This document shows positions 1-64,000 of a stretch of 64,000 nt of DNA, one piece after another. This stretch comes from Podarcis bocagei (lineage: Eukaryota): NCBI GenBank assembly GCA_964188305.1, contig OZ076886.1; one strand, written 5' to 3'. Position 1 is the first letter of the stretch; every line of letters begins with the position of its first letter. Position numbers and translations under genes: made by a program. The notes beneath the pieces are model-generated. The model was not told the DNA's origin. It saw only the letters and a program-made list of their open reading frames with translations, and did no database searches.

Positions 1-1164
1 GAGAGCTGAGTGCAGGATGGGGACCAAAGGTGGACAAACTACTGCACAAGGAGTACAATGTGTACCAGGGCTGCTACTCCTTCCCTAACACCCCATAAAC
101 CCTGATGGCATATAAATGTCAATGAAAAATAAGAACGCACCCAGCAAAGAAATGATATATGTTGTAAAGACTTATGGTTTTAGCCTTTTTCTAATAGAGC
201 AATCCTATAATCAGATTGGATTGCAACATCACCTTTGTTGAGGTGATCCATGCAACTAATCTTTCTCATGATGCTGCTAGTATCCCTGTCTTGCAGAGGA
301 AACCACAATGAAGTCCATGTTAAAATTTTACAGTATAGGCAATATTGGAGTTGAGAGTTTTCCAGGTGCTTGTCGCTAGCAGCCTGTCAACATGATTTAC
401 TTACTACCTGTCCCGCAGCTCTCTGTTTTACTCTGGTTATTAAGAAAATCTTTTTGATTAAGAGGCTATACAACTGCACCCCTAAAGATAACTACTAGGG
501 AGTCAGTTCCATTGATCTTGATGTAAGTAAGTAAGACTCTTGAGGTTTTGGGCTGCACACAGACTCAGATCTTTCTGCTCTGCAGATCTTCTGTTTCCAC
601 TTCAGATGTGGCTGTTTATGAGTTGGTGGTCACCTAAGTATAACATTTTCTTTGCCTCTCCAAATTAAGGGGCACTCACTGCCACTTGGTGCCAACCACA
701 TCTGGAGTCCAGGCGAGCCGGCAAATGGGACCAAATGCAGCAAGCTGGAGGACTGCATGGGGCTCGTGCCAAATGAAATGCAGCTCTGTTTATTTAGAGG
801 AACTTTCTTCCCCTTTTGAGTCCCAGACAAGGTATCTCCGAGGAGGAGCCGCGTTCCAATATTTCACTGAGCAATAAACATGTCTGGTTATTGTTACGGT
901 GACACTTGGAAAAATAACCAATATGTCAGGATGGAGGATTGTGGGCCGATGGAGAGGAGATTGTTAATGTCTGCTGGCTTTTGGCTGCAGAGAAGAAAAG
1001 AAAAACAGCTAAGCCACTTTCTCTGGCCTCAACAGTGACAGAAGTTGACTAAAAATTAATAATTATTTGGCTGGGAAGCCTTCTGCATTCACTCTCCCCA
1101 TTTATCTTTTTTAATGTTTCTGGAGATGTGATTTCTACCTGCATACAGGGAGCTTTAAAAACAG

Positions 1165-1345
1165 GAATATAGGGGGCTGCCTTATACCCTTGTTCCACCG
1201 AGCTCAATATTTTCTGCACTGACTGGCAGAGGCTGTCCAGGGTTTCAGAGAGCAGACATTTGCAGTCCTACCTGGAAATGCTGGGGACTGAACCTGGCAC
1301 ATCTGCAGCATGCAAAGGAGATGCTCTGCCACTGAGAAACAGTCC
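1165..1345 (-). mobile_element. Squam3-like SINE
   Basis: Reverse-complement similarity to 2600-2792. Confidence 0.7.
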
Positions 1346-2599
1346 TTCCTCCAAACAAACCTGGTCAACCAAAAGTCACAAAGCAAGGTGTGCTCCATCA
1401 CCAGCCTGTGGGTTCACCAGAACTCTTATACCGACTGAATATGAAGCAAAAATGTGGGGGCCCCTGCAAAACAAGGGCAGGTTGAGAGAAAGAGAATTTG
1501 CTGGATGCAAAGGAAGCCCTAGCCTGCATATTCTAACAGTCTTAAAGCAGAACTGAGAAAAGTTTGCAGACTGCATTTGATGCACTTGGGAATCTCTAAT
1601 AGCAAATCTTTCATCTCACACAACATTTGATCATTGTTATCCCATTGGCTTCATGCAAAAACTCTGTGGATGAGCCTGTATCTAAATGACACTACGTAAG
1701 GCATAAGGAAATTGCATTCTTGGGAATCGGATGTAATAACTCTCCTACCACCTGGGAGTGTTGTACAAAGGGCAGCAGAGGGAGGCTAGCTTCCTTACAG
1801 CAAGTGACACTCAGGGGTGCTAAGGGAGCCTCCTCCCTGCCTCCATCTCTGAGTAGCAGGTCTTCCTTGGGCAAAGAGGCTGAAATGTCACCTCCTCTGC
1901 CTCCCATCAAGTATCCAAAGCAGCTGTGAGATTGCTTGCTGCTTGAGATGATTGACAGAACTGAGAGCCAATGATAGCACCGGTTTGTTTTTCATGGGCT
2001 TTCCCCACCCTCCAAACCCCACCACTGAAGGAAGTTAAATCACATGCTGAGCCTACATGGCTTTTCTGCTTTGATCTTCCTTCCAATGGCTCCAGGGTGA
2101 GAGTGAGCACTGTCATCTTAGCTATCTCCTTTTTATCTTGTTTATTCTTGGAGAGGCCCAAGTTTATTTTTCTTCGGCTCTGGAAGGTACATTTATAAGT
2201 AGAACACACTTCAAAAAAGGCAATCCTCCCAGCCTTTACTTTATGCATATCCACTGTGTTCTTCTGGTGATTTAGTTGCTGTTGTGCATTACAATGAACA
2301 CTAATATTACCTGTGTCTCTTTATAGCATGGCATTGCGGTCCATGCTGTTTGGCCTAGAAGGAGCCAGCACACTATGAATATATACAGGAGGGGAAAGTG
2401 TCGCCACCAGGGAGCTGCAGACTTGCACTAACAGAGGGGAACAGATCAAGCTTCAATGTCTAGAACTGGTCGATCTGACTATGATTGCCTGCCTAAGTGT
2501 ATTTGGCAGCCAATCCCAGTCACCAACACAGTATCGCCAGATGCGTGAGAATTCTTGAACACACAACAACTTTTGCATCCAATTCGAAACTATACAAAA

Positions 2600-2792
2600 A
2601 AAGATCATAGCAAAGTGGTAGGGCATCTGTTTTGCATGCTGAAGGTCCCAGGTTCAACCCCCAGCATCTCCAGGTAGGGCTAGGAGAGACCTCTCTTTGA
2701 AATCCTGGAGAGCTGCTGCCAGTCAGTGTTGATGATACTGAATTCAATGGATCATTGGTGTGACTCCAGATAAGGCAGTTTCTTTGGTTCCT
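2600..2792 (+). mobile_element. Squam3-like tRNA-derived SINE
   Basis: tRNA-like head (GTGGTAGGGCATCTG...GGTCCCAGGTTCAACCCC) and body; related copies at about 1165-1345 and 44490-44755. Confidence 0.75.
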
Positions 2793-5700
2793 AAGAATGT
2801 AGAGCGGCAGGAGTAATTTGGATGGCCTAGGAGCAGTTCCTTGTGCGGCCTGCAATTTTCATACATGAGCAGAAGAGCACACCAAAGGAGTCTGGAGAGA
2901 AAGGATCTGTTTTTGGGTTGCTTCTGCTGCTGTGCATCTGGCAGTGGATCTTCTCTTCCACAGCAGCATTGGCATGTGGGAGGGAGGAGAAGGAGCACAA
3001 GATGACACAGGCAACTCCCTTAGGCAAATTGAGAAAGAAAGAGGGCATACCCTCCAACGTTTCTTCAATGAAAATAGGGACATACTAAGGAAAACTGGGA
3101 CATTCTGGGATCAAATCAGAAATCAGGATGGCTTTTCTAAATCATGGACGTCTGTGGAAAAGAGAGGACGAGCCACCTCTTTCTCTCCCTCAGTTTGCCT
3201 AGGTGAGTTGCCTGTGTCATCATGTCTTCTGGCAATGCATATCAGGAAGTGGAATGAAAAAGGCTGAAGATGGATTGCTTTTTTGTGAGAGTGGCACAAG
3301 TACAAAAACTAGGCCTGAGCCTAGCACCTTTGGAGAATTGACTGCTCCTCAATCCTGACTCCAGTCTTTCAGAACCAATTTTGTTATACATGAAAGAGTT
3401 GCTCCCAAATCTCCCAGATGTTGCTTCCTGACATTTCCAATTGAACAAGCGGGAATCAGAAACACTTTGCCTATCTACTACAAATGTTCCAGCAAGTGGT
3501 ATTTCATTGGGTACCAACCCACCCCTCTTCTAGGAAGTTGCTTGGGGACTGGGACTGACCATGGGTGTATTTGCCTTCCACCTGCTCAACCTTCATGCTT
3601 GTAAATGAACGGTTGATTACCGCCATAAGTCTAACCAGCACTTCCTTCTTTGGAGAACACTCATCCTGTAAAAGGGTGCCCAGGAACTTCTTACTGTGAA
3701 GGGAAATGAGGAACAGGGGCGTAATTTTTTACCTGTTGCCATTTCAGGCTTTGCTCTCTAGTTGTTGAGGCCATTTAAAAAGTCAACGTTGTAAAGTAAT
3801 CCCAGTTATCATATGTGTCAGTTCCATTTTTCAGGGTTCTCTTCTCTCGGTTTGGATTAGAACGTGGAGCTGAGCACAAAAAGCCAGACCCTGCAAAGGA
3901 TCAAGATAAAGCATCCCTGTATGTGATACGGTTAAAAAGAAGAAAGTGAAACACTTTCATCTTGTTCTATAGATATATCCCACGTGGGCCTGTCTATGGA
4001 GCCTGGTGTGCTCTGATCCTTCCGGAGGCCGCCTCCCTGCCTGCCCTCTCTGCACTTATCACAGGAACAGAGGGACACAAGCAGCATTATCGCCTTGAAA
4101 GGCTCAGAACGGCATTTTCTTTTCATGCAGAAAGTGACACTGAACACAGAGCAAAACGTACTCACTCACAGTGCGACAAGGTGGCCTGCCATCTGGGCCC
4201 GGCAGGGTTTAAAAGGTGGAGATAACTGGGCTTTTGGTGTGCCATTAGAAAAGCTGACAACACAGTCGGATTTGATCAGTATCACTTTCTGTATCTAAAA
4301 ATAAAAATATGGGACGGGGGGCAGGCATAAGCAGCGCCAGGAAATGTCTCACCTGCATTACCAAGGCACTGCACTTCACTGAGGGAACTCTCATTGCCTT
4401 TCTCATGACATATCCTGCTAACATGCTATTCCTAAAATAGGCAAAAGAGGATGTCTTTTGTTGAAGCGAGTTGCTGGAAGATGCAGCCTTGCAAGCCCAT
4501 ACAGGGCCCTTTGTTCCATCACAGGTATTGGGAGCAAAAATGCTGTCAAATGGAATGTGGTATCAGTACTGAAGTTTGGGCTTTTGTGGCCTGCTTGCCA
4601 AGGTCATTGTTGAGCAGGAGGGTATGCAGTCCTGCCTATTGTGTGATATGTAGGTGTTGAAGTCCTTTCCAGTTCTTTGCTATGAGTAGTTGTGCCACCA
4701 CCAGGAGAAAAGTGGTGAGTTCCTTATAAAGCAAATTGAGCTGCTTTTCTTTAAACATTTGTTTCTTGGATTACATTGTACACAATGATTTGCAATATTG
4801 CTTATTTCCACATATACACTTTCCCAGAATGCACATGAACACGTGTGGAATATCATCCCAACTGCCTTACATCCTCTCCAACACAGTGGTGAAAATGTTT
4901 TGTCTATGTATCTTAAAGGTGTTAAATGCCACCTATAACTTAACAGAATTATCTCTTACACTCTTACACTGATGTTAAAAGGTTTTTTTTGCCCTTAAGA
5001 TGTTCCAATCAGCCTCTTCAATTTTGGTACCCATAATAGTTTGGTTGCTGAGCATTGTCCAAGAGTCAGATCATTGAGTATTTTGTACAATATCCGACTG
5101 CTAAATTTTGAAGCTGCTTTCGCATGGGGTGAGCATTATATTTTGTTACTGCAGAAGTTCCTGATGCTAATTCTTTCCTATTCACAGAACAATTTTACCC
5201 TGGAATGCTCCATAACTTGACCATATAAGACACTGCCATATCTGATCTCATTCAGTCATATGACTTCTTTGGCTTTCCTAATCATTTGGACTAATGCCTT
5301 TGTACTGTGCTAGTGTGTTTCTTTTTCCCACACACAACTCTCACGAAATAGCCATGAAAATTTTGAGTGCAGCACATGTCAAAGCCAGACAGCACTCGCC
5401 TTTATTTTATCTTTAATTAAATGGGTCATCTAAAATAAACGACCAGGAACTCAAACTAAAATTGCTTTCAACAACTACTTGAACATTCAGTTTCCACAAA
5501 TATTAAAGACAGCTTAAGCACTGAAATGTTTATGGAAAATTTGAATGAAAAAGGCAGATCTGAATTAGGTCTCCACCCCAGTTCACACAAGTGTGTGTGG
5601 ATGTTTTAACATTGGCCTTACACTAATTCCGTAAGTATTGACAGAAGGTAAGGAAAGGATGGTGTAAAGCCAGCAAATAATAACATTTCCAGTAAATTTG

Positions 5701-6562
5701 TCCATCAGTTGTTGAACAAACACAGCAGACAGTTTTGAAGCAATAAAAATATTTAAATGTAACCTGAGCCTTGGAGTCAAATGAGAGCTAAAGCTTGTTT
5801 TTCATTCTTAAAAACTGGATGTGTTTCACAATGAATACAAAGTTTCCACTTCCGATAATACTTTACAGCAGATTGCCAAATTTAAATTTGCCTTACAGGA
5901 GTAGGTCAACTGAATTATCGAAAGGCTGAATGACGTAAGACAAGGCAAGAGAGCTTTTCACTCATGGCAGAACAATACCTTTTAACCTGCAAATTGAATG
6001 TTAAATCTAGCTGTCCAGGACAGCCAGAATCTGTTTCTACTCAGCTGGGCTGCCTAAACTTTTAAATATAGTTACTACTACGGAGGGTTTTCTCACTGAG
6101 TTTTTACTGAGCTCTCAGTGAGCTACTTTGTGATCATTTTGAAATGCCAGTTGTTTTGTCGAAAAAATCTGGAGCAGAGTGAGCAGACACATTTATACCA
6201 GTCCATTGAGAATGCAGTTCACATGCAAAGCTGTTTTCCATCTGTGGATTGCTCTCCATATATGACCCTTCAGGCCTGGGGCCAAATTCAGCCTTCCAGC
6301 CCTCTCTATCTGCCCTCAGGTGCCACCTCCTCCTCAACCATGGCCTCTCCCCAGACCACACCCCTCAGCCACACAAATTTGCACTTCCCTTGAGTGCTTT
6401 TGCCTGACTGGCCATGCCCTTGAACTCTGATAAATGCCTCTTGCTTGATGGGATGGTAGATAGACAGGCATGTGTGAGCTTCTGTAACAGTAGCCTACTG
6501 CATTAAGGTAAAATTTACATTTGTTGCTGGCCCCCTTTTGCATCTGGTCCGGCCCTCCACTG

Positions 6563-6563
<1 letters not shown>

Positions 6564-6607
<44 letters not shown>

Positions 6608-6880
6608 GCAACCCATCTGACTGGGTTGGCCCAGCCACTTTGGGTGGCTCCCAATAAAATAATAAAAACTCAATAAAACATCAGACATTAAAATCTTCCC
6701 TATACAGGACTGCCTTCAAATGTCTTCTATTTTGTCAAATAGTTGTTTATTTCCCTGACATCTGACAGGAGGGCACTCCATAGGGCAGGCATGACTACAG
6801 AGAAGGCCCTCTGCCTGGTTCCCTGTAACCTCACTTCTCGCATTGGGGGAACTGCCCGAAGGCCCTCAGCGCTGGATCTC
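6564..6880 (-). mobile_element. L2-like LINE 3' end with (AAT)n tail
   Basis: Reverse-complement similarity to 58575-58872; microsatellite tail at 6564-6608. Confidence 0.75.
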
Positions 6881-8465
6881 CGAAAGATGCTCGGTTTTGG
6901 AAAGTCTCCAGGGGACCTTCCTCTCTATGTACTTAAGCCTTTGGATGTGGTGGTGACGAGAGCTAACGAAAATAGCAGCAGCAACAGGGTGTGGCCCACC
7001 TGGCTTCCTCCCTCTGTTTTCGAGAGGAGCTGTGCATACCTACAGGCAGGCTTGCATCTGCAGCTTGTCTATTCTCAGCCTCGCTGGATTGCAGCCAGCC
7101 AGCCATTCCCAGCCCTCTCCCAGCTGGCATGCGCGCCTGAGCCACTTGGCAGGCGACAGCCACCACATGCATCTGACGGTGGCATTTTTAGAAACACCAC
7201 AGCGATGAACTCACCCTCCCGTTTGGAGGAAGCGTCTTAATGCGGAAAGCATCTCTCTCCAATAAGCACATTCCCCATCCCACATCAATTCATTGAAATG
7301 TTATTTATGTTCTCTACACACAAGTCATTCTATTGTCTTTAGGACAGTCTAATTTGAGGCGGATACTGCTTTGGGTGCAGGGTGACTGCCCCTCACTCCC
7401 ATGTGCAACATGTTAAGTGGTGCAAACATATGTACTTTGCAACCGAAAAAGGAGGTAGGTGATCTAAGCAACAGCTTTCGCCACGGCCATTTATGGCAAG
7501 CGGTTGCCAGCCTTGGTTCGGTATAAGCAACTGCCTCTGGGCAAGCCTGTATTTCCTGCATGATAGTTGTATGGTGATCAGACCTCCACAACAGTGGCTA
7601 CATGCCAGCCTCGGTAGGTTTGGTATAACAGCTAATTGTTAGACAAATTGTTTTAAGTGATTGTTTAACTAAGTTGCTAAAAAATAAATGAATCATATAC
7701 TTTTTTTTTTTTTTTGCAAAATTGTGCAGAGATTTTTTGTTTTGCTTTTACTTCCATTGACAGTTTAGCACAACAAAATTACATTGAAACTTATTACAGA
7801 CTGCAGGGGTCCACGATGCTTCTAATGACAACAGTTGCATTGTATTATATGAAGACAGCATACAAATCAGCAGCCAAATTGCAAGTTAACATAATATGAC
7901 AAATAGGAACCATGCCTTCCTGAAGTCTCCTTCTTGTATTTTCCTACTCCCTAGCCTACCTTGTTAACTTTTCAACATGGGCTGGATGCCAAACACAAAT
8001 GACCCCCTTCAAACAGGGTTAAGTTTCCACAGCCTCCCAATTTTGCTGTATTCTCATGCATACTACAAGCAGCATATACTGCAATGAGCCTTTCAGCCTT
8101 AAACAATAGCTACCCTTTTTGGACATCCACAATATGGGTTCCATCTGAGGTTAAGCATCAGATACTATGGTGGACAGAGAATACTTGTGCAAAGGTCAGA
8201 ACTTACAGGATTTTGGGTACCAAAAGTCCTTTGCATGAGAATGAAGAGAAAAGGTTCTCAGATGGACCACACAGCGAAGACGCTGAAACAGGCTGGGCAG
8301 GCATTTCAACCCATTGATTTGATTAAGTGTTGGGCATCTCTTCATCAGAGGCATTTACACGGGTGCAAGATGAAATAGCGCTGGAAGTTTTATAAAAGGA
8401 AGGAAGGAAGTTATTCAGCTACAAATAGATAAAGAAATAAAAACATTTGAAAACACACTCAAGTC

Positions 8466-8792
8466 TAAACCACAGAGTCTAGGACTTGCCGATCAGGTCA
8501 ACGGTTCAAATCCCTGCGATGGGGTGAGCTCCCGTTGCTTGGTCCCTGCTCCTGCCAACCTAGCAGTTTGAAAACACATCAAAGTGCAAGTAGATAAATA
8601 GGTACCGCTCCAGTGGGAAGGTAAATGGCGTTTCTGTGCGCTGCTCTGGTTCACCAGAAGTGGCTAGTCATGCTGACCACATGACCCGGAAGCTGTACGC
8701 CAGCTCCCTCGGCCAGTAAAGCGAGATGAGCGCAGCAACCCCAGAGTCGTCCACGACTGGACCTAATGGTCCAGTCTTTACCCTTTACCTTT
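8466..8792 (+). mobile_element. Sauria SINE (slightly 5'-truncated)
   Basis: B-box GGTTCAAATCC, typical body, ACCTTT tail; similar to three other copies in the window. Confidence 0.9.
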
Positions 8793-10207
8793 AAGATACT
8801 AGGAAAAAGAGAAAAGGAGAGGGGGTTTGTTTTTAGAATTTGTGATTTTAATAAATACATTACACTACCATGCAGTAGTGCTGATAATGAAGATATGCAT
8901 GTCTGCTTTCATCTTTTGATCAAATCCATATTCGAAAACCCCCCAAAGAATGCATTCATAAAGAAAAATTATCCACATTGTTTGCTGAGCAACAACACAA
9001 TGTTGGAATTGCATCAGCAGTGTCAAACACTTTTGGACAAAAACTATTAACGGTTGAAAACTTTTTTCTAGGTTGCTTCCACGTTGCCAACCTAAATTAT
9101 GCAGTGCAATGCAGAGTCTTTTAAAAACGTTTTAAACATTTTAAATTTAATTTTATTTGTACTTAGTATTAACTTTTTGGTGCTTGCTGCCCCGGTCTCC
9201 TTTGAGAGGAAGGGCAGGTTAATAATAATATAATAAGAAACAAATAAATCTATCATGGGTGCAGAGCTGTGCGTATATGCAGAACAGTTAACAGCTGAGA
9301 TCCTTCTCTACTCAGCAACTTAGCTGGATGCACATTGTTTGGGGTGCATGGCAACATGTTCAGTCATTACCTGAAAGACGCTGCTCATAGCAGCCAGTGG
9401 CCCAGCTTAGACCAGATCCCAGGAAGCAAGCAACTCATGCCGTGCTAACATAGCCTGCACCCATAGCTTTGGGCTCAGCTAATGGCATGTGTCATGGTTG
9501 TGGACAGTATCTGACGCTGCAGTTCCACTGGCACAGCAGACTTCCATGGAGCAAACGTCTTCCTCTCTTTTTCCCTCCAGCCGCTCACCACAAGACCAAG
9601 TCTGGAGGGTTGGGGGACCATCCAGAACAAATTTAGAGGCAGCGCAGGGGGAGAAGAGAACATGGAAGTCCTGTCACATCAGTGGAATGCTGCTGGCCCG
9701 ACACTGAATACAACCCCGCATGCTTAGGACATTGTGCACCCTGTTGAGAGCCGACAGGGAAGGAGAGGGGCACTATAGTGTCTTACAGGGATTTCCTTCC
9801 ATACTCACAGGCCTGCAGTGGTGCAGCTGTGGCCATGTGAAGGGCTGGATGATGCCACTGACTTATAATCCTGCAAGATATCCCAATGCCTTTTAAACTG
9901 ACGAGAGAACAGGAAAAGGACAGGGAAGTTTTAGGAGCTGATATGCCAAGCAATTTACATCTCTATCCAAAGGTCGCCATTAGGCCTCCAAAGCAAATCT
10001 TGGAATGAAGCAAATGGACTGACCTGAGCTGCACCCTTAAGATAAATAGATGGACAAAGGAAGATACAGTACATTTACAATAATGCCAGTTATGGAGAGA
10101 TTTTAGAAATTGCCTCGTTGCTTCTTTCATCTGCAGAAACAACTGAAGTAAAAGTCATTTTTGTAACTTAAAGGGCGACGTTTCCTCCTTCAGTTCATAA
10201 GGCATTT

Positions 10208-10261
10208 TTTATTTAAAAAATCAGGACTCCCTGCTCTATCTGTATTCAAATACACTTTATT
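10208..10261 (-). terminator. Candidate BNIP1 polyadenylation signals
   Basis: Two AATAAA on the minus strand (10261-10256, 10213-10208), 370-420 nt after the stop. Confidence 0.6.
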
Positions 10262-10629
10262 AAAGGAATGTATCTAAATGTATTTTCAGTAATACTGTCC
10301 CCCTCCTCTCAGGAACAGATCTCTGGAGGAAGGAAGTGGAATACACATTCCAAGCCAAAGACAAGAGAGAGGCTCAATATGTCTTCCACCATCCAGTTCA
10401 GAACTGACACCTGCCATTCTCAGAGAAACAGGTCATATTCTTATCGTTCCTTGCCCTAACCTGCAGCTCAATTAGCTTACATAAGCAAGTCTAAATCTTC
10501 ACAGACTGCTAATATGTTCTGTTTATGAACATTTGTGAATGTTCTCTTGATTAGAAGAGTGTCAGGTCTTTGTGAGAAAGCCTTCATTCATCCTTCCTCA
10601 GTCACGCTTCTTCTCCTCATCTGAGAATT

Positions 10630-10826
10630 TTACAAAAAGGGGAACAGTCTCTTCTTCAGGATGTAAAGCACGGTGGCCAAAAACAAGGCAAGGGCGAGAA
10701 AGATGAGCAGTTTATCTGTCAGCTCCCTGCGGTTGTACTTGGTAATGAGCTTCCGTCCCAGCTGTATTGTCCCGGACATGGATTTGAATTCCTCATTGGC
10801 ATCCAGAATGGTTCGTGAAGAACTGA
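10630..10826 (-). CDS. BNIP1: BNIP1 exon 6 coding part (VSSSRTILDANEEFK...TM anchor...KKRLFPFL*)
   Basis: 197 nt to TAA; total 687 nt = 228 aa; C-terminal transmembrane tail anchor. Confidence 0.97.
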
Positions 10827-13252
10827 CTGAAAAGAGAAAATGCAACATTTCAGCCCAGCGTTTCAAAGGCACTATCAAAAGCACACATACTATGCAAGTC
10901 CACTTTGGGTCCTGTAGCACAGAATAAAACACACAATGCAATAGGTACATTGGCTCAAAGCCCCATGGAAGCAGGCTGCAGAACTTTTCCATTTGAGAAA
11001 AGCTGAGGACAAGTCTGGTGAAGACAACGCAGCACAAAGGAGATTGTTCCATTAGTGCAAGCCTATCTGCTTGCCTGATGAAATGATGTCCCCTCTCCTT
11101 CCCCAACCCACCAGAGCATATTTGGGGAAGGTGCGGTGAAAGACATGCAGCAGGAGGGGAGAAATCCTGTTGTGTCAGAAGAAGTCTAGCTTCCATTAGC
11201 AAAATGGGTTAGCTGAATACAGCCCAACATTTGCCTTCATCCAAGAACCACCACAGACCAAATGGCCTTGCATTTTTCTGTGGAGCCCCATTCTTAGAAG
11301 ACAAAGAGCCGGCCCATATCCATAAGTGAAATTGACTGTGATTAGCAAGTCTCCCTGTTGCAATTAGAAAAATCTAATCTCAGTCCAAAATTTCATAATG
11401 AAGCCAGATGGAATGATATCAACTGGCTAAGTAGAAAAGACATAATTGGCAATGGGAGTAAATGTAGATTTGGTGTCAATGGCATGCTATCCGCTGCAAA
11501 AAAATGACAGATACTGCAATGTTGATGTTACTTGATAACAGGCTTTGTGGGATTTCCAATGTGGCAGTTTAAAAGCCAGAATGTCCGTTTTCACCAGCTG
11601 CTAATTTAGAATAGAGTGGAAAATTTTGAAACTGAAAAGAAAAGAGTTAAGATGATACTGTTTTGATACATTTCCAAACAAGGTTAGAATGTGGATCAGG
11701 AGCTGTTTAAAATCAATCATGATAATACCTTGGGGAGAAATTTAATACAGCACTAAGGAGATCACTTTATCTGTGCAAACATTTTTGCTTGCCTGATGGA
11801 ACTATCTCCTCCTCACTCCCCTTTGGGCTGTTCATGGGTTCTCCCAATCCTCAAGGAAGGCACGGGAGGAACACTGGGGTTAGGGGAAGCCCTGTTGCAC
11901 TGGCAGAAGTCCTTGCACAGGCTTCCACTAGCAGGACCACTTAGTTGAATATGACCTACGGACTTCCTAATACACACAAGTTGCTCTGATGTCCAGCACC
12001 TTTTCTCTGAAGTGAGTAAAAGGTCATTTTTTAGTCTTTCTCGCTTGCAGAAATGTCAAGTAAACTAAAAACATGTGTGCTGATCATAATAAATTACACA
12101 GCTTTGCAACCAAGTACAAAATATATTGCAAGAAGTGGCCCTAAAATGAACCACTGTGCAGGGCTTCAGTTTCCATTATGGGAGGTAAATTAAAACACAC
12201 ACTAATGGCAAAATGTTTAGAAGCAAGCAGCTAAGGAACCAGTATATTCCTACATAGGTGGCCCCCAGAAGGGCATTTCAGTTTGCAAATACATTTTGCT
12301 TGAGAATGAAATTTTATCAGAACCAAATACGTTTCTTTGCCATTTTATTTTACAACCAAAGAGAAAAGTTTTGTCATTCTCATGGTACATGAAAGATTGA
12401 GGTTGTTTATCATGGGAAGCGACAACTGTGGGCTTCCTGACTCCACAGATTATTTATTGCTTGCTGCTGTAAGGACTTCTTCATTTTTCCATCGTGGCAA
12501 CATTTTAATGGTAGATTAAGTACAGCTGGCTTTTTCAAGACGAGTGACCTTTGCTAGCTATACCTCAACCAAACAGGATGGACTCTTTAACAGAGGACAG
12601 TCTCACTGCCAAGACTGTCACTTAGTGAGAGAGGAAGCATACACTGAGGAGCTGCAGACAACCATCAGCCCTGGAGGGAGAAGGAAGAGAAGAGGCGGAC
12701 ACTGTGTTTATTGAATCCATCCTTTCTGTTTCTCCCAGCAAAGAAAAGGCAGAAGGTCCAGCTGGTCCACTTTCCAAATGACCCACAAATTTTAACAGCA
12801 GATTTGATATACAGTTTTGAGGGCTCAAAACTGTCAGGCCAAACTCTGGCTTTCTAACGCAAAGCCCAAAACTCTTTCAGAAATGCTTTAAGACATTGCT
12901 TGTATTGAGTGAAATAAGTTAATGTGGGTGGGAGAAAAAGAAAAGCCCCATTTGAAACACATGCATGTTCTTCAGAGTCCACGCTGTAGAGGTCTGGATT
13001 TCATACATGGTATCCTGATGTGTGATATGATATGATGATACGACATGATATGACATGACTTGACATATTATACCATAATATCAACATGCTGGTTAGGGAG
13101 AAAGGAGCGTTTCTTTTTCCATAGCTGGTGAAGTAGCCAAGAGAGCTACTGGAGGAGGGAATCAATCATGTTGTTCCTCCTTTGCCAGTTCACTGCAATT
13201 CTGTGCTTCCCGGCATAGGATTAAATATTTAGCTGTAGGAGGCAGCAAGCGA

Positions 13253-13490
13253 NNNNNNNNNNNNNNNNNNNNNNNNNNNNNNNNNNNNNNNNNNNNNNNN
13301 NNNNNNNNNNNNNNNNNNNNNNNNNNNNNNNNNNNNNNNNNNNNNNNNNNNNNNNNNNNNNNNNNNNNNNNNNNNNNNNNNNNNNNNNNNNNNNNNNNNN
13401 NNNNNNNNNNNNNNNNNNNNNNNNNNNNNNNNNNNNNNNNNNNNNNNNNNNNNNNNNNNNNNNNNNNNNNNNNNNNNNNNNNNNNNNNNN
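13253..13490. other. Assembly gap (238 N) in BNIP1 intron 5
   Basis: Run of N. Confidence 1.
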
Positions 13491-13718
13491 TTTATATTGT
13501 AAACCATCCTGTGATCTTTGGATGAAGGGCAGTATAGAAATTTAATAACTAAAGGGAGTTTAATAACTCCACAGCAGATCTGGAGGGTGGAACATGAGAA
13601 CAGGCCTTTTCAGTAATATCTTCCTGTTTGTGGAAGGTTTTTAAATTTTTATTGGTTGGCTTGCTGTAAATGTAAGTGTTTATACTGTGTTGTAAGTTGC
13701 TTTGATGAGTCAACCAAC

Positions 13719-13770
<52 letters not shown>
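13719..13770. repeat. (TTA)n microsatellite
   Basis: Direct reading. Confidence 0.95.
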
Positions 13771-13773
<3 letters not shown>

Positions 13774-13812
13774 AACAACGACCAAAACTGCACACTGTGG
13801 TCATTTACTTAC

Positions 13813-13931
13813 CTAAGGTCTGCATCGTCTCCTCACTCTGCCGTACCTGCTGAGACATCATCCTGCTAATACCCATCAGGTTCTCTGTGATGTTACTGGC
13901 CCCCTCTGCCAAACTTTCCTTTGTAGTTTTT
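13813..13931 (-). CDS. BNIP1: BNIP1 exon 5 (KTTKESLAEGASNITENLMGISRMMSQQVRQSEETMQTL)
   Basis: 119 nt, AG/GT boundaries, SNARE motif. Confidence 0.97.
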
Positions 13932-14329
13932 CTAAAAGAAAAGAAGGGGGTGGGAATCAAACTTAATATAAAAACAAAATTATATTCCCGATTACTCAAA
14001 ATGCTTCAAAAGTGATGGGAACCATAGAGCTGGAAGATATCAGCCAAGCATTCATATACACATACAAATGCAAGCATACGCCTTTAACGTTCTGTTTCGA
14101 AATAAGTCTTAAATTAGAAATCAGGGCAAATTATTCATAAAAGGTTTAGGTTAATCTTTAAACATTTCGTCCAAAATAGCCATCTGGCTGAAGTACAGGG
14201 GTAAAATTAAAATGTAATCAAAGATCAATACATCTAACTTGGCACAATGGCAAGCAACCATTTTAATGATCTAATATCCTGTTTGCTCCTTACTGTGCAA
14301 TCCTATTCAGAAGCCAGTAAGTTAAACGG

Positions 14330-14465
14330 GGCCTAGTCAGTCAGCAGAGCATGACTCAGGGTCACAGATTCAAGCCCTGTGTTGGGTGGAAAATTCCTGC
14401 CTTTGCAGGGGGTTGAACTAGATGATCCTTGTGGTTCCTTCCAACTCTACAAGTCTATGATTCTA
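14330..14465 (+). mobile_element. tRNA-head / CR1-tail SINE
   Basis: Same family as 16280-16420. Confidence 0.7.
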
Positions 14466-14594
14466 CTCGTAGGTAGGTGGGCACAATACTGCAAACAGTG
14501 ACCTCCTAAAGTAGAGCTTGACACAAAAGGCTGAGGAAGTCCCACCACATAACACCTGTCAGCTGAATTCTACAGTTATAAAAAGACTGTGTAC

Positions 14595-14696
14595 CTTTGT
14601 CGTAAAGGATCTCCACCTCGAAGCAGTTCATCTTTCTCTGCATTGTCAATGGCAATTTTGCAAGCTAGATTTGCCTTCCTCCAGGCTGTCTGATTG
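14595..14696 (-). CDS. BNIP1: BNIP1 exon 4 (NQTAWRKANLACKIAIDNAEKDELLRGGDPLRQR; BH3-like segment)
   Basis: 102 nt, AG/GT boundaries. Confidence 0.96.
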
Positions 14697-15521
14697 CTGA
14701 AATTATTAATATAGTGAGATTTAGCACAATGGTGATACAAACACCCCTGTCTGTATCAAGAGCAAAGCAACAAAGATAACTGCATACATTAAAAATGTAG
14801 CACTTCATTATTATTTGACATAAGTAACAATGGTCATTAGCAGACATGCTATATCAACACTATTAACAGCTGCATCTTGCATTTTCCTCACCTTTTTATG
14901 TTCCACTCTTTATCTGAACACTATGAGAACGCTGTTCCTGGCTCTACTGTCTGTTCAACAATGAAAAGGTCTGGATGTCCGAAGAAATTAATAACAGTCC
15001 ACCCTATTCTCTGGAAGGTTGCTAAGGACACTCACAGTATTGGATGGATGCCCTGAATGATGCAGCTATCATTGAACTCAATGGGACTTACTTCTGAGTA
15101 GACGTATAGCCAGTACAGTGCTGTGAGTCTAACGTAGACACCTCCATGCTGTCACTGTTGCACACAAATGTTATCTATGCCAAACACGTGTCAGAGCTCT
15201 AGGTTTGTTGGTGCTGACACCAACTGAGGGTTGGGAGGAAGGGGATACAAGATCTCAGCCTAAGCACTTATTGGGAAGAACTCTATGTTGCACAAACAGA
15301 TTCCTGCTCGCACAACAGGACTTTACCCTCCTTGTCTCCTCCCCTGCAGGCCTCCAAAATCTGCTCCAGAGGTCCCCCAACTCTCAGGAGTAGATTATGA
15401 GGGCTGCAGGAAAGAGGAAAGGAAGGTGATCTTGTTGTGCAAGTGAAAGTCCATTTTGCTTGCACATGGACACAGCAATGGATACAGCCCAGCGGCAAAC
15501 AATATTTAGGGTTTTACTGAC

Positions 15522-15613
15522 CTGAGCATTTGCTTCTTATGGTTCTCTACCTCTTGGAGCAATGCTTGCTTTTCTGATTCTCTATCTTGCTCCTTCGCCA
15601 TTTGCTCAAGCTC
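15522..15613 (-). CDS. BNIP1: BNIP1 exon 3 (ELEQMAKEQDRESEKQALLQEVENHKKQMLS)
   Basis: 92 nt, AG/GT boundaries. Confidence 0.96.
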
Positions 15614-15894
15614 CTAAAGCAAATCCGTGAACAGCAGGTGCATATTATCATTTTTAATATTATTTTTATTCAATTTTAATACAAGCAACAACAAAATTCA
15701 TTAAAATGTTGTTCCTATTTGGTAATAAAGTCTAGCTGTTCTCTTGGGTATTTCTTTCCTAATCAAAATATACACAATTATTCTTTTAGCACATCCTTTT
15801 CAGCAAAAAGCTGGGTCTTTGGGGCTGCTAAGGTCACATTTTGCTTATGAGTGACAGAAATGGGAGCCAGGTTTCTAAAAAGCTGTTATGCTTA

Positions 15895-16210
15895 AAGGTA
15901 AAGGTAAAGAGACCCCTGACCATTAGGTCCAGTCGTGACCAACTTTGGGGTTGCGGCGCTCATCTGTGGCCAGCATGACTAAGTCGCTTCTGGCAAACCA
16001 CAGCAGCGCACGGAAACGCCGTTTACCTTCCCGCGGTAGGAGCGGTACCTATTTATCTACTTGCACTTTGACATGCTTTTGAACTGCTAGGTTAGCAGGA
16101 GCAGGGACCGAGCAACGGGAGCTTACCCTGTTGCGGGGATTCGAACCGCCAACCTTCTGATCGGCAAGCCCTAGGCTCTATGGTTTAGACCACAGTACCA
16201 CCTGCGTCCC
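15895..16210 (-). mobile_element. Sauria SINE with internal deletion, BNIP1 intron 2
   Basis: Same family; 12-bp TSD CTGTTATGCTTA at 15883-15894 and 16215-16226. Confidence 0.92.
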
Positions 16211-16279
16211 TTTTCTGTTATGCTTAGTGACATGCTATTTTCAAGAATCAGTCTTGCTGTAACAGAAAAGGGAGCTTAT

Positions 16280-16420
16280 TTGTGGCTCAGTCGGCAGAAC
16301 ATGAGACTCTTAATTTCTAGGTCATGGGTCCGAGCCCCACATTAGGCAAGAGATTCCTACATTGCAGGGGGTTGGGCTGGATGACCTTCGTAGTCCCTTC
16401 CAACTCTATGATTCTAGGAT
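16280..16420 (+). mobile_element. SINE with tRNA-Lys-like head and CR1-type tail
   Basis: GGCTCAGTCGG A-box, GACTCTTAAT anticodon arm, CCCTTCCAACTCTATGATTCTA tail. Confidence 0.75.
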
Positions 16421-16464
16421 TTAGCAACTCCCCAACCCCAACCCCAAATCTATTTAGCCCTCAC

Positions 16465-16557
16465 CTGTATTCTAAGCCGTAAATGCTGAAACTTTTCCTT
16501 TACTTTGGCATTCAGTTCTGTAAGTGTACTTACAGGTCCCATACAATCCCGGATGTC
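16465..16557 (-). CDS. BNIP1: BNIP1 exon 2 (DIRDCMGPVSTLTELNAKVKEKFQHLRLRIQ)
   Basis: 93 nt, AG/GT boundaries. Confidence 0.96.
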
Positions 16558-17779
16558 CTAAAGGAAATAACAAGCAGTGTATAGAATAAACACATTTTTA
16601 CATTGATGTTCTCTTGGGCTGTATGTTCAATTGCCAGCTTGATTGTTTTAAATATAAAATGTAACCTTTTAAAGAAATCAAAATGTTTATTTTAAATGTT
16701 GAAATTGCAACCACCAATAGGTTGCAAATTGACACAGAAATATCATCCATATTATCTACAAGCAATGTGAATTTAGTCCTAAAGGCTGCCCTGACTGCTA
16801 TAAAAAGTTACATAGTAGCTGATGTGCTTCATGCAAACATGACAATCCTACATATAAATCAATTATTTACAAGGATGCACACTCACTGTGCAGGTACACC
16901 TATCCATGGCTTCGCCATGTGTGAGCACACAATAGTAAATGCATGCAACGGTTAACATTTACAGCTCTAATTCCTACTTGGAAGTGCCTTCTCTTTATAA
17001 ATTTACTAGCATATAAAGTGGCCCCCTCTGAGCCTAATTTTGGAAGCTAGGGAAGCCTGGCATTGTGAGAACTGAACTCAAGGGGAAGGGAAGGAAGGAG
17101 CAGAGGGCATGCTTGTTTCATCACATTACTGTATAGAGAACCTAATCAAACAGATTAAAAGTTTCAGCATGCAAAACTGATGCCGAAGTTGCCCGCATGA
17201 AGTTGTAACCATGCCAGTGGGTACCCCCGATGGGTACTAACTATGTTTTTCAGATCATTAAGAAGCTGGTTGCCCTGGAAAGCTACGGCAACCTCATTGC
17301 GTTGTTGCCTGCCAATCGTGGGAAAGAGCAGGAGGCAAAGAAGAATTAGTTATCTACAGTGTGATGAAATTCTCAAAGGTTCTTATCCCTACCAAAGGTT
17401 CCTCACATAGCAACATTGCACGAGGCCCTCCCACCATCGGGCACCCCAGCTCCCAGTGCCGCCTCCAATCATGGCACAGAAGAGAGAATATCACATTGTG
17501 AGCAGATTTTTTCCAACACAGAGCCAAAGCTGGGAGAAGTTGCAGGAACTTCCCCTATCGTGGAAACTTTCAAAGGCTGAGGAGGCACCTCTCCAGAGTC
17601 TGAGCCTGACACCTCTGCAGTCAAAAAGCTGTGAGGAAGAACTGCCATCGCACCAACACCACAATCACGCGGCACCTTAAAGACTTAACTGCATCTATTG
17701 TGGCACGTGGAAATTTGTGTGGATCATCAATTGCGTGGAATGTCACCCTGAACTGGCATTTGTGTGCATCCTGAGAAGT

Positions 17780-18360
17780 GCACGCCAGCGCCCCACAGCG
17801 GGCATCGTTGCAACTGCGTTGGCCTTCAGGTGCCACGTGACTCCGCTAGGACGCAGGCGAGGGGGGCGGCGCTAAGGGAACCTGGTTGCCCAGAGGGGGC
17901 GTGGCCACGAAGCCCCACCCACCCCGGCATAAGCGCGTAGCTGCACGTCGCCCGCGATGTATTGACCGAGGCCGGGGGCTGCTGTACCTGCACCGCCGCC
18001 TTAATCTCGAGGTCGAATTTCACGATCTCTTGGTTGCAAACTCGAACCGGCACGTCACCGGCGGCCGCCATCTTGGGAGGAACTACGGCGAGCGCAAAGG
18101 GGACAAGAGCAGAATTTCGAAACGCGGCCTCTCCGCCCCGCCCTGGTAGGCGGTGCCAACAAGCAGAAGAAAAGAAACCGGCGGCAGGAGGAAAGCGGCC
18201 GAGGAGGCTCCTCCCTTTGAGGAGAGCCTACCCCTCACTCCGTGCGGCCACCCCCAGTCTGCATCCGTTGGTCTTTTAGGCGCTGCAAAACTCGCCTTGC
18301 TCTTTGCTGCCTGGTTGCATTTGCTGCCACACGGGGAGAGCCGTACATCTCCCCGGCAGA
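17780..18360 (-). promoter_or_regulatory. BNIP1 CpG island / promoter
   Basis: CpG-rich; YY1-type CAAGATGGCGGC overlapping the start codon (18075-18064); GC box near 18133; CCACGTGAC 17833-17841 in intron 1. Confidence 0.8.
17988..18071 (-). CDS. BNIP1: BNIP1 / Sec20 ER SNARE exon 1 (MAAAGDVPVRVCNQEIVKFDLEIKAAVQ)
   Basis: 84 nt, aagATGg Kozak, CAG|GTACAG donor, CpG island. Confidence 0.97.
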
Positions 18361-18650
18361 GCCATTCTTAGAGCAGACTGGCTGTGGAAAAACAAATGGG
18401 CTTTTGAATTAGCCACAATTTAATTAACTCACATGGGTTTCAAAGGATCTGCTCAGTGCACGACTAACTCTGGATTCAACCCTATATTATTATGGCACAG
18501 CCCCTTGGAATGGTCTCCCCAAGGAGCCTTAATTTGGCACAGAATCTGGTGGCTTTTTGGCGGGACTTGTAGCTGGAAACCATTTTACTTAGTACGGGCT
18601 TTTATGTGTGTTCACTTTCTCCTCCGCCCCCGATCATTTTTATTGTACTT

Positions 18651-18996
18651 TAAACGTAAAGGGACCCCTGACCATTAGGTCCAGTCAAGGCCGACTCGGG
18701 GGTTGTGGCGCTCATCTCGCTTTATTGGCCAAGGGAGCCGGCGTACAGCTTCTGGGTCATGTGGCCAGCATGACTAAGCCGCTTCTGGAGAACCAGAGCA
18801 GCGCACGGAAACGCCGTTTACCTTCCCTCCGGAGCGGTACCTATTTATCTACTTGCACTTTGACGTGCTTTCGAACTGCTAGGTTGGCGGGAGCAAGGAC
18901 CGAGCAACAGGAGCTCACCCCGTCGTCGGGATTTGAACCACCGACCTTCTGATCGGCAAGCCCTAGGCTCTGTGGTTTAACCCACAGCACCACCCT
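18651..18996 (-). mobile_element. Sauria SINE upstream of BNIP1
   Basis: Near full-length copy of the same family. Confidence 0.92.
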
Positions 18997-19609
18997 AAAT
19001 TGTATGTAACCTGCTTTGGGTGTGTTCACATACCTTCGTTTAAAAGGCATAGTTAACCATGAATGCCCAGATAACTGCAGCTTCCCTCCTCACCCCTAAA
19101 CCATGATCCTTGCCTTAGAGTTATGTTCAGTCCAGGGATTGTGGTTTATTTTGATGCAAGCCATGAACCGAGGCCAATGATAGTATCCAACAGAGTCCAT
19201 GTGTGTGAGTAGCACAGACTTCAGTCTCGGGAAAGAAAACTGCACCTTCCGTCTCTCCCCTCCTGCAGTCCTTCAGGGCAGATTTGGGAGTCATTGTGGG
19301 GGGAGGAGAGGAAAGTGAGGTTATTTTGTGAATCTCTTGTCTTCAGCATTAACGGGAAGGTCACATCTCCCATTCTACACATTAAAGGGAGATGGAGATG
19401 TCTAGCAGTAATCAACACCTCGCCTGTCTCCGGCTTCCAAAAGGTGTCCTCCGTCAGCCAGTCAGACGTGAACGGCTGGTCCCAGTCACTGGTTAACAAC
19501 CTATGTGAGCTAGAAACTCTTTAAAAGGTGACTGTTGCTGAAGAGTCCTTTGTCCCTCACCTGACTATCCATATGCTGACACATGAGCTCAGAAACTTGT
19601 TTCTAAGTA

Positions 19610-19847
19610 CAGTGGTACCTCAGGTTACATACGCTTCAGGTTACATACGCTTCAGGTTACAGTCTCTGCTAACCCAGAAATAGTGCTTCAGGTTAATAAC
19701 TTTGCTTCAGGATGAGAACAGAAATCGTGCTCCGGTGGTGTGGCAGCAGCAGGAGGCCCCATTAGCTAAAGTGGTGCTTCAGGTTAAGAACAGTTGCAGG
19801 TTAAGAACGGACCTCCGGAACGAAGTACTTAACCTGAGGTACCACTG
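19610..19847. mobile_element. Tc1/mariner (pogo/Tigger-like) MITE
   Basis: TIR CAGTGGTACCTCAGGTTA, TA TSD on both sides. Confidence 0.92.
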
Positions 19848-20373
19848 TAGCTGTATTGGGGTAGACTTGAATGAAAAGGTTAGCTGTTATTTTCTTGAAG
19901 CAACATTCTCTCTCTTCCGTTTGTCCTCTTGCTTCATTTTCTATTCTGTAATAAACACCATCGAATTTGGCAGCTGGGGCGTTGGGTGAATTTGTGCCAA
20001 AACTCTCAGGGCTATTTCAACCTTTCTCCATGCCTAGTCACTTGGTTCATGTTATATGTGTGAGTGGGGTTTGGTAGAGAAAAGCAGGCTACTTTGGACT
20101 CTGGGAGCTATCTTTGCTTCCCTTTGAATTTGCCTCTGTTTGCTGCAAAACATACCCATTGGGGATTAAAGGGAGCATATGGGTATAAGTGGCAGCCTAC
20201 TTTATAACCTCCAGCATGACTGGCCTACCCACACAGGCAGTTGCGGAAGGTGCCGAGGTGTAAAAGTTTATGATCTTTTCATTTTCAGCCGCCACCTTGG
20301 ATGACTTTTTTTAAAGTCATCCGAATTTAATTTACAGAACTTAATTTACAGTTGGAATTTAATTAAGTAAAAA

Positions 20374-20862
20374 ATGACTCTGAAACTGTTAACGTGGAAT
20401 GTTAACGGGTTAAATGAGACATCTAAGAGAAATAAAGTGGAAAATGTTTTGAAGGAAAAAAATCTAGATGTAATCTGTTTGCAAGAAACCCATGTCACCA
20501 AAAAACAAACACATCTTGAAAAATAAAAGGTTGGGTACTGAGTTTATTAATTCAGATGTTAATAAAAAAGGTGTGGTATTGTATATTAAAGAGAAATGGG
20601 AGCCTAAATTAATTTTGAAATATGAAGAAGGGAGAGTAATTGTGGTACAAATTACTTATCAGGGGGAGAAATTGAACGTGGTGGGGATCTACGCTCCAAA
20701 CACAAATATTCTGTAAGAGGTTGGAAGAAAGATTGGTCGAAACTGTTGATCAGAAAATAATACTAATGGGAGAGTGTAATGGTGTGGTGATGCCAGAAAT
20801 GGACAGATGAACAAAAAAGAAAACATTTAAACAAGGTAAACTACCAAGGACATTCTTTGACT
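20374..20862 (+). mobile_element. L1-clade LINE ORF2 N-terminal AP-endonuclease fragment (frameshifted)
   Basis: MTLKLLTWNVNGLN...DVICLQETH and GIYAPN motifs; A-rich sense strand. Confidence 0.88.
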
Positions 20863-21040
20863 TTGGATGACTTTTTAAAGGGTTTGAACAAATTAATGGA
20901 GGCTAAGGCTATCAATGGCTACAGGCTATTATGGCTCTGCACTCCTTCCACTATCAGAGGCAATATGCCTCTGAATACTAATTCCTGGGAATTGCAAGGA
21001 GAGTGTGTGCTGTTACACTCAGGTCCTGCTCTAAAGTTCC
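20863..21040 (+). mobile_element. CR1-like LINE 3' fragment
   Basis: TTGGATGACTTTTTAAAG...ACAAATTAATGGAGGCTAAGGCTATCAATGGCTAC resembles lizard CR1 3' ends. Confidence 0.7.
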
Positions 21041-22014
21041 ACTCATTGCGTGAAGGCAAGCTTTGAGATACGTTCAACTTAAACGCTATAAAACACACAA
21101 TACTTACTTCTGTGGCAGGGTGGTTCTGTAGCATTTCTACATTAAGCATGACTAAAGAACCCTACCACTCCCAATGAAGGAAGAGAAAAGGCCAAGTGGA
21201 AGGAACCATGGTCAGAGCAATGTATATGGAACACAGAAGGCATCTCCTGTGATGAAGAGCCCAAGGAGTCTTTTTAGCCACCTGTAATGGAACACTACTT
21301 GACCCCAGTCTACAGTTTGGGAATTACTGGTCTAATCTATTTACACACTTCTAAACAGAGAGACCAGGGTTGACCAGTAACCATTTTCCTGTGTGTAACA
21401 CTTTGCATGCTCGCTCATTATGTAGCCTGTCACTCATTAGGTAGTACTTTGGGAGCTATCCAACATTGCATGAACAGAATGGGACTTCTCCCTCCTGAAC
21501 CCTCCCCCCCAAATCTCATGAGTCCCCCAACTCTCTAGAACAAATTTGGGGGCACACCAGGGGCAGACTGCAGAAATATCAAGGCTCAGCAACTAATGTT
21601 TTAGAATATTGTGAAGCTCTGAAGTATTCACCCAGATAAATGAGGTTTTGATTGTGTCCTTAGTTTGTTCTTAAGCACCTATATGGATCTAAAGCTTTGA
21701 GGCTGGGAAGTATGAAGCAGCAGTTCTTGAGCAGATAATGGCAAATAGGCTAGACTATATTTAATTTTATCTTCTTGTTAAGTCATAATTCCAAAGGGCC
21801 TTTTCTTGATGTAGTGATTAGAACTCCTAACTGAGGGGGTTCTGTTGGAACCTACAGTTGCTGACTGAAATAATAAAACATTTTCATTACTAGTATAGAT
21901 ATTTCTGTTATTTCAAACGAGTAAGAAAGCTTATGTGGGAACTGTAGTTAACGTTACTTAGCGGTCTATGAGTGAAGTGCATCAGACAGAAAACACACAA
22001 AGCCAGCATACTGT

Positions 22015-25000
22015 CAGAACTTCTCTTCACAATTTATTTTCAGTTACAAAGGATGTTGCATACATTGATGAGTTTGTATCTGAATAGAAGTGCTCGGGCC
22101 CCAGGGTGACAGGAGTAAACAAAATCAATGTTTTAATTGTGCCTCTTTTTTTAAAAAAAGAAAAATTACACAACATTAAACATTATAAAAATTGCAAACA
22201 GATCATGCTTTTAACAGGATAAAATTTTCTGAACAGAGACAAGACCTTCAATACATTTGTCTGAGCTCCAGTTGGAAATGGACTACAGAACATTATAAAC
22301 AGCATTACAAACATGATCCCAAGCATAAGATCACCAAGGTTGTTAATATGCTTTTTTTTTGGTTTTCAGAAAGCTTTGCTGTGTTTGCATATGCTGTCAG
22401 CCTTGTGCCCCAATCCTAAACCCATTCATTTGGAAGCAAGTCCCATTGATTGCAATGAGAGTTGGCCCTGCTAGCTGTTAAGTTAGGTTAGAATTGCAGA
22501 CTTTGTTCATTCTTAAGCATATATATGGGCCAAAAGGTGTTGAGAATGTTTAAGGCAGGAGAAGAGAGAGGGAAAACTATTCATGCATTATACTTCTGTA
22601 AAAGTGAATTGTTTCATTAGTCCCTAGTTCATGGAAAGCTGTTGGGAAATGAGGCATCTTGTTAGCCTCTGAAGATAATGATAGGTTAGAAGAAGCTTTG
22701 GCCTGGTCTCACAAGACAATTATTTTCTTCTCCTCATTTCTTAGCTAGGCCTAGCTTTGGCTTAAACTTGCTTTCCAGAAAGATTAAGTCTGCAATCCTA
22801 AACTGAAGTTTCACCAGAACAAATAGGGCTTACTTCCAATAAAGTGTGTTTCGGTTTATGGAGAAAAAAATGCATGACCAATATGCTCTTGTGGAAGTTC
22901 ATTAACATCTTAAAAGGCTGAGCATCACATTGCAAACACCTTTCTACTGCACTAAACCAACTGGGGGAAATTAAATAGACTGAAAATACGCATCCATAAG
23001 ACCCAATCAAGCTTAGAATGCTGTGAAGGAAGTATATGCTAAAGTGCCATTTCTGCAATGTTGACAAAGCATTCCATTTACACTGGAAAGTATCACTAAG
23101 CGTTGTACTCTCAATGTGGTAATGCCCTTAAACATTTTTTTTTCAAAGGAAAGGATCAGCTTTTGGATTAGGAACTGATTGAAATGTACTTTGTATAATC
23201 CCTCAGGTAAAACAAAATAAGAAACTGCACTTTTGTGCAGCATTTCAGCTAGCAAAAATATAGGCTCCCATCTGATAGCAGACTAAACTAGACAATTTGA
23301 CAGCTAAACCTTACCCTAAAAAAGAAAAAAGAAAAATAAGAAAGCATGATTAGATGTATGAAATTCAGGTCGGAAGGCTGAATTTCAATGTTATGTATTT
23401 TGACTGTGCCTCAACAGAATTCCAGGAAGACTGCTAAATAAGTCAAGGAACAGACTGGCTATGCTATTTCTGCTGAAGGCAACTTGTAAGTAAACCCATC
23501 AAACACAGAATGGAGGCGATTACCATTTCAAAACTAGCTGTATTAAAAAGACTTACATAAGAGAAACAATACATCATTATTGACATTTGTGAATAAACAA
23601 GCAGATTTATTAATGAAGGCAAACATCAGAAAAATGGTATAGACTTATGTGAAACCCACACTGACAGTACGGTATTTGAGAAATGTCTGTTGCTTTAAGA
23701 TTATTCAAGAGACCTTTAATCTGTGTTAGAAATCATTTTTGCTCTTTTCCACTGCACTTCAGTCTACATTTAAAAATAAATTACTGACCAAACTAGTGGA
23801 CTTAGTATATCTCTGTGCCCAATTCCTACAACAGTGTCACTGTTTGCATTGATGCCAGAGCTGAGTGGAAAGAGCCAGTCCTTGACTAGCCAGGAGACTA
23901 GTACTTATGAGCCCCAGAAAGTTAAATATCAAGGTGTGCTTGATAAATTCAAGAAAAGGCAGAGAAGCTTTTGCAAAGAGATGTAGTGGAATTACTATAA
24001 AAAATCCTATCTTCCAAGACCACTGAAAAATTGGTCACCCTATGCCAGTACAAACTAATCAATACAACTAAGCAAATCTGTTTGAAGTTCCTTCATGATG
24101 CTTTTATTGTAGTTTGCTTCCAAAAGGGTTCAAGGGTTTAAGGAGTCCTGGGGAATGAAAAATAAACTTGGTTCTAATATACAAGTAAGGCACAATATAA
24201 AGCCACATCATAATCTGTCAATGGAGAAAATGGGTAAAGGACAAGAACCATACATGGTACAGAGTAAGTAGTTCATATCCATTCAAAAATAGAAGTGTGG
24301 CACTCAGTTTCAGACGGACAGTTTTTTAGCAAGAGCATGTTTTAATATGGAAACAAACTCTAACGTATCCAGTGTATGAAAGAGAGTTCGGAACTCCTTT
24401 TAAAAAATAAAGTGTATAATTGCTTTTGGGTGACATGAGAATATTCGCAATGCCTACACTTGTAAAGTGACCAAAGACTTCAATAAGATCCACATACTGT
24501 GTATGAACACTGAAAACCTTTAGAGAGCTCCTCTAAAGATAATCATCCAAAAATGCATGCCACAATTTCCCAAAACAAAACATGAACATTTGGTTTTTTA
24601 AAAATCTTTGTGATAATTATACACTAAACGTATATTAAATGACACTAGAGGAAGCAGATTGTTACTGGCATTAAAAGTACAACCATTTTCTAGACTGTTT
24701 TAAATGCCACAGAGTCCCCTGGTTAAAATGTAAAGCTGCACAGCTTGCCTATGTCATCTTTACAATAAAGGTTAAACCAGCAAAGGTCTTAACTTTACTC
24801 TACATTTTACTGCCAGGTTTTATTTAGATCAAGTATCGCTGCAGCATTCTGACCAGCCCAGAGTTAGCAGCAAATGGCAGGAATCATATAAAATGCAATA
24901 TCTTTTTTTTTCTTTTTTAAACAAAGTGCTTTTCTAAGATATACATACATATATAAATAGATACAAAATAAAGTGTCACCATTAAAAAGCTCAACTATTT

Positions 25001-27446
25001 CAAAGCTTTTAGACTATAACTTAATACATAGAAAACACTGAAATGCAAGGGTGTGGAATCCACTAAAAAGATTCAAAGTCTCTTTTCAATGCTAGACCAA
25101 AATCATATTCTGGTTTTCAGACATGCACAAAAAAGGCTGCAAATGCAGTATTAGCTCAGAGAAGCCTGAATTACTACAAAGGGGTATTGTATCTTACTGT
25201 CAGTTTGTCTTGCTGCACAAGTCCTGATTGCAAAACAGATGTATCCCACTGTAACTATCCTATTCACGCTCTTCTGATCCAGTGTTAGAATCTTAGCATG
25301 AATCATATTTAAACACCATTCTTCAACGAAGCTCAACACTATCTCAGTATATCAGAATAGGCTGATGTAAAATACTTGGACACAGCTCTATAACCAGCGT
25401 TAAATGAGATACATTTCTGATATGCCAGCACTATTGCAGGCTTGACGCTTAAAAAAAAAAAAAGAAGCAGCTCCATCATGACATGCAAATTTGTGCTGAA
25501 ATTATGCAAATACTTTAGATCAATTTTTGAAAAGGTAGATAGCAATAAGCAGCAGTGCAGACAGAAAGAGCAAAAAAAAAAAAGGCTTTGGGGTAGTTCA
25601 ACTCTACAGTGGGAGCTACATCTTCCTCAATCTTTCTTTTTTTAAAAAGAATGCATTGCTTGCCTATTACAGGAATGTAGCAATTCCCAATGTCCATTTA
25701 GATGTAAGGAATCGCACTGTAAGGTGCATGTAAGAATTAGAGAGATTTTTGTATTTACTTGGAGCTGCATCTGAATTATTTGGTATCCTTCATAAATAGT
25801 GTTATGTAGTCACCTGTCTATCAAACAACTGGGAGGAAAGGCATTCATGAAACCAGATAATGATCCTGTCCTGACATAAACAACTTTCTCATCAAGAGAT
25901 AAAGCTTTTCATTGGTACTTTAACACTGACTAAAAGCAGACTCTCGTGAGCCAAACTGCACACGCATTTGTATTCCCCCCAATCATAGAAACTACAAGTT
26001 AACAATAAGTCACACAGAAGTTTGAAGAAGCTAGTTGAAATATCTGTACAAAAATATAAAATCTATAAATTCTTTTCTTTTTTTTAAGCCTGTGTTGATC
26101 CTTGGAAACATCACATGCACAATAATACAACAACTGGAAAAGTGGCAACTAAGGAATTAGATATTTTAGCTCTTTTCTTTACATATATACACATTACAAT
26201 AAAAATAATTTTATTTTGGTTGTTTGGTGGAAGTATCCTACAAGCTAAATTTTTAATTTCCAAAGTCAAAATCTACTTTACCAATAGCTTACTAAAATCC
26301 AAATATATTAAAATTTCTACCATGTGCAGAAAAAAAAGGATTTACAGACTTCTAGATGGCCAACTTATCTACTATGAAGCGAACTAGAAGAACAGCAAAA
26401 TAATAGTTATGTATGAATGCTCCTTCCGTAGACAATTGGACCCAAAGAGAAAAAAATTCACAGTTCAGTAAGATCCCTAACCCTGACCTTTTAAGTTTTT
26501 TCTTTTTATACATTCAGTACAGTATCATGTAAGCTGTGCAAAACTTTACTTAAACTGGCAATCTGCCATATCAGTTGCATTTGTCTTTGGTACAAAAATA
26601 AACAATCGCATTAATGTGCAAGTATTTGTTTTCTTCCGGCCAAGTACCGAAAATGAGTTTTCTAGAGCCATCTTTTATACAATACATAGACTCTGTGGCA
26701 TATCTACATTTTCAACATATTCCTATATACATTCAAAAATTTGTAAGAGCTGGAACAAATACATTAAAACCCATGAGACCATCTATACATCTTCTCTCCC
26801 ACAAGGGTTTCTTACCATTTTATAGTTACACTTCTCCCCACCCACCCTCCCCCTCAATACAAGGCACAAAGAGTATACATTTTCTTACTTGCACAGACAT
26901 TTAAATACCGTATCAAGCTCAGAAAACTATATTTTTTTATATGGCACACTAGCATTATTGCCAGGTGTGCTATGTACAAGTTATGGTTGCAAAGAAAACT
27001 TATTGTTTAGTTTAGAACGAAAGAGCAATTATTCTTGAAAAAAACCTTCTTAATCTGAATTCTAAGTTTTTATTTTTCTTGGAGCATAAACCTGCCATAA
27101 CGTTTGGCATTTCGCAAGATTTTTACTTGCAAAAAACATGTTTTGCTCCTGCATGTTATATTATCTGGTCCTAGGTAAACTTAATTTAAAAATGAATATG
27201 TAGTCACCACATTTATGACAGAAGCAGATTTAAAACTACAAGATTTATGCTCCAAAATGCCAGTAAGCATTTTATACCATGCTTTCACTTATCTTACTAC
27301 ATTGTTATAAAAAGGAAAAAAATGATGGAACTGAAAACTGTGTTTTATAGAACGCTAAATTCACATGCAGACCAGAAATAATTTTACAATGTAGTACATG
27401 ACACAGGCAGAGCTCTGACCAATGTGAATGGATCAAGTGATGTCTA
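22015..27446 (-). other. CREBRF: CREBRF long 3'UTR (about 5.4 kb)
   Basis: AT-rich and free of recognisable repeats; distal AATAAA at 22038-22033, further ones near 24108, 26214 and 27005; end is inferred. Confidence 0.7.
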
Positions 27447-27562
27447 CTAAACTTTTGATGTTGGTATTCGTAGCCCTACAAGGCCTCCTGTAGGATCTCC
27501 TTCTGCTGTTTTTTCTAAAACTTGGTTCACAAATTCTGATGTCTGCCCAGATACAGGTGGCC
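27447..27562 (-). CDS. CREBRF: CREBRF exon 9 coding part (GPPVSGQTSEFV...GLRIPTSKV*)
   Basis: 116 nt to TAG, followed directly by a second TAG; total CDS 1908 nt = 635 aa. Confidence 0.96.
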
Positions 27563-28374
27563 CTGGAAAAATGAATGAAGACATATATTCAGATGCGTGT
27601 TTTCTGCCTTCTGCTCATTGTTAATTCAAGATTTGCTAGTGCCTACAGATATAAAATAAGGGTGGGGAACCTCAACCCCTTAGGTCTTTCTTGGTCCACC
27701 AGGCCCATGAGGCTGTTTTGGGCAGGCCACGCCCATCTGCCCTACATTTGTATGACATCAGATAATGGCAGAGCTTGGACAAAGCCCCCTTGTGCAACTT
27801 CCCAAGTACAACAGCTGTTTCACTGAAACAAAGGAAATAAACTTGCTTTTAGCAGCACTTTGCTGCCTAGATGCTTTGAAGTTCCAGTTTCACAACTTCA
27901 GAGCACCAAATCTCCTGATGTCGTTTGTAACATCAGGTGATTGACAGGTGGGGGGCCTCACCGACTTGTCGCATTTGGCCTGTGAGGCAGATCCTGATAC
28001 ATATCTGGTGTGTGCAGCCAAGACAGGTTCTGCTTCCCTGGAAAGGATCTTTGTCAGAATTGGTAACAGGTTTGGAAGTCAAAAATTAGGAAGAAGGGCC
28101 AATAATGAAGAAAAAGAGTCAAATGCACAAACCTAAAACCTATAAAGTTGTTTGGAACAGTATATTCCCTGCCTGAAACATCTGAATATGGCCTCTGCTG
28201 TTGTGATGTTAGGTTGCATTAGTTAAAAGCAAGATCTCAGTGATTTTAAAAGTCAAGTCAATGGTAGTGTAGTAGGTGAACATAGTCTAAAGTCATGGTA
28301 TTTGTGCAAGCATTGTTTCCAACATTTAGAAAAACTAATGATTTTTGGTACCATCACACTAGATATTTACTTAC

Positions 28375-28497
28375 CAAGAGTATCTTTAATAAGTACATCA
28401 AGCTTCTGACCCATATTGGCTACTCTGTCATCTTTGGGACTCTGCACTCTGTTCACAATTTCTTGTTTGATAGAGTTGATCACAAACAGCAAGTTAT
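28375..28497 (-). CDS. CREBRF: CREBRF exon 8 (DNLLFVINSIKQEIV...LIKDTL)
   Basis: 123 nt, AG/GT boundaries. Confidence 0.95.
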
Positions 28498-29029
28498 CTG
28501 CAAGAAGAGACCAGGCAACAATGTAAGTCTACTGGAATGCACCCTTTGGGGAAGGAAGAATACACCTCCCTATTTATTCATTTAACATCTGCTATAATGC
28601 CCATTTAATTTTCAAGTCCATTTGAAATAACTAATACAAACACAACAATAAAAAGTGACGCTTAACATAGAACAGAGGGGGAAGCCTGAGAAAATAAAAA
28701 ATGCACTTAAAAGGTATTAATGTAAGCCACAGCTAAACCTCCCTGGGAAAATTACACAAGCAAGGTGCTATGGCTAAAAAGGCCTTGAGTTGCCATGACA
28801 AAAAAGTAGCTAATCAATTTACTAATAATAAAAAACAGATGATACTATTTTCTGTGGAGACAATGACCTGTCCGTTATATATTTGGACCATCAGATTTCA
28901 AGCCTCATGAGCTGAGGCTGCAAGTAGACCCTTATGGCCTCCTATCTCCAGACAGCATGCTCACACAAAGCAACAAAGGAAGTTATTTCAAGTTTGCTAA
29001 TTAAGTCTTTTTCTGTTTTAAAGGCTTAC

Positions 29030-29103
29030 CATATTCAGTGTTGAGACCCCACAGTTTCACCTTGTTGGCTTCATACTGGGCTTTCTTTTTAAGTCGGCAA
29101 GCT
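29030..29103 (-). CDS. CREBRF: CREBRF exon 7 (ACRLKKKAQYEANKVKLWGLNTEY)
   Basis: 74 nt, AG/GT boundaries, bZIP continuation. Confidence 0.96.
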
Positions 29104-29659
29104 CTGTGATAACGGAAGGCAAAAAAGAAGCTTAGAATATCCATCTAGTTGTCTTAGAGCATACCTGATGTTACTGTACTGGCAGTCATCAATGCTATAC
29201 AGGTGCCCCTATCCCCACCCCACCTACGTGCACCCCATTCACATGGGTTACCGCTAAATAAATAAATAGCCATTCTCTCACTCAGGCTTGCTGCCCAGAA
29301 GTCACCTGGGGCTGCTGCCTGAACGAGAGAAGGCGGCCTCTGATGGACCAGCAGCACAGGGCAGGAGACGCCTTCTCCCTGCCCCCATCCTGACACCAGT
29401 TCTCCTGGGCACCTTTATTGGCCATCGCCCTCCGTGGCCAGTCGCTGCAACCACATGCACTGGCTCTCCTCAGGAAAACAGGCAGGCAGGCTGGCTTGGG
29501 GCAAGCCGGTCAGCAGCCTCCACCTATTTCCATTTCCCACATGCTCTCCCTATTAAAGTGGGGTACTCCCCACTTTACGCAATTTCCCTTATGCGCATGG
29601 GGGCATGAAGCATAAGCCGTTGGGGGGGGGGAAGGACACAAATAATAGCTTAGATCTTA

Positions 29660-29930
29660 CAGTGGTGCCTCGCAAGACGAAATTAATCCGTTCCGCGAGT
29701 CTCTTCGTCTTGCGGTTTTTTCGTCTTGCGAACCACGGCTATTAGCGGCTTAGCGGCTATTAACGGCTTTAAGAAAAAGGAAACAAACTCGCAAGAACTC
29801 GCAAGACGTTTCGTCTAGCGAAGCAAGCCCATAGGGAAATTCGTCTTGCGGAACGACTCAAAAAACGGAAAACTCTTTCGTCTTGCGCGTTTTTAGTCTT
29901 GCGAGGCATTCGTCTTGCGAGGTACCACTG
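29660..29930. mobile_element. Tc1/mariner MITE with GTCTTGCG subterminal repeats
   Basis: TIR CAGTGGT(G/A)CCTCGCAAGACGAA, TA TSD, CpGs well preserved. Confidence 0.92.
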
Positions 29931-30269
29931 TATAATCTAATAGTCAAGATACTGAACGATAATTCCCAACACTCATTAAGCCTTGACTGATAACACTACC
30001 ATAGTCTTATGCAGATGTTTATTGCAAAGTATGACAACTTTTAGGCTTAAATAGCATAGCTTAGTGTGAAGCCATTTGTGTAGGCTGGACATATTACACC
30101 ATCATAATCAAATATGCCTCAAACATACAACAAAAGCAGGAATGGGGAGAGAAAAACAACCACGTGCTTCAGCACAACCTACTTTTTGCAGTACAATACT
30201 AGCCTGCAAATGCTTGTCAAAACAGAAGAATCCACTCACCTTGGCATGTAATAATCTTAACTGCTAGTG

Positions 30270-30284
30270 ATATTATTATTATTA

Positions 30285-30330
<46 letters not shown>
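30270..30330. repeat. (TTA)n microsatellite next to the CREBRF exon 6 donor
   Basis: Direct reading. Confidence 0.95.
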
Positions 30331-30331
<1 letters not shown>

Positions 30332-30341
30332 GCCGCCTTAC

Positions 30342-30531
30342 CTGGAAGCTAGCTTGTTTTTTTCTTTCCTTGACCTTGGTCTAGCTGTTAAAGGAAGTTC
30401 GCTGACTGGAGTCAAATCACTGATCACTTTATTTAGCTTTCTCAATTCATTCCCAATCTGTAGCAGTTTTTTAGGGTTAGGTGTCAGATCTTCTACATCT
30501 GTCCTCCGTGACTTCTTAACAGCATATTTCC
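30342..30531 (-). CDS. CREBRF: CREBRF exon 6 (KYAVKKSRR...[10 protein letters not shown]; bZIP basic region)
   Basis: 190 nt, AG/GT boundaries, phase consistent. Confidence 0.96.
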
Positions 30532-30771
30532 CTATGCAAATATATACAAAAGCAGGTTATCTGATGGGTTGCTAGAATACTGTGAATTACATTCAAATTT
30601 TAGAAATAGTTTTTATCCTACAACCTCCCATGGCACTGTTATGATTATTACCCAGTACAATATATAATCAATTATACAACTGGAAGGCAAAAAAAAAAAA
30701 ATTATGACAAGCTTCTTGAAAGCTGCATATGCACCTGAAAGCAACAACATTTGTTAAGGAACTGCTCTTAC

Positions 30772-30966
30772 CATGATGTAATCCATTCTTCTGATACATG
30801 TTACTTGGTAGTGTATCTCGATTCCATTCTGAAGGCCTTAACATTCTCTCCTGTTGTGATGGTGTTAGTTGCTCACTATATTCCCAGAAGTATCTTCGCT
30901 TCCCTCTTTTTCGACAAGATATTGCGGTCATTTCTTTCAAGTCTTCCACAGAATCATTCTCATACC
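30772..30966 (-). CDS. CREBRF: CREBRF exon 5 (GYENDSVED...RKRGKRRYFWEY...NGLHHG)
   Basis: 195 nt, phase 1/1, AG/GT boundaries. Confidence 0.97.
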
Positions 30967-31398
30967 CTAAGAAAGGCATAAAAAGTTGCAGTTCAGCAGT
31001 CTCCCCCTTCACCACAGCAATAGGGGCAGAAAAAAGGTTGCCCAAGCCTGCATTAAATGGCTCTAAAGCATTCCATTTAAACTCACCCAATGAGACCATC
31101 CTAGTTATTTCTAAACAAGATTCTGAAGCTTGAAAAGAGGACTAGGAAGACAACCGTGCAGCATTCTAAACTCTGCATCCTTCTGCCACATTAGTCAAAG
31201 GCATACTCAGCCGAAAAACAGATTCTCTACATGGACATGGGAACTGCCTCTAGAGTTATGAATGAAAAATAATTCACAACTCTTCCACTAACAAAAGTGT
31301 TATGTGGGTCATCAGCCTTGCCAACATACCCATTCAAAATTCCCCCCCCCCCCAATACCTGCAGCAGACCTAGCTCTAGATTACAAGCTTAAAATTAC

Positions 31399-32473
31399 CT
31401 GGTTCAGAGAAAGTATCACTGATGTCATCATCTTTGTCATCCTCGTAATCTTCCTCCTCATCCTCGTTTTCAGAGAGTTCATGCTCACTTCCGAAACCTT
31501 CATCGTGATCTTCATCCTCCACCTCTTCTTCTTCTTCTTCCTCCTCCTCCTCCTCTGGATCAGCTTTGCCTGCACCGGCCTGCTCACCCAAACTGTCCGT
31601 GACAAAGAGGGAATAGTTGTGTTCTTCCTTCTTCTGTGAAGGATCTGAAACAGAGGTGCTGGCAGAGAGGCTGTTCTCCTCAGCAACTATTCCTGGAGTT
31701 TCTTGAGGTGGAGTGAGGAGCAGAGCCTGAGTCTCTTTAAAAGGCAACACTGGACTGTGACTCTGAAGGGAATCATTCCCTTTCCGCTCTTGTTTCTTTG
31801 CTACAGCTCCACAGTAGCAGGTGTTTTCTTTTGCAGCATCAGCGTTCGCCTGGCTCATGGAAGACCTGCTCTGCGGTACTGGATTTATCTTTACTTTTGC
31901 CTTTTTAACATAATCTTTGCATTCAACATGCATGTTCACTTTCTCATTATTGTACATGTTGGTCTTCACCATGATTTGTGTGCTTGAATTGGGTTTGCCT
32001 CCTTTCAGGGCAGATTCTGATAAAGGTGCCTCAGCCTGGCCCGTCTTGGATGAACAAACGGGGGCTGCTGCTCTGGTTGCAATCTTCTTCGTTGGCAAAG
32101 AGGTTAACTGGGTTTGCTTTACACTGAACAGCAATTCTGGGTAGCACAGTGAATCTGAGACAGGCTGAGAGTCCTCACTGTTGAGCTGAGCCAGAGTTGG
32201 AGTTTTACTTATCACCTCTTCATCCTGGTACGGGCTTGAAAAGTCATCAAGGCCCAAATAGTCCACCTCTTTTGTTCCCCAGATGTCACAGCTGGTTAGT
32301 TTGGTGTACTTTGTCAAATCTTCACAGTACGTGTCCCACTGCTCCCAATTTGCGGGGAAAGAGGTTTCCGTATCCAGAATGTCTGTAAAGGACTCCAGGT
32401 TCTCAAGATCTTTACAGTCCTCTACAGAAAGGAGGTTATCCCTGGAACTCTGCTGGTAATCCATTTCTCTGTC
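31399..32473 (-). CDS. CREBRF: CREBRF exon 4 (DREMDYQQ...acidic region...DTFSEPG)
   Basis: 1075 nt, overlaps the 362-aa ORF; WEQWDTYCEDLTKYTKL and EEHNYSLF motifs; AG/GT boundaries. Confidence 0.98.
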
Positions 32474-33496
32474 CTACAGTGGCAGATGTAAAAATGTCAG
32501 TAAATAATGGTAAATTACTTTTCTCTCTGGATTCACCCTCAAGCCACACCACAAAAAGCACTAGTTTGCTGGTCACATGCACCATACATACCTACAAAAG
32601 CTATTCATACCTCAAGGGACAATAGTTGCTATCCTAAAACATACTTACCAGGAAGTAAGCCTCACTGAACACAGTGGGAATTTCAAGAAAACATGCATAG
32701 GATTGTGCTGTCTGTCTGTCTGTCAGCTTTGAATCAAAGGGTTTTAAGAGGTCAGCAGTTCCCATGCCCAGTTCAATGAAAAGCCCATCAATTATAATTG
32801 CCTAGAAATAAGTGACTCATCTAGTTTAAGAGCGGAGTTAGTTGTCAGTGACACTGCTAAAATTAGGACAAGAGAGAAAGGGATCACTGATCTCACATTT
32901 CTAAAGCACAAAGCTGTATCATCTAGTCTGAAGAATTTAACTTAAGTGCATGAATAAAATACAAAATATCTTATTTGCTTTCTAACCACCTTCATTTGTA
33001 TTTAACTAATAGTCTTTGACAAGTTCTGTTCAGAAATATTGAAGGAATCAAGCACAATTAGCTTAAGGAAAAGATTTGAGCAGAGGCAGTTTCCAGATAC
33101 TTGTAAGTGCACTTACACTATGGACTCCCTGCCTATTGATAACAGGCAGGCACCTTCACTGTATCCTGTTTAGGCAAGTTTACCCAGATACCTAGCACAC
33201 TGATGTGTGTTTTAATCTGCTTTTAGTTCATTGCCGATTTTAATTTTTTGAATGTTTTAAATTCTTGTTTTTACTGATAATACTATCCTGCAACCATGTG
33301 TTTGGCCTTACGTAAGTGTAAATAGTACTAATAAAGCTCAAATGACAATAGTTTTAACTACTGAGTGTGGACTTTGGTTAAAGGCAAAGAAAAGCAGCCC
33401 GAATGGGAAAAAACCAGACTGGCAACAAGTTGCCAAGGGAGCTTGTGGCATTTTCTCACTTGGGGGATTTTTTCAGGAAGAAGAAGAAGAAGAAGA

Positions 33497-33850
33497 AATT
33501 ATTTATACCCCGCCCTCCCCAGCCAGGACCGGGCTCAGGGAGGCTAACATCAAAGTATGATACATTAAAAACATAAATCAAACAATCGATACAAATACAG
33601 CTTAAAATCAATTTTGGAGCAGAATAAAATCAGATGGCAACCCACAGATTATAACTATAGGAGATGGGAACACTGAGTCCTCACCAGGCCCAACAAGAGA
33701 TTCTACATGGGGCAGGACAAAGTGCTGGTTGTCTTCCAGCACTTTCTCTATTTCCCTCACTTTTAAAACGTCTTTTCTAACATCCAACCACTTCTGACTC
33801 CTCTTGGATGTAGCGATGTCAGCAATGCCTTGAAGTCCGCTCAAGCACAG
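33497..33850 (-). mobile_element. Unclassified LINE-like 3' fragment
   Basis: ATTTATACCCCGCCCTCCCC...GGGCTCAGGG end shared with squamate LINE tails, adjacent (GAA)n, short ORF remnant 33608-33844. Confidence 0.5.
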
Positions 33851-34081
33851 TTCTTTTTTTACTTCTTTCTTGGCCAGCTTTGTCAGCCTTTCATTGGCAA
33901 GAAGCCACTGTTGCTGGGCTCAGGAACTGAGGATTCCTCAATTAGTGATTAAATTTAATAGAGAAGCAAAGCACAGCAAGCTGGCCTTCAGTGCACAGGT
34001 TGCTGCAAGGCACACCCCTTCTCGTTTGAGAGAGGCTAAGCTGTGCTTTATGCAGTTCAGAGAAAAATACAAGCAACTTAC

Positions 34082-34207
34082 CACTTCATACATGAAATCT
34101 GGATCAGAACTGTTAGCCAACAGATCTGTGCTCATCAGAGTCTGTTCTGAAAACATGTGGTTTCGAAAGGCATCCCCAAAAGGAGGGTCCATTCCACTCA
34201 CACTAGG
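34082..34207 (-). CDS. CREBRF: CREBRF exon 3 (PSVSGMDPPFGDAF...DPDFMYEV)
   Basis: 126 nt, AG/GT boundaries, recognisable CREBRF N-terminus. Confidence 0.97.
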
Positions 34208-34466
34208 CTGCAACAGAATGTTAATAATTTGTAACACAAACAACCAGTTTGTAACAAAGAAACATTAAATCCTACTGGGCGATTGCTAGCATTTTCCTTT
34301 AATGTGGTACATATTCCATCTCTTCTTTAAATGGTAGCACCTTATTACAACAGTCACTCAGGAGCCACAGCTTGGGTTTAGCCAGTTTTAAAACATGTTC
34401 TGCATATTTGCTAAGCTAAACAAAAGAAAACTGGCTGGTGAACTATCCCTTTTCTCACTGCCTTTA

Positions 34467-34706
34467 CAGTGGTACCTCTGGTTGCGAACGGGATCCGTTC
34501 TGGAGGTCCGTTCACAACCTGAAAAGCCCGCAACCTGAAGTGCTGTATCTGCGCATGTTGTGCACATGCGCGAAGCGCGATTTAGCGCTACTTTGTATGC
34601 GCAAGCAGTGAAACCCGGAAGTAACCCTTTCCGGTACTACCGGGTCGCAGCGGGACGCAACCTGAAAAAATGTAACATGAAGCAAACATAACACGAGGTA
34701 TGACTG
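34467..34706. mobile_element. Tc1/mariner MITE
   Basis: CAGTGGTACCTC...GAGGTATGACTG, TA TSD. Confidence 0.85.
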
Positions 34707-35124
34707 TATATTAAGCAATTATCTGGAAATGTATATGCACAAAGGAAGGCCAATGCCTATGTTTCCCATACCTCTGTTCCCATTATATTGTCTTTGGCAT
34801 CCTGAATCAGATAATTGCTACATGCTAGATTCACATGTCATGGAAAAGCACAAGCAAGAAGTTCCTAAAGCACTCAACATTGGCTGTATCCAGTGGTGGC
34901 AAGGCTCCATCAGCAGAACAACGAGGCAGGAATTTCCAGCAATTCTCTTTCCTCTTGCTGTTCTCCTCCCCCCCCCCCAATCAACTCTCTGAAATAGAAA
35001 TTTGTTTCCTTCCCTATTCTGCTGAGATAAGCTCTACTGCCACCTCAAAACACATAAAGTCAAAACCTAAGAAAAATTTATTGACTTCTTATATCAGGTA
35101 AGCAAATATAATACTGGGTATTAC

Positions 35125-35133
35125 CTGAGGCAT
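35125..35133 (-). CDS. CREBRF: CREBRF exon 2 coding part (canonical start, MPQ)
   Basis: ggaaATGCCTCAG|gtaata, joins in frame to PSVSGMDPPF. Exon 5' boundary uncertain (candidate exon starts 35379, 35314, 35265). Confidence 0.92.
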
Positions 35134-35844
35134 TTCCAGGCCCAGATCCCCTAAGCCTAAGTCCAAACTTGTTGTTTTCTTTGCTTGCAAATTCCGTTCC
35201 AGCTTTTCTTCAGGGTCAATAGGCAACATATAACTCATGCAATGGAGATTCACAGATTTATTTTCCTAGAAAAAGCTTAGTGTCGACTACATGGAACTTT
35301 TCTCTGGGGACTTTCTGCATGAAATAAAACCAAAACCAAATATTCAGTTTGCATTGAAATGAAGATTGCTCGGTAATTTCTGAACAAAGAAAGTTTCCAC
35401 AACCTAATACCCATGAATCCTAATGTCAGAACTGAGCAAGTACACCAATTTCAGTTTGAACACTGTTTGTGAGATTTTTTTACATAGCATGATCTGAGTC
35501 CATGATTTTATGAAGTCCAAGAGGACAAGTTCCTGCCTTGAGGAGCTTGGGGAGGGACCTGCTCTCTTGGACTTCATAATTTCATCACAGGGGAGAAAGT
35601 AGATAAAACAGAAAAGGAAGATGTATTCAGAGCAATGAGAGAAGTGAATGATTTTGGCAGCAGAGCAAGGGCTAGAGCTGAGGGGACCACCAGAGAGGAG
35701 AGGGCATGAAAATCAGGAGTACTTGTTGAAGAGACACAGTGCAATGACTATATTTATGAAATGTTGAAATGGAGAATGACATGATTTGACAATGGGCTGA
35801 ATATGTGGACATATGAGGCAGTGGTGAGGGGGTTCCTGAGAATG

Positions 35845-36130
35845 ATCTTAATAGCTGGTGTTCCATTAAGTATCCCTGTTTCAAGCTTTTCGGAACTTTA
35901 AAGGTCGGTACTAGCACTGAGAATTGTGTTTGGAAACAAATCAGGTGGCAGTGCTGCTGTTTTAAGACCGGCCAGAAAGGTTCTATTCGCTTAGTCACGT
36001 TCTGTAATCTAGTTGATGTATTCTGAACCAACTGCAGTTTCCAAACAGTATTGAAAAGCAGCTCTATGTAGAACGCATTGCAGTAATCCAAACAGGATGT
36101 TACCGGGACATGGTTAACTGAGACTAGGCT
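35845..36130 (-). mobile_element. Degraded L2 LINE ORF2 fragment
   Basis: DYCNAFY...KLQLVQNTSTRL matches the L2 LDYCN...KLQLVQNAAARL motif. Confidence 0.8.
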
Positions 36131-37483
36131 TTTCAGAGAGCTACAAGCCTTATTTTAATATTACAAGGCATATTCTAGCATAGCATCTGTTTGTGCTCCC
36201 CCACACAAGATTTTAATATGTAATATTATTTTATAATGTGTGTTTATAAGACTGCTGTTATAGCTGGAAAAATTGTAGGTTAACTTGTTTTAACCTCTCG
36301 TATTATTGGAATGGTTAAGGTATATTTTCTACTGCATGTAAACTACTTTTTAATATTCAGTGGTAGTTAAATTCTATTTTTTATTAATTGCTAGTGTGCC
36401 AGAAGAAGGATATTAAAATGTTCATATAAATCCCAAAGTGTCCACTCACAGGAGACACTGATCAGGGTGGCTCTGCCTGATCGACTACTCAGGATTTCTC
36501 TTCTTCCAAGCAGCCTCTGCTGGCGACTATGTATTTTGCCCTACTCTGTATCAGGTGTGACCAAATTATCTCATAACTCCTGATACAGAAAGGCAGCAGA
36601 CTGCCTTCAGAGGTGGAACACCTAGAACAGTAACTCATACAGAACCATGAGGTAAGAATGGATAGTTTTTATTCTAACACCTTTTAAAGCCAAAAGCTTT
36701 TTGTATGAGGGTGAAGCATGCCTCAAAATTCAATTAAAAGGAAAGGAGACATGACTCAGGTATAGTAAGTGGTGTCTTAAGATGCATATGGAAGATAACT
36801 GACCAGCTTTGTGCTGCAGCAGGAATAATTGTCATTAATATGAGCTCAGTAAAACACTCAAAAAGCCACAATGCACCATAATCATGCCTGAACAAGGCAG
36901 AGTCCCAATGATGTCTTGCTTCCAATAAATCTACTTTTTTGACAACTATGCAATGGATTACCCATTTAAAGTTGAATAATAATACTTGTCCTAGAATTTC
37001 TAGCTACTCCAGCTTCCTTGCCACCCCTGAAACCTGATGTTTAAGCTTTTTGGCAGATCGCCTCAAGGCACCAACTGTGCAACCCTACAGCATACCACAA
37101 ACAGCAAGATTATGCAAAGGAACATCTATGGAATAACCCACTCAGCACCATGGCGCTTCACAATGGGTTGCTGTAATGAATTTGCTTGTTAGTTCAGAAG
37201 CAAAAGTCCCCAATTAAAATCAATTCACTGAAAAAAGTCCTCGAAGTTTCTTCTTTTTATATCCAGAAAGCTGGAGGTAAAGCAAATGACTGCCATAAAA
37301 CAACAAAAATCTTCTTCTGCTTGTTTAAGGATTGTATGTTCATAAATTAAAATTGGGATACCTATCATTCCAATATCCTGCCTCCATTCTACATGCCTCA
37401 TTATGCCTCTTTTCCTGAAAAAGCTAAATTTAGTACAGTATAAAAGATGCTGCAGATCAGCTTGAAAGCTCGTGAATACAGCA

Positions 37484-37681
37484 CAGTGGTACCTCGGGTT
37501 AAGAACTTAATTCGTTCTGGAGGTCCGTTCTTAACCTGAGGTACCACTTTAGCTAATGGGGCCACCCGCTGCCGCTGTGCAATTTCTGTTCTCAACCTGA
37601 AGCAAAGTTCTTAACCCGAGGTACTATTTCTGGATTAGCGAAGTCTGTAACCCGAAGTGTCTGTAACCCGAGGTACCACTG
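37484..37681. mobile_element. Tc1/mariner MITE
   Basis: TIR CAGTGGTACCTCGGGTTA; same subfamily as 19610 and 56005. Confidence 0.9.
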
Positions 37682-38291
37682 TACAAGAATTAAGTTTGGG
37701 TTCAAACTGGACCATGAGTCACACAGCAGCAGGCAGGCAAACAGAGTTGCACAAGACAGGCCTGGTTCTGACCACCACTTAAACTAGTTCCTTTAGTTGC
37801 AAAGTGGAGAACATTAGAAGAATGCTTTATCTGCATTTACTGGTTAAGAAAATAAAAGTCATGTATCTCTTACACCCAATTTATGTGAAAGAAAACTCCC
37901 CTGAAGCATTTTAATCCATGTGCCACCAGTATGATCATAGACCACAAGACTATAAAACAAACAAGAGCTCTAAAACTTGAAGCTATCTCCTCACACACAG
38001 CTTTCATTTTACAAACCTGCAGTCATTTCAAAAGCTTCTCTGGATTAACTTCCACTGTACAATTTAAATACTGCCTAAGGATCACAACTTGAGAGCACTG
38101 AGCACTCTATGCAATACTTTGAAACATAAGGAACAGGATTAAAGGAATGACTTCTAATGTGATACCTGGTGATTTATAATCTAGAACCACAAGAGCAGAA
38201 CTGTTTTACTGATATTTTAGAGAATCTTCTTCAATTTAAGCTTCTGCTAACGACAAAGCTCCACACTTTATGCAACAATCAAATTTGCTAC

Positions 38292-38943
38292 CCGGCCACT
38301 GGGCTCATCACCTCCTGGCAAATAGAAGGGGAAGAAATGGAGGCAGTGAGAGATTTTACTTTCTTGGGCTCCATGATCACTGCAGATGGTGACAGCAGTC
38401 ACAAAATTAAAAGACGCCTGCTTCTTGGGAGAAACGCGATGACAAACCTAGACAGCATCTTAAAAAGCAGTGACATCACCTTGCCGACAAAGGTCTGTAT
38501 AGTTAAAGCTATGGTTTTCCCAGTAGTGATGTATGGAAGTGAGAGCTGGACCATAAAGAAGGTTGATCACCAAAGAATTGATGCTTTTGAATTATGGTGT
38601 TGGAGGAGACTCTTGAGAGTCCCATGGACTGCAAGAAGATCAAACCTATCCATTCTTAAGGAAATCAGCCCTGAGTGCTCACTGGAAGGACAGATCGTGA
38701 AGCTGAGGCTCCAATACTTTGGCCACCTCACGAGAAGAGAAGACTCCCTGGAAAAGACCCTGATGCTGGGAAAGATTGAGGGCACAAGGAGAAGGGGACG
38801 ACAGAGGACGAGATGGTTGGACAGTGTTCTCGAAGCTACCAGCATGAGTTTGATCAAACTGCGGGAGGCAGTGGAAGACAGGAGTGCCTGGCATGCTCTG
38901 GTCCATGGGGTCACGAAGAGTCGGACACGACTAAACAACAACC
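38292..38943 (+). mobile_element. BovB (RTE clade) LINE, 5'-truncated 3' fragment, antisense in CREBRF intron 1
   Basis: FTFLGSMIT, VMYGSESWTIKK, IDAFELWCWRRLLRVPW and GRQRTRWLD motifs; AGAGTCGGACACGACT end with (CAA)n tail. Confidence 0.95.
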
Positions 38944-41900
38944 AAATAGTCAGCACTGGTTTTGAACCCGTGGATCAGGGGTTAGGACCATCAGGTTGAA
39001 AGGCCAAATGTGCCCCTCCACCCCTCACTGTCTGGTCATTCTCTCCAGGCCACACTCCTCATTAGCTCTACTTCATACCTTCCTTGAAGCTTTTGCCTGG
39101 CTGGATTGTGTCCTTGAATTCTTATAATGTCTCTTGCTTCTCTGAGTGGATACAGAGAGGTATGTGAGTTTATGTAGATGCTAACCTATGGTATGAAAGT
39201 AAAATTTGCATCTAACGCTCTCACTGTGTTTGTCTCTGGCCCTGCCTACCACTGGCACATGGCCTCTGGAAGGTTGCCTAGAAGGGAATACAGCTCTTGG
39301 GTTGAAAACAATTCCCCATCCCTGCCATCTAACTTACCTGTAGCAAACATGTGCAATGGAAGCGACAAGTGTGTATTCTGAAAACACCCAGGTGCAACTC
39401 AGTCAAGCCATGGTATTCTCAACCTTCATGCAAAGTATGAGGCCACCTTTGGAAGCCATAAGCATTTCAGTTACAAAAGGGAAGAGACTTATTGGCTTAT
39501 CACATCTAGCAGTTGTACCTAGAATACAGATTCTGTCCTTATTACTCTTCTGACTTGTCAATGAGTTCTAAACTTTTTCCTGCCCAAAACACTTTAACGT
39601 GGACAATTCTGTCAAAGAAATTTGTGCAAAACATGAAACTAGTTTTTTTCAAAAAAGTTTTAGCATTATTTTCAGCACCTGGTTTTAGAGATTTTGGAGG
39701 ACCAAAATGCTAGTTAACAACACGAGGTATACATGCCCATATTTTCCTTCTCATAAGATACCATCAGGGCTAAATTAGATATGTTAAATGTTTGAAAGCA
39801 ATTAACTTGCACACTTTGGGTTATGTAAATAGCAGTCATAGCAAAGCCTGAGTAGCCAAAGGCGTCATGGGGGAGGGGAGAGTTTCACACTTTCCCCCTG
39901 CCAGGTCTGACAAAAATCACATATCTGATGCTATTGTTCACATTTCTAGAGAAGCTTCAACTTGGAGATAAAAAATGTGCACATTAATTGCATTCACACA
40001 ATTAACACTATGTCTAGTTTAACCCTCAAAGAAGTCCCAAACAATGACAAATTGTATCCAGATGTTTTACTCTTAGAAAACTTGCTTTTTATTCTTCTTG
40101 ATGATGTAGGGGACCATGAGGATTATTTTCCTCAAAATTACAAACTTTCTGGAAGCAAGTTCCCTTCTCTCTCGTTTGTATCTGTGAGTTCTTGCTCCTA
40201 CCATTTTTTTTTACTGTCTTACAGAAGGTGGCCTTTCAAGCAGAGAGTGGTATTTATAGAAAGATCTTTTTTTCTGTCTGCTGCCTGGTGTACAGAACAC
40301 TTTAGAGTCAAGACTTGAAATGCACAAAAGAATCATCTGCTCTATTAATAGCTTTCAAAAACAACTTTAGCATTCAAGACCGTGGTGCCAGATTACGAAA
40401 ACTGTTTCATGCTATGAATGTGTCCTTATGAAAGAATTCATGTCCAGTAGCTAACTGGTTACGCAGTGATACTTTGCTTCCGCACATTACATAAGCGTGT
40501 TGGCAAATACTAGTCCATATCACTGCCAGCTAGCTTGTCAGTCTATTTTAAGACAGAGTTACCTATCCCCCATCCTGTAGCCAACAGTCAAAATTTCATA
40601 TTTGTGGCCACTGTGAAGGGAGGTCTTCTGCGTTCATTACAAAGTTTTCTTCCCCTCAGTACTGTGAACAAACTCTCAAAGGTAAATTGATTATGGAGTT
40701 ATAATTCTATAGAAGACATGCCATATTGCACTGAACCCTAAACTATGAATTCAATGCTGTCCATTTTGAGGATGGCCATATGCCAAGCAGAGTCATTTTG
40801 TGGTAGTGCCCATGGTGCAACCTTAAAATTTCAGAAATGCTCATGGGCCCCAGAAGGTTGAGGACCCCTCTTAGGGCCTACATATTTTATTTATACATGT
40901 CCAGGCAGGGGGTGGTGGTAAGGGATGATGTATTAAAACTACTTTCAGTAATGAGCCATTAACTCCCCACCAGTATTTACAAGAGTTAAAAAGAAATACT
41001 TCCCTCAGAAACGTCATTTCCTGAACACACCAAATTTGCTCAGGTGCAGTAAAAAAACACCACTATATAGTACTTTGAACGTTAAATGTACATTAGAAAT
41101 GAACTATGGAAACAGGTGAATTTGATTTTCATTTTATCATGGCTATGAATGAAAACACTTTCTCTTTCTCCTAAAAACTTGAAATCCAAACAGAACAGAA
41201 AGTGAAATAGCTAAGAAATTATGCAACTGATACATGTTCCAAAAAACAAACAAACAAACAAAAACCCCTGGAGGTCAATCTAGTACAAACTTTTAGTAGG
41301 GGAATAGTTTAGAGGCAAGGATTGGGAAATCTTCAATGATCAAATTATTTTCAATTTGTGCTCTAATTCTGAAGCTAACAATCAGTAGGGTGATTTTTTA
41401 ATCTTGCGTTTTTAGCTGTCTGCTGTTGGTACTGCCTCTATTCTGGCTTGATCATGAGGTAACTAGGAAATTTAGCATCCAGCAATTTGAGGAGGGAAGG
41501 TGGAGGATGCCTCCATTCCAGTTAATGCAGGTAAGGGGAGAATACTGGAATTACAGGAGTGACAGGAATTGCTGGTGCCAGTGAAAAGGTCAGCTAAACA
41601 TTTGCCTAGGCCTTCTTCTAAGTCCTTTTCCCAGCCATGGCTCAAGATGCCTTGCTAACTTGTTCTTGGACTCACAAGGTATTGCTGCTTAATAATTAAG
41701 AAAATTTGATTTGATTATGGATGATGAAGCTATCCTGAGTTGTATCACCAAGACATGGATCGATAAGCTGAGAGCAGATCCCTCTCAGTTGTGTACATCT
41801 GAGCAGTCTGTGCAGAACTACCACAGATTGGGCATTGCCATGGGCTATAAAGATCCCATCTGTCTCTGCACGTTTCTGAATGGATTCCAGTTCTGAGCAT

Positions 41901-42629
41901 TTGTACCTGGTGTTCATAATTCTAATAGTGCTCCAACAACTCGGTCTAACAGTCTCCTTGTCTAAACTTAGGTGGTCTTAGATTGGTGCTCAGAACTCCC
42001 CTGCACATGGACCTCAACATGCTGAGGCTGCTATGACAATCATGGGGGCTGTACAGATCAAATATTTTACTTGGGTTTTCTCATTTGGTCTAGGAGGGTG
42101 GTTTAATTTGATTTCCTAGTCAAAGCCACTACTTCCTGTTGAGGTTCAGGCTGATAACAGCCATCCCTCTCTGAAGGGTGGTGTACCAATGTGAACAGCC
42201 TGACCCTGAAGATCACTCAAGAAACCTCCTGAGGAGGTTTTCATTGGCAAAGCTGGTTCCACACAGAGATGAGTCTGGGACTGGACATGGTTGCTCCTAA
42301 ACATCCTCTTCTACTAGTCACAGCTCAATGATTTTTCAGTGAGCTGGAAGTAATGAAACGAAAGGATGATGAAACCGAGAAAAGGATAGGGACATAGATG
42401 GTGGAAAACTCAAAGAGTTTGATGACATATGGCTAAAACACACAATCAAGCCTACTCTGTGAGAGATGGTAGTGAAGAAACAATGCTTCAGCCGTTATTG
42501 CACCTGTCCAGTGCCATTCAATAGAACTTTCCTGACTAATTTAGGATCCACTGCAATCTGGCCACCAGGAAGACATTAAGGAACCATCAAAAGCCACCTA
42601 TGACATGCTTAATAAGCACTTAAAGCATG

Positions 42630-42760
42630 GGTGTATAATCTGCGCTCCTCCAGATGTTGTTGGACTACAAATCACATCAGCCACAGCCAGCACAGCCAGT
42701 GGTCAAGGAGGACATGCTGTAGTTCAACAACATCTGGAGGGCCTCAGGTTAGCCACCTTT
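42630..42760. mobile_element. Palindromic short MITE-like repeat
   Basis: CTCCAGATGTTGTTGGACTACA...TGTAGTTCAACAACATCTGGAG; related copies near 48770-48860 and 55885-55975. Confidence 0.7.
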
Positions 42761-44039
42761 TAAACGATAAAATTACTTGTAATCACTGTGACTTATGTCT
42801 CTGTTAACACAGTTCAGTCATCATATGTGCCCAGGTGCTGAGTAAAGAGTGGCTTGCCATATGTGACAGGAGTTGCCCTGTCCTCCTGGCCACTGCTCCT
42901 GGATGAGATTTTTTTAAAGATACTGACTGCTATGCCATTTAATATTCAGAATTTCTATGTGGTGCACATAAAATGTTTTAAAGGCCTTACAAAGAATAAA
43001 AACAATTAAAATTTATCACAGAAACGGAATTTGGAGGAAGAGTACTTCCAGAAGGCATGTCAACCAGTCAGCCAGCTGCTGCTTTTCTAGACAGCCAGAA
43101 TCTGCTTAGACACAACGATATAACTGTGCTATAAGAACTGTGACTTTAAAATTTGTGCTTGCTTTCCCATCCTCCCACTTATTCTTTTTTTCTCATGTGT
43201 CATCTCTTTTTAAATTGTGACTCTGAGGGCAGGAGCCAATTCACTACTGATTTTTGCAAGCTGCTCCGAGAGCCTTTTTGGCTAAATTGTGGGGTATAAC
43301 TATCTTAAATAAGTAAATAATTGTTCCTCCATTGCCCCTCACTGCTCAGGGCCCAAGAGGTAATGAGCGCCTCTTCATGATAAGTGGCAATCATGAGGAT
43401 GCTCCTGAAAAACAAAAATACTAAATTCTTTACAGTATTAGGAAAAAATCTCTTTAAGGAACAGAAGATGTTTTCTTCTTGAATGATGCACTTAAAGTTC
43501 TCATCAAACCACTAAAAAGTGCTAAAGAACAATGGTATAAGTTGGTTTTCCAGTGCACTGGTTGTCTCCAGTTGCCTCAAACATGACTGAGATTCTATTC
43601 CCAAGCAAGGAATATGATACCTTGCTATGGCAGGCATAAAAGCTGCCAAAGAAAGAAAAGGATTATTTTGTAAATTGAAATAATGCAGAACTGCAATTCA
43701 TATAGAGAAATCCCTCCTCACTACAACCCCACTATGCACTGCTAACAAGTACTGTAACAGGTAAGCAAAATTGCCTGCACTTACAGCGTCACCCAGCTTC
43801 TTTTCAGTGTTGGCATATGATTACGGTATTTAAAGAGTACCTCCTGCTCCCAGTGTTACACGTAATGAAAGCACCTCACTTCCATGCAACTAGGACAATG
43901 TACCAGGAGGTGTACAGACTAAATCCTGCACCCTGTAATTAGACAAAGAAGCAAAAGGTTTGGGAGTCTTTTGATTCTTCCATAATACAGTACTTAATAT
44001 TCTCTGATCGAGCCCTTAAAAAGTTTTAACTTGACATTA

Positions 44040-44280
44040 CAGTGGTACCTCAGTTCAAGAACAGTCCTGTTTACGAACGATTCGGTTTACGAACTCCGCA
44101 AAACTGGAAGTAGTGTATTGGTTTGCAAACTTTACCTCGGTCTAAGAATGGAATCCGAACGGTGGAAGGGCACCGGCAGTGGCAGGCCTCATTAGGGAAA
44201 GCGTGCCTCCATTTAAGAATGGTTTCAGTTTAAGAATGGACTTCCGGAACAGATTAAGTTCATAAACCAAGGTACCACTG
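44040..44280. mobile_element. Tc1/mariner MITE
   Basis: TIR CAGTGGTACCT, TA TSD. Confidence 0.9.
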
Positions 44281-44489
44281 TACTTGTATTGCTTTTGCAA
44301 GTGAGCAAGCCTGCAATACAGGTTAGCATTCTAATTTTACAGAAAGAAAACCAAACAAAAATAAAGAGCACATGGCATACTACTGCGCTCTACCAATACT
44401 CAATTACAAATGTTAAGTTTAAAAACAAGTAAAGAAAGGAACCTAGAATTGAGGGAATCCACAGTACGAAGCAAATCTGCAACACAGAA

Positions 44490-44755
44490 CAGCAGAACCT
44501 GCCTTATATGGAATCAAACAACTGGTCTATCTAGCTTGCATTGTCAATACCAACCAGCAGCTGTTCTCCAGGGTTTCATAAAATAGACATAGGAACATAG
44601 GAAGACCACTGGTCCATCTTACAATGGCTGTAGGTCTCCAGGGCTTCAGGCAGAAGTGTTTCCCAGCCCTACATAAAGATGCTGAAGACTGAAGCCCTAC
44701 ATAAAGATGCTGAAGACTGAAGACTGTGGAGATGCTCTACCACCAAGCTACAGCT
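44490..44755 (-). mobile_element. Two adjacent degraded Squam3-like SINE fragments
   Basis: Repeated CTGGTC(T/C)ATCT...CTCCAGGG(T/C)TTCA segments; internal 28-bp tandem duplication. Confidence 0.6.
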
Positions 44756-45157
44756 CTTTGTCAAACTCTTGTTTGTTTAGGAACCGCTGCATCACATGCA
44801 ACAATGACTGTATATGTGGCAAAGAGTAAGGTACCAGAGCCAAAGCAGCAGCTTTAAACTCAAGCAGCAACTCCTTGGACTCAGCCATAGTAAATTCCAC
44901 ACAAGATACTGGCTGGACAGACTTCATTTGGAAGTATTGCACCATATGCAGGATAGGAAGTCTGAGAGATAAATGGGACAAAAAGGAATCTTACAAGAAG
45001 CTTGCACAAAAAATTGAGGTTGCTTCAGTGACCTCTGCAGAGATAATGCCGTCTGTCCAGTACTGGTTGCAGAAGAGAAGGTAGCCCTTCTACATCATCA
45101 CAAAATACAGGCATTTAAAATAAAAACACATTAACCTCTCTGGTTTATATCTTAAGA

Positions 45158-45495
45158 CAGTGGTTCCCATACCCCTTCTCATCACTTAAAAATTCTTGAG
45201 GGTCTTGGCAGACCACTTTATGATTTTTCTGCCTGTGGTACCAGCTGCAATACACTGTGCTAGATGCTGTATAATTTTAATTGCATTTTTATTGGGGGGT
45301 TTTGTTTATTATATTCTTTTCTTATATTGCACCTTATTGTATTACATTCTGAGTTCAAATTGCAATAAAATAAAATACAATATAATAAAAATACAATTAA
45401 AAATCAATGCAAATATTTAATGCAGACATACTACGAACCACCTGAATGAAGCTCACCGACCACTGGTGGGCCACAGACCAGTTTAGGAACTCCTG
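45158..45495. mobile_element. Probable hAT-type non-autonomous DNA transposon
   Basis: CAGTGGTTCCCA...GGAACTCCTG termini, AT-rich interior. Confidence 0.55.
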
Positions 45496-48243
45496 CTTTG
45501 AAGGCATTGATCCTGAACAGCAATATAGAAGCCACTTAAATAAATAAAATCACTGAACTATAGCAAGACATATATACCTTGTCTCTTTAACTGTATTCAT
45601 TTTCTTCCATCCCTGGACTTGGTTATGTGTCTCAATAATGATTTATAATGGTGCACATTTTTCCTGCATGGTGTTTCTTTTTAAAGCAACGAAATTGTAT
45701 TTAGCTTTATAAGGGCTTGCTGCAGGTATAGACATTCCTTTGCTTCTGCAAGGACATAAATATACCGTGAACGGTTTTAGTATTCACACGAGTTCCAAAT
45801 ATTAAATAATAATAGAAAAAATTACATGGAGCATGATTATTGCAACTCGTGTGAATACTAAAACCGTTCACGTGAAAAGGAACTGCCCCCTTTTCCAGAG
45901 AGAAAGGTGACGGGTAGATAGGAAACCGCCCCAATAATGGAAATGTGCTTCTCTAAAAACTCATGGCAACTGTGACCTGACTCGCGCCTGCTTTTTGCTG
46001 CATGCCCACATGCCTGCCCCAACATACTTTGGCGGCGGCAAAACAGAGTTGGCATGGCTTTTTTTCACTGCAGGAAAAGGAGCATTAAATCCAAGTTGTC
46101 CCTTCAGCCTACAGAAACTTGCTCTACCCAGGGCTCGCCTGCTCTACGGGGTGGGGAGGGGGCCTTCAGTAACCTCTTAAACTCCTGCCCCTTTTTATTT
46201 TATCTCCCGATGCCACAGCCCCACTCGGCTAGGCTGACCCACTAACACACCTCCCATCCAACATGGCCGCCCCACCAAACGCACCGAAACACAGCCGATC
46301 GAGTTGTCACTTGGCCCCACCCCCTCCCTGGTCGCATTGGCCCGCCTAATTCCAAACCCCGCTGCCATTGGGCTGGGTCCCCGTCAGTCTCTCTGCCCAG
46401 TGGCCTCCCCCAAGCTAGCATGAGGCGACATGTAAACAATTCACTTTCTGGATGTTCCGAAGCAAGCGGGACTCCGCCGGCCCACGCCCTCCGTCCTCCC
46501 CAAGCCAAGGGCGGGGAAGGGATCCGGGGGGAGGAGGGGAAGGAAGCCCCCCCAGGCACCTGACCCGCGAGGGCAGCGACATTCTTTAGCCACAAGATCA
46601 CTTACGAAAGTCATAAGGAGTGGGTGGAAGAGAAGGCAGCTGTGACCTGCCTTTGGGGGTGGGGTGGGAAAGAGGAGTAGTGGAGAGCAGGAACGAGAGG
46701 GGGATCCGAACAGACTGCATGTCCCCCTGAATGAAAGGGGTGCCGGCAAGCCTCCGCCCCCTCCCCTTGTGGGGCCAAACTCAGTTGTCTCTTTCCCAAA
46801 GTCCTATCATTGCAACGAAACTGAGGATTTCTCTCGCACCTCACAGGGACGCAGAGTATCACGAGACTGAACTGACCGATTTTCATCCTTTTCTGCCAAC
46901 GCCTCTTTTGCATAAGACGACAAATACAACATTTCTTTCTTGGACTCCGCACCGTTTACTTGGTTTCCACGTTCTACTCTCTTGGCTGGACCGTGGCAAA
47001 GACAAGAGGACTCAGGCAATGTCCCGAGAGGTTTCACTTCCCCACCCCTCATGCAGTCTAAGCAGGCAATAAAATGGGAACACGTGTAGCCTTTAGGTGT
47101 AACACGATTTGAAGCAGAAGGATTCTGGAAGTTTTTGTCTCCTAATCTTGACGGCTATTTAGTAATAATTCATCATTAACGATTTTTCCTTCGTTCCTTT
47201 TGCAACGACTTCTGGCAAAACATTCATCCTTAAAGGATTCTGCTTTTCTGGGAGACGAAAGATCTGAACCGACAGAACTGCACAACTCAAGATCTTAGCT
47301 CCTTTCGTTTTAGATACCTACCCCAGGCTGAGAGGAAACGTGTGGACGACTGCGAAAACGAGGCAAACAGCTTCTTATCATCCTCCACCTTGTCATAAAC
47401 ATATCAAGCCACCTTTTGAAACAACCAGGTTGAACTACGTCTCTCAAGATGGAAATAGGGCAGAAGGTAAGCACTGGATTATTCTAACTATCATTACAGA
47501 AGTCCACAGTATCACCACACCTACCACCAGCTACCTCCTACATCTTACAAGGAAAAGGAAACTTACAAAATCAAAAGCTTCCCCAAACTCCCCTTTCCCC
47601 ACACTTCTCCCTCCCATGCTCCTCTGCAGTCCTAGGAGAAGGCAAAGCCTCCCAGCGAGACAACCAAGAAAGTACACGCCCCTTTCTTCCATATCCTTTC
47701 CCATGTAGGGGCGAGAGGCCAAAAGAAACCAGAACTGCTTTCGCTGCAGGAATCCTGCACAATCGCTGCTAGGATTAAGGGGACGCTCCGGGGGCGCGCA
47801 GCCCCTTGCCCTCCTTCCTTGAGTAAAGACCACACACCAAGCCTAATCCTCCAGCCAGCAGTTGCTCCCGCAGCTGCCTCCACGCCCCCTTTCCGAAGCA
47901 AAAGCTGCGGCAGAACAAACAGCAACTTTAGATCTCTCCTCCCGACACGATCGCTCTTTCCCCACGCAGCCTCCCCAGCAGAGGACTCTCGCCTCCCGGG
48001 GGCAACAGCAATACAAACTCCCCGCACCCCCCAAAAAAGGGGGTGCACGGCAACCCCGCCTCTCCTCCTGCCTCCCACCAGCCCGGGCCTTTTCGGAGAG
48101 CTGCTGTTACTTTCAGCTCTGCTTCTCTGTCCTCCTTCCGCGCTGGGGCATTACGGCCACCGCTTCACCCCCTTCAAGCTCCTGCCCCCCACCCTCCGCC
48201 TCGGGGGTTCCAGCCTTTTCCGCCTCACCCTTCGGTCCCTTAC

Positions 48244-48385
48244 CTGGCGCCCCGTCCCAGCGGGGTAATGGGGGGTGTCTCAGTGGGGGCCCCCACTTCT
48301 GCTGAGGCTCCAGCCCTGGCCCGGCCCCTCCATGCCGCTCTGGGGTTTGTTTTGTTTATGTCCCTTCCTGACGGGTTCCCGGAAA
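48244..48385 (-). other. CREBRF: CREBRF non-coding exon 1 (5'UTR)
   Basis: CAG|GTAAGG donor after 48244; GTCAGGAAGGGACATAAACAAAACAAACCC resembles my recollection of the mammalian CREBRF 5' end; TSS approximate. Confidence 0.8.
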
Positions 48386-48700
48386 TCGCGTGACTCGCCC
48401 CCATCACGTGGGCTTTTTATTTAAAAAAAAAACCGGGGGAGGGGAAAGAGAAAAGCAAAGCCAGGAGAAGGCAGAAAGTGAGGAAGCCAAGGCCACCAAT
48501 CAGAGAGCGAGGAGCCGAGAGCCAATCAGCGGCCGCAGAAACTGTTTTCCCTTCTCACGTGACCGCTTCAAGTGAGAAGGGCGGGGGAGGATAGAAGGAA
48601 GGGAACGTTCTGTTCTCAGCTCGGAGTGACGGCGGCGAGCCCGAGAGAGGCACGGCGGCGGCAGCTGCTAGTTTCGAGCCGCACGGCGAGCTCGCGGGAG
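48386..48700 (-). promoter_or_regulatory. CREBRF CpG-island promoter
   Basis: TCGCGTGAC 48386-48394, CACGTG 48405-48410, CCAAT 48496 and 48522, TCACGTGAC 48555-48563, GC box; CpG-rich. Confidence 0.85.
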
Positions 48701-49217
48701 AAAGGAAGAAGTGGGATCAAACTCGTTTCTCTGCATTCGGCCAAGCATTTGCTATGGCAGGGATAGGTTACCTGTGGTCCTCCAGGTATTTATGGACTAC
48801 AGTTCCCATCATCACTGGCTGACTGGGACTGGTGGAATCCATTGTCTGCAGGCCACACTATACAGCGATAATTTATAGGAAATAGATTCATGGGGTTTTT
48901 TTTTGTTCTAAAGGTACACAACTGAAGATACTGCAGAGCAAAAATGAGCATTCTTCGCAATTGCTTAATTTTGCAAGTGCTTCTAGTGTCATGATGATGT
49001 TCCTCACAGGAAGGCATTAAGAGCTGTGCTTCTGTGGAAATCGCCACCAGGCTTTGGGTTTGGTGCTTCTTTCTCATTGCTTGCTCTTTTGCAAACACGA
49101 CTCTAAGGTGAGTTGCAACATTGTGCCAGTGGATGCAACAGGACTTTCCCTTCCTCCACTGCCTCCTGGCCTGTGCAGTTCCCTATACCCTCCAAAACAG
49201 ATGGGGGCTGTAGGGAA

Positions 49218-49555
49218 GGGACGCGGGTGGCACTGTGGGTTAAACCACAGAGCCTAGGGCTTGCTGATCAGAAGGTTGGCGGTTCGAATCCCCACTATGG
49301 GGTGAGCTCCCATTGCTCGGTCCCTGCTCCTGCCAACCTAGCAGTTTGAAAGCACGTCAAGTAGATAAATAGGTACCGCTCTGGTGGGAAGGTAAATCGT
49401 GTTTCCGTGCGCTGCTCTGGTTCGCCAGAAAGCAGCTTAGTCATGCTGGCCACATGACCAGGTACGCTGGCTCCCTTGGCCAATAAAGCGAGATGAGTGC
49501 CGCAACCCCAGAGTCGTCCATGACTGGACCTAACCATCAGGGGGCCCTTTACCTT
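49218..49555 (+). mobile_element. Sauria SINE upstream of CREBRF
   Basis: GGGACGCGGGTGGC head, GGTTCGAATCC B-box, ACCTTT tail, TSD TAGGGAA (49211-49217 and 49556-49562). Confidence 0.93.
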
Positions 49556-50464
49556 TAGGGAAAGAGAAATGCCCCTTTGTGCACATGGAAGTCTGTTGCA
49601 CAAGCAGGATGCCACAACTGGATGTCACTCTTAGCGGCAAAGGTTTATTAGTTCCCTTCCCCTGTTTTCTAGAGCTAACTGTGGCTATGTCCACTGCAAG
49701 GATTTGAGCTTGTTACCAAACCATACCTCACCTCTTAGTAATCTCACATTCAGTCATCCGTATAACTTTCCTACAGTGCTATTTTTGAAGAGGACCTTAC
49801 AGCAGTCTAATGACTTGTTTACATATGGATTACTTGCTGACTTGTGCACAAACAAGCCTTCCTAATTCCAAACACCCCCCAGCTAGGACTTTCACATCTT
49901 TGTCAGCTCAAGCAACGTTTTGCAATGTGTCTCTTTAAACATTCAACTGCCAGCCATGAGCATGCATGTGTTCAGAATTCCGTTCACAAGCACATGCAAA
50001 AGCACAGCCACTCCCAAGTATTATTCCCACAATACAACATTTGCATGATCACTTTAGAAGTCTGCCATGCACAAAACGTCACAAAAGGTGTTTTGTAACC
50101 ATATTCATTCCTAATATATGCTACTAAGCAAACCAGCTGATAAGCAAATTATATGCGGGTTACCCAGTCACTTCATTATTTCATAAACATTTGTAAATTC
50201 TATCCTGAACTCAATATGGCTTAAGGAACAATTACACTATTTGTACTGCAGTTCCATTCAAACACTATGAAAGTATCCAAGTTCCCATAGTGGGTATTTC
50301 TCACAGCATACACACTTCATGAAGGGTGGGGCAAAACTTCAGTGAAGCAACTGAACTTTTCCACACAGGCATGCAACCAATCATTGTCCTTAACTTTTCA
50401 GATGTTATAAAAGTGCTGAATATGCTTATGCAAGAACAACGTGTTCTAAAGAAAGCCAAAAGAC

Positions 50465-50880
50465 CACATTAAGAAGAAAAGAATTTTATTTCAGATTTGA
50501 GGAACACAATCATATTTCTTAAAGTTATCAGACACAGCATTCAGACTGTGCTTGTAAACTGGATCAGTAGACAGTCTAGTATAAAAATTGGTAAGGCAAA
50601 TAAATGCTCAGAGGCAATTATCAATTCCATCTAGCCACTGTCAGTGCAGAGAAGAGGGATGGAATATTATGTATAATACTTGAAATTCAAGCACAACATT
50701 GTACTGAGTAGAAATATAGGTATCTATTAGGCACTTGCATAGGTGAAAAAACAACAAGATTAGGCAAACATTTATTGTAATAGAACAGACAGTAAGGCAT
50801 TGAGCAGACGTGGTCGGATTCAAAGTACGTTAGAAGGCATCTGGATCAACAGCTTTACATAAAGAAAATCTCTTCATATC
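50465..50880 (-). other. ATP6V0E1: ATP6V0E1 non-coding last exon (3'UTR)
   Basis: Pyrimidine tract plus CAG acceptor at 50883-50881; AATAAA at 50490-50485 and 50776-50771 on the minus strand; 3' end approximate. Confidence 0.7.
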
Positions 50881-52097
50881 CTGCAAAGCAAAAAAGCAGT
50901 TTAGTTTCTTTCAGTGGCATTTTTAATTCAGCTATTAGTTAAATTCTTGCAGGGAGGTGTTAATATACTAAGCATCACTGTTGCTGCAAAGAAAATTTTA
51001 CACTAATAGTTGAAGATCCATTTGGATCTTGAAAGGCTTACTTTCCAGACTCTACTCACTAAAACGTGAACCAATTGTGCAAAATGCAGTAATAAGTCAA
51101 TACAAACTGTCAGCTAGAGTCCACTGGTATTAGCAGTATCAGAAAAAAATAAGAGCAGAAACCAAGTACCTAGTGCCAGAATATCATCTTTGAGCAACAA
51201 GGCTAAATTTTGCCCCCACCTCCAAGTTAATTCCAATTCCTTAGTTACTGATATACCACCAATTTAATTTTCAAGTCAAGTTGTTACTTGGCAGGATGCA
51301 CTGCACTATTACAAGCAAATACAGCCAGGTTCACTGCTGTGTTGCACGAGGCCTTTCTTTGTAAAATACAAGACTACTGCCAACTTGTATGAGTTGCTAA
51401 AAAAAGGGAAACCAGGCTCCCTATGCTCACTGCGGCCTGTCACTATCCCAATTCATTACAACCCTGATCTGAAAACACTAGAGCTTTGTTTCAAGGAAGC
51501 TTAACTGCAGACAATTAAACCATAACATCAGCCACCAGTTGTCCTCTGCTATTCAGCTTTTTCAAACAGAGGAAATTATAGTTATTAAGATGAATCAGAG
51601 CTGCAAGATAAAACAGCAGGTAGAACCCTTTTGAACTATTGAGTTTCACCATTACAGAATCCACATTCCTGAAGTTGCTTCCTGCTGTAATTGTTCGCAT
51701 GGCAAACTTCTTGGTGCATTGAGAGACAAAGACTTACTAAAACAACCCACAGCCCTGTCAGGCCTTAGCCAACATTGCAACAGCAATGTTCAACCACTGA
51801 ACTAAAGCAGAGAGAATGGTATACCCCCCCTTATACAACACATTCCTCATACAGGAAGTTTGGGGGCACAGCTATTTTGTTCAATATTAAATAAGTAGAC
51901 AGAATAAACACTGGATAATTGATTAGTGCCCCTTAGAGCAAAAGCTCTTTTTGACTCCAGGAATAGGAAAGCAATAGGCAGGAAGAAAAGGGAGCCAGCG
52001 CCATTTGTTTGCTTGCATAGGAACAATTGCTTCTCACTCCCATGCAAGCAGACAATTCTTTTATTTTTGAACAAAAACTGAAGGGCACCACATTGGC

Positions 52098-52250
52098 TAC
52101 TCCACCTTAAAGACCATCATATTTGTTGAGGCATAAGCTCTTATGGACCACAGTCCACTTCATCAGATGCAGAAGTCCACCAAACTTTATGCCATAATGA
52201 AATGCTATAAGCCTCTCCCTTCTTTTGCTGCAAGAGACTAACACAGCTCT
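52098..52250. mobile_element. Penelope-like inverted terminal remnant
   Basis: CACCTTAAAGAC...GGCATAAGCT...CACTTCATCAGATGC followed by inverted TTATGCC, as in reptile Penelope ends. Confidence 0.55.
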
Positions 52251-52898
52251 CTTTCTAGAAACCCATAAACAGAAACTGGAATTTGCATTTTTGTAGCTCT
52301 GCAACAGACACGGAATATGGCATGGAGAAAAAACTTGCAGCATGAGCCAAAACCATGGGAGTCCAAGTTTTCATTAAAGAGAAAATGGCAATAGAGGAAA
52401 AAATGGAAATTGTGCTGGGAGTTGAAGTACCAATTCCACTGGTTATGTAAACATTTGTACTAAATAATCCAGTACACTGCAATCATTGAGATAGGGGTCA
52501 AAGGGGCACTAGCATTTATAACAATCACACATGAAATTATGACAAGATCAACAAGTTCTATTGCTGCAATCTCTGCAACAAAGCAAGTTGGTTTCTTCTT
52601 GGGAGATAACTATCCTCAACTCAATAAAATGCCATGGCTTTTTCTGCATGTTGTGCGATAAAATAAAATAATAAAAATAAAAATAATTTATTATTTGTAC
52701 CCTGCCCATCTGGATGGGTTTAAAAGAAAATACTCACTGTAACCCTTACAGGGTTGCTGTGAAGATAAAATGGGAGGAGGTGAACCATGTCCACCAACTT
52801 GAACTCCTTGGAGGAAAAGTGGGATGTAAATGTAATAAATAATTTTAAAAGTGGCAATATTTACCCAGTCCACAAACTGCAGTAGAAGAGCACATCGG

Positions 52899-52992
52899 TT
52901 AAGGCCAGTGGTACCTTAGATATGTAATTACTTCACTTTTTAACTGTGGTCCAAAGAGAGGGTTCAGCTGAGCCAGGATTGCAATCAGCCAG
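52899..52992 (-). CDS. ATP6V0E1: ATP6V0E1 coding exon 3 ([31 protein letters not shown])
   Basis: 94 coding nt to TAA; total CDS 246 nt = 81 aa; exon continues to a GTAA donor after 52865. Confidence 0.97.
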
Positions 52993-54611
52993 CTGCAAGA
53001 CAAGAGCAGACTATTAACAGAATGACTAAAATTTATCAGGATACCCAAGGAAGAGATAGAATGGCAACAGTTAATTAAATCTAGTGTCTAGATAGGCAAT
53101 TTCCAGGATCACTCTGAGAAGTTATTTTTTTAAATTTTCCCAGTGATGGAACAGAAAACTACTCATAGAAATCAAAGGAGACATCCAAGATTTCTATGTA
53201 GCTGGGGCTGTGCACCAGAGTGTTCACTACACCTCGAGGAAGAAAAACCAGTCCAATGAGGACAGCTTTGTGGGCAAAGAATGCTGACTGACTGTTGGGG
53301 GAGACAAGACAGAAAGCCAGGGGGAGGGACGGGATGGAGTGGAAAGACTTGAACCTTAAACAAGCACTCCACATTTTGATGCCGGGACCTACTGGTTCCC
53401 TCTAGTTCTCATGTTCAGAGGCGAGTGCTGTTTATGTAGCCAAAGGCACCTTCCACACATAAAAGGGGCATATGAGCAGGCCTGGATAAACCAGAAGGTT
53501 TGCAACCCGGTAAAACAACCTAATAAGAACAGAGCATGCTGAACACAGAATGCTGAATGACAAGAGGCAATTGGAAAACTGGATGTGAGGAGTAATGGAA
53601 TTAAGTATGGAGAAGGGCACGACTGACTGAACATGAACACTCCAAAGGGTAACATTTTGTTGCAGGTCTGACTGGTTTCTTCCAATATTAAAGGGCAACC
53701 TAAAAATACAGTCACTCGGCAGCCCTATTTGTCAGACCCATCATTTCTCTTGCTCTAATTGTAGTTTCACAGGGTTGGTGTGTCTTGTTTAGACATTGAC
53801 ATTGCTAGTGGACATACATTAGGTGCAGGAGACAAGCGTCAGGGGATTTTTGCATCAATGTTATACTTATAAAAGCTTAAGTCTTCTACCCATGTATCTT
53901 TTATGACAACCTAACACAGAATGTCTTTTAAGAGTTTGTGAAGCTACTAGCAATGGCTATAGAACAAAATGCATACTTCTCAGAGCAGTGACAATATTTG
54001 CGAAGCAGGAGGACTCGATGCCCCAGTAGGACACAATACATCTTGTAGCACGGAAAACACTTAGAAAACTGCAACACATTTATTTCTGGGTTACATATTT
54101 GGTATGTTAACAACGGCAAATAAGAAAGGGCTTAAGAATCTCTTTAATTTGTACAACGTTACTGTGTAGCTAAATATTCGGTGCACAAAACATTTTGTGA
54201 ACACACAGGCACATCTAACTGCTAATTCTAGAATGCTATAGAAGGAGGAGGAAGAGCAAAGCGGCTTTGTAATGTGAGCTGCTACAGATGCAGAGTGCTT
54301 AGGCAGTCATGGAAAATTCCACACAAACCTGGATGCTTCGACCAGAGAATGAAACGCAGGTCAGCTGGGAGAGGGAAGGAAAAGCCATAGTAGACAGAGA
54401 CAAGCAATACAGGATTAATCCTATTCAGAGTTCATTGGTCAAATTTCAGTACTGCTCTTAATTTTACAGATTAAACAGCCACAGCAAAATGAATGCACAC
54501 TTTCAACACTGATTACTAACAGGACTCCTGGCAAAATCTAGCATTTTCATCATGGATTGCTACAGATATAGGATGACATCCTCTTTGATCCCAGTAGTTT
54601 CCCTTGAAATC

Positions 54612-54765
54612 ATGTAATCACAGAATTGTAGAGTTGGAAGGGATCCTGAGGACCATCTAGTCTAACCCTCTGCAATGCAGGAATACTGCAGCTGTCCTAT
54701 ACAGGGTTTGAACCTGCAACCTTGGCATTATGAGCACCACACTCCAACCAACTGAGCTATCCGCC
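54612..54765 (-). mobile_element. tRNA-head / CR1-tail SINE
   Basis: On the minus strand: TAGCTCAGTTGG...GGTTCAAACC head and CCCTTCCAACTCTACAATTCTGTGA tail. Confidence 0.7.
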
Positions 54766-55398
54766 CATTATTCTACAGATATGATTACTCATGTTTAGAG
54801 TCCCAACTGACATATTTGTGACCAGAAGGAAGCTTAACCCATATCAAATAGTTACGTTGCAGTGTGTATATTATACACTGTCTCTTTCTCTTGATATAAC
54901 CAGCATACATCTTTGCTTGTTTGCTTACTGTTTGCTCTGCTTAGAGCGTGCTATAGGTCAGCACTTTTCACACTGTGTCCCAGAGAACCCATAGGGTTCT
55001 TCAGAAGCAATCAACAAAGGGCAGAAGATTTTCTGAAAGGCAGCTTCTCTGCTGTTACCAATCTTCCTCCACAGTGTACAGCCACAAACAGTTATGAAGG
55101 CATTCTATGGCACATGCTCAGTTCTCAAGGGGTAACAGCAAAGACCAAAAAGCACAGCCAGTTAGTTTCCTGCTCCAATGGAGTGTGGAACGTATTCTCA
55201 GTTACACACAAGGTTCTGTGACAGGCATGTCAATGTGAAAAGGGTTCCCTGAAAGTAGACATTTTGAAAACAGAAAGAACACATACGCTCCTATAGGTTT
55301 ATCAGGATGCCATAGGTTGAAATAAACTCTCCTTGTGGTGCCTGATATTTGGCCTTTTCAAATGATAATCAGATTTATTTTTGATAAGTTATTACAAA

Positions 55399-55518
55399 GG
55401 GTTGTATCCAATGCTAGTCTTACGCAGAGTGGACCAACTGAAGTTAATAGGCATGACTAACTTAGGTTCATTAATTTGAATGAGTCCACTCTGAGTACGA
55501 CTTAGTTCGACACAACCC
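55399..55518. mobile_element. Palindromic MITE-like repeat
   Basis: GGGTTGTATCCAA...AGAGTGGAC / GTCCACTCT...GACACAACCC imperfect inverted repeat. Confidence 0.65.
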
Positions 55519-56004
55519 AAATTGCCCCAAAATTTGAAAATCAAAAAATAAGGTACTATAACAGCAGAAAACAAACACATAACAGGGCAATCTGTACAGC
55601 AACTATATGTATTCTATCATGTTACCAAGAGGCAATCTATCCTGTTTCCAGATTAATAATGGAGCTCCCACAAACCTTAGCCACAGCTTCTTTCCTGGTG
55701 GAGGTTAAGACACTCCCCAGCATGCAAGTTAGTCATGCCTAAACCAAAAATGGATGTTTTGTGCAGCAAGCATAGGGCAGTTTCGGGCCACAGTAGTACT
55801 GATTCCTGCAGATTTCAGGTAAGCCCATTACAATATTTTCCAATGGTATCCTCACCGTTATCTAGTACAGAGTAGTTAACATATGGCTCTCCAGATGTTG
55901 CTGGACTCCAGTTCTCATCAGCCCCAACAAGCTGTCAGGGACAATGGGAGTTGTAGTCCAACCACATCCAAAGGGGATACAGATTTTGCATCCCATTTCT
56001 AGTA

Positions 56005-56245
56005 CAGTGGTACCTCAGGTTAAGTACTTAATTTGTTCCAGAGGTCCGTTCTTAACCTGAAGCTGTTCTTAACCTGAAGACCACTTTAGCTAATGGGGCC
56101 TCCCGCTGCTGCTGTGCTGCCAGAGCACGATTTCTGTTCTCATCCTGAAGCAAAGTTCTTAACCCGAGGTACTATTTCTGGGTTAGCGGAGTCTGTAACC
56201 TGAAGCGTCTGTAACCTGAAGCGTATGTAACCCGAGGTACCACTG
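56005..56245. mobile_element. Tc1/mariner MITE
   Basis: TIR CAGTGGTACCTC, TA TSD; inverted relative to the 19610 copy. Confidence 0.92.
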
Positions 56246-58309
56246 TATACATGATGAAAGCAAACAAGTTACAAGTGCACTCTGAATACAGAATTCACCT
56301 ACCCAGAGCTGTGCTACCAGGTACAAACTGAATGCCGTTTCATTTTCAAAAGCAACCTTGCCAGAAAATTACTCAAGACAGAAATTACAAGGCAGCCTTA
56401 ATGATCAGCACCCAGATTCAGATTTTGTTTTATCTTTGATGGGAGGAGGTCCCAAGAACTGACGAATGAGAGAACCACAAAGTTGTGCTCTTTGCCAAGA
56501 CTGCCATAAAACATTTTGCCCATCAATACATATGAAGGATATGTAATGAAAAAAACTATTACAACAGTAGCAACGAAGACATATGCAAAATGCATATGCT
56601 ACATTAGTAACATCTCAGTGTTGCCAAAAGCACTGCCATTCACAATTACCATTGATTTTGGATGTCACGCTTCCCACCTGTTCCAAAATAGCAGAAATAT
56701 GGAGATTTTATTATGAAATAGTAGCCACACATAATTATTTGGGGGAGAAAATCAGTTAACATAATTGCATTCTAAATCTCCCTTGAAAATAAGGATTAGC
56801 ATTTGGTGTTAACCTACAGAATAGATGTGCAGAAACTGAGCTGAAATACATAGCTAAAGAGGTGAAGGAGAAGATGTACTGCTCTTGCTTGGGAAGCAGA
56901 GGAAGAACCGCTGAACTTCTACTGTTAGGCAGGGCCAGCTTATCTGGCTCTACAACTTAGGAATTCTGCACCATACTGATGTCACCTTCACCAATTCTGA
57001 TTGTTCACAAGGACAAGGGAGGCCCAAGTCAAAAGGAAGCCTAGATATCAACAGAAGCTTTATATATGGAGCTTCCCTTCCTTCTACTCTATTGAGAAGA
57101 CACCTTTCTGCATCATTGCATGCTGTAATTTTTAGATTTACAGAAGATAATTAAAACGGTTGACCAGGGCCCATTTATGTCCTCGCCCTACACTCCTTAT
57201 TGAATCAAAACATATAATGACTGATACAGGGTTTGTTTGAGCAGTGCAGTACTATTTTAAAAACAAGAAGAAGTTATGTTTGGAATGTCAGATGACAAGA
57301 TCCATTTGTTGTACTGCCATTCACATATGTAGCCCATGGTGGCTATTGAAGGCAGTTATAATAGCATTTAATCTAGCTTAGGTTCCAAGGAGGAGGAAGA
57401 TAGAGCTAGCCATTGTTTCCTTGAAAGTGTAAAAAAACCTCTGTGGACTCGGTGGTCAACTGAATAAGCTACATTTTAGTATGTTATGTCACGATGTTGA
57501 TTTTGACATTATGATAAGCTGTATCTAATTTTGAGAAGTAGTTAAATAACTTTACAATTGTTATTATACAGCCTATTACGTTTATGTGTTTTTTCAATTA
57601 GATTTGCGCAATATAGGCATTCTAGTGGTTTTGATTTTTATTCCTTGAAAGTGTATGCAACATGGTCACCTCTCAGCAAGCAGCAGTGCTTACTCCTAAG
57701 TGGGGCTCTGTGAAGATGCAAACTAAGCCCAAAGCCACTCCCATGGAAGTCCAGTTGTAATCATGTCCCACATTGTAAGATGCTATTTTCTCACTTGGTG
57801 TTGTGAATGCGGACACTGTTTATCAAAGCCTATGATAAATTTGTACGAAGCCATGGAAGTGCAATGGGCAGCCCTCGTATGTTTTTACAACTGTGGAAAA
57901 TTACCCTGAAGCTATATATGAGCACCAAGCTGTTCCCACCACATACATAGTGGTATTGATTTAGCTGGTATCAGATTCATAAAGAAAACACATGGATGGG
58001 TGGGGAAGAAAAAGATTTTAAAAAGGAGTTCGCTCAAAAGGATCTCAGTGTTCCTCCCTTGACTCCTTATCTCCATCCCATCTCGTTTTTTCCTCAAACC
58101 TCTTACTTTTCACCTTAATCCTATAAACAGTTTTTAAAAAGAAAAGAAAAAACTAGTTCCACAGAGCTACAGGTACTATATTGTAGCTTTGTAGACCTGG
58201 ATTCTTTCTCTTTTTTTGTAAAGATGACCCTATTTACACAAAGGGAATATTGCAAAAAGCCCTGCGCACCATGACACTTAGGCCCCGCCTACACTTCTAA
58301 AGTATTGTA

Positions 58310-58541
58310 CAGTGGTACCTTGGTTTACGACCTTAATCCGTTCAGTTGTAAACTGAAACCGGTCGTAAACTGAATTGCCCTTTCCCCAATGAGGCCTCCC
58401 GCCTCCGGTGCCCTTCCATCATTCGGATTCCGGTCATAGACGGAGGTAAAGTTCGCAAACCAGGACACTCTTTCCGGGTTTGCGGAGTTCGTAAACTGAA
58501 AAATTTGTAAACTGGACTGGCTGTAAACCGAGGTACCACTG
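58310..58541. mobile_element. Tc1/mariner MITE
   Basis: TIR CAGTGGTACCT(T/C)GGTTTAC, TA TSD. Confidence 0.9.
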
Positions 58542-58574
58542 TATTGGAAACTAATTTAAGGGCGCAGGGAGACC

Positions 58575-58872
58575 TCTAATCACCTCAGAGTTACATTCCT
58601 CAGAGTGGTACAACACTACCTTCTCGGCAGTGGCACCCGCCCTGTGGAATGCCCTCCCATCAGATGTCAAGGAAATAAACAACTATCTGACTTTTAGAAG
58701 ACATCTGAAGGCAGTCCCGTTTAGGGAAGTTTTTAATGTTTGATGTTTTATCATGTTTTTAATATTCTGTTGGAAGCCAACCAGAGTGGCTGGGGAAACC
58801 CAGCCAGATGGGTGGGGTATGTATGTATGTATGTATGTATGTATGTATGTATAAATAAATAAATAAATAAAT
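58575..58872 (+). mobile_element. L2-like LINE 3' end with (GTAT)n/(AAAT)n tail
   Basis: CCTTCTCGGCAGTGGCACCCGCCCTGTGGAATGCCCTCCC (FSAVAPALWNALP), typical of the L2 C-terminus. Confidence 0.78.
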
Positions 58873-60713
58873 AACTATTATTCTTCCCTCTTCCCAGGGA
58901 TCTAGGAACTGTATAGCTTCTGTACTGCAAGGTCAGCACTCAGCCCTTGATCCCAACAACACAGGAAGCTCTCATGTGGGTTAAGATGTTGGAAGTCTCA
59001 TGATACTATCTGAGTCAGGTATTCTGAAATTTTAGTATCACTTACACAGTTGTACCTCGTAGCTAGTTCTGACTGCTGTATTTGCTATGTACTGAATCCT
59101 AGCTCCACTTTTTTGGGCTGGTGGGGGGGGGGTCTTAGGGAGGCTTATGTGCTGTCACTTGGGACCCCAGGTGGCAGAAGTGCTGCAGCTGCCAGCTTAC
59201 ACTCACCTGGCACTGCCAGGCAAGTTTCCTTGAGAGCACATGGTTAAGGGGCAGCCACCAGCTCCTCTCCATGAGCAATACTATTCACTCCCATGCCAAT
59301 AGCTCTGTAATAGGCCAGGAGGCAAGCTCTACTACAGTTCTACAAGCTCTACTGTAGTCTACTATAGTGTCATGGCTGCTGCCAAAGCCACCAGCTCACA
59401 ACAAGTTAACAAGCAGAAGGAGAGGTTCTCCACTGTGGAATCACTACTGCCTGAGGCCCAGGTGGTAGGAGGAGCTGAGGAGGGGGAGGGCAAAGCAACA
59501 GCTTTGCTGTGATGGCTTAGGCCCCAGCAAACGCTTCACTATATTGGGTGCTGACACCAGGTCTATGTGTTTACCCACCTTTTTCCTGGTTTAGTAACAA
59601 CCCCTTCTTCCTTCTTTCCCAGACAACATACCACCACGACAACTGCTTTCTAGAACTCTTTATGGCTGGATGTCCATGCAGAAAGTATTGTCAAAGTCAT
59701 GTATTTGACAGGATGTTTAATCATAACAAGGAATTTTGGGATAAAATAGCTTTTTGATCTACCTGCTTAGCAAAAAAGAGAAAACGTCCATGCCTGTAAG
59801 TGACTAACCTTAAGTTGTCAGAACTTTTTACTGCCTACATGCATCTATATTTGTGCTTTGAATAAAACAAAGGAAAAACAAAGACACCCTGGTGTGATGC
59901 ATTTTTAAGTTAGCCAGGTCACAGCTTCACATCCATGAGTCTTTGGGTTTGTTGAACCATAAACAAGCAGGATGTACTTGCACAAAACTTGCTTGCCCTA
60001 GCACTAAACCAAACCAAACACAAACAGGCCTATAACCCAGGGTAGTCTAGCTAAAGCAAGGCAGTTCTTGATGGAAGCATGCTGACTGTAAACACTGCAA
60101 GATGATCAATCTAGACTTTGTGTAAGCAAAAGCAGAGGCAAATTCTTCAGATTAAACTAGCACTACACAATGGTATTCTAGCTGACTAGCTTCCTGTTAG
60201 TACAGAAGATCAGTTTACTCCCATGTGGATAAGCTGCATTGCTGAACCAGGAGCCTGTTAGCTGGTAAAACTAGGCTGAAAATTTTGTTATGGTTTACTG
60301 TCTTAGCAATACTCCGAAAAGTCATTTTAAAGCAGAAATACAGGAACCAGAAATGGTTTAAACACATTTCCTAGAAAAGGAGGAAGCACAACTATTAAGT
60401 ATTAAACAGCACAGAAATCAGAAGGGTGATAAGACTTCAATTTCTGCATCCCAAAAGACTCATGTACAGTCAACTCTATTATAGAAAACTTAATGTTCCC
60501 ATCATTTATGATACCCTGGTTAAGAACTAACAATTGATTTACATCAGAGAACTATATAAAGTTCTTTATCCTACATAGTATGTTCATATTTTTGCAAATC
60601 AGCCAATCACATCAGACACCCAGCCAGGTTACTAAAATAAAAAAGGCATTGTAGTTTTGTGCTATCAAAGATTTGGCTACATCTGGACTGAAAGGAGAAA
60701 AATGGATACTTAC

Positions 60714-60761
60714 AAGAGGTAGCAGCAGATAGCACATGTCACCAACATTGTGTTAATAACA
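60714..60761 (-). CDS. ATP6V0E1: ATP6V0E1 coding exon 2 (VINTMLVTCAICCYLF)
   Basis: 48 nt, polypyrimidine tract plus CAG acceptor, GTAAGT donor, CCYLFW motif completed across the junction. Confidence 0.96.
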
Positions 60762-63243
60762 CTGTAGAAAGAGGGGGAAGAAAGAAATGGTTGACAAAAT
60801 GGAAGCAATATTTACAGACTTTCTTTGGACAAAAGAAAAGAAACACAGCTGAATAGTTTCTCAGTTTTTTACACATGCAGACAGAGGATGATTCAATGTA
60901 AATCTATTGCAATAACAATAATACTTGAACATTCTAAGGTGCTTCATACATACCAAGATTATTTTCATATCAGGAATCCTCACAACCACCATGTCAGGTA
61001 GGTCAGGACTCTCCCTACATTGAAGATGGGGGAGTGGGGGGACTGAGAGACGGTAGATTGCTAGGTGCCATCTAGTAAGTTCAAGGTAATACCTGAACTA
61101 GTGATTTCTAGGTTCACAACTCAAGTCTCTTGGTCATTACAGTACTCGCAGTAAATTAAAGCTACCCCACACCTGTAGTTTCAGATAACACATATAATTG
61201 TTTAGAATCAATTCTCAAGGTTCTGCTTACTCCGTGATCCCAGTTGTGAAATTCAGTATCATGTAAGATTAATGAGCACCATAAGAAACTCGGGTTTAAT
61301 TTTTTCCTCTCTCCTATTTTAAGCAACGTATTTTGAACCTATATAACTGAATGATTGTTTTAAATGCATTGTGTATCCTGCCCTGAGATCAATGCATATA
61401 AGGCAGGCCATAAATATTTTAATAAATATGATCCTAAAGCACCATCTGTCAAAATATTTGCACCCAAGTCTGTTGTCCTGTCCTTAACCCACCAGTGCTA
61501 GATTCTGACCCACCAAGGATTTAGAGCACCCTGTTTACAAAGTAAGAGGCTGTTAGTACCAATGCTAAAAACAATATAGGCCACTAAGAGAAGTAGGTCT
61601 TCAAATCAGGACAGGAGATGAAACCTTTGCATGAATAAATATAAATTCAAAATAGATATCACAAGTTGGGTGCTTGGATACTACTGCCTAGGCCTCTTGC
61701 CTATGTAGCGAACATGGGATATGTATTAAAAGGGAACACTTTTTACTCTGGTGTATCTAACCAACACCTTAAAAGCATAAAATGCAGCACTGAGCTGAGC
61801 TGCACTTAGTTCTGCTCACATTTCATTATATGGTTGAATCACTAATTCAAGACAAAGAGAATGCAGTGAAAAAATCATTTCAAGCTTGTTAAGTATGTGG
61901 GGAGGAAATCCCCCCTGCCTCAATAAATGTTGTAAAGCCAGGAACATTGAGTGGGAAAGTGTTTTCAGAAATGCAGGCCACACAATTGATTTTTCCTGTT
62001 TAGAAAGGAAAACGTTGACAATCTCTAGCTATGGAAGCTAATTTCAATCTTAGCATCAATTATGGCTTATGCCAGAAACACACTGTTCAGGCCCACTTCT
62101 TAAACCCGACTCATAATGCAACTTAGATGTCAAGACACCTACTGCTAATTGGGTGTTATTGTGCTGCTCTCTCTTAGGTCTAACTGCCTCCCTGCCCCAT
62201 ACGTTATCATTCACTGTTTTGTAAGTTTTTGCTGAAACACTATTTATACATTTCAAAGAAATAAACTAGTACTGTTGCTGGTAATCCTAGCTGGACATTC
62301 AGCACCAGTAATGGAAATGTAGAAAGAAAGAAAATCCTCAATGGCACTGGAAGAAGAAATTATCAGAGAGGAAAATGTGGTTCAATAGGAAAATCTTATT
62401 TCAAATCACAAAGAAAACCTCCAGGATGAACAACCAGAATGCAGTTAGGAATTCAGCAGTTTGGTTAATGGATTAAATACAAACGGAACTAGCTCATCCA
62501 CCTCATAGTCCTCGAATTAGGGGAAAGAGTTACACACAGCAGACGGAAAAGATAAATTGTCACAAGACTGCGACATGGTTGTGAAAATGACTGTGACATC
62601 TGACCCCTCTTTTACAAAGCAGCTATTCCCAGAATATCTCAAACAATATTCCGTTTCAAGAGATAACGCAAAACAGTGCATTTGACTCGGGGGCTGCTTC
62701 ATTTGAAACAGGGTAACTTAACACGGGATGGGTACTAAAACAAAAGGGGATCGACGCTGGGAAATCCCAAGGGAACTCCAGCCGCTTCGCAGGTGTAGCT
62801 ACTTCTGAATTGACACCTGCCACTCACGAAGTGCCAGTGCCGCACAGCAGCTCCCAGAAAGGCTGGCAGGGCCGGCGCTGCTACGGGAAGCGGGGTGGAG
62901 GTGGGAGAGAAAACAAAAAGGAACAGGAAGAGGAGGCACAAGGAGAAAGAGAGGAAGGCCGCAGCTGGGGTTGCGCGACGGCAGTTGCTCACTGCGCCGC
63001 ATCCTCCGAGAACGTTGAACAACAGGCCGTGTAAAACTGCGAACTGTGAAAAAAACGCGTTTGCTCCCCTCCCAGGCCAGGAAAACGGCTATTAGGCAGA
63101 CGGAGGCGGAGGTGTAGCCAGAGCACTTCAAGCTCCCACGGGCGGCTGGTTGGGGCAGCCAGGCCTCCTCGAAAAGGGCCGCCCGCCACCGGTCTCCCTT
63201 GCCGAGAACGTCCCATCCCCTCACGAAGCCTCCGGGCACTTAC

Positions 63244-63347
63244 CCCCGGTTAGGCCCCTTGGGCACAAACCACGGCACGACGCCGCCGACCACCGCCCAG
63301 AACACGCTCATGACGGTGATGGGCACCGCGAGGCCGCCGTACGCCAT
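63244..63347 (-). CDS. ATP6V0E1: V-type proton ATPase subunit e1, coding exon 1 ([35 protein letters not shown])
   Basis: Hand translation, missed by the ORF track. gccATGg Kozak, [11 protein letters not shown] subunit-e motif, 104 nt, GG|GTAAGT donor, inside a CpG island. Confidence 0.97.
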
Positions 63348-63349
63348 GG

Positions 63350-63720
63350 CCGAACTCTTGCTCGCTCCCTCCCTCCGCCGACTACGGAGCTCCGACCTCC
63401 GCCGCCGCCTCCACTATGGCCGATTTCTACGCCACCTCGCAAGTCACGCCCTCTCCGGGGAGCACCAACCAATCAGGGGCTCCCGCAGCGTGAGGGGACG
63501 GCGCACGTGAGGAGGCTCTCCCTCCTTTTCCCCGCCCACTTTGGGCAGCGAGCGAATCCGGATGCGAGCGAGGGTTGCGCATGCGCTCTCTCGGCGGCCT
63601 GCTGTGCCCGTGGAAGCTCCCCGCGCCCTACGCGCTCTCTGTACGAACCACGTTCCCTTCGGAACTGCGGCCGCCCATGTCCTTATTCTGTGTCGCCTCC
63701 CGCATGCACAGCTTCAGCAA
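63350..63720 (-). promoter_or_regulatory. ATP6V0E1 CpG-island promoter
   Basis: High CpG density about 62750-63800; CCAAT near 63469, CACGTG near 63504, GC box, NRF1-type TGCGCATGCGC 63576-63586. Confidence 0.85.
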
Positions 63721-63859
63721 ACCGCTTTCTCTCCCTCCCGCCCCAGTGCTGCGCCTTGTTATCACCCATGCCTAGCGCCACTTCGTTCGTTACAAGGTCG
63801 CTCAAGTTTAACACTACCAATCCAAACAAATTTGCTCGGAAGACCTACTACTTTTAAAG

Positions 63860-64000
63860 GAATCTCAGAATTGTTGAGTCGAAAGGGATCCCAAAATTAA
63901 TCTACCCAAATCCCCTGCAGTGCAGGAATCACAACCAAAGAATCCCTGACAGATGGCCATCCAACCTGTTTAAAAAGAGGAATCCACCACCTTTCGAGTG
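63860..64000 (-). mobile_element. CR1-like 3' end running off the window
   Basis: AGAATTGTTGAGTCGAAAGGGA...CCCTGACAGATGGCCATCCAACCT. Confidence 0.6.

Follow-up and report, generated by a model that had tools for sequence, protein, structure and literature searches.

Here we analyse the 5' leader of CREBRF in a stretch of 64,000 nucleotides from Podarcis bocagei (GenBank assembly GCA_964188305.1, contig OZ076886.1), referred to below as the window. CREBRF lies on the minus strand, with the exons beyond exon 4 following on the same strand, and exon 4 is 97% identical to CREBRF of Zootoca vivipara, which marks the window as DNA of a lacertid lizard. The first four exons are placed as follows (a slash marks a splice site).

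48244..48381, minus strand: exon 1, non-coding; 5' end approximate; placed by alignment with the transcript L023 and by the donor ccag/gtaagg
35125..35314, minus strand: exon 2, leader and first three codons; acceptor cag/AAAGTC, donor CAG/gtaata
34082..34207, minus strand: exon 3 (PSVSGMDPPFGDAF...)
31399..32473, minus strand: exon 4, the large exon, which serves as the coding control; 3' end approximate

The acceptor of exon 2 falls between 35315 and 35314 and its donor between 35125 and 35124, the gt occupying 35124-35123. The exon 1-exon 2 junction CCAG/AAAGTC is contained in L023, a skink transcript that was assembled from a public run, and bases 1-120 of L023 align with 48381-48262 at 91% identity. 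By this splice junction exon 2 begins at 35314, and exon 1 spans about 48381-48244. Exon 3 ends (34082-34084, minus strand) in a GTG codon (Val), so that the window reads FMYEV-DREM; nearly all other tetrapod sequences have Leu at this place (FMYEL-DREM). Predicted isoforms that skip exon 3, joining MPQ directly to DREM..., occur in lizard, snake, primate, rodent and shark (P0001, P0006, P0024, P0040 and P0053). Elsewhere in the window, intron 1 of CREBRF contains a 276-residue ORF (38169-38999, plus strand) corresponding to the C-terminal part of a LINE reverse transcriptase, BovB-like by its sequence. The end of an ORF at 10630-11202 (minus strand) resembles the C-terminal tail-anchor of BNIP1/SEC20, which would agree with the known BNIP1-CREBRF neighbourhood.

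The 3' half of exon 2 is open in the frame of the coding sequence, and it contains several potential starts; two further upstream reading frames lie 5' of it.

35134..35238, minus strand: 35-codon in-frame extension ORF, which opens with the first in-frame AUG and runs up to, but does not include, the usual AUG; read from the sequence, with similar N-termini in squamate and turtle models
35236..35238, minus strand: upstream in-frame AUG1, weak context (tgcATGa; T at -3, A at +4)
35227..35229, minus strand: in-frame AUG2, weak context (tatATGt; T at -3, T at +4)
35200..35202, minus strand: in-frame CUG (aagCTGg; A at -3, G at +4), 23 codons 5' of the usual AUG
35131..35133, minus strand: usual CREBRF AUG (gaaATGc; G at -3, C at +4); CCT CAG and then the donor of exon 2 come next
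35266..35268, minus strand: TAG, the nearest upstream in-frame stop, bounding the open stretch
35287..35292, minus strand: ATG-TAG start-stop element in exon 2, in the frame of the coding sequence
48280..48333, minus strand: uORF1 in exon 1, 17 codons, strong Kozak context (ggcATGg)

A first-pass annotation of the window had described these starts as a hidden N-terminal extension of CREBRF, and every coordinate that it gave (AUGs at 35238 and 35229, the CUG at 35202, and a usual AUG at 35133 that lacks G at +4) is correct. The 105 nucleotides upstream of 35133 are stop-free and in frame, as claimed, and the open stretch in fact extends further, over 44 codons to the TAG at 35268-35266. All candidate starts lie within exon 2, again as claimed, and its boundaries are backed by the skink transcript. 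By our own estimate, which depends on the assumed stop frequency, 44 open codons would arise by chance in 3-12% of cases. The length of the open stretch is thus unremarkable by itself, and what goes beyond chance is its behaviour across species. With respect to N-terminally extended proteoforms made from an upstream in-frame start (the PANT class), such a start is present in the mature leader, in frame and with no intervening stop, and it is conserved in relatives, either as AUG1 or AUG2 (all squamate models and the turtle model) or as the CUG (10/10 leader DNAs).

Public gene models already contain the extension. About 30 squamate CREBRF models (662-670 residues), together with one turtle model (Chrysemys, P0062), begin at the upstream AUG, and the length of the extension is almost fixed. 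The squamates concerned are geckos, skinks, a cordylid, lacertids, iguanians, anguimorphs and many snakes, and the models are mostly RefSeq entries named 'CREB3 regulatory factor'. Among the sequences listed, the extension comprises 35 residues in 34, 32 residues in elapids, the models of which start at AUG2, and 34 residues in Python. AUG1 is the annotated start in most squamate models (MSYM.. or MNYM..), at least one of AUG1 and AUG2 is kept in every squamate model examined, and none of the squamate homologues retrieved begins at MPQ. Bird, mammal, shark and fish models have MPQ as their N-terminus. The sole length change seen is a one-codon in-frame deletion in Python bivittatus (P0146, residues 30-35; ..EDLPE-MPQ versus ..EDLGLE-MPQ). 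In a search with region 1-40 of a gecko protein only 15 candidates were scored; a short-ORF profile search added few sequences, and an exhaustive profile search of representatives yielded 7 proteins. The extension is therefore not hidden, as had been supposed, since in squamates and turtle it is annotated from a conserved upstream AUG. The same models make 35238, and not the CUG, the obvious first candidate start here, and AUG1 is, on sequence grounds, the most likely start of a long form in this lizard.

Two models stand apart. The extension of Elgaria (P0158) contains a locally scrambled KSSVFD stretch, which could be a compensated frameshift. A teleost model from Danionella cerebrum (P0083) has a 36-residue extension before MPQ, with K-L, Q, R-S-[F/L] and D-L at distances like those of amniotes; this hints that the leader block may be older than amniotes.

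To compare the leader at the DNA level we aligned ten sequences: five from squamates (the window, Eublepharis (L006), Ahaetulla (L007) and two that are skink-like (L022 and L023)), three from birds (L002, Paridae (L003) and L008) and two from mammals (L001 and L012). The sample thus covers squamates, birds and mammals, and several of its sequences come from public runs. It is biased against disrupted leaders to the extent that some sequences were found through extension-containing ORFs; this bias does not affect the Paridae genomes, the metagenome bird contig, or L001 and L002, both of them transcript contigs. A DNA-pattern scan for the leader returned one bird contig and three bacterial chance hits, and a protein-pattern scan of metagenome contigs for the leader gave no match. 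The bird contig (L008; Ga0065711_1007211, a 25-kb JGI metagenome contig) is bird genomic DNA containing CREBRF exons 2 and 4, that is, host DNA. Mammalian CREBRF exon 2 likewise turned up in many public runs (L012-L021), probably as host reads.

Over the last 81 nucleotides (27 codons) preceding the usual AUG, the alignment of all ten sequences is gapless and none of them has an in-frame stop, against totals of 15 and 11 stops in the +1 and +2 frames. Within this segment the CTG, the A at -3 and the G at +4 are invariant (10/10), the 23-codon spacing to the usual AUG is fixed, and in the block AAGCUGGAA only the base at -1 varies, between G and A. From CUG to AUG the frame is thus kept across amniotes, as the first-pass annotation had proposed, with neither a frameshift nor a stop in the ten sequences. 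Frame conservation of the kind looked for in non-AUG extensions, namely absence of stops and indels in multiples of three, extends over the same 27 codons, the Python deletion being of one codon. The human leader given in the annotation, reading KLERNLQTRKKRSLESDSQDLGLE before M, matches exactly a mammalian ORF from a public run (P0135).

Further 5', beyond about codon -27, a 1-nucleotide indel separates birds and mammals from squamates, so that only the proximal 27 or so codons are in a common frame across amniotes; one mammal has an additional 1-nucleotide gap 8 nucleotides upstream of the CUG. AUG1 is present in 5/5 squamate DNAs, and AUG2 is lost in Ahaetulla (ACG) and in L022 (CTG). The leaders of the three birds and two mammals contain no in-frame AUG, and any extension there would therefore need a near-cognate start, for which the invariant CUG is the best candidate by its sequence. 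A non-AUG extension proper has no in-frame AUG upstream of it, which is the case in the bird and mammal sequences and is not the case in the window (AUGs at 35238 and 35229). In birds, the homologue of lizard AUG1 (tgcATGg) is out of frame because of the indel and opens a 10-codon uORF, the TAA of which ends two bases before the CUG (L002 bases 66-98; L003 about 2896-2928; also L008). The same AUG would thus be an extension start in squamates and turtle and a uORF start in birds.

We then asked whether the leader evolves as protein, using an MGK+F1X4 model on a fixed tree with kappa free and a likelihood-ratio test against omega = 1. The value of omega was 0.78 for all ten sequences over 27 codons (p = 0.36), 0.69 for squamates over 35 codons (p = 0.29) and 0.80 for birds and mammals (p = 0.62); the exon 4 coding control gave 0.085. 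With 10 DNA sequences and 27-35 codons only, these codon tests have low power. An omega below 1 at nominal p values of about 0.02-0.04, obtained under an MG model with kappa fixed at 1, was discarded, the signal being gone once kappa was free. Compared with a column-shuffle null, the synonymous fraction was 0.250 versus 0.196 ± 0.050 for all ten sequences (p = 0.15), 0.357 versus 0.229 for squamates (p = 0.028) and 0.155 versus 0.200 for birds and mammals (p = 0.70). Because of the modest excess in squamates, their extension may be under some peptide-level constraint.

Nor does the distribution of changes over codon positions resemble that of coding sequence. Parsimony steps in the leader are flat over the three positions (17/27/26; 0.59/0.78/0.74 per site), whereas exon 4 shows 0.31/0.17/1.31 steps per site over 125 codons in the same taxa, and variable columns in birds and mammals number 6/11/9. 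Mean identity among squamate proteins is 0.76 in the extension and 0.91 in the remaining protein. The coding signature expected of a conserved non-AUG extension, in dN/dS or as an excess of third-position changes, is thus absent at this sample size (n = 10, low power), and the protein-type selection that the first-pass annotation had anticipated is not seen, omega of 0.69-0.80 being indistinguishable from 1 and the codon positions flat. The leader therefore appears to evolve like protein only weakly or not at all.

As nucleotide sequence, by contrast with third positions of exon 4, the leader is slow: lizard-mammal identity is 0.77 over the 81 nucleotides versus 0.50 at exon 4 third positions. 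Invariant sites cluster in AA(G/A)CTGGAA, in AGTTTGG and in the 25 nucleotides before the AUG. In squamate exon 2, all five gap blocks (5/5) lie within the 84 columns that precede AUG1, and the 105-nucleotide ORF is free of them; by our own calculation the probability of this arrangement is (84/189)^5 = 0.017. Stop avoidance was simulated with the observed 70 substitutions at the observed sites and neutral choice of base; depending on kappa and base frequencies, no stop arose in any of the ten leaves in 3-27% of runs. Stop avoidance by itself is not significant. On sequence evidence, it is as nucleotides that the leader is constrained.

A structured RNA element was tried as the object of this constraint and rejected. 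The consensus fold reaches -5.8 kcal/mol with no compensatory pairs, the leader of the window folds no better than its shuffles (z = +1.09), and Rfam returned no match at E <= 1. Purines make up 69% of the block (A 0.40, G 0.29), a composition that would suit a splicing enhancer or an unstructured leader. At the protein level, an AlphaFold2 model of the extended N-terminus has a mean pLDDT of 56 and a pTM of 0.14, with a tentative helix at residues 9-20 only; a model of such low confidence suggests that the tail is disordered and is uninformative beyond that. In our reading of the sequences, the tail of sauropsids has a Leu-rich pattern (L-x3-L-x2-L-x-L) similar to a nuclear export signal, and the pattern is broken in mammals (..LDSQDLGLE, ..GSDSQDPGLE).

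The leader also contains reading frames upstream of the extension. The skink transcript has a uORF of 17 codons, identical in length to uORF1, and uORF1 could govern the choice among the starts downstream. The ATG-TAG element, CCATGTAG, is common to 4/5 squamate DNAs, is lost in the snake Ahaetulla (CCAAGTAA) and is absent from birds and mammals. Just 5' of the transcript-supported exon 1, an ATG at 48404 (minus strand) opens an ORF in the frame of the coding sequence (MGASHAISGNPSGR...) that is stopped by the TAG at 35289-35287; this ORF is homologous to the N-terminus of the 746-residue isoform X1 model of Pogona vitticeps. The arrangement is not of the ATF4 type, in which a permissive uORF is followed by an inhibitory uORF overlapping the coding sequence out of frame: uORF1 is present, the proximal AUGs are in the frame of the coding sequence, and the ATG-TAG element does not overlap it.

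In the scanning model, a leader AUG is normally used to some extent even when its context is weak. Taking these observations together, we favour, at a probability of roughly 0.55, a weakly constrained N-terminal tail that in this lizard would be started from an AUG through leaky scanning. The 105 nucleotides form the 3' half of exon 2 and so part of the mRNA leader, and a 43S complex would meet, in the order given by the anatomy, uORF1, the ATG-TAG element, the weak AUG1 and AUG2, the CUG and the usual AUG. Under the scanning model some ribosomes would start at AUG1 and make CREBRF with 35 additional N-terminal residues, and most would leak past to the usual AUG at 35133. Translation from AUG1 is predicted from the scanning rule and from automated models, which take the longest ORF, and the strong-context uORF1 and the ATG-TAG element upstream could alter start usage.

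What selection visibly keeps would then be the frame, an upstream start codon and blocks of nucleotides, including AAGCUGGAA and the 25 nucleotides before the AUG. The frame could be kept in the absence of amino-acid constraint because a leader read through by ribosomes would, once frameshifted, turn its tail into a harmful, overlapping inhibitory uORF. The conserved blocks would also suit roles at the level of nucleotides, for instance as context of the start site or as splicing enhancers rich in purines. The pattern is not that of a peptide whose sequence has a particular function. In birds and mammals there would be at most a low-level near-cognate extension from the CUG, of the common, unselected kind.

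A purely non-coding leader is the likeliest alternative, although we regard it as rather unlikely. Conservation would then act at the level of RNA or DNA, through start context, binding sites, or purine-rich exonic splicing enhancers that act on the small exon with the start codon; T-poor composition would account for the open frame, and the squamate 'extension' would be a longest-ORF artefact with little or no long protein made. The flat constraint over codon positions, an omega not different from 1, the purine-rich block (69%), evolution slower than that of synonymous sites at long range, the partial conservation of the upstream part of exon 2 and the weak context of AUG1 and AUG2 all speak for such a leader. 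Against it stand the leader AUGs themselves, which the established scanning model predicts to be used to some extent, the retention of one of the two in-frame AUGs in every squamate examined, and zero indels in the frame against five in the adjacent leader. The lack of conserved RNA structure (-5.8 kcal/mol; z = +1.09) and of an Rfam match also counts against it.

The proposal of the first-pass annotation, an amniote-conserved CUG-started proteoform, stands in part. Its conserved elements, that is, the frame, the spacing, the CUG itself and the A(-3)/G(+4) context, are all there; the functional peptide is not supported, the substitutions carrying no coding-type signal. In its full form, a functional long CREBRF from the CUG at 35202 with 23 residues that alter stability or localisation, we consider it improbable. 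The invariance of the CTG and its context in 10/10 sequences at a fixed 23-codon distance speaks for it, together with the behaviour of the other Leu codons of the block, which vary synonymously (TTG/TTA/CTA, CTG/TTG) where the CUG never does. No sequence has an in-frame stop (simulation P = 0.03-0.27), the sauropsid tail has its export-signal-like Leu-rich pattern, and human CREBRF figures in a ribosome-profiling list of non-AUG extensions. Yet in birds and mammals omega is 0.80 (p = 0.62), the synonymous fraction falls under the shuffle mean and variable columns are spread 6/11/9. Stop avoidance alone is not significant, the Leu-rich pattern is broken in mammals, two AUGs precede the CUG in this lizard, and CREBRF is missing from both PhyloCSF-supported lists.

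Bolder still, and in our judgement quite improbable, would be an ancient translated module present throughout amniotes and perhaps reaching teleosts, in which uORF1 would tune the choice among AUG1, the CUG and the usual AUG under stress, and a long CREBRF form would result in which the Leu-rich, export-signal-like tail shifts where this nuclear regulator resides or how fast it turns over. That the stretch is open by chance in a leader free of any constraint is very improbable, for although 44 open codons are expected at roughly 3-12% by our own estimate, the cross-species alignment refutes it, with 77% lizard-mammal identity over a gapless 81 nucleotides versus 50% at synonymous sites and an extension length fixed in about 30 squamates.

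Features of this kind are known; squamate gene models already annotate this one, and a published list of predictions includes the human gene. In Fedorova et al. 2022 (PMC9789052), human CREBRF appears in the sheet GeneOntology_RiboSET_ext (3,304 genes), which derives from the top 5,000 non-AUG extensions supported by ribosome profiling in Trips-Viz, and in the localisation table; neither the PhyloSET/RiboSET table of that study nor its corrected 177-gene PhyloCSF set includes it. The general conclusion of that work is that most such extensions are translated without selection, and our codon tests for CREBRF point the same way. CREBRF is not mentioned in Ivanov et al. 2011 (PMC3105428), and our literature search found no paper that ties CREBRF/C5orf41 to N-terminal extensions, non-AUG starts, uORFs or start codons.

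CREBRF resembles the RiboSET_ext class (PMC9789052) in having an in-frame leader 5' of the annotated AUG that lacks a coding substitution signature. It is unlike that class in that in squamates and turtle the extension is AUG-headed and annotated as coding sequence, and unlike most of its members in keeping frame, spacing and CUG over about 320 My. With PTEN-L/PTEN-alpha, c-MYC p67, FGF2 and the Ivanov set (PMC3105428) it shares an in-frame CUG in good context at a fixed distance from the AUG. However, the extensions of this group show coding-type conservation and have been tested, whereas CREBRF fails the coding-signature test, and it is found neither in the Ivanov text nor in the 60- or 177-gene PhyloCSF sets.

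CREBRF also resembles the stress mRNAs of ATF4/CHOP type, which are under uORF control: it too is a stress-related regulator, and its leader combines a strong-context uORF, in exon 1, with additional AUGs upstream of the coding sequence. CREBRF differs in that it has no inhibitory out-of-frame uORF overlapping the coding sequence, the proximal upstream AUG being in frame in squamates; in birds the proximal AUG gives a short uORF that ends before the coding sequence. The LAP*/LAP forms of C/EBP-beta and the p42 and extended forms of C/EBP-alpha are leaky-scanning isoforms; for C/EBP, experiments have established both the isoforms and what the uORF does. These bZIP proteins share with CREBRF a weak first in-frame AUG, a better later start, uORFs upstream and two N-terminal variants. 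Unlike theirs, the two forms of CREBRF are predicted from sequence, and in the tail that would be added no amino-acid constraint is detectable.

CREBRF regulates CREB3/Luman and the responses to starvation and ER stress; in humans, a variant of the gene marks a well-known locus for obesity and diabetes. Because of these roles, a second N-terminal form of CREBRF, if true, would matter for the interpretation of antibodies, knockouts and variants. Our analysis makes this less likely: squamate models contain the extension already, a large list of predicted extensions names the human gene, and the tail is nearly neutral, which makes a sequence-specific function unlikely. Of mild interest are the persistence of the frame and the CUG block for about 320 My in the absence of coding-type selection, and a homologous AUG that lies in frame in squamates and turtle and out of frame in birds. 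Since the leader contains a strong-context uORF, the choice of start site in CREBRF could be regulated.
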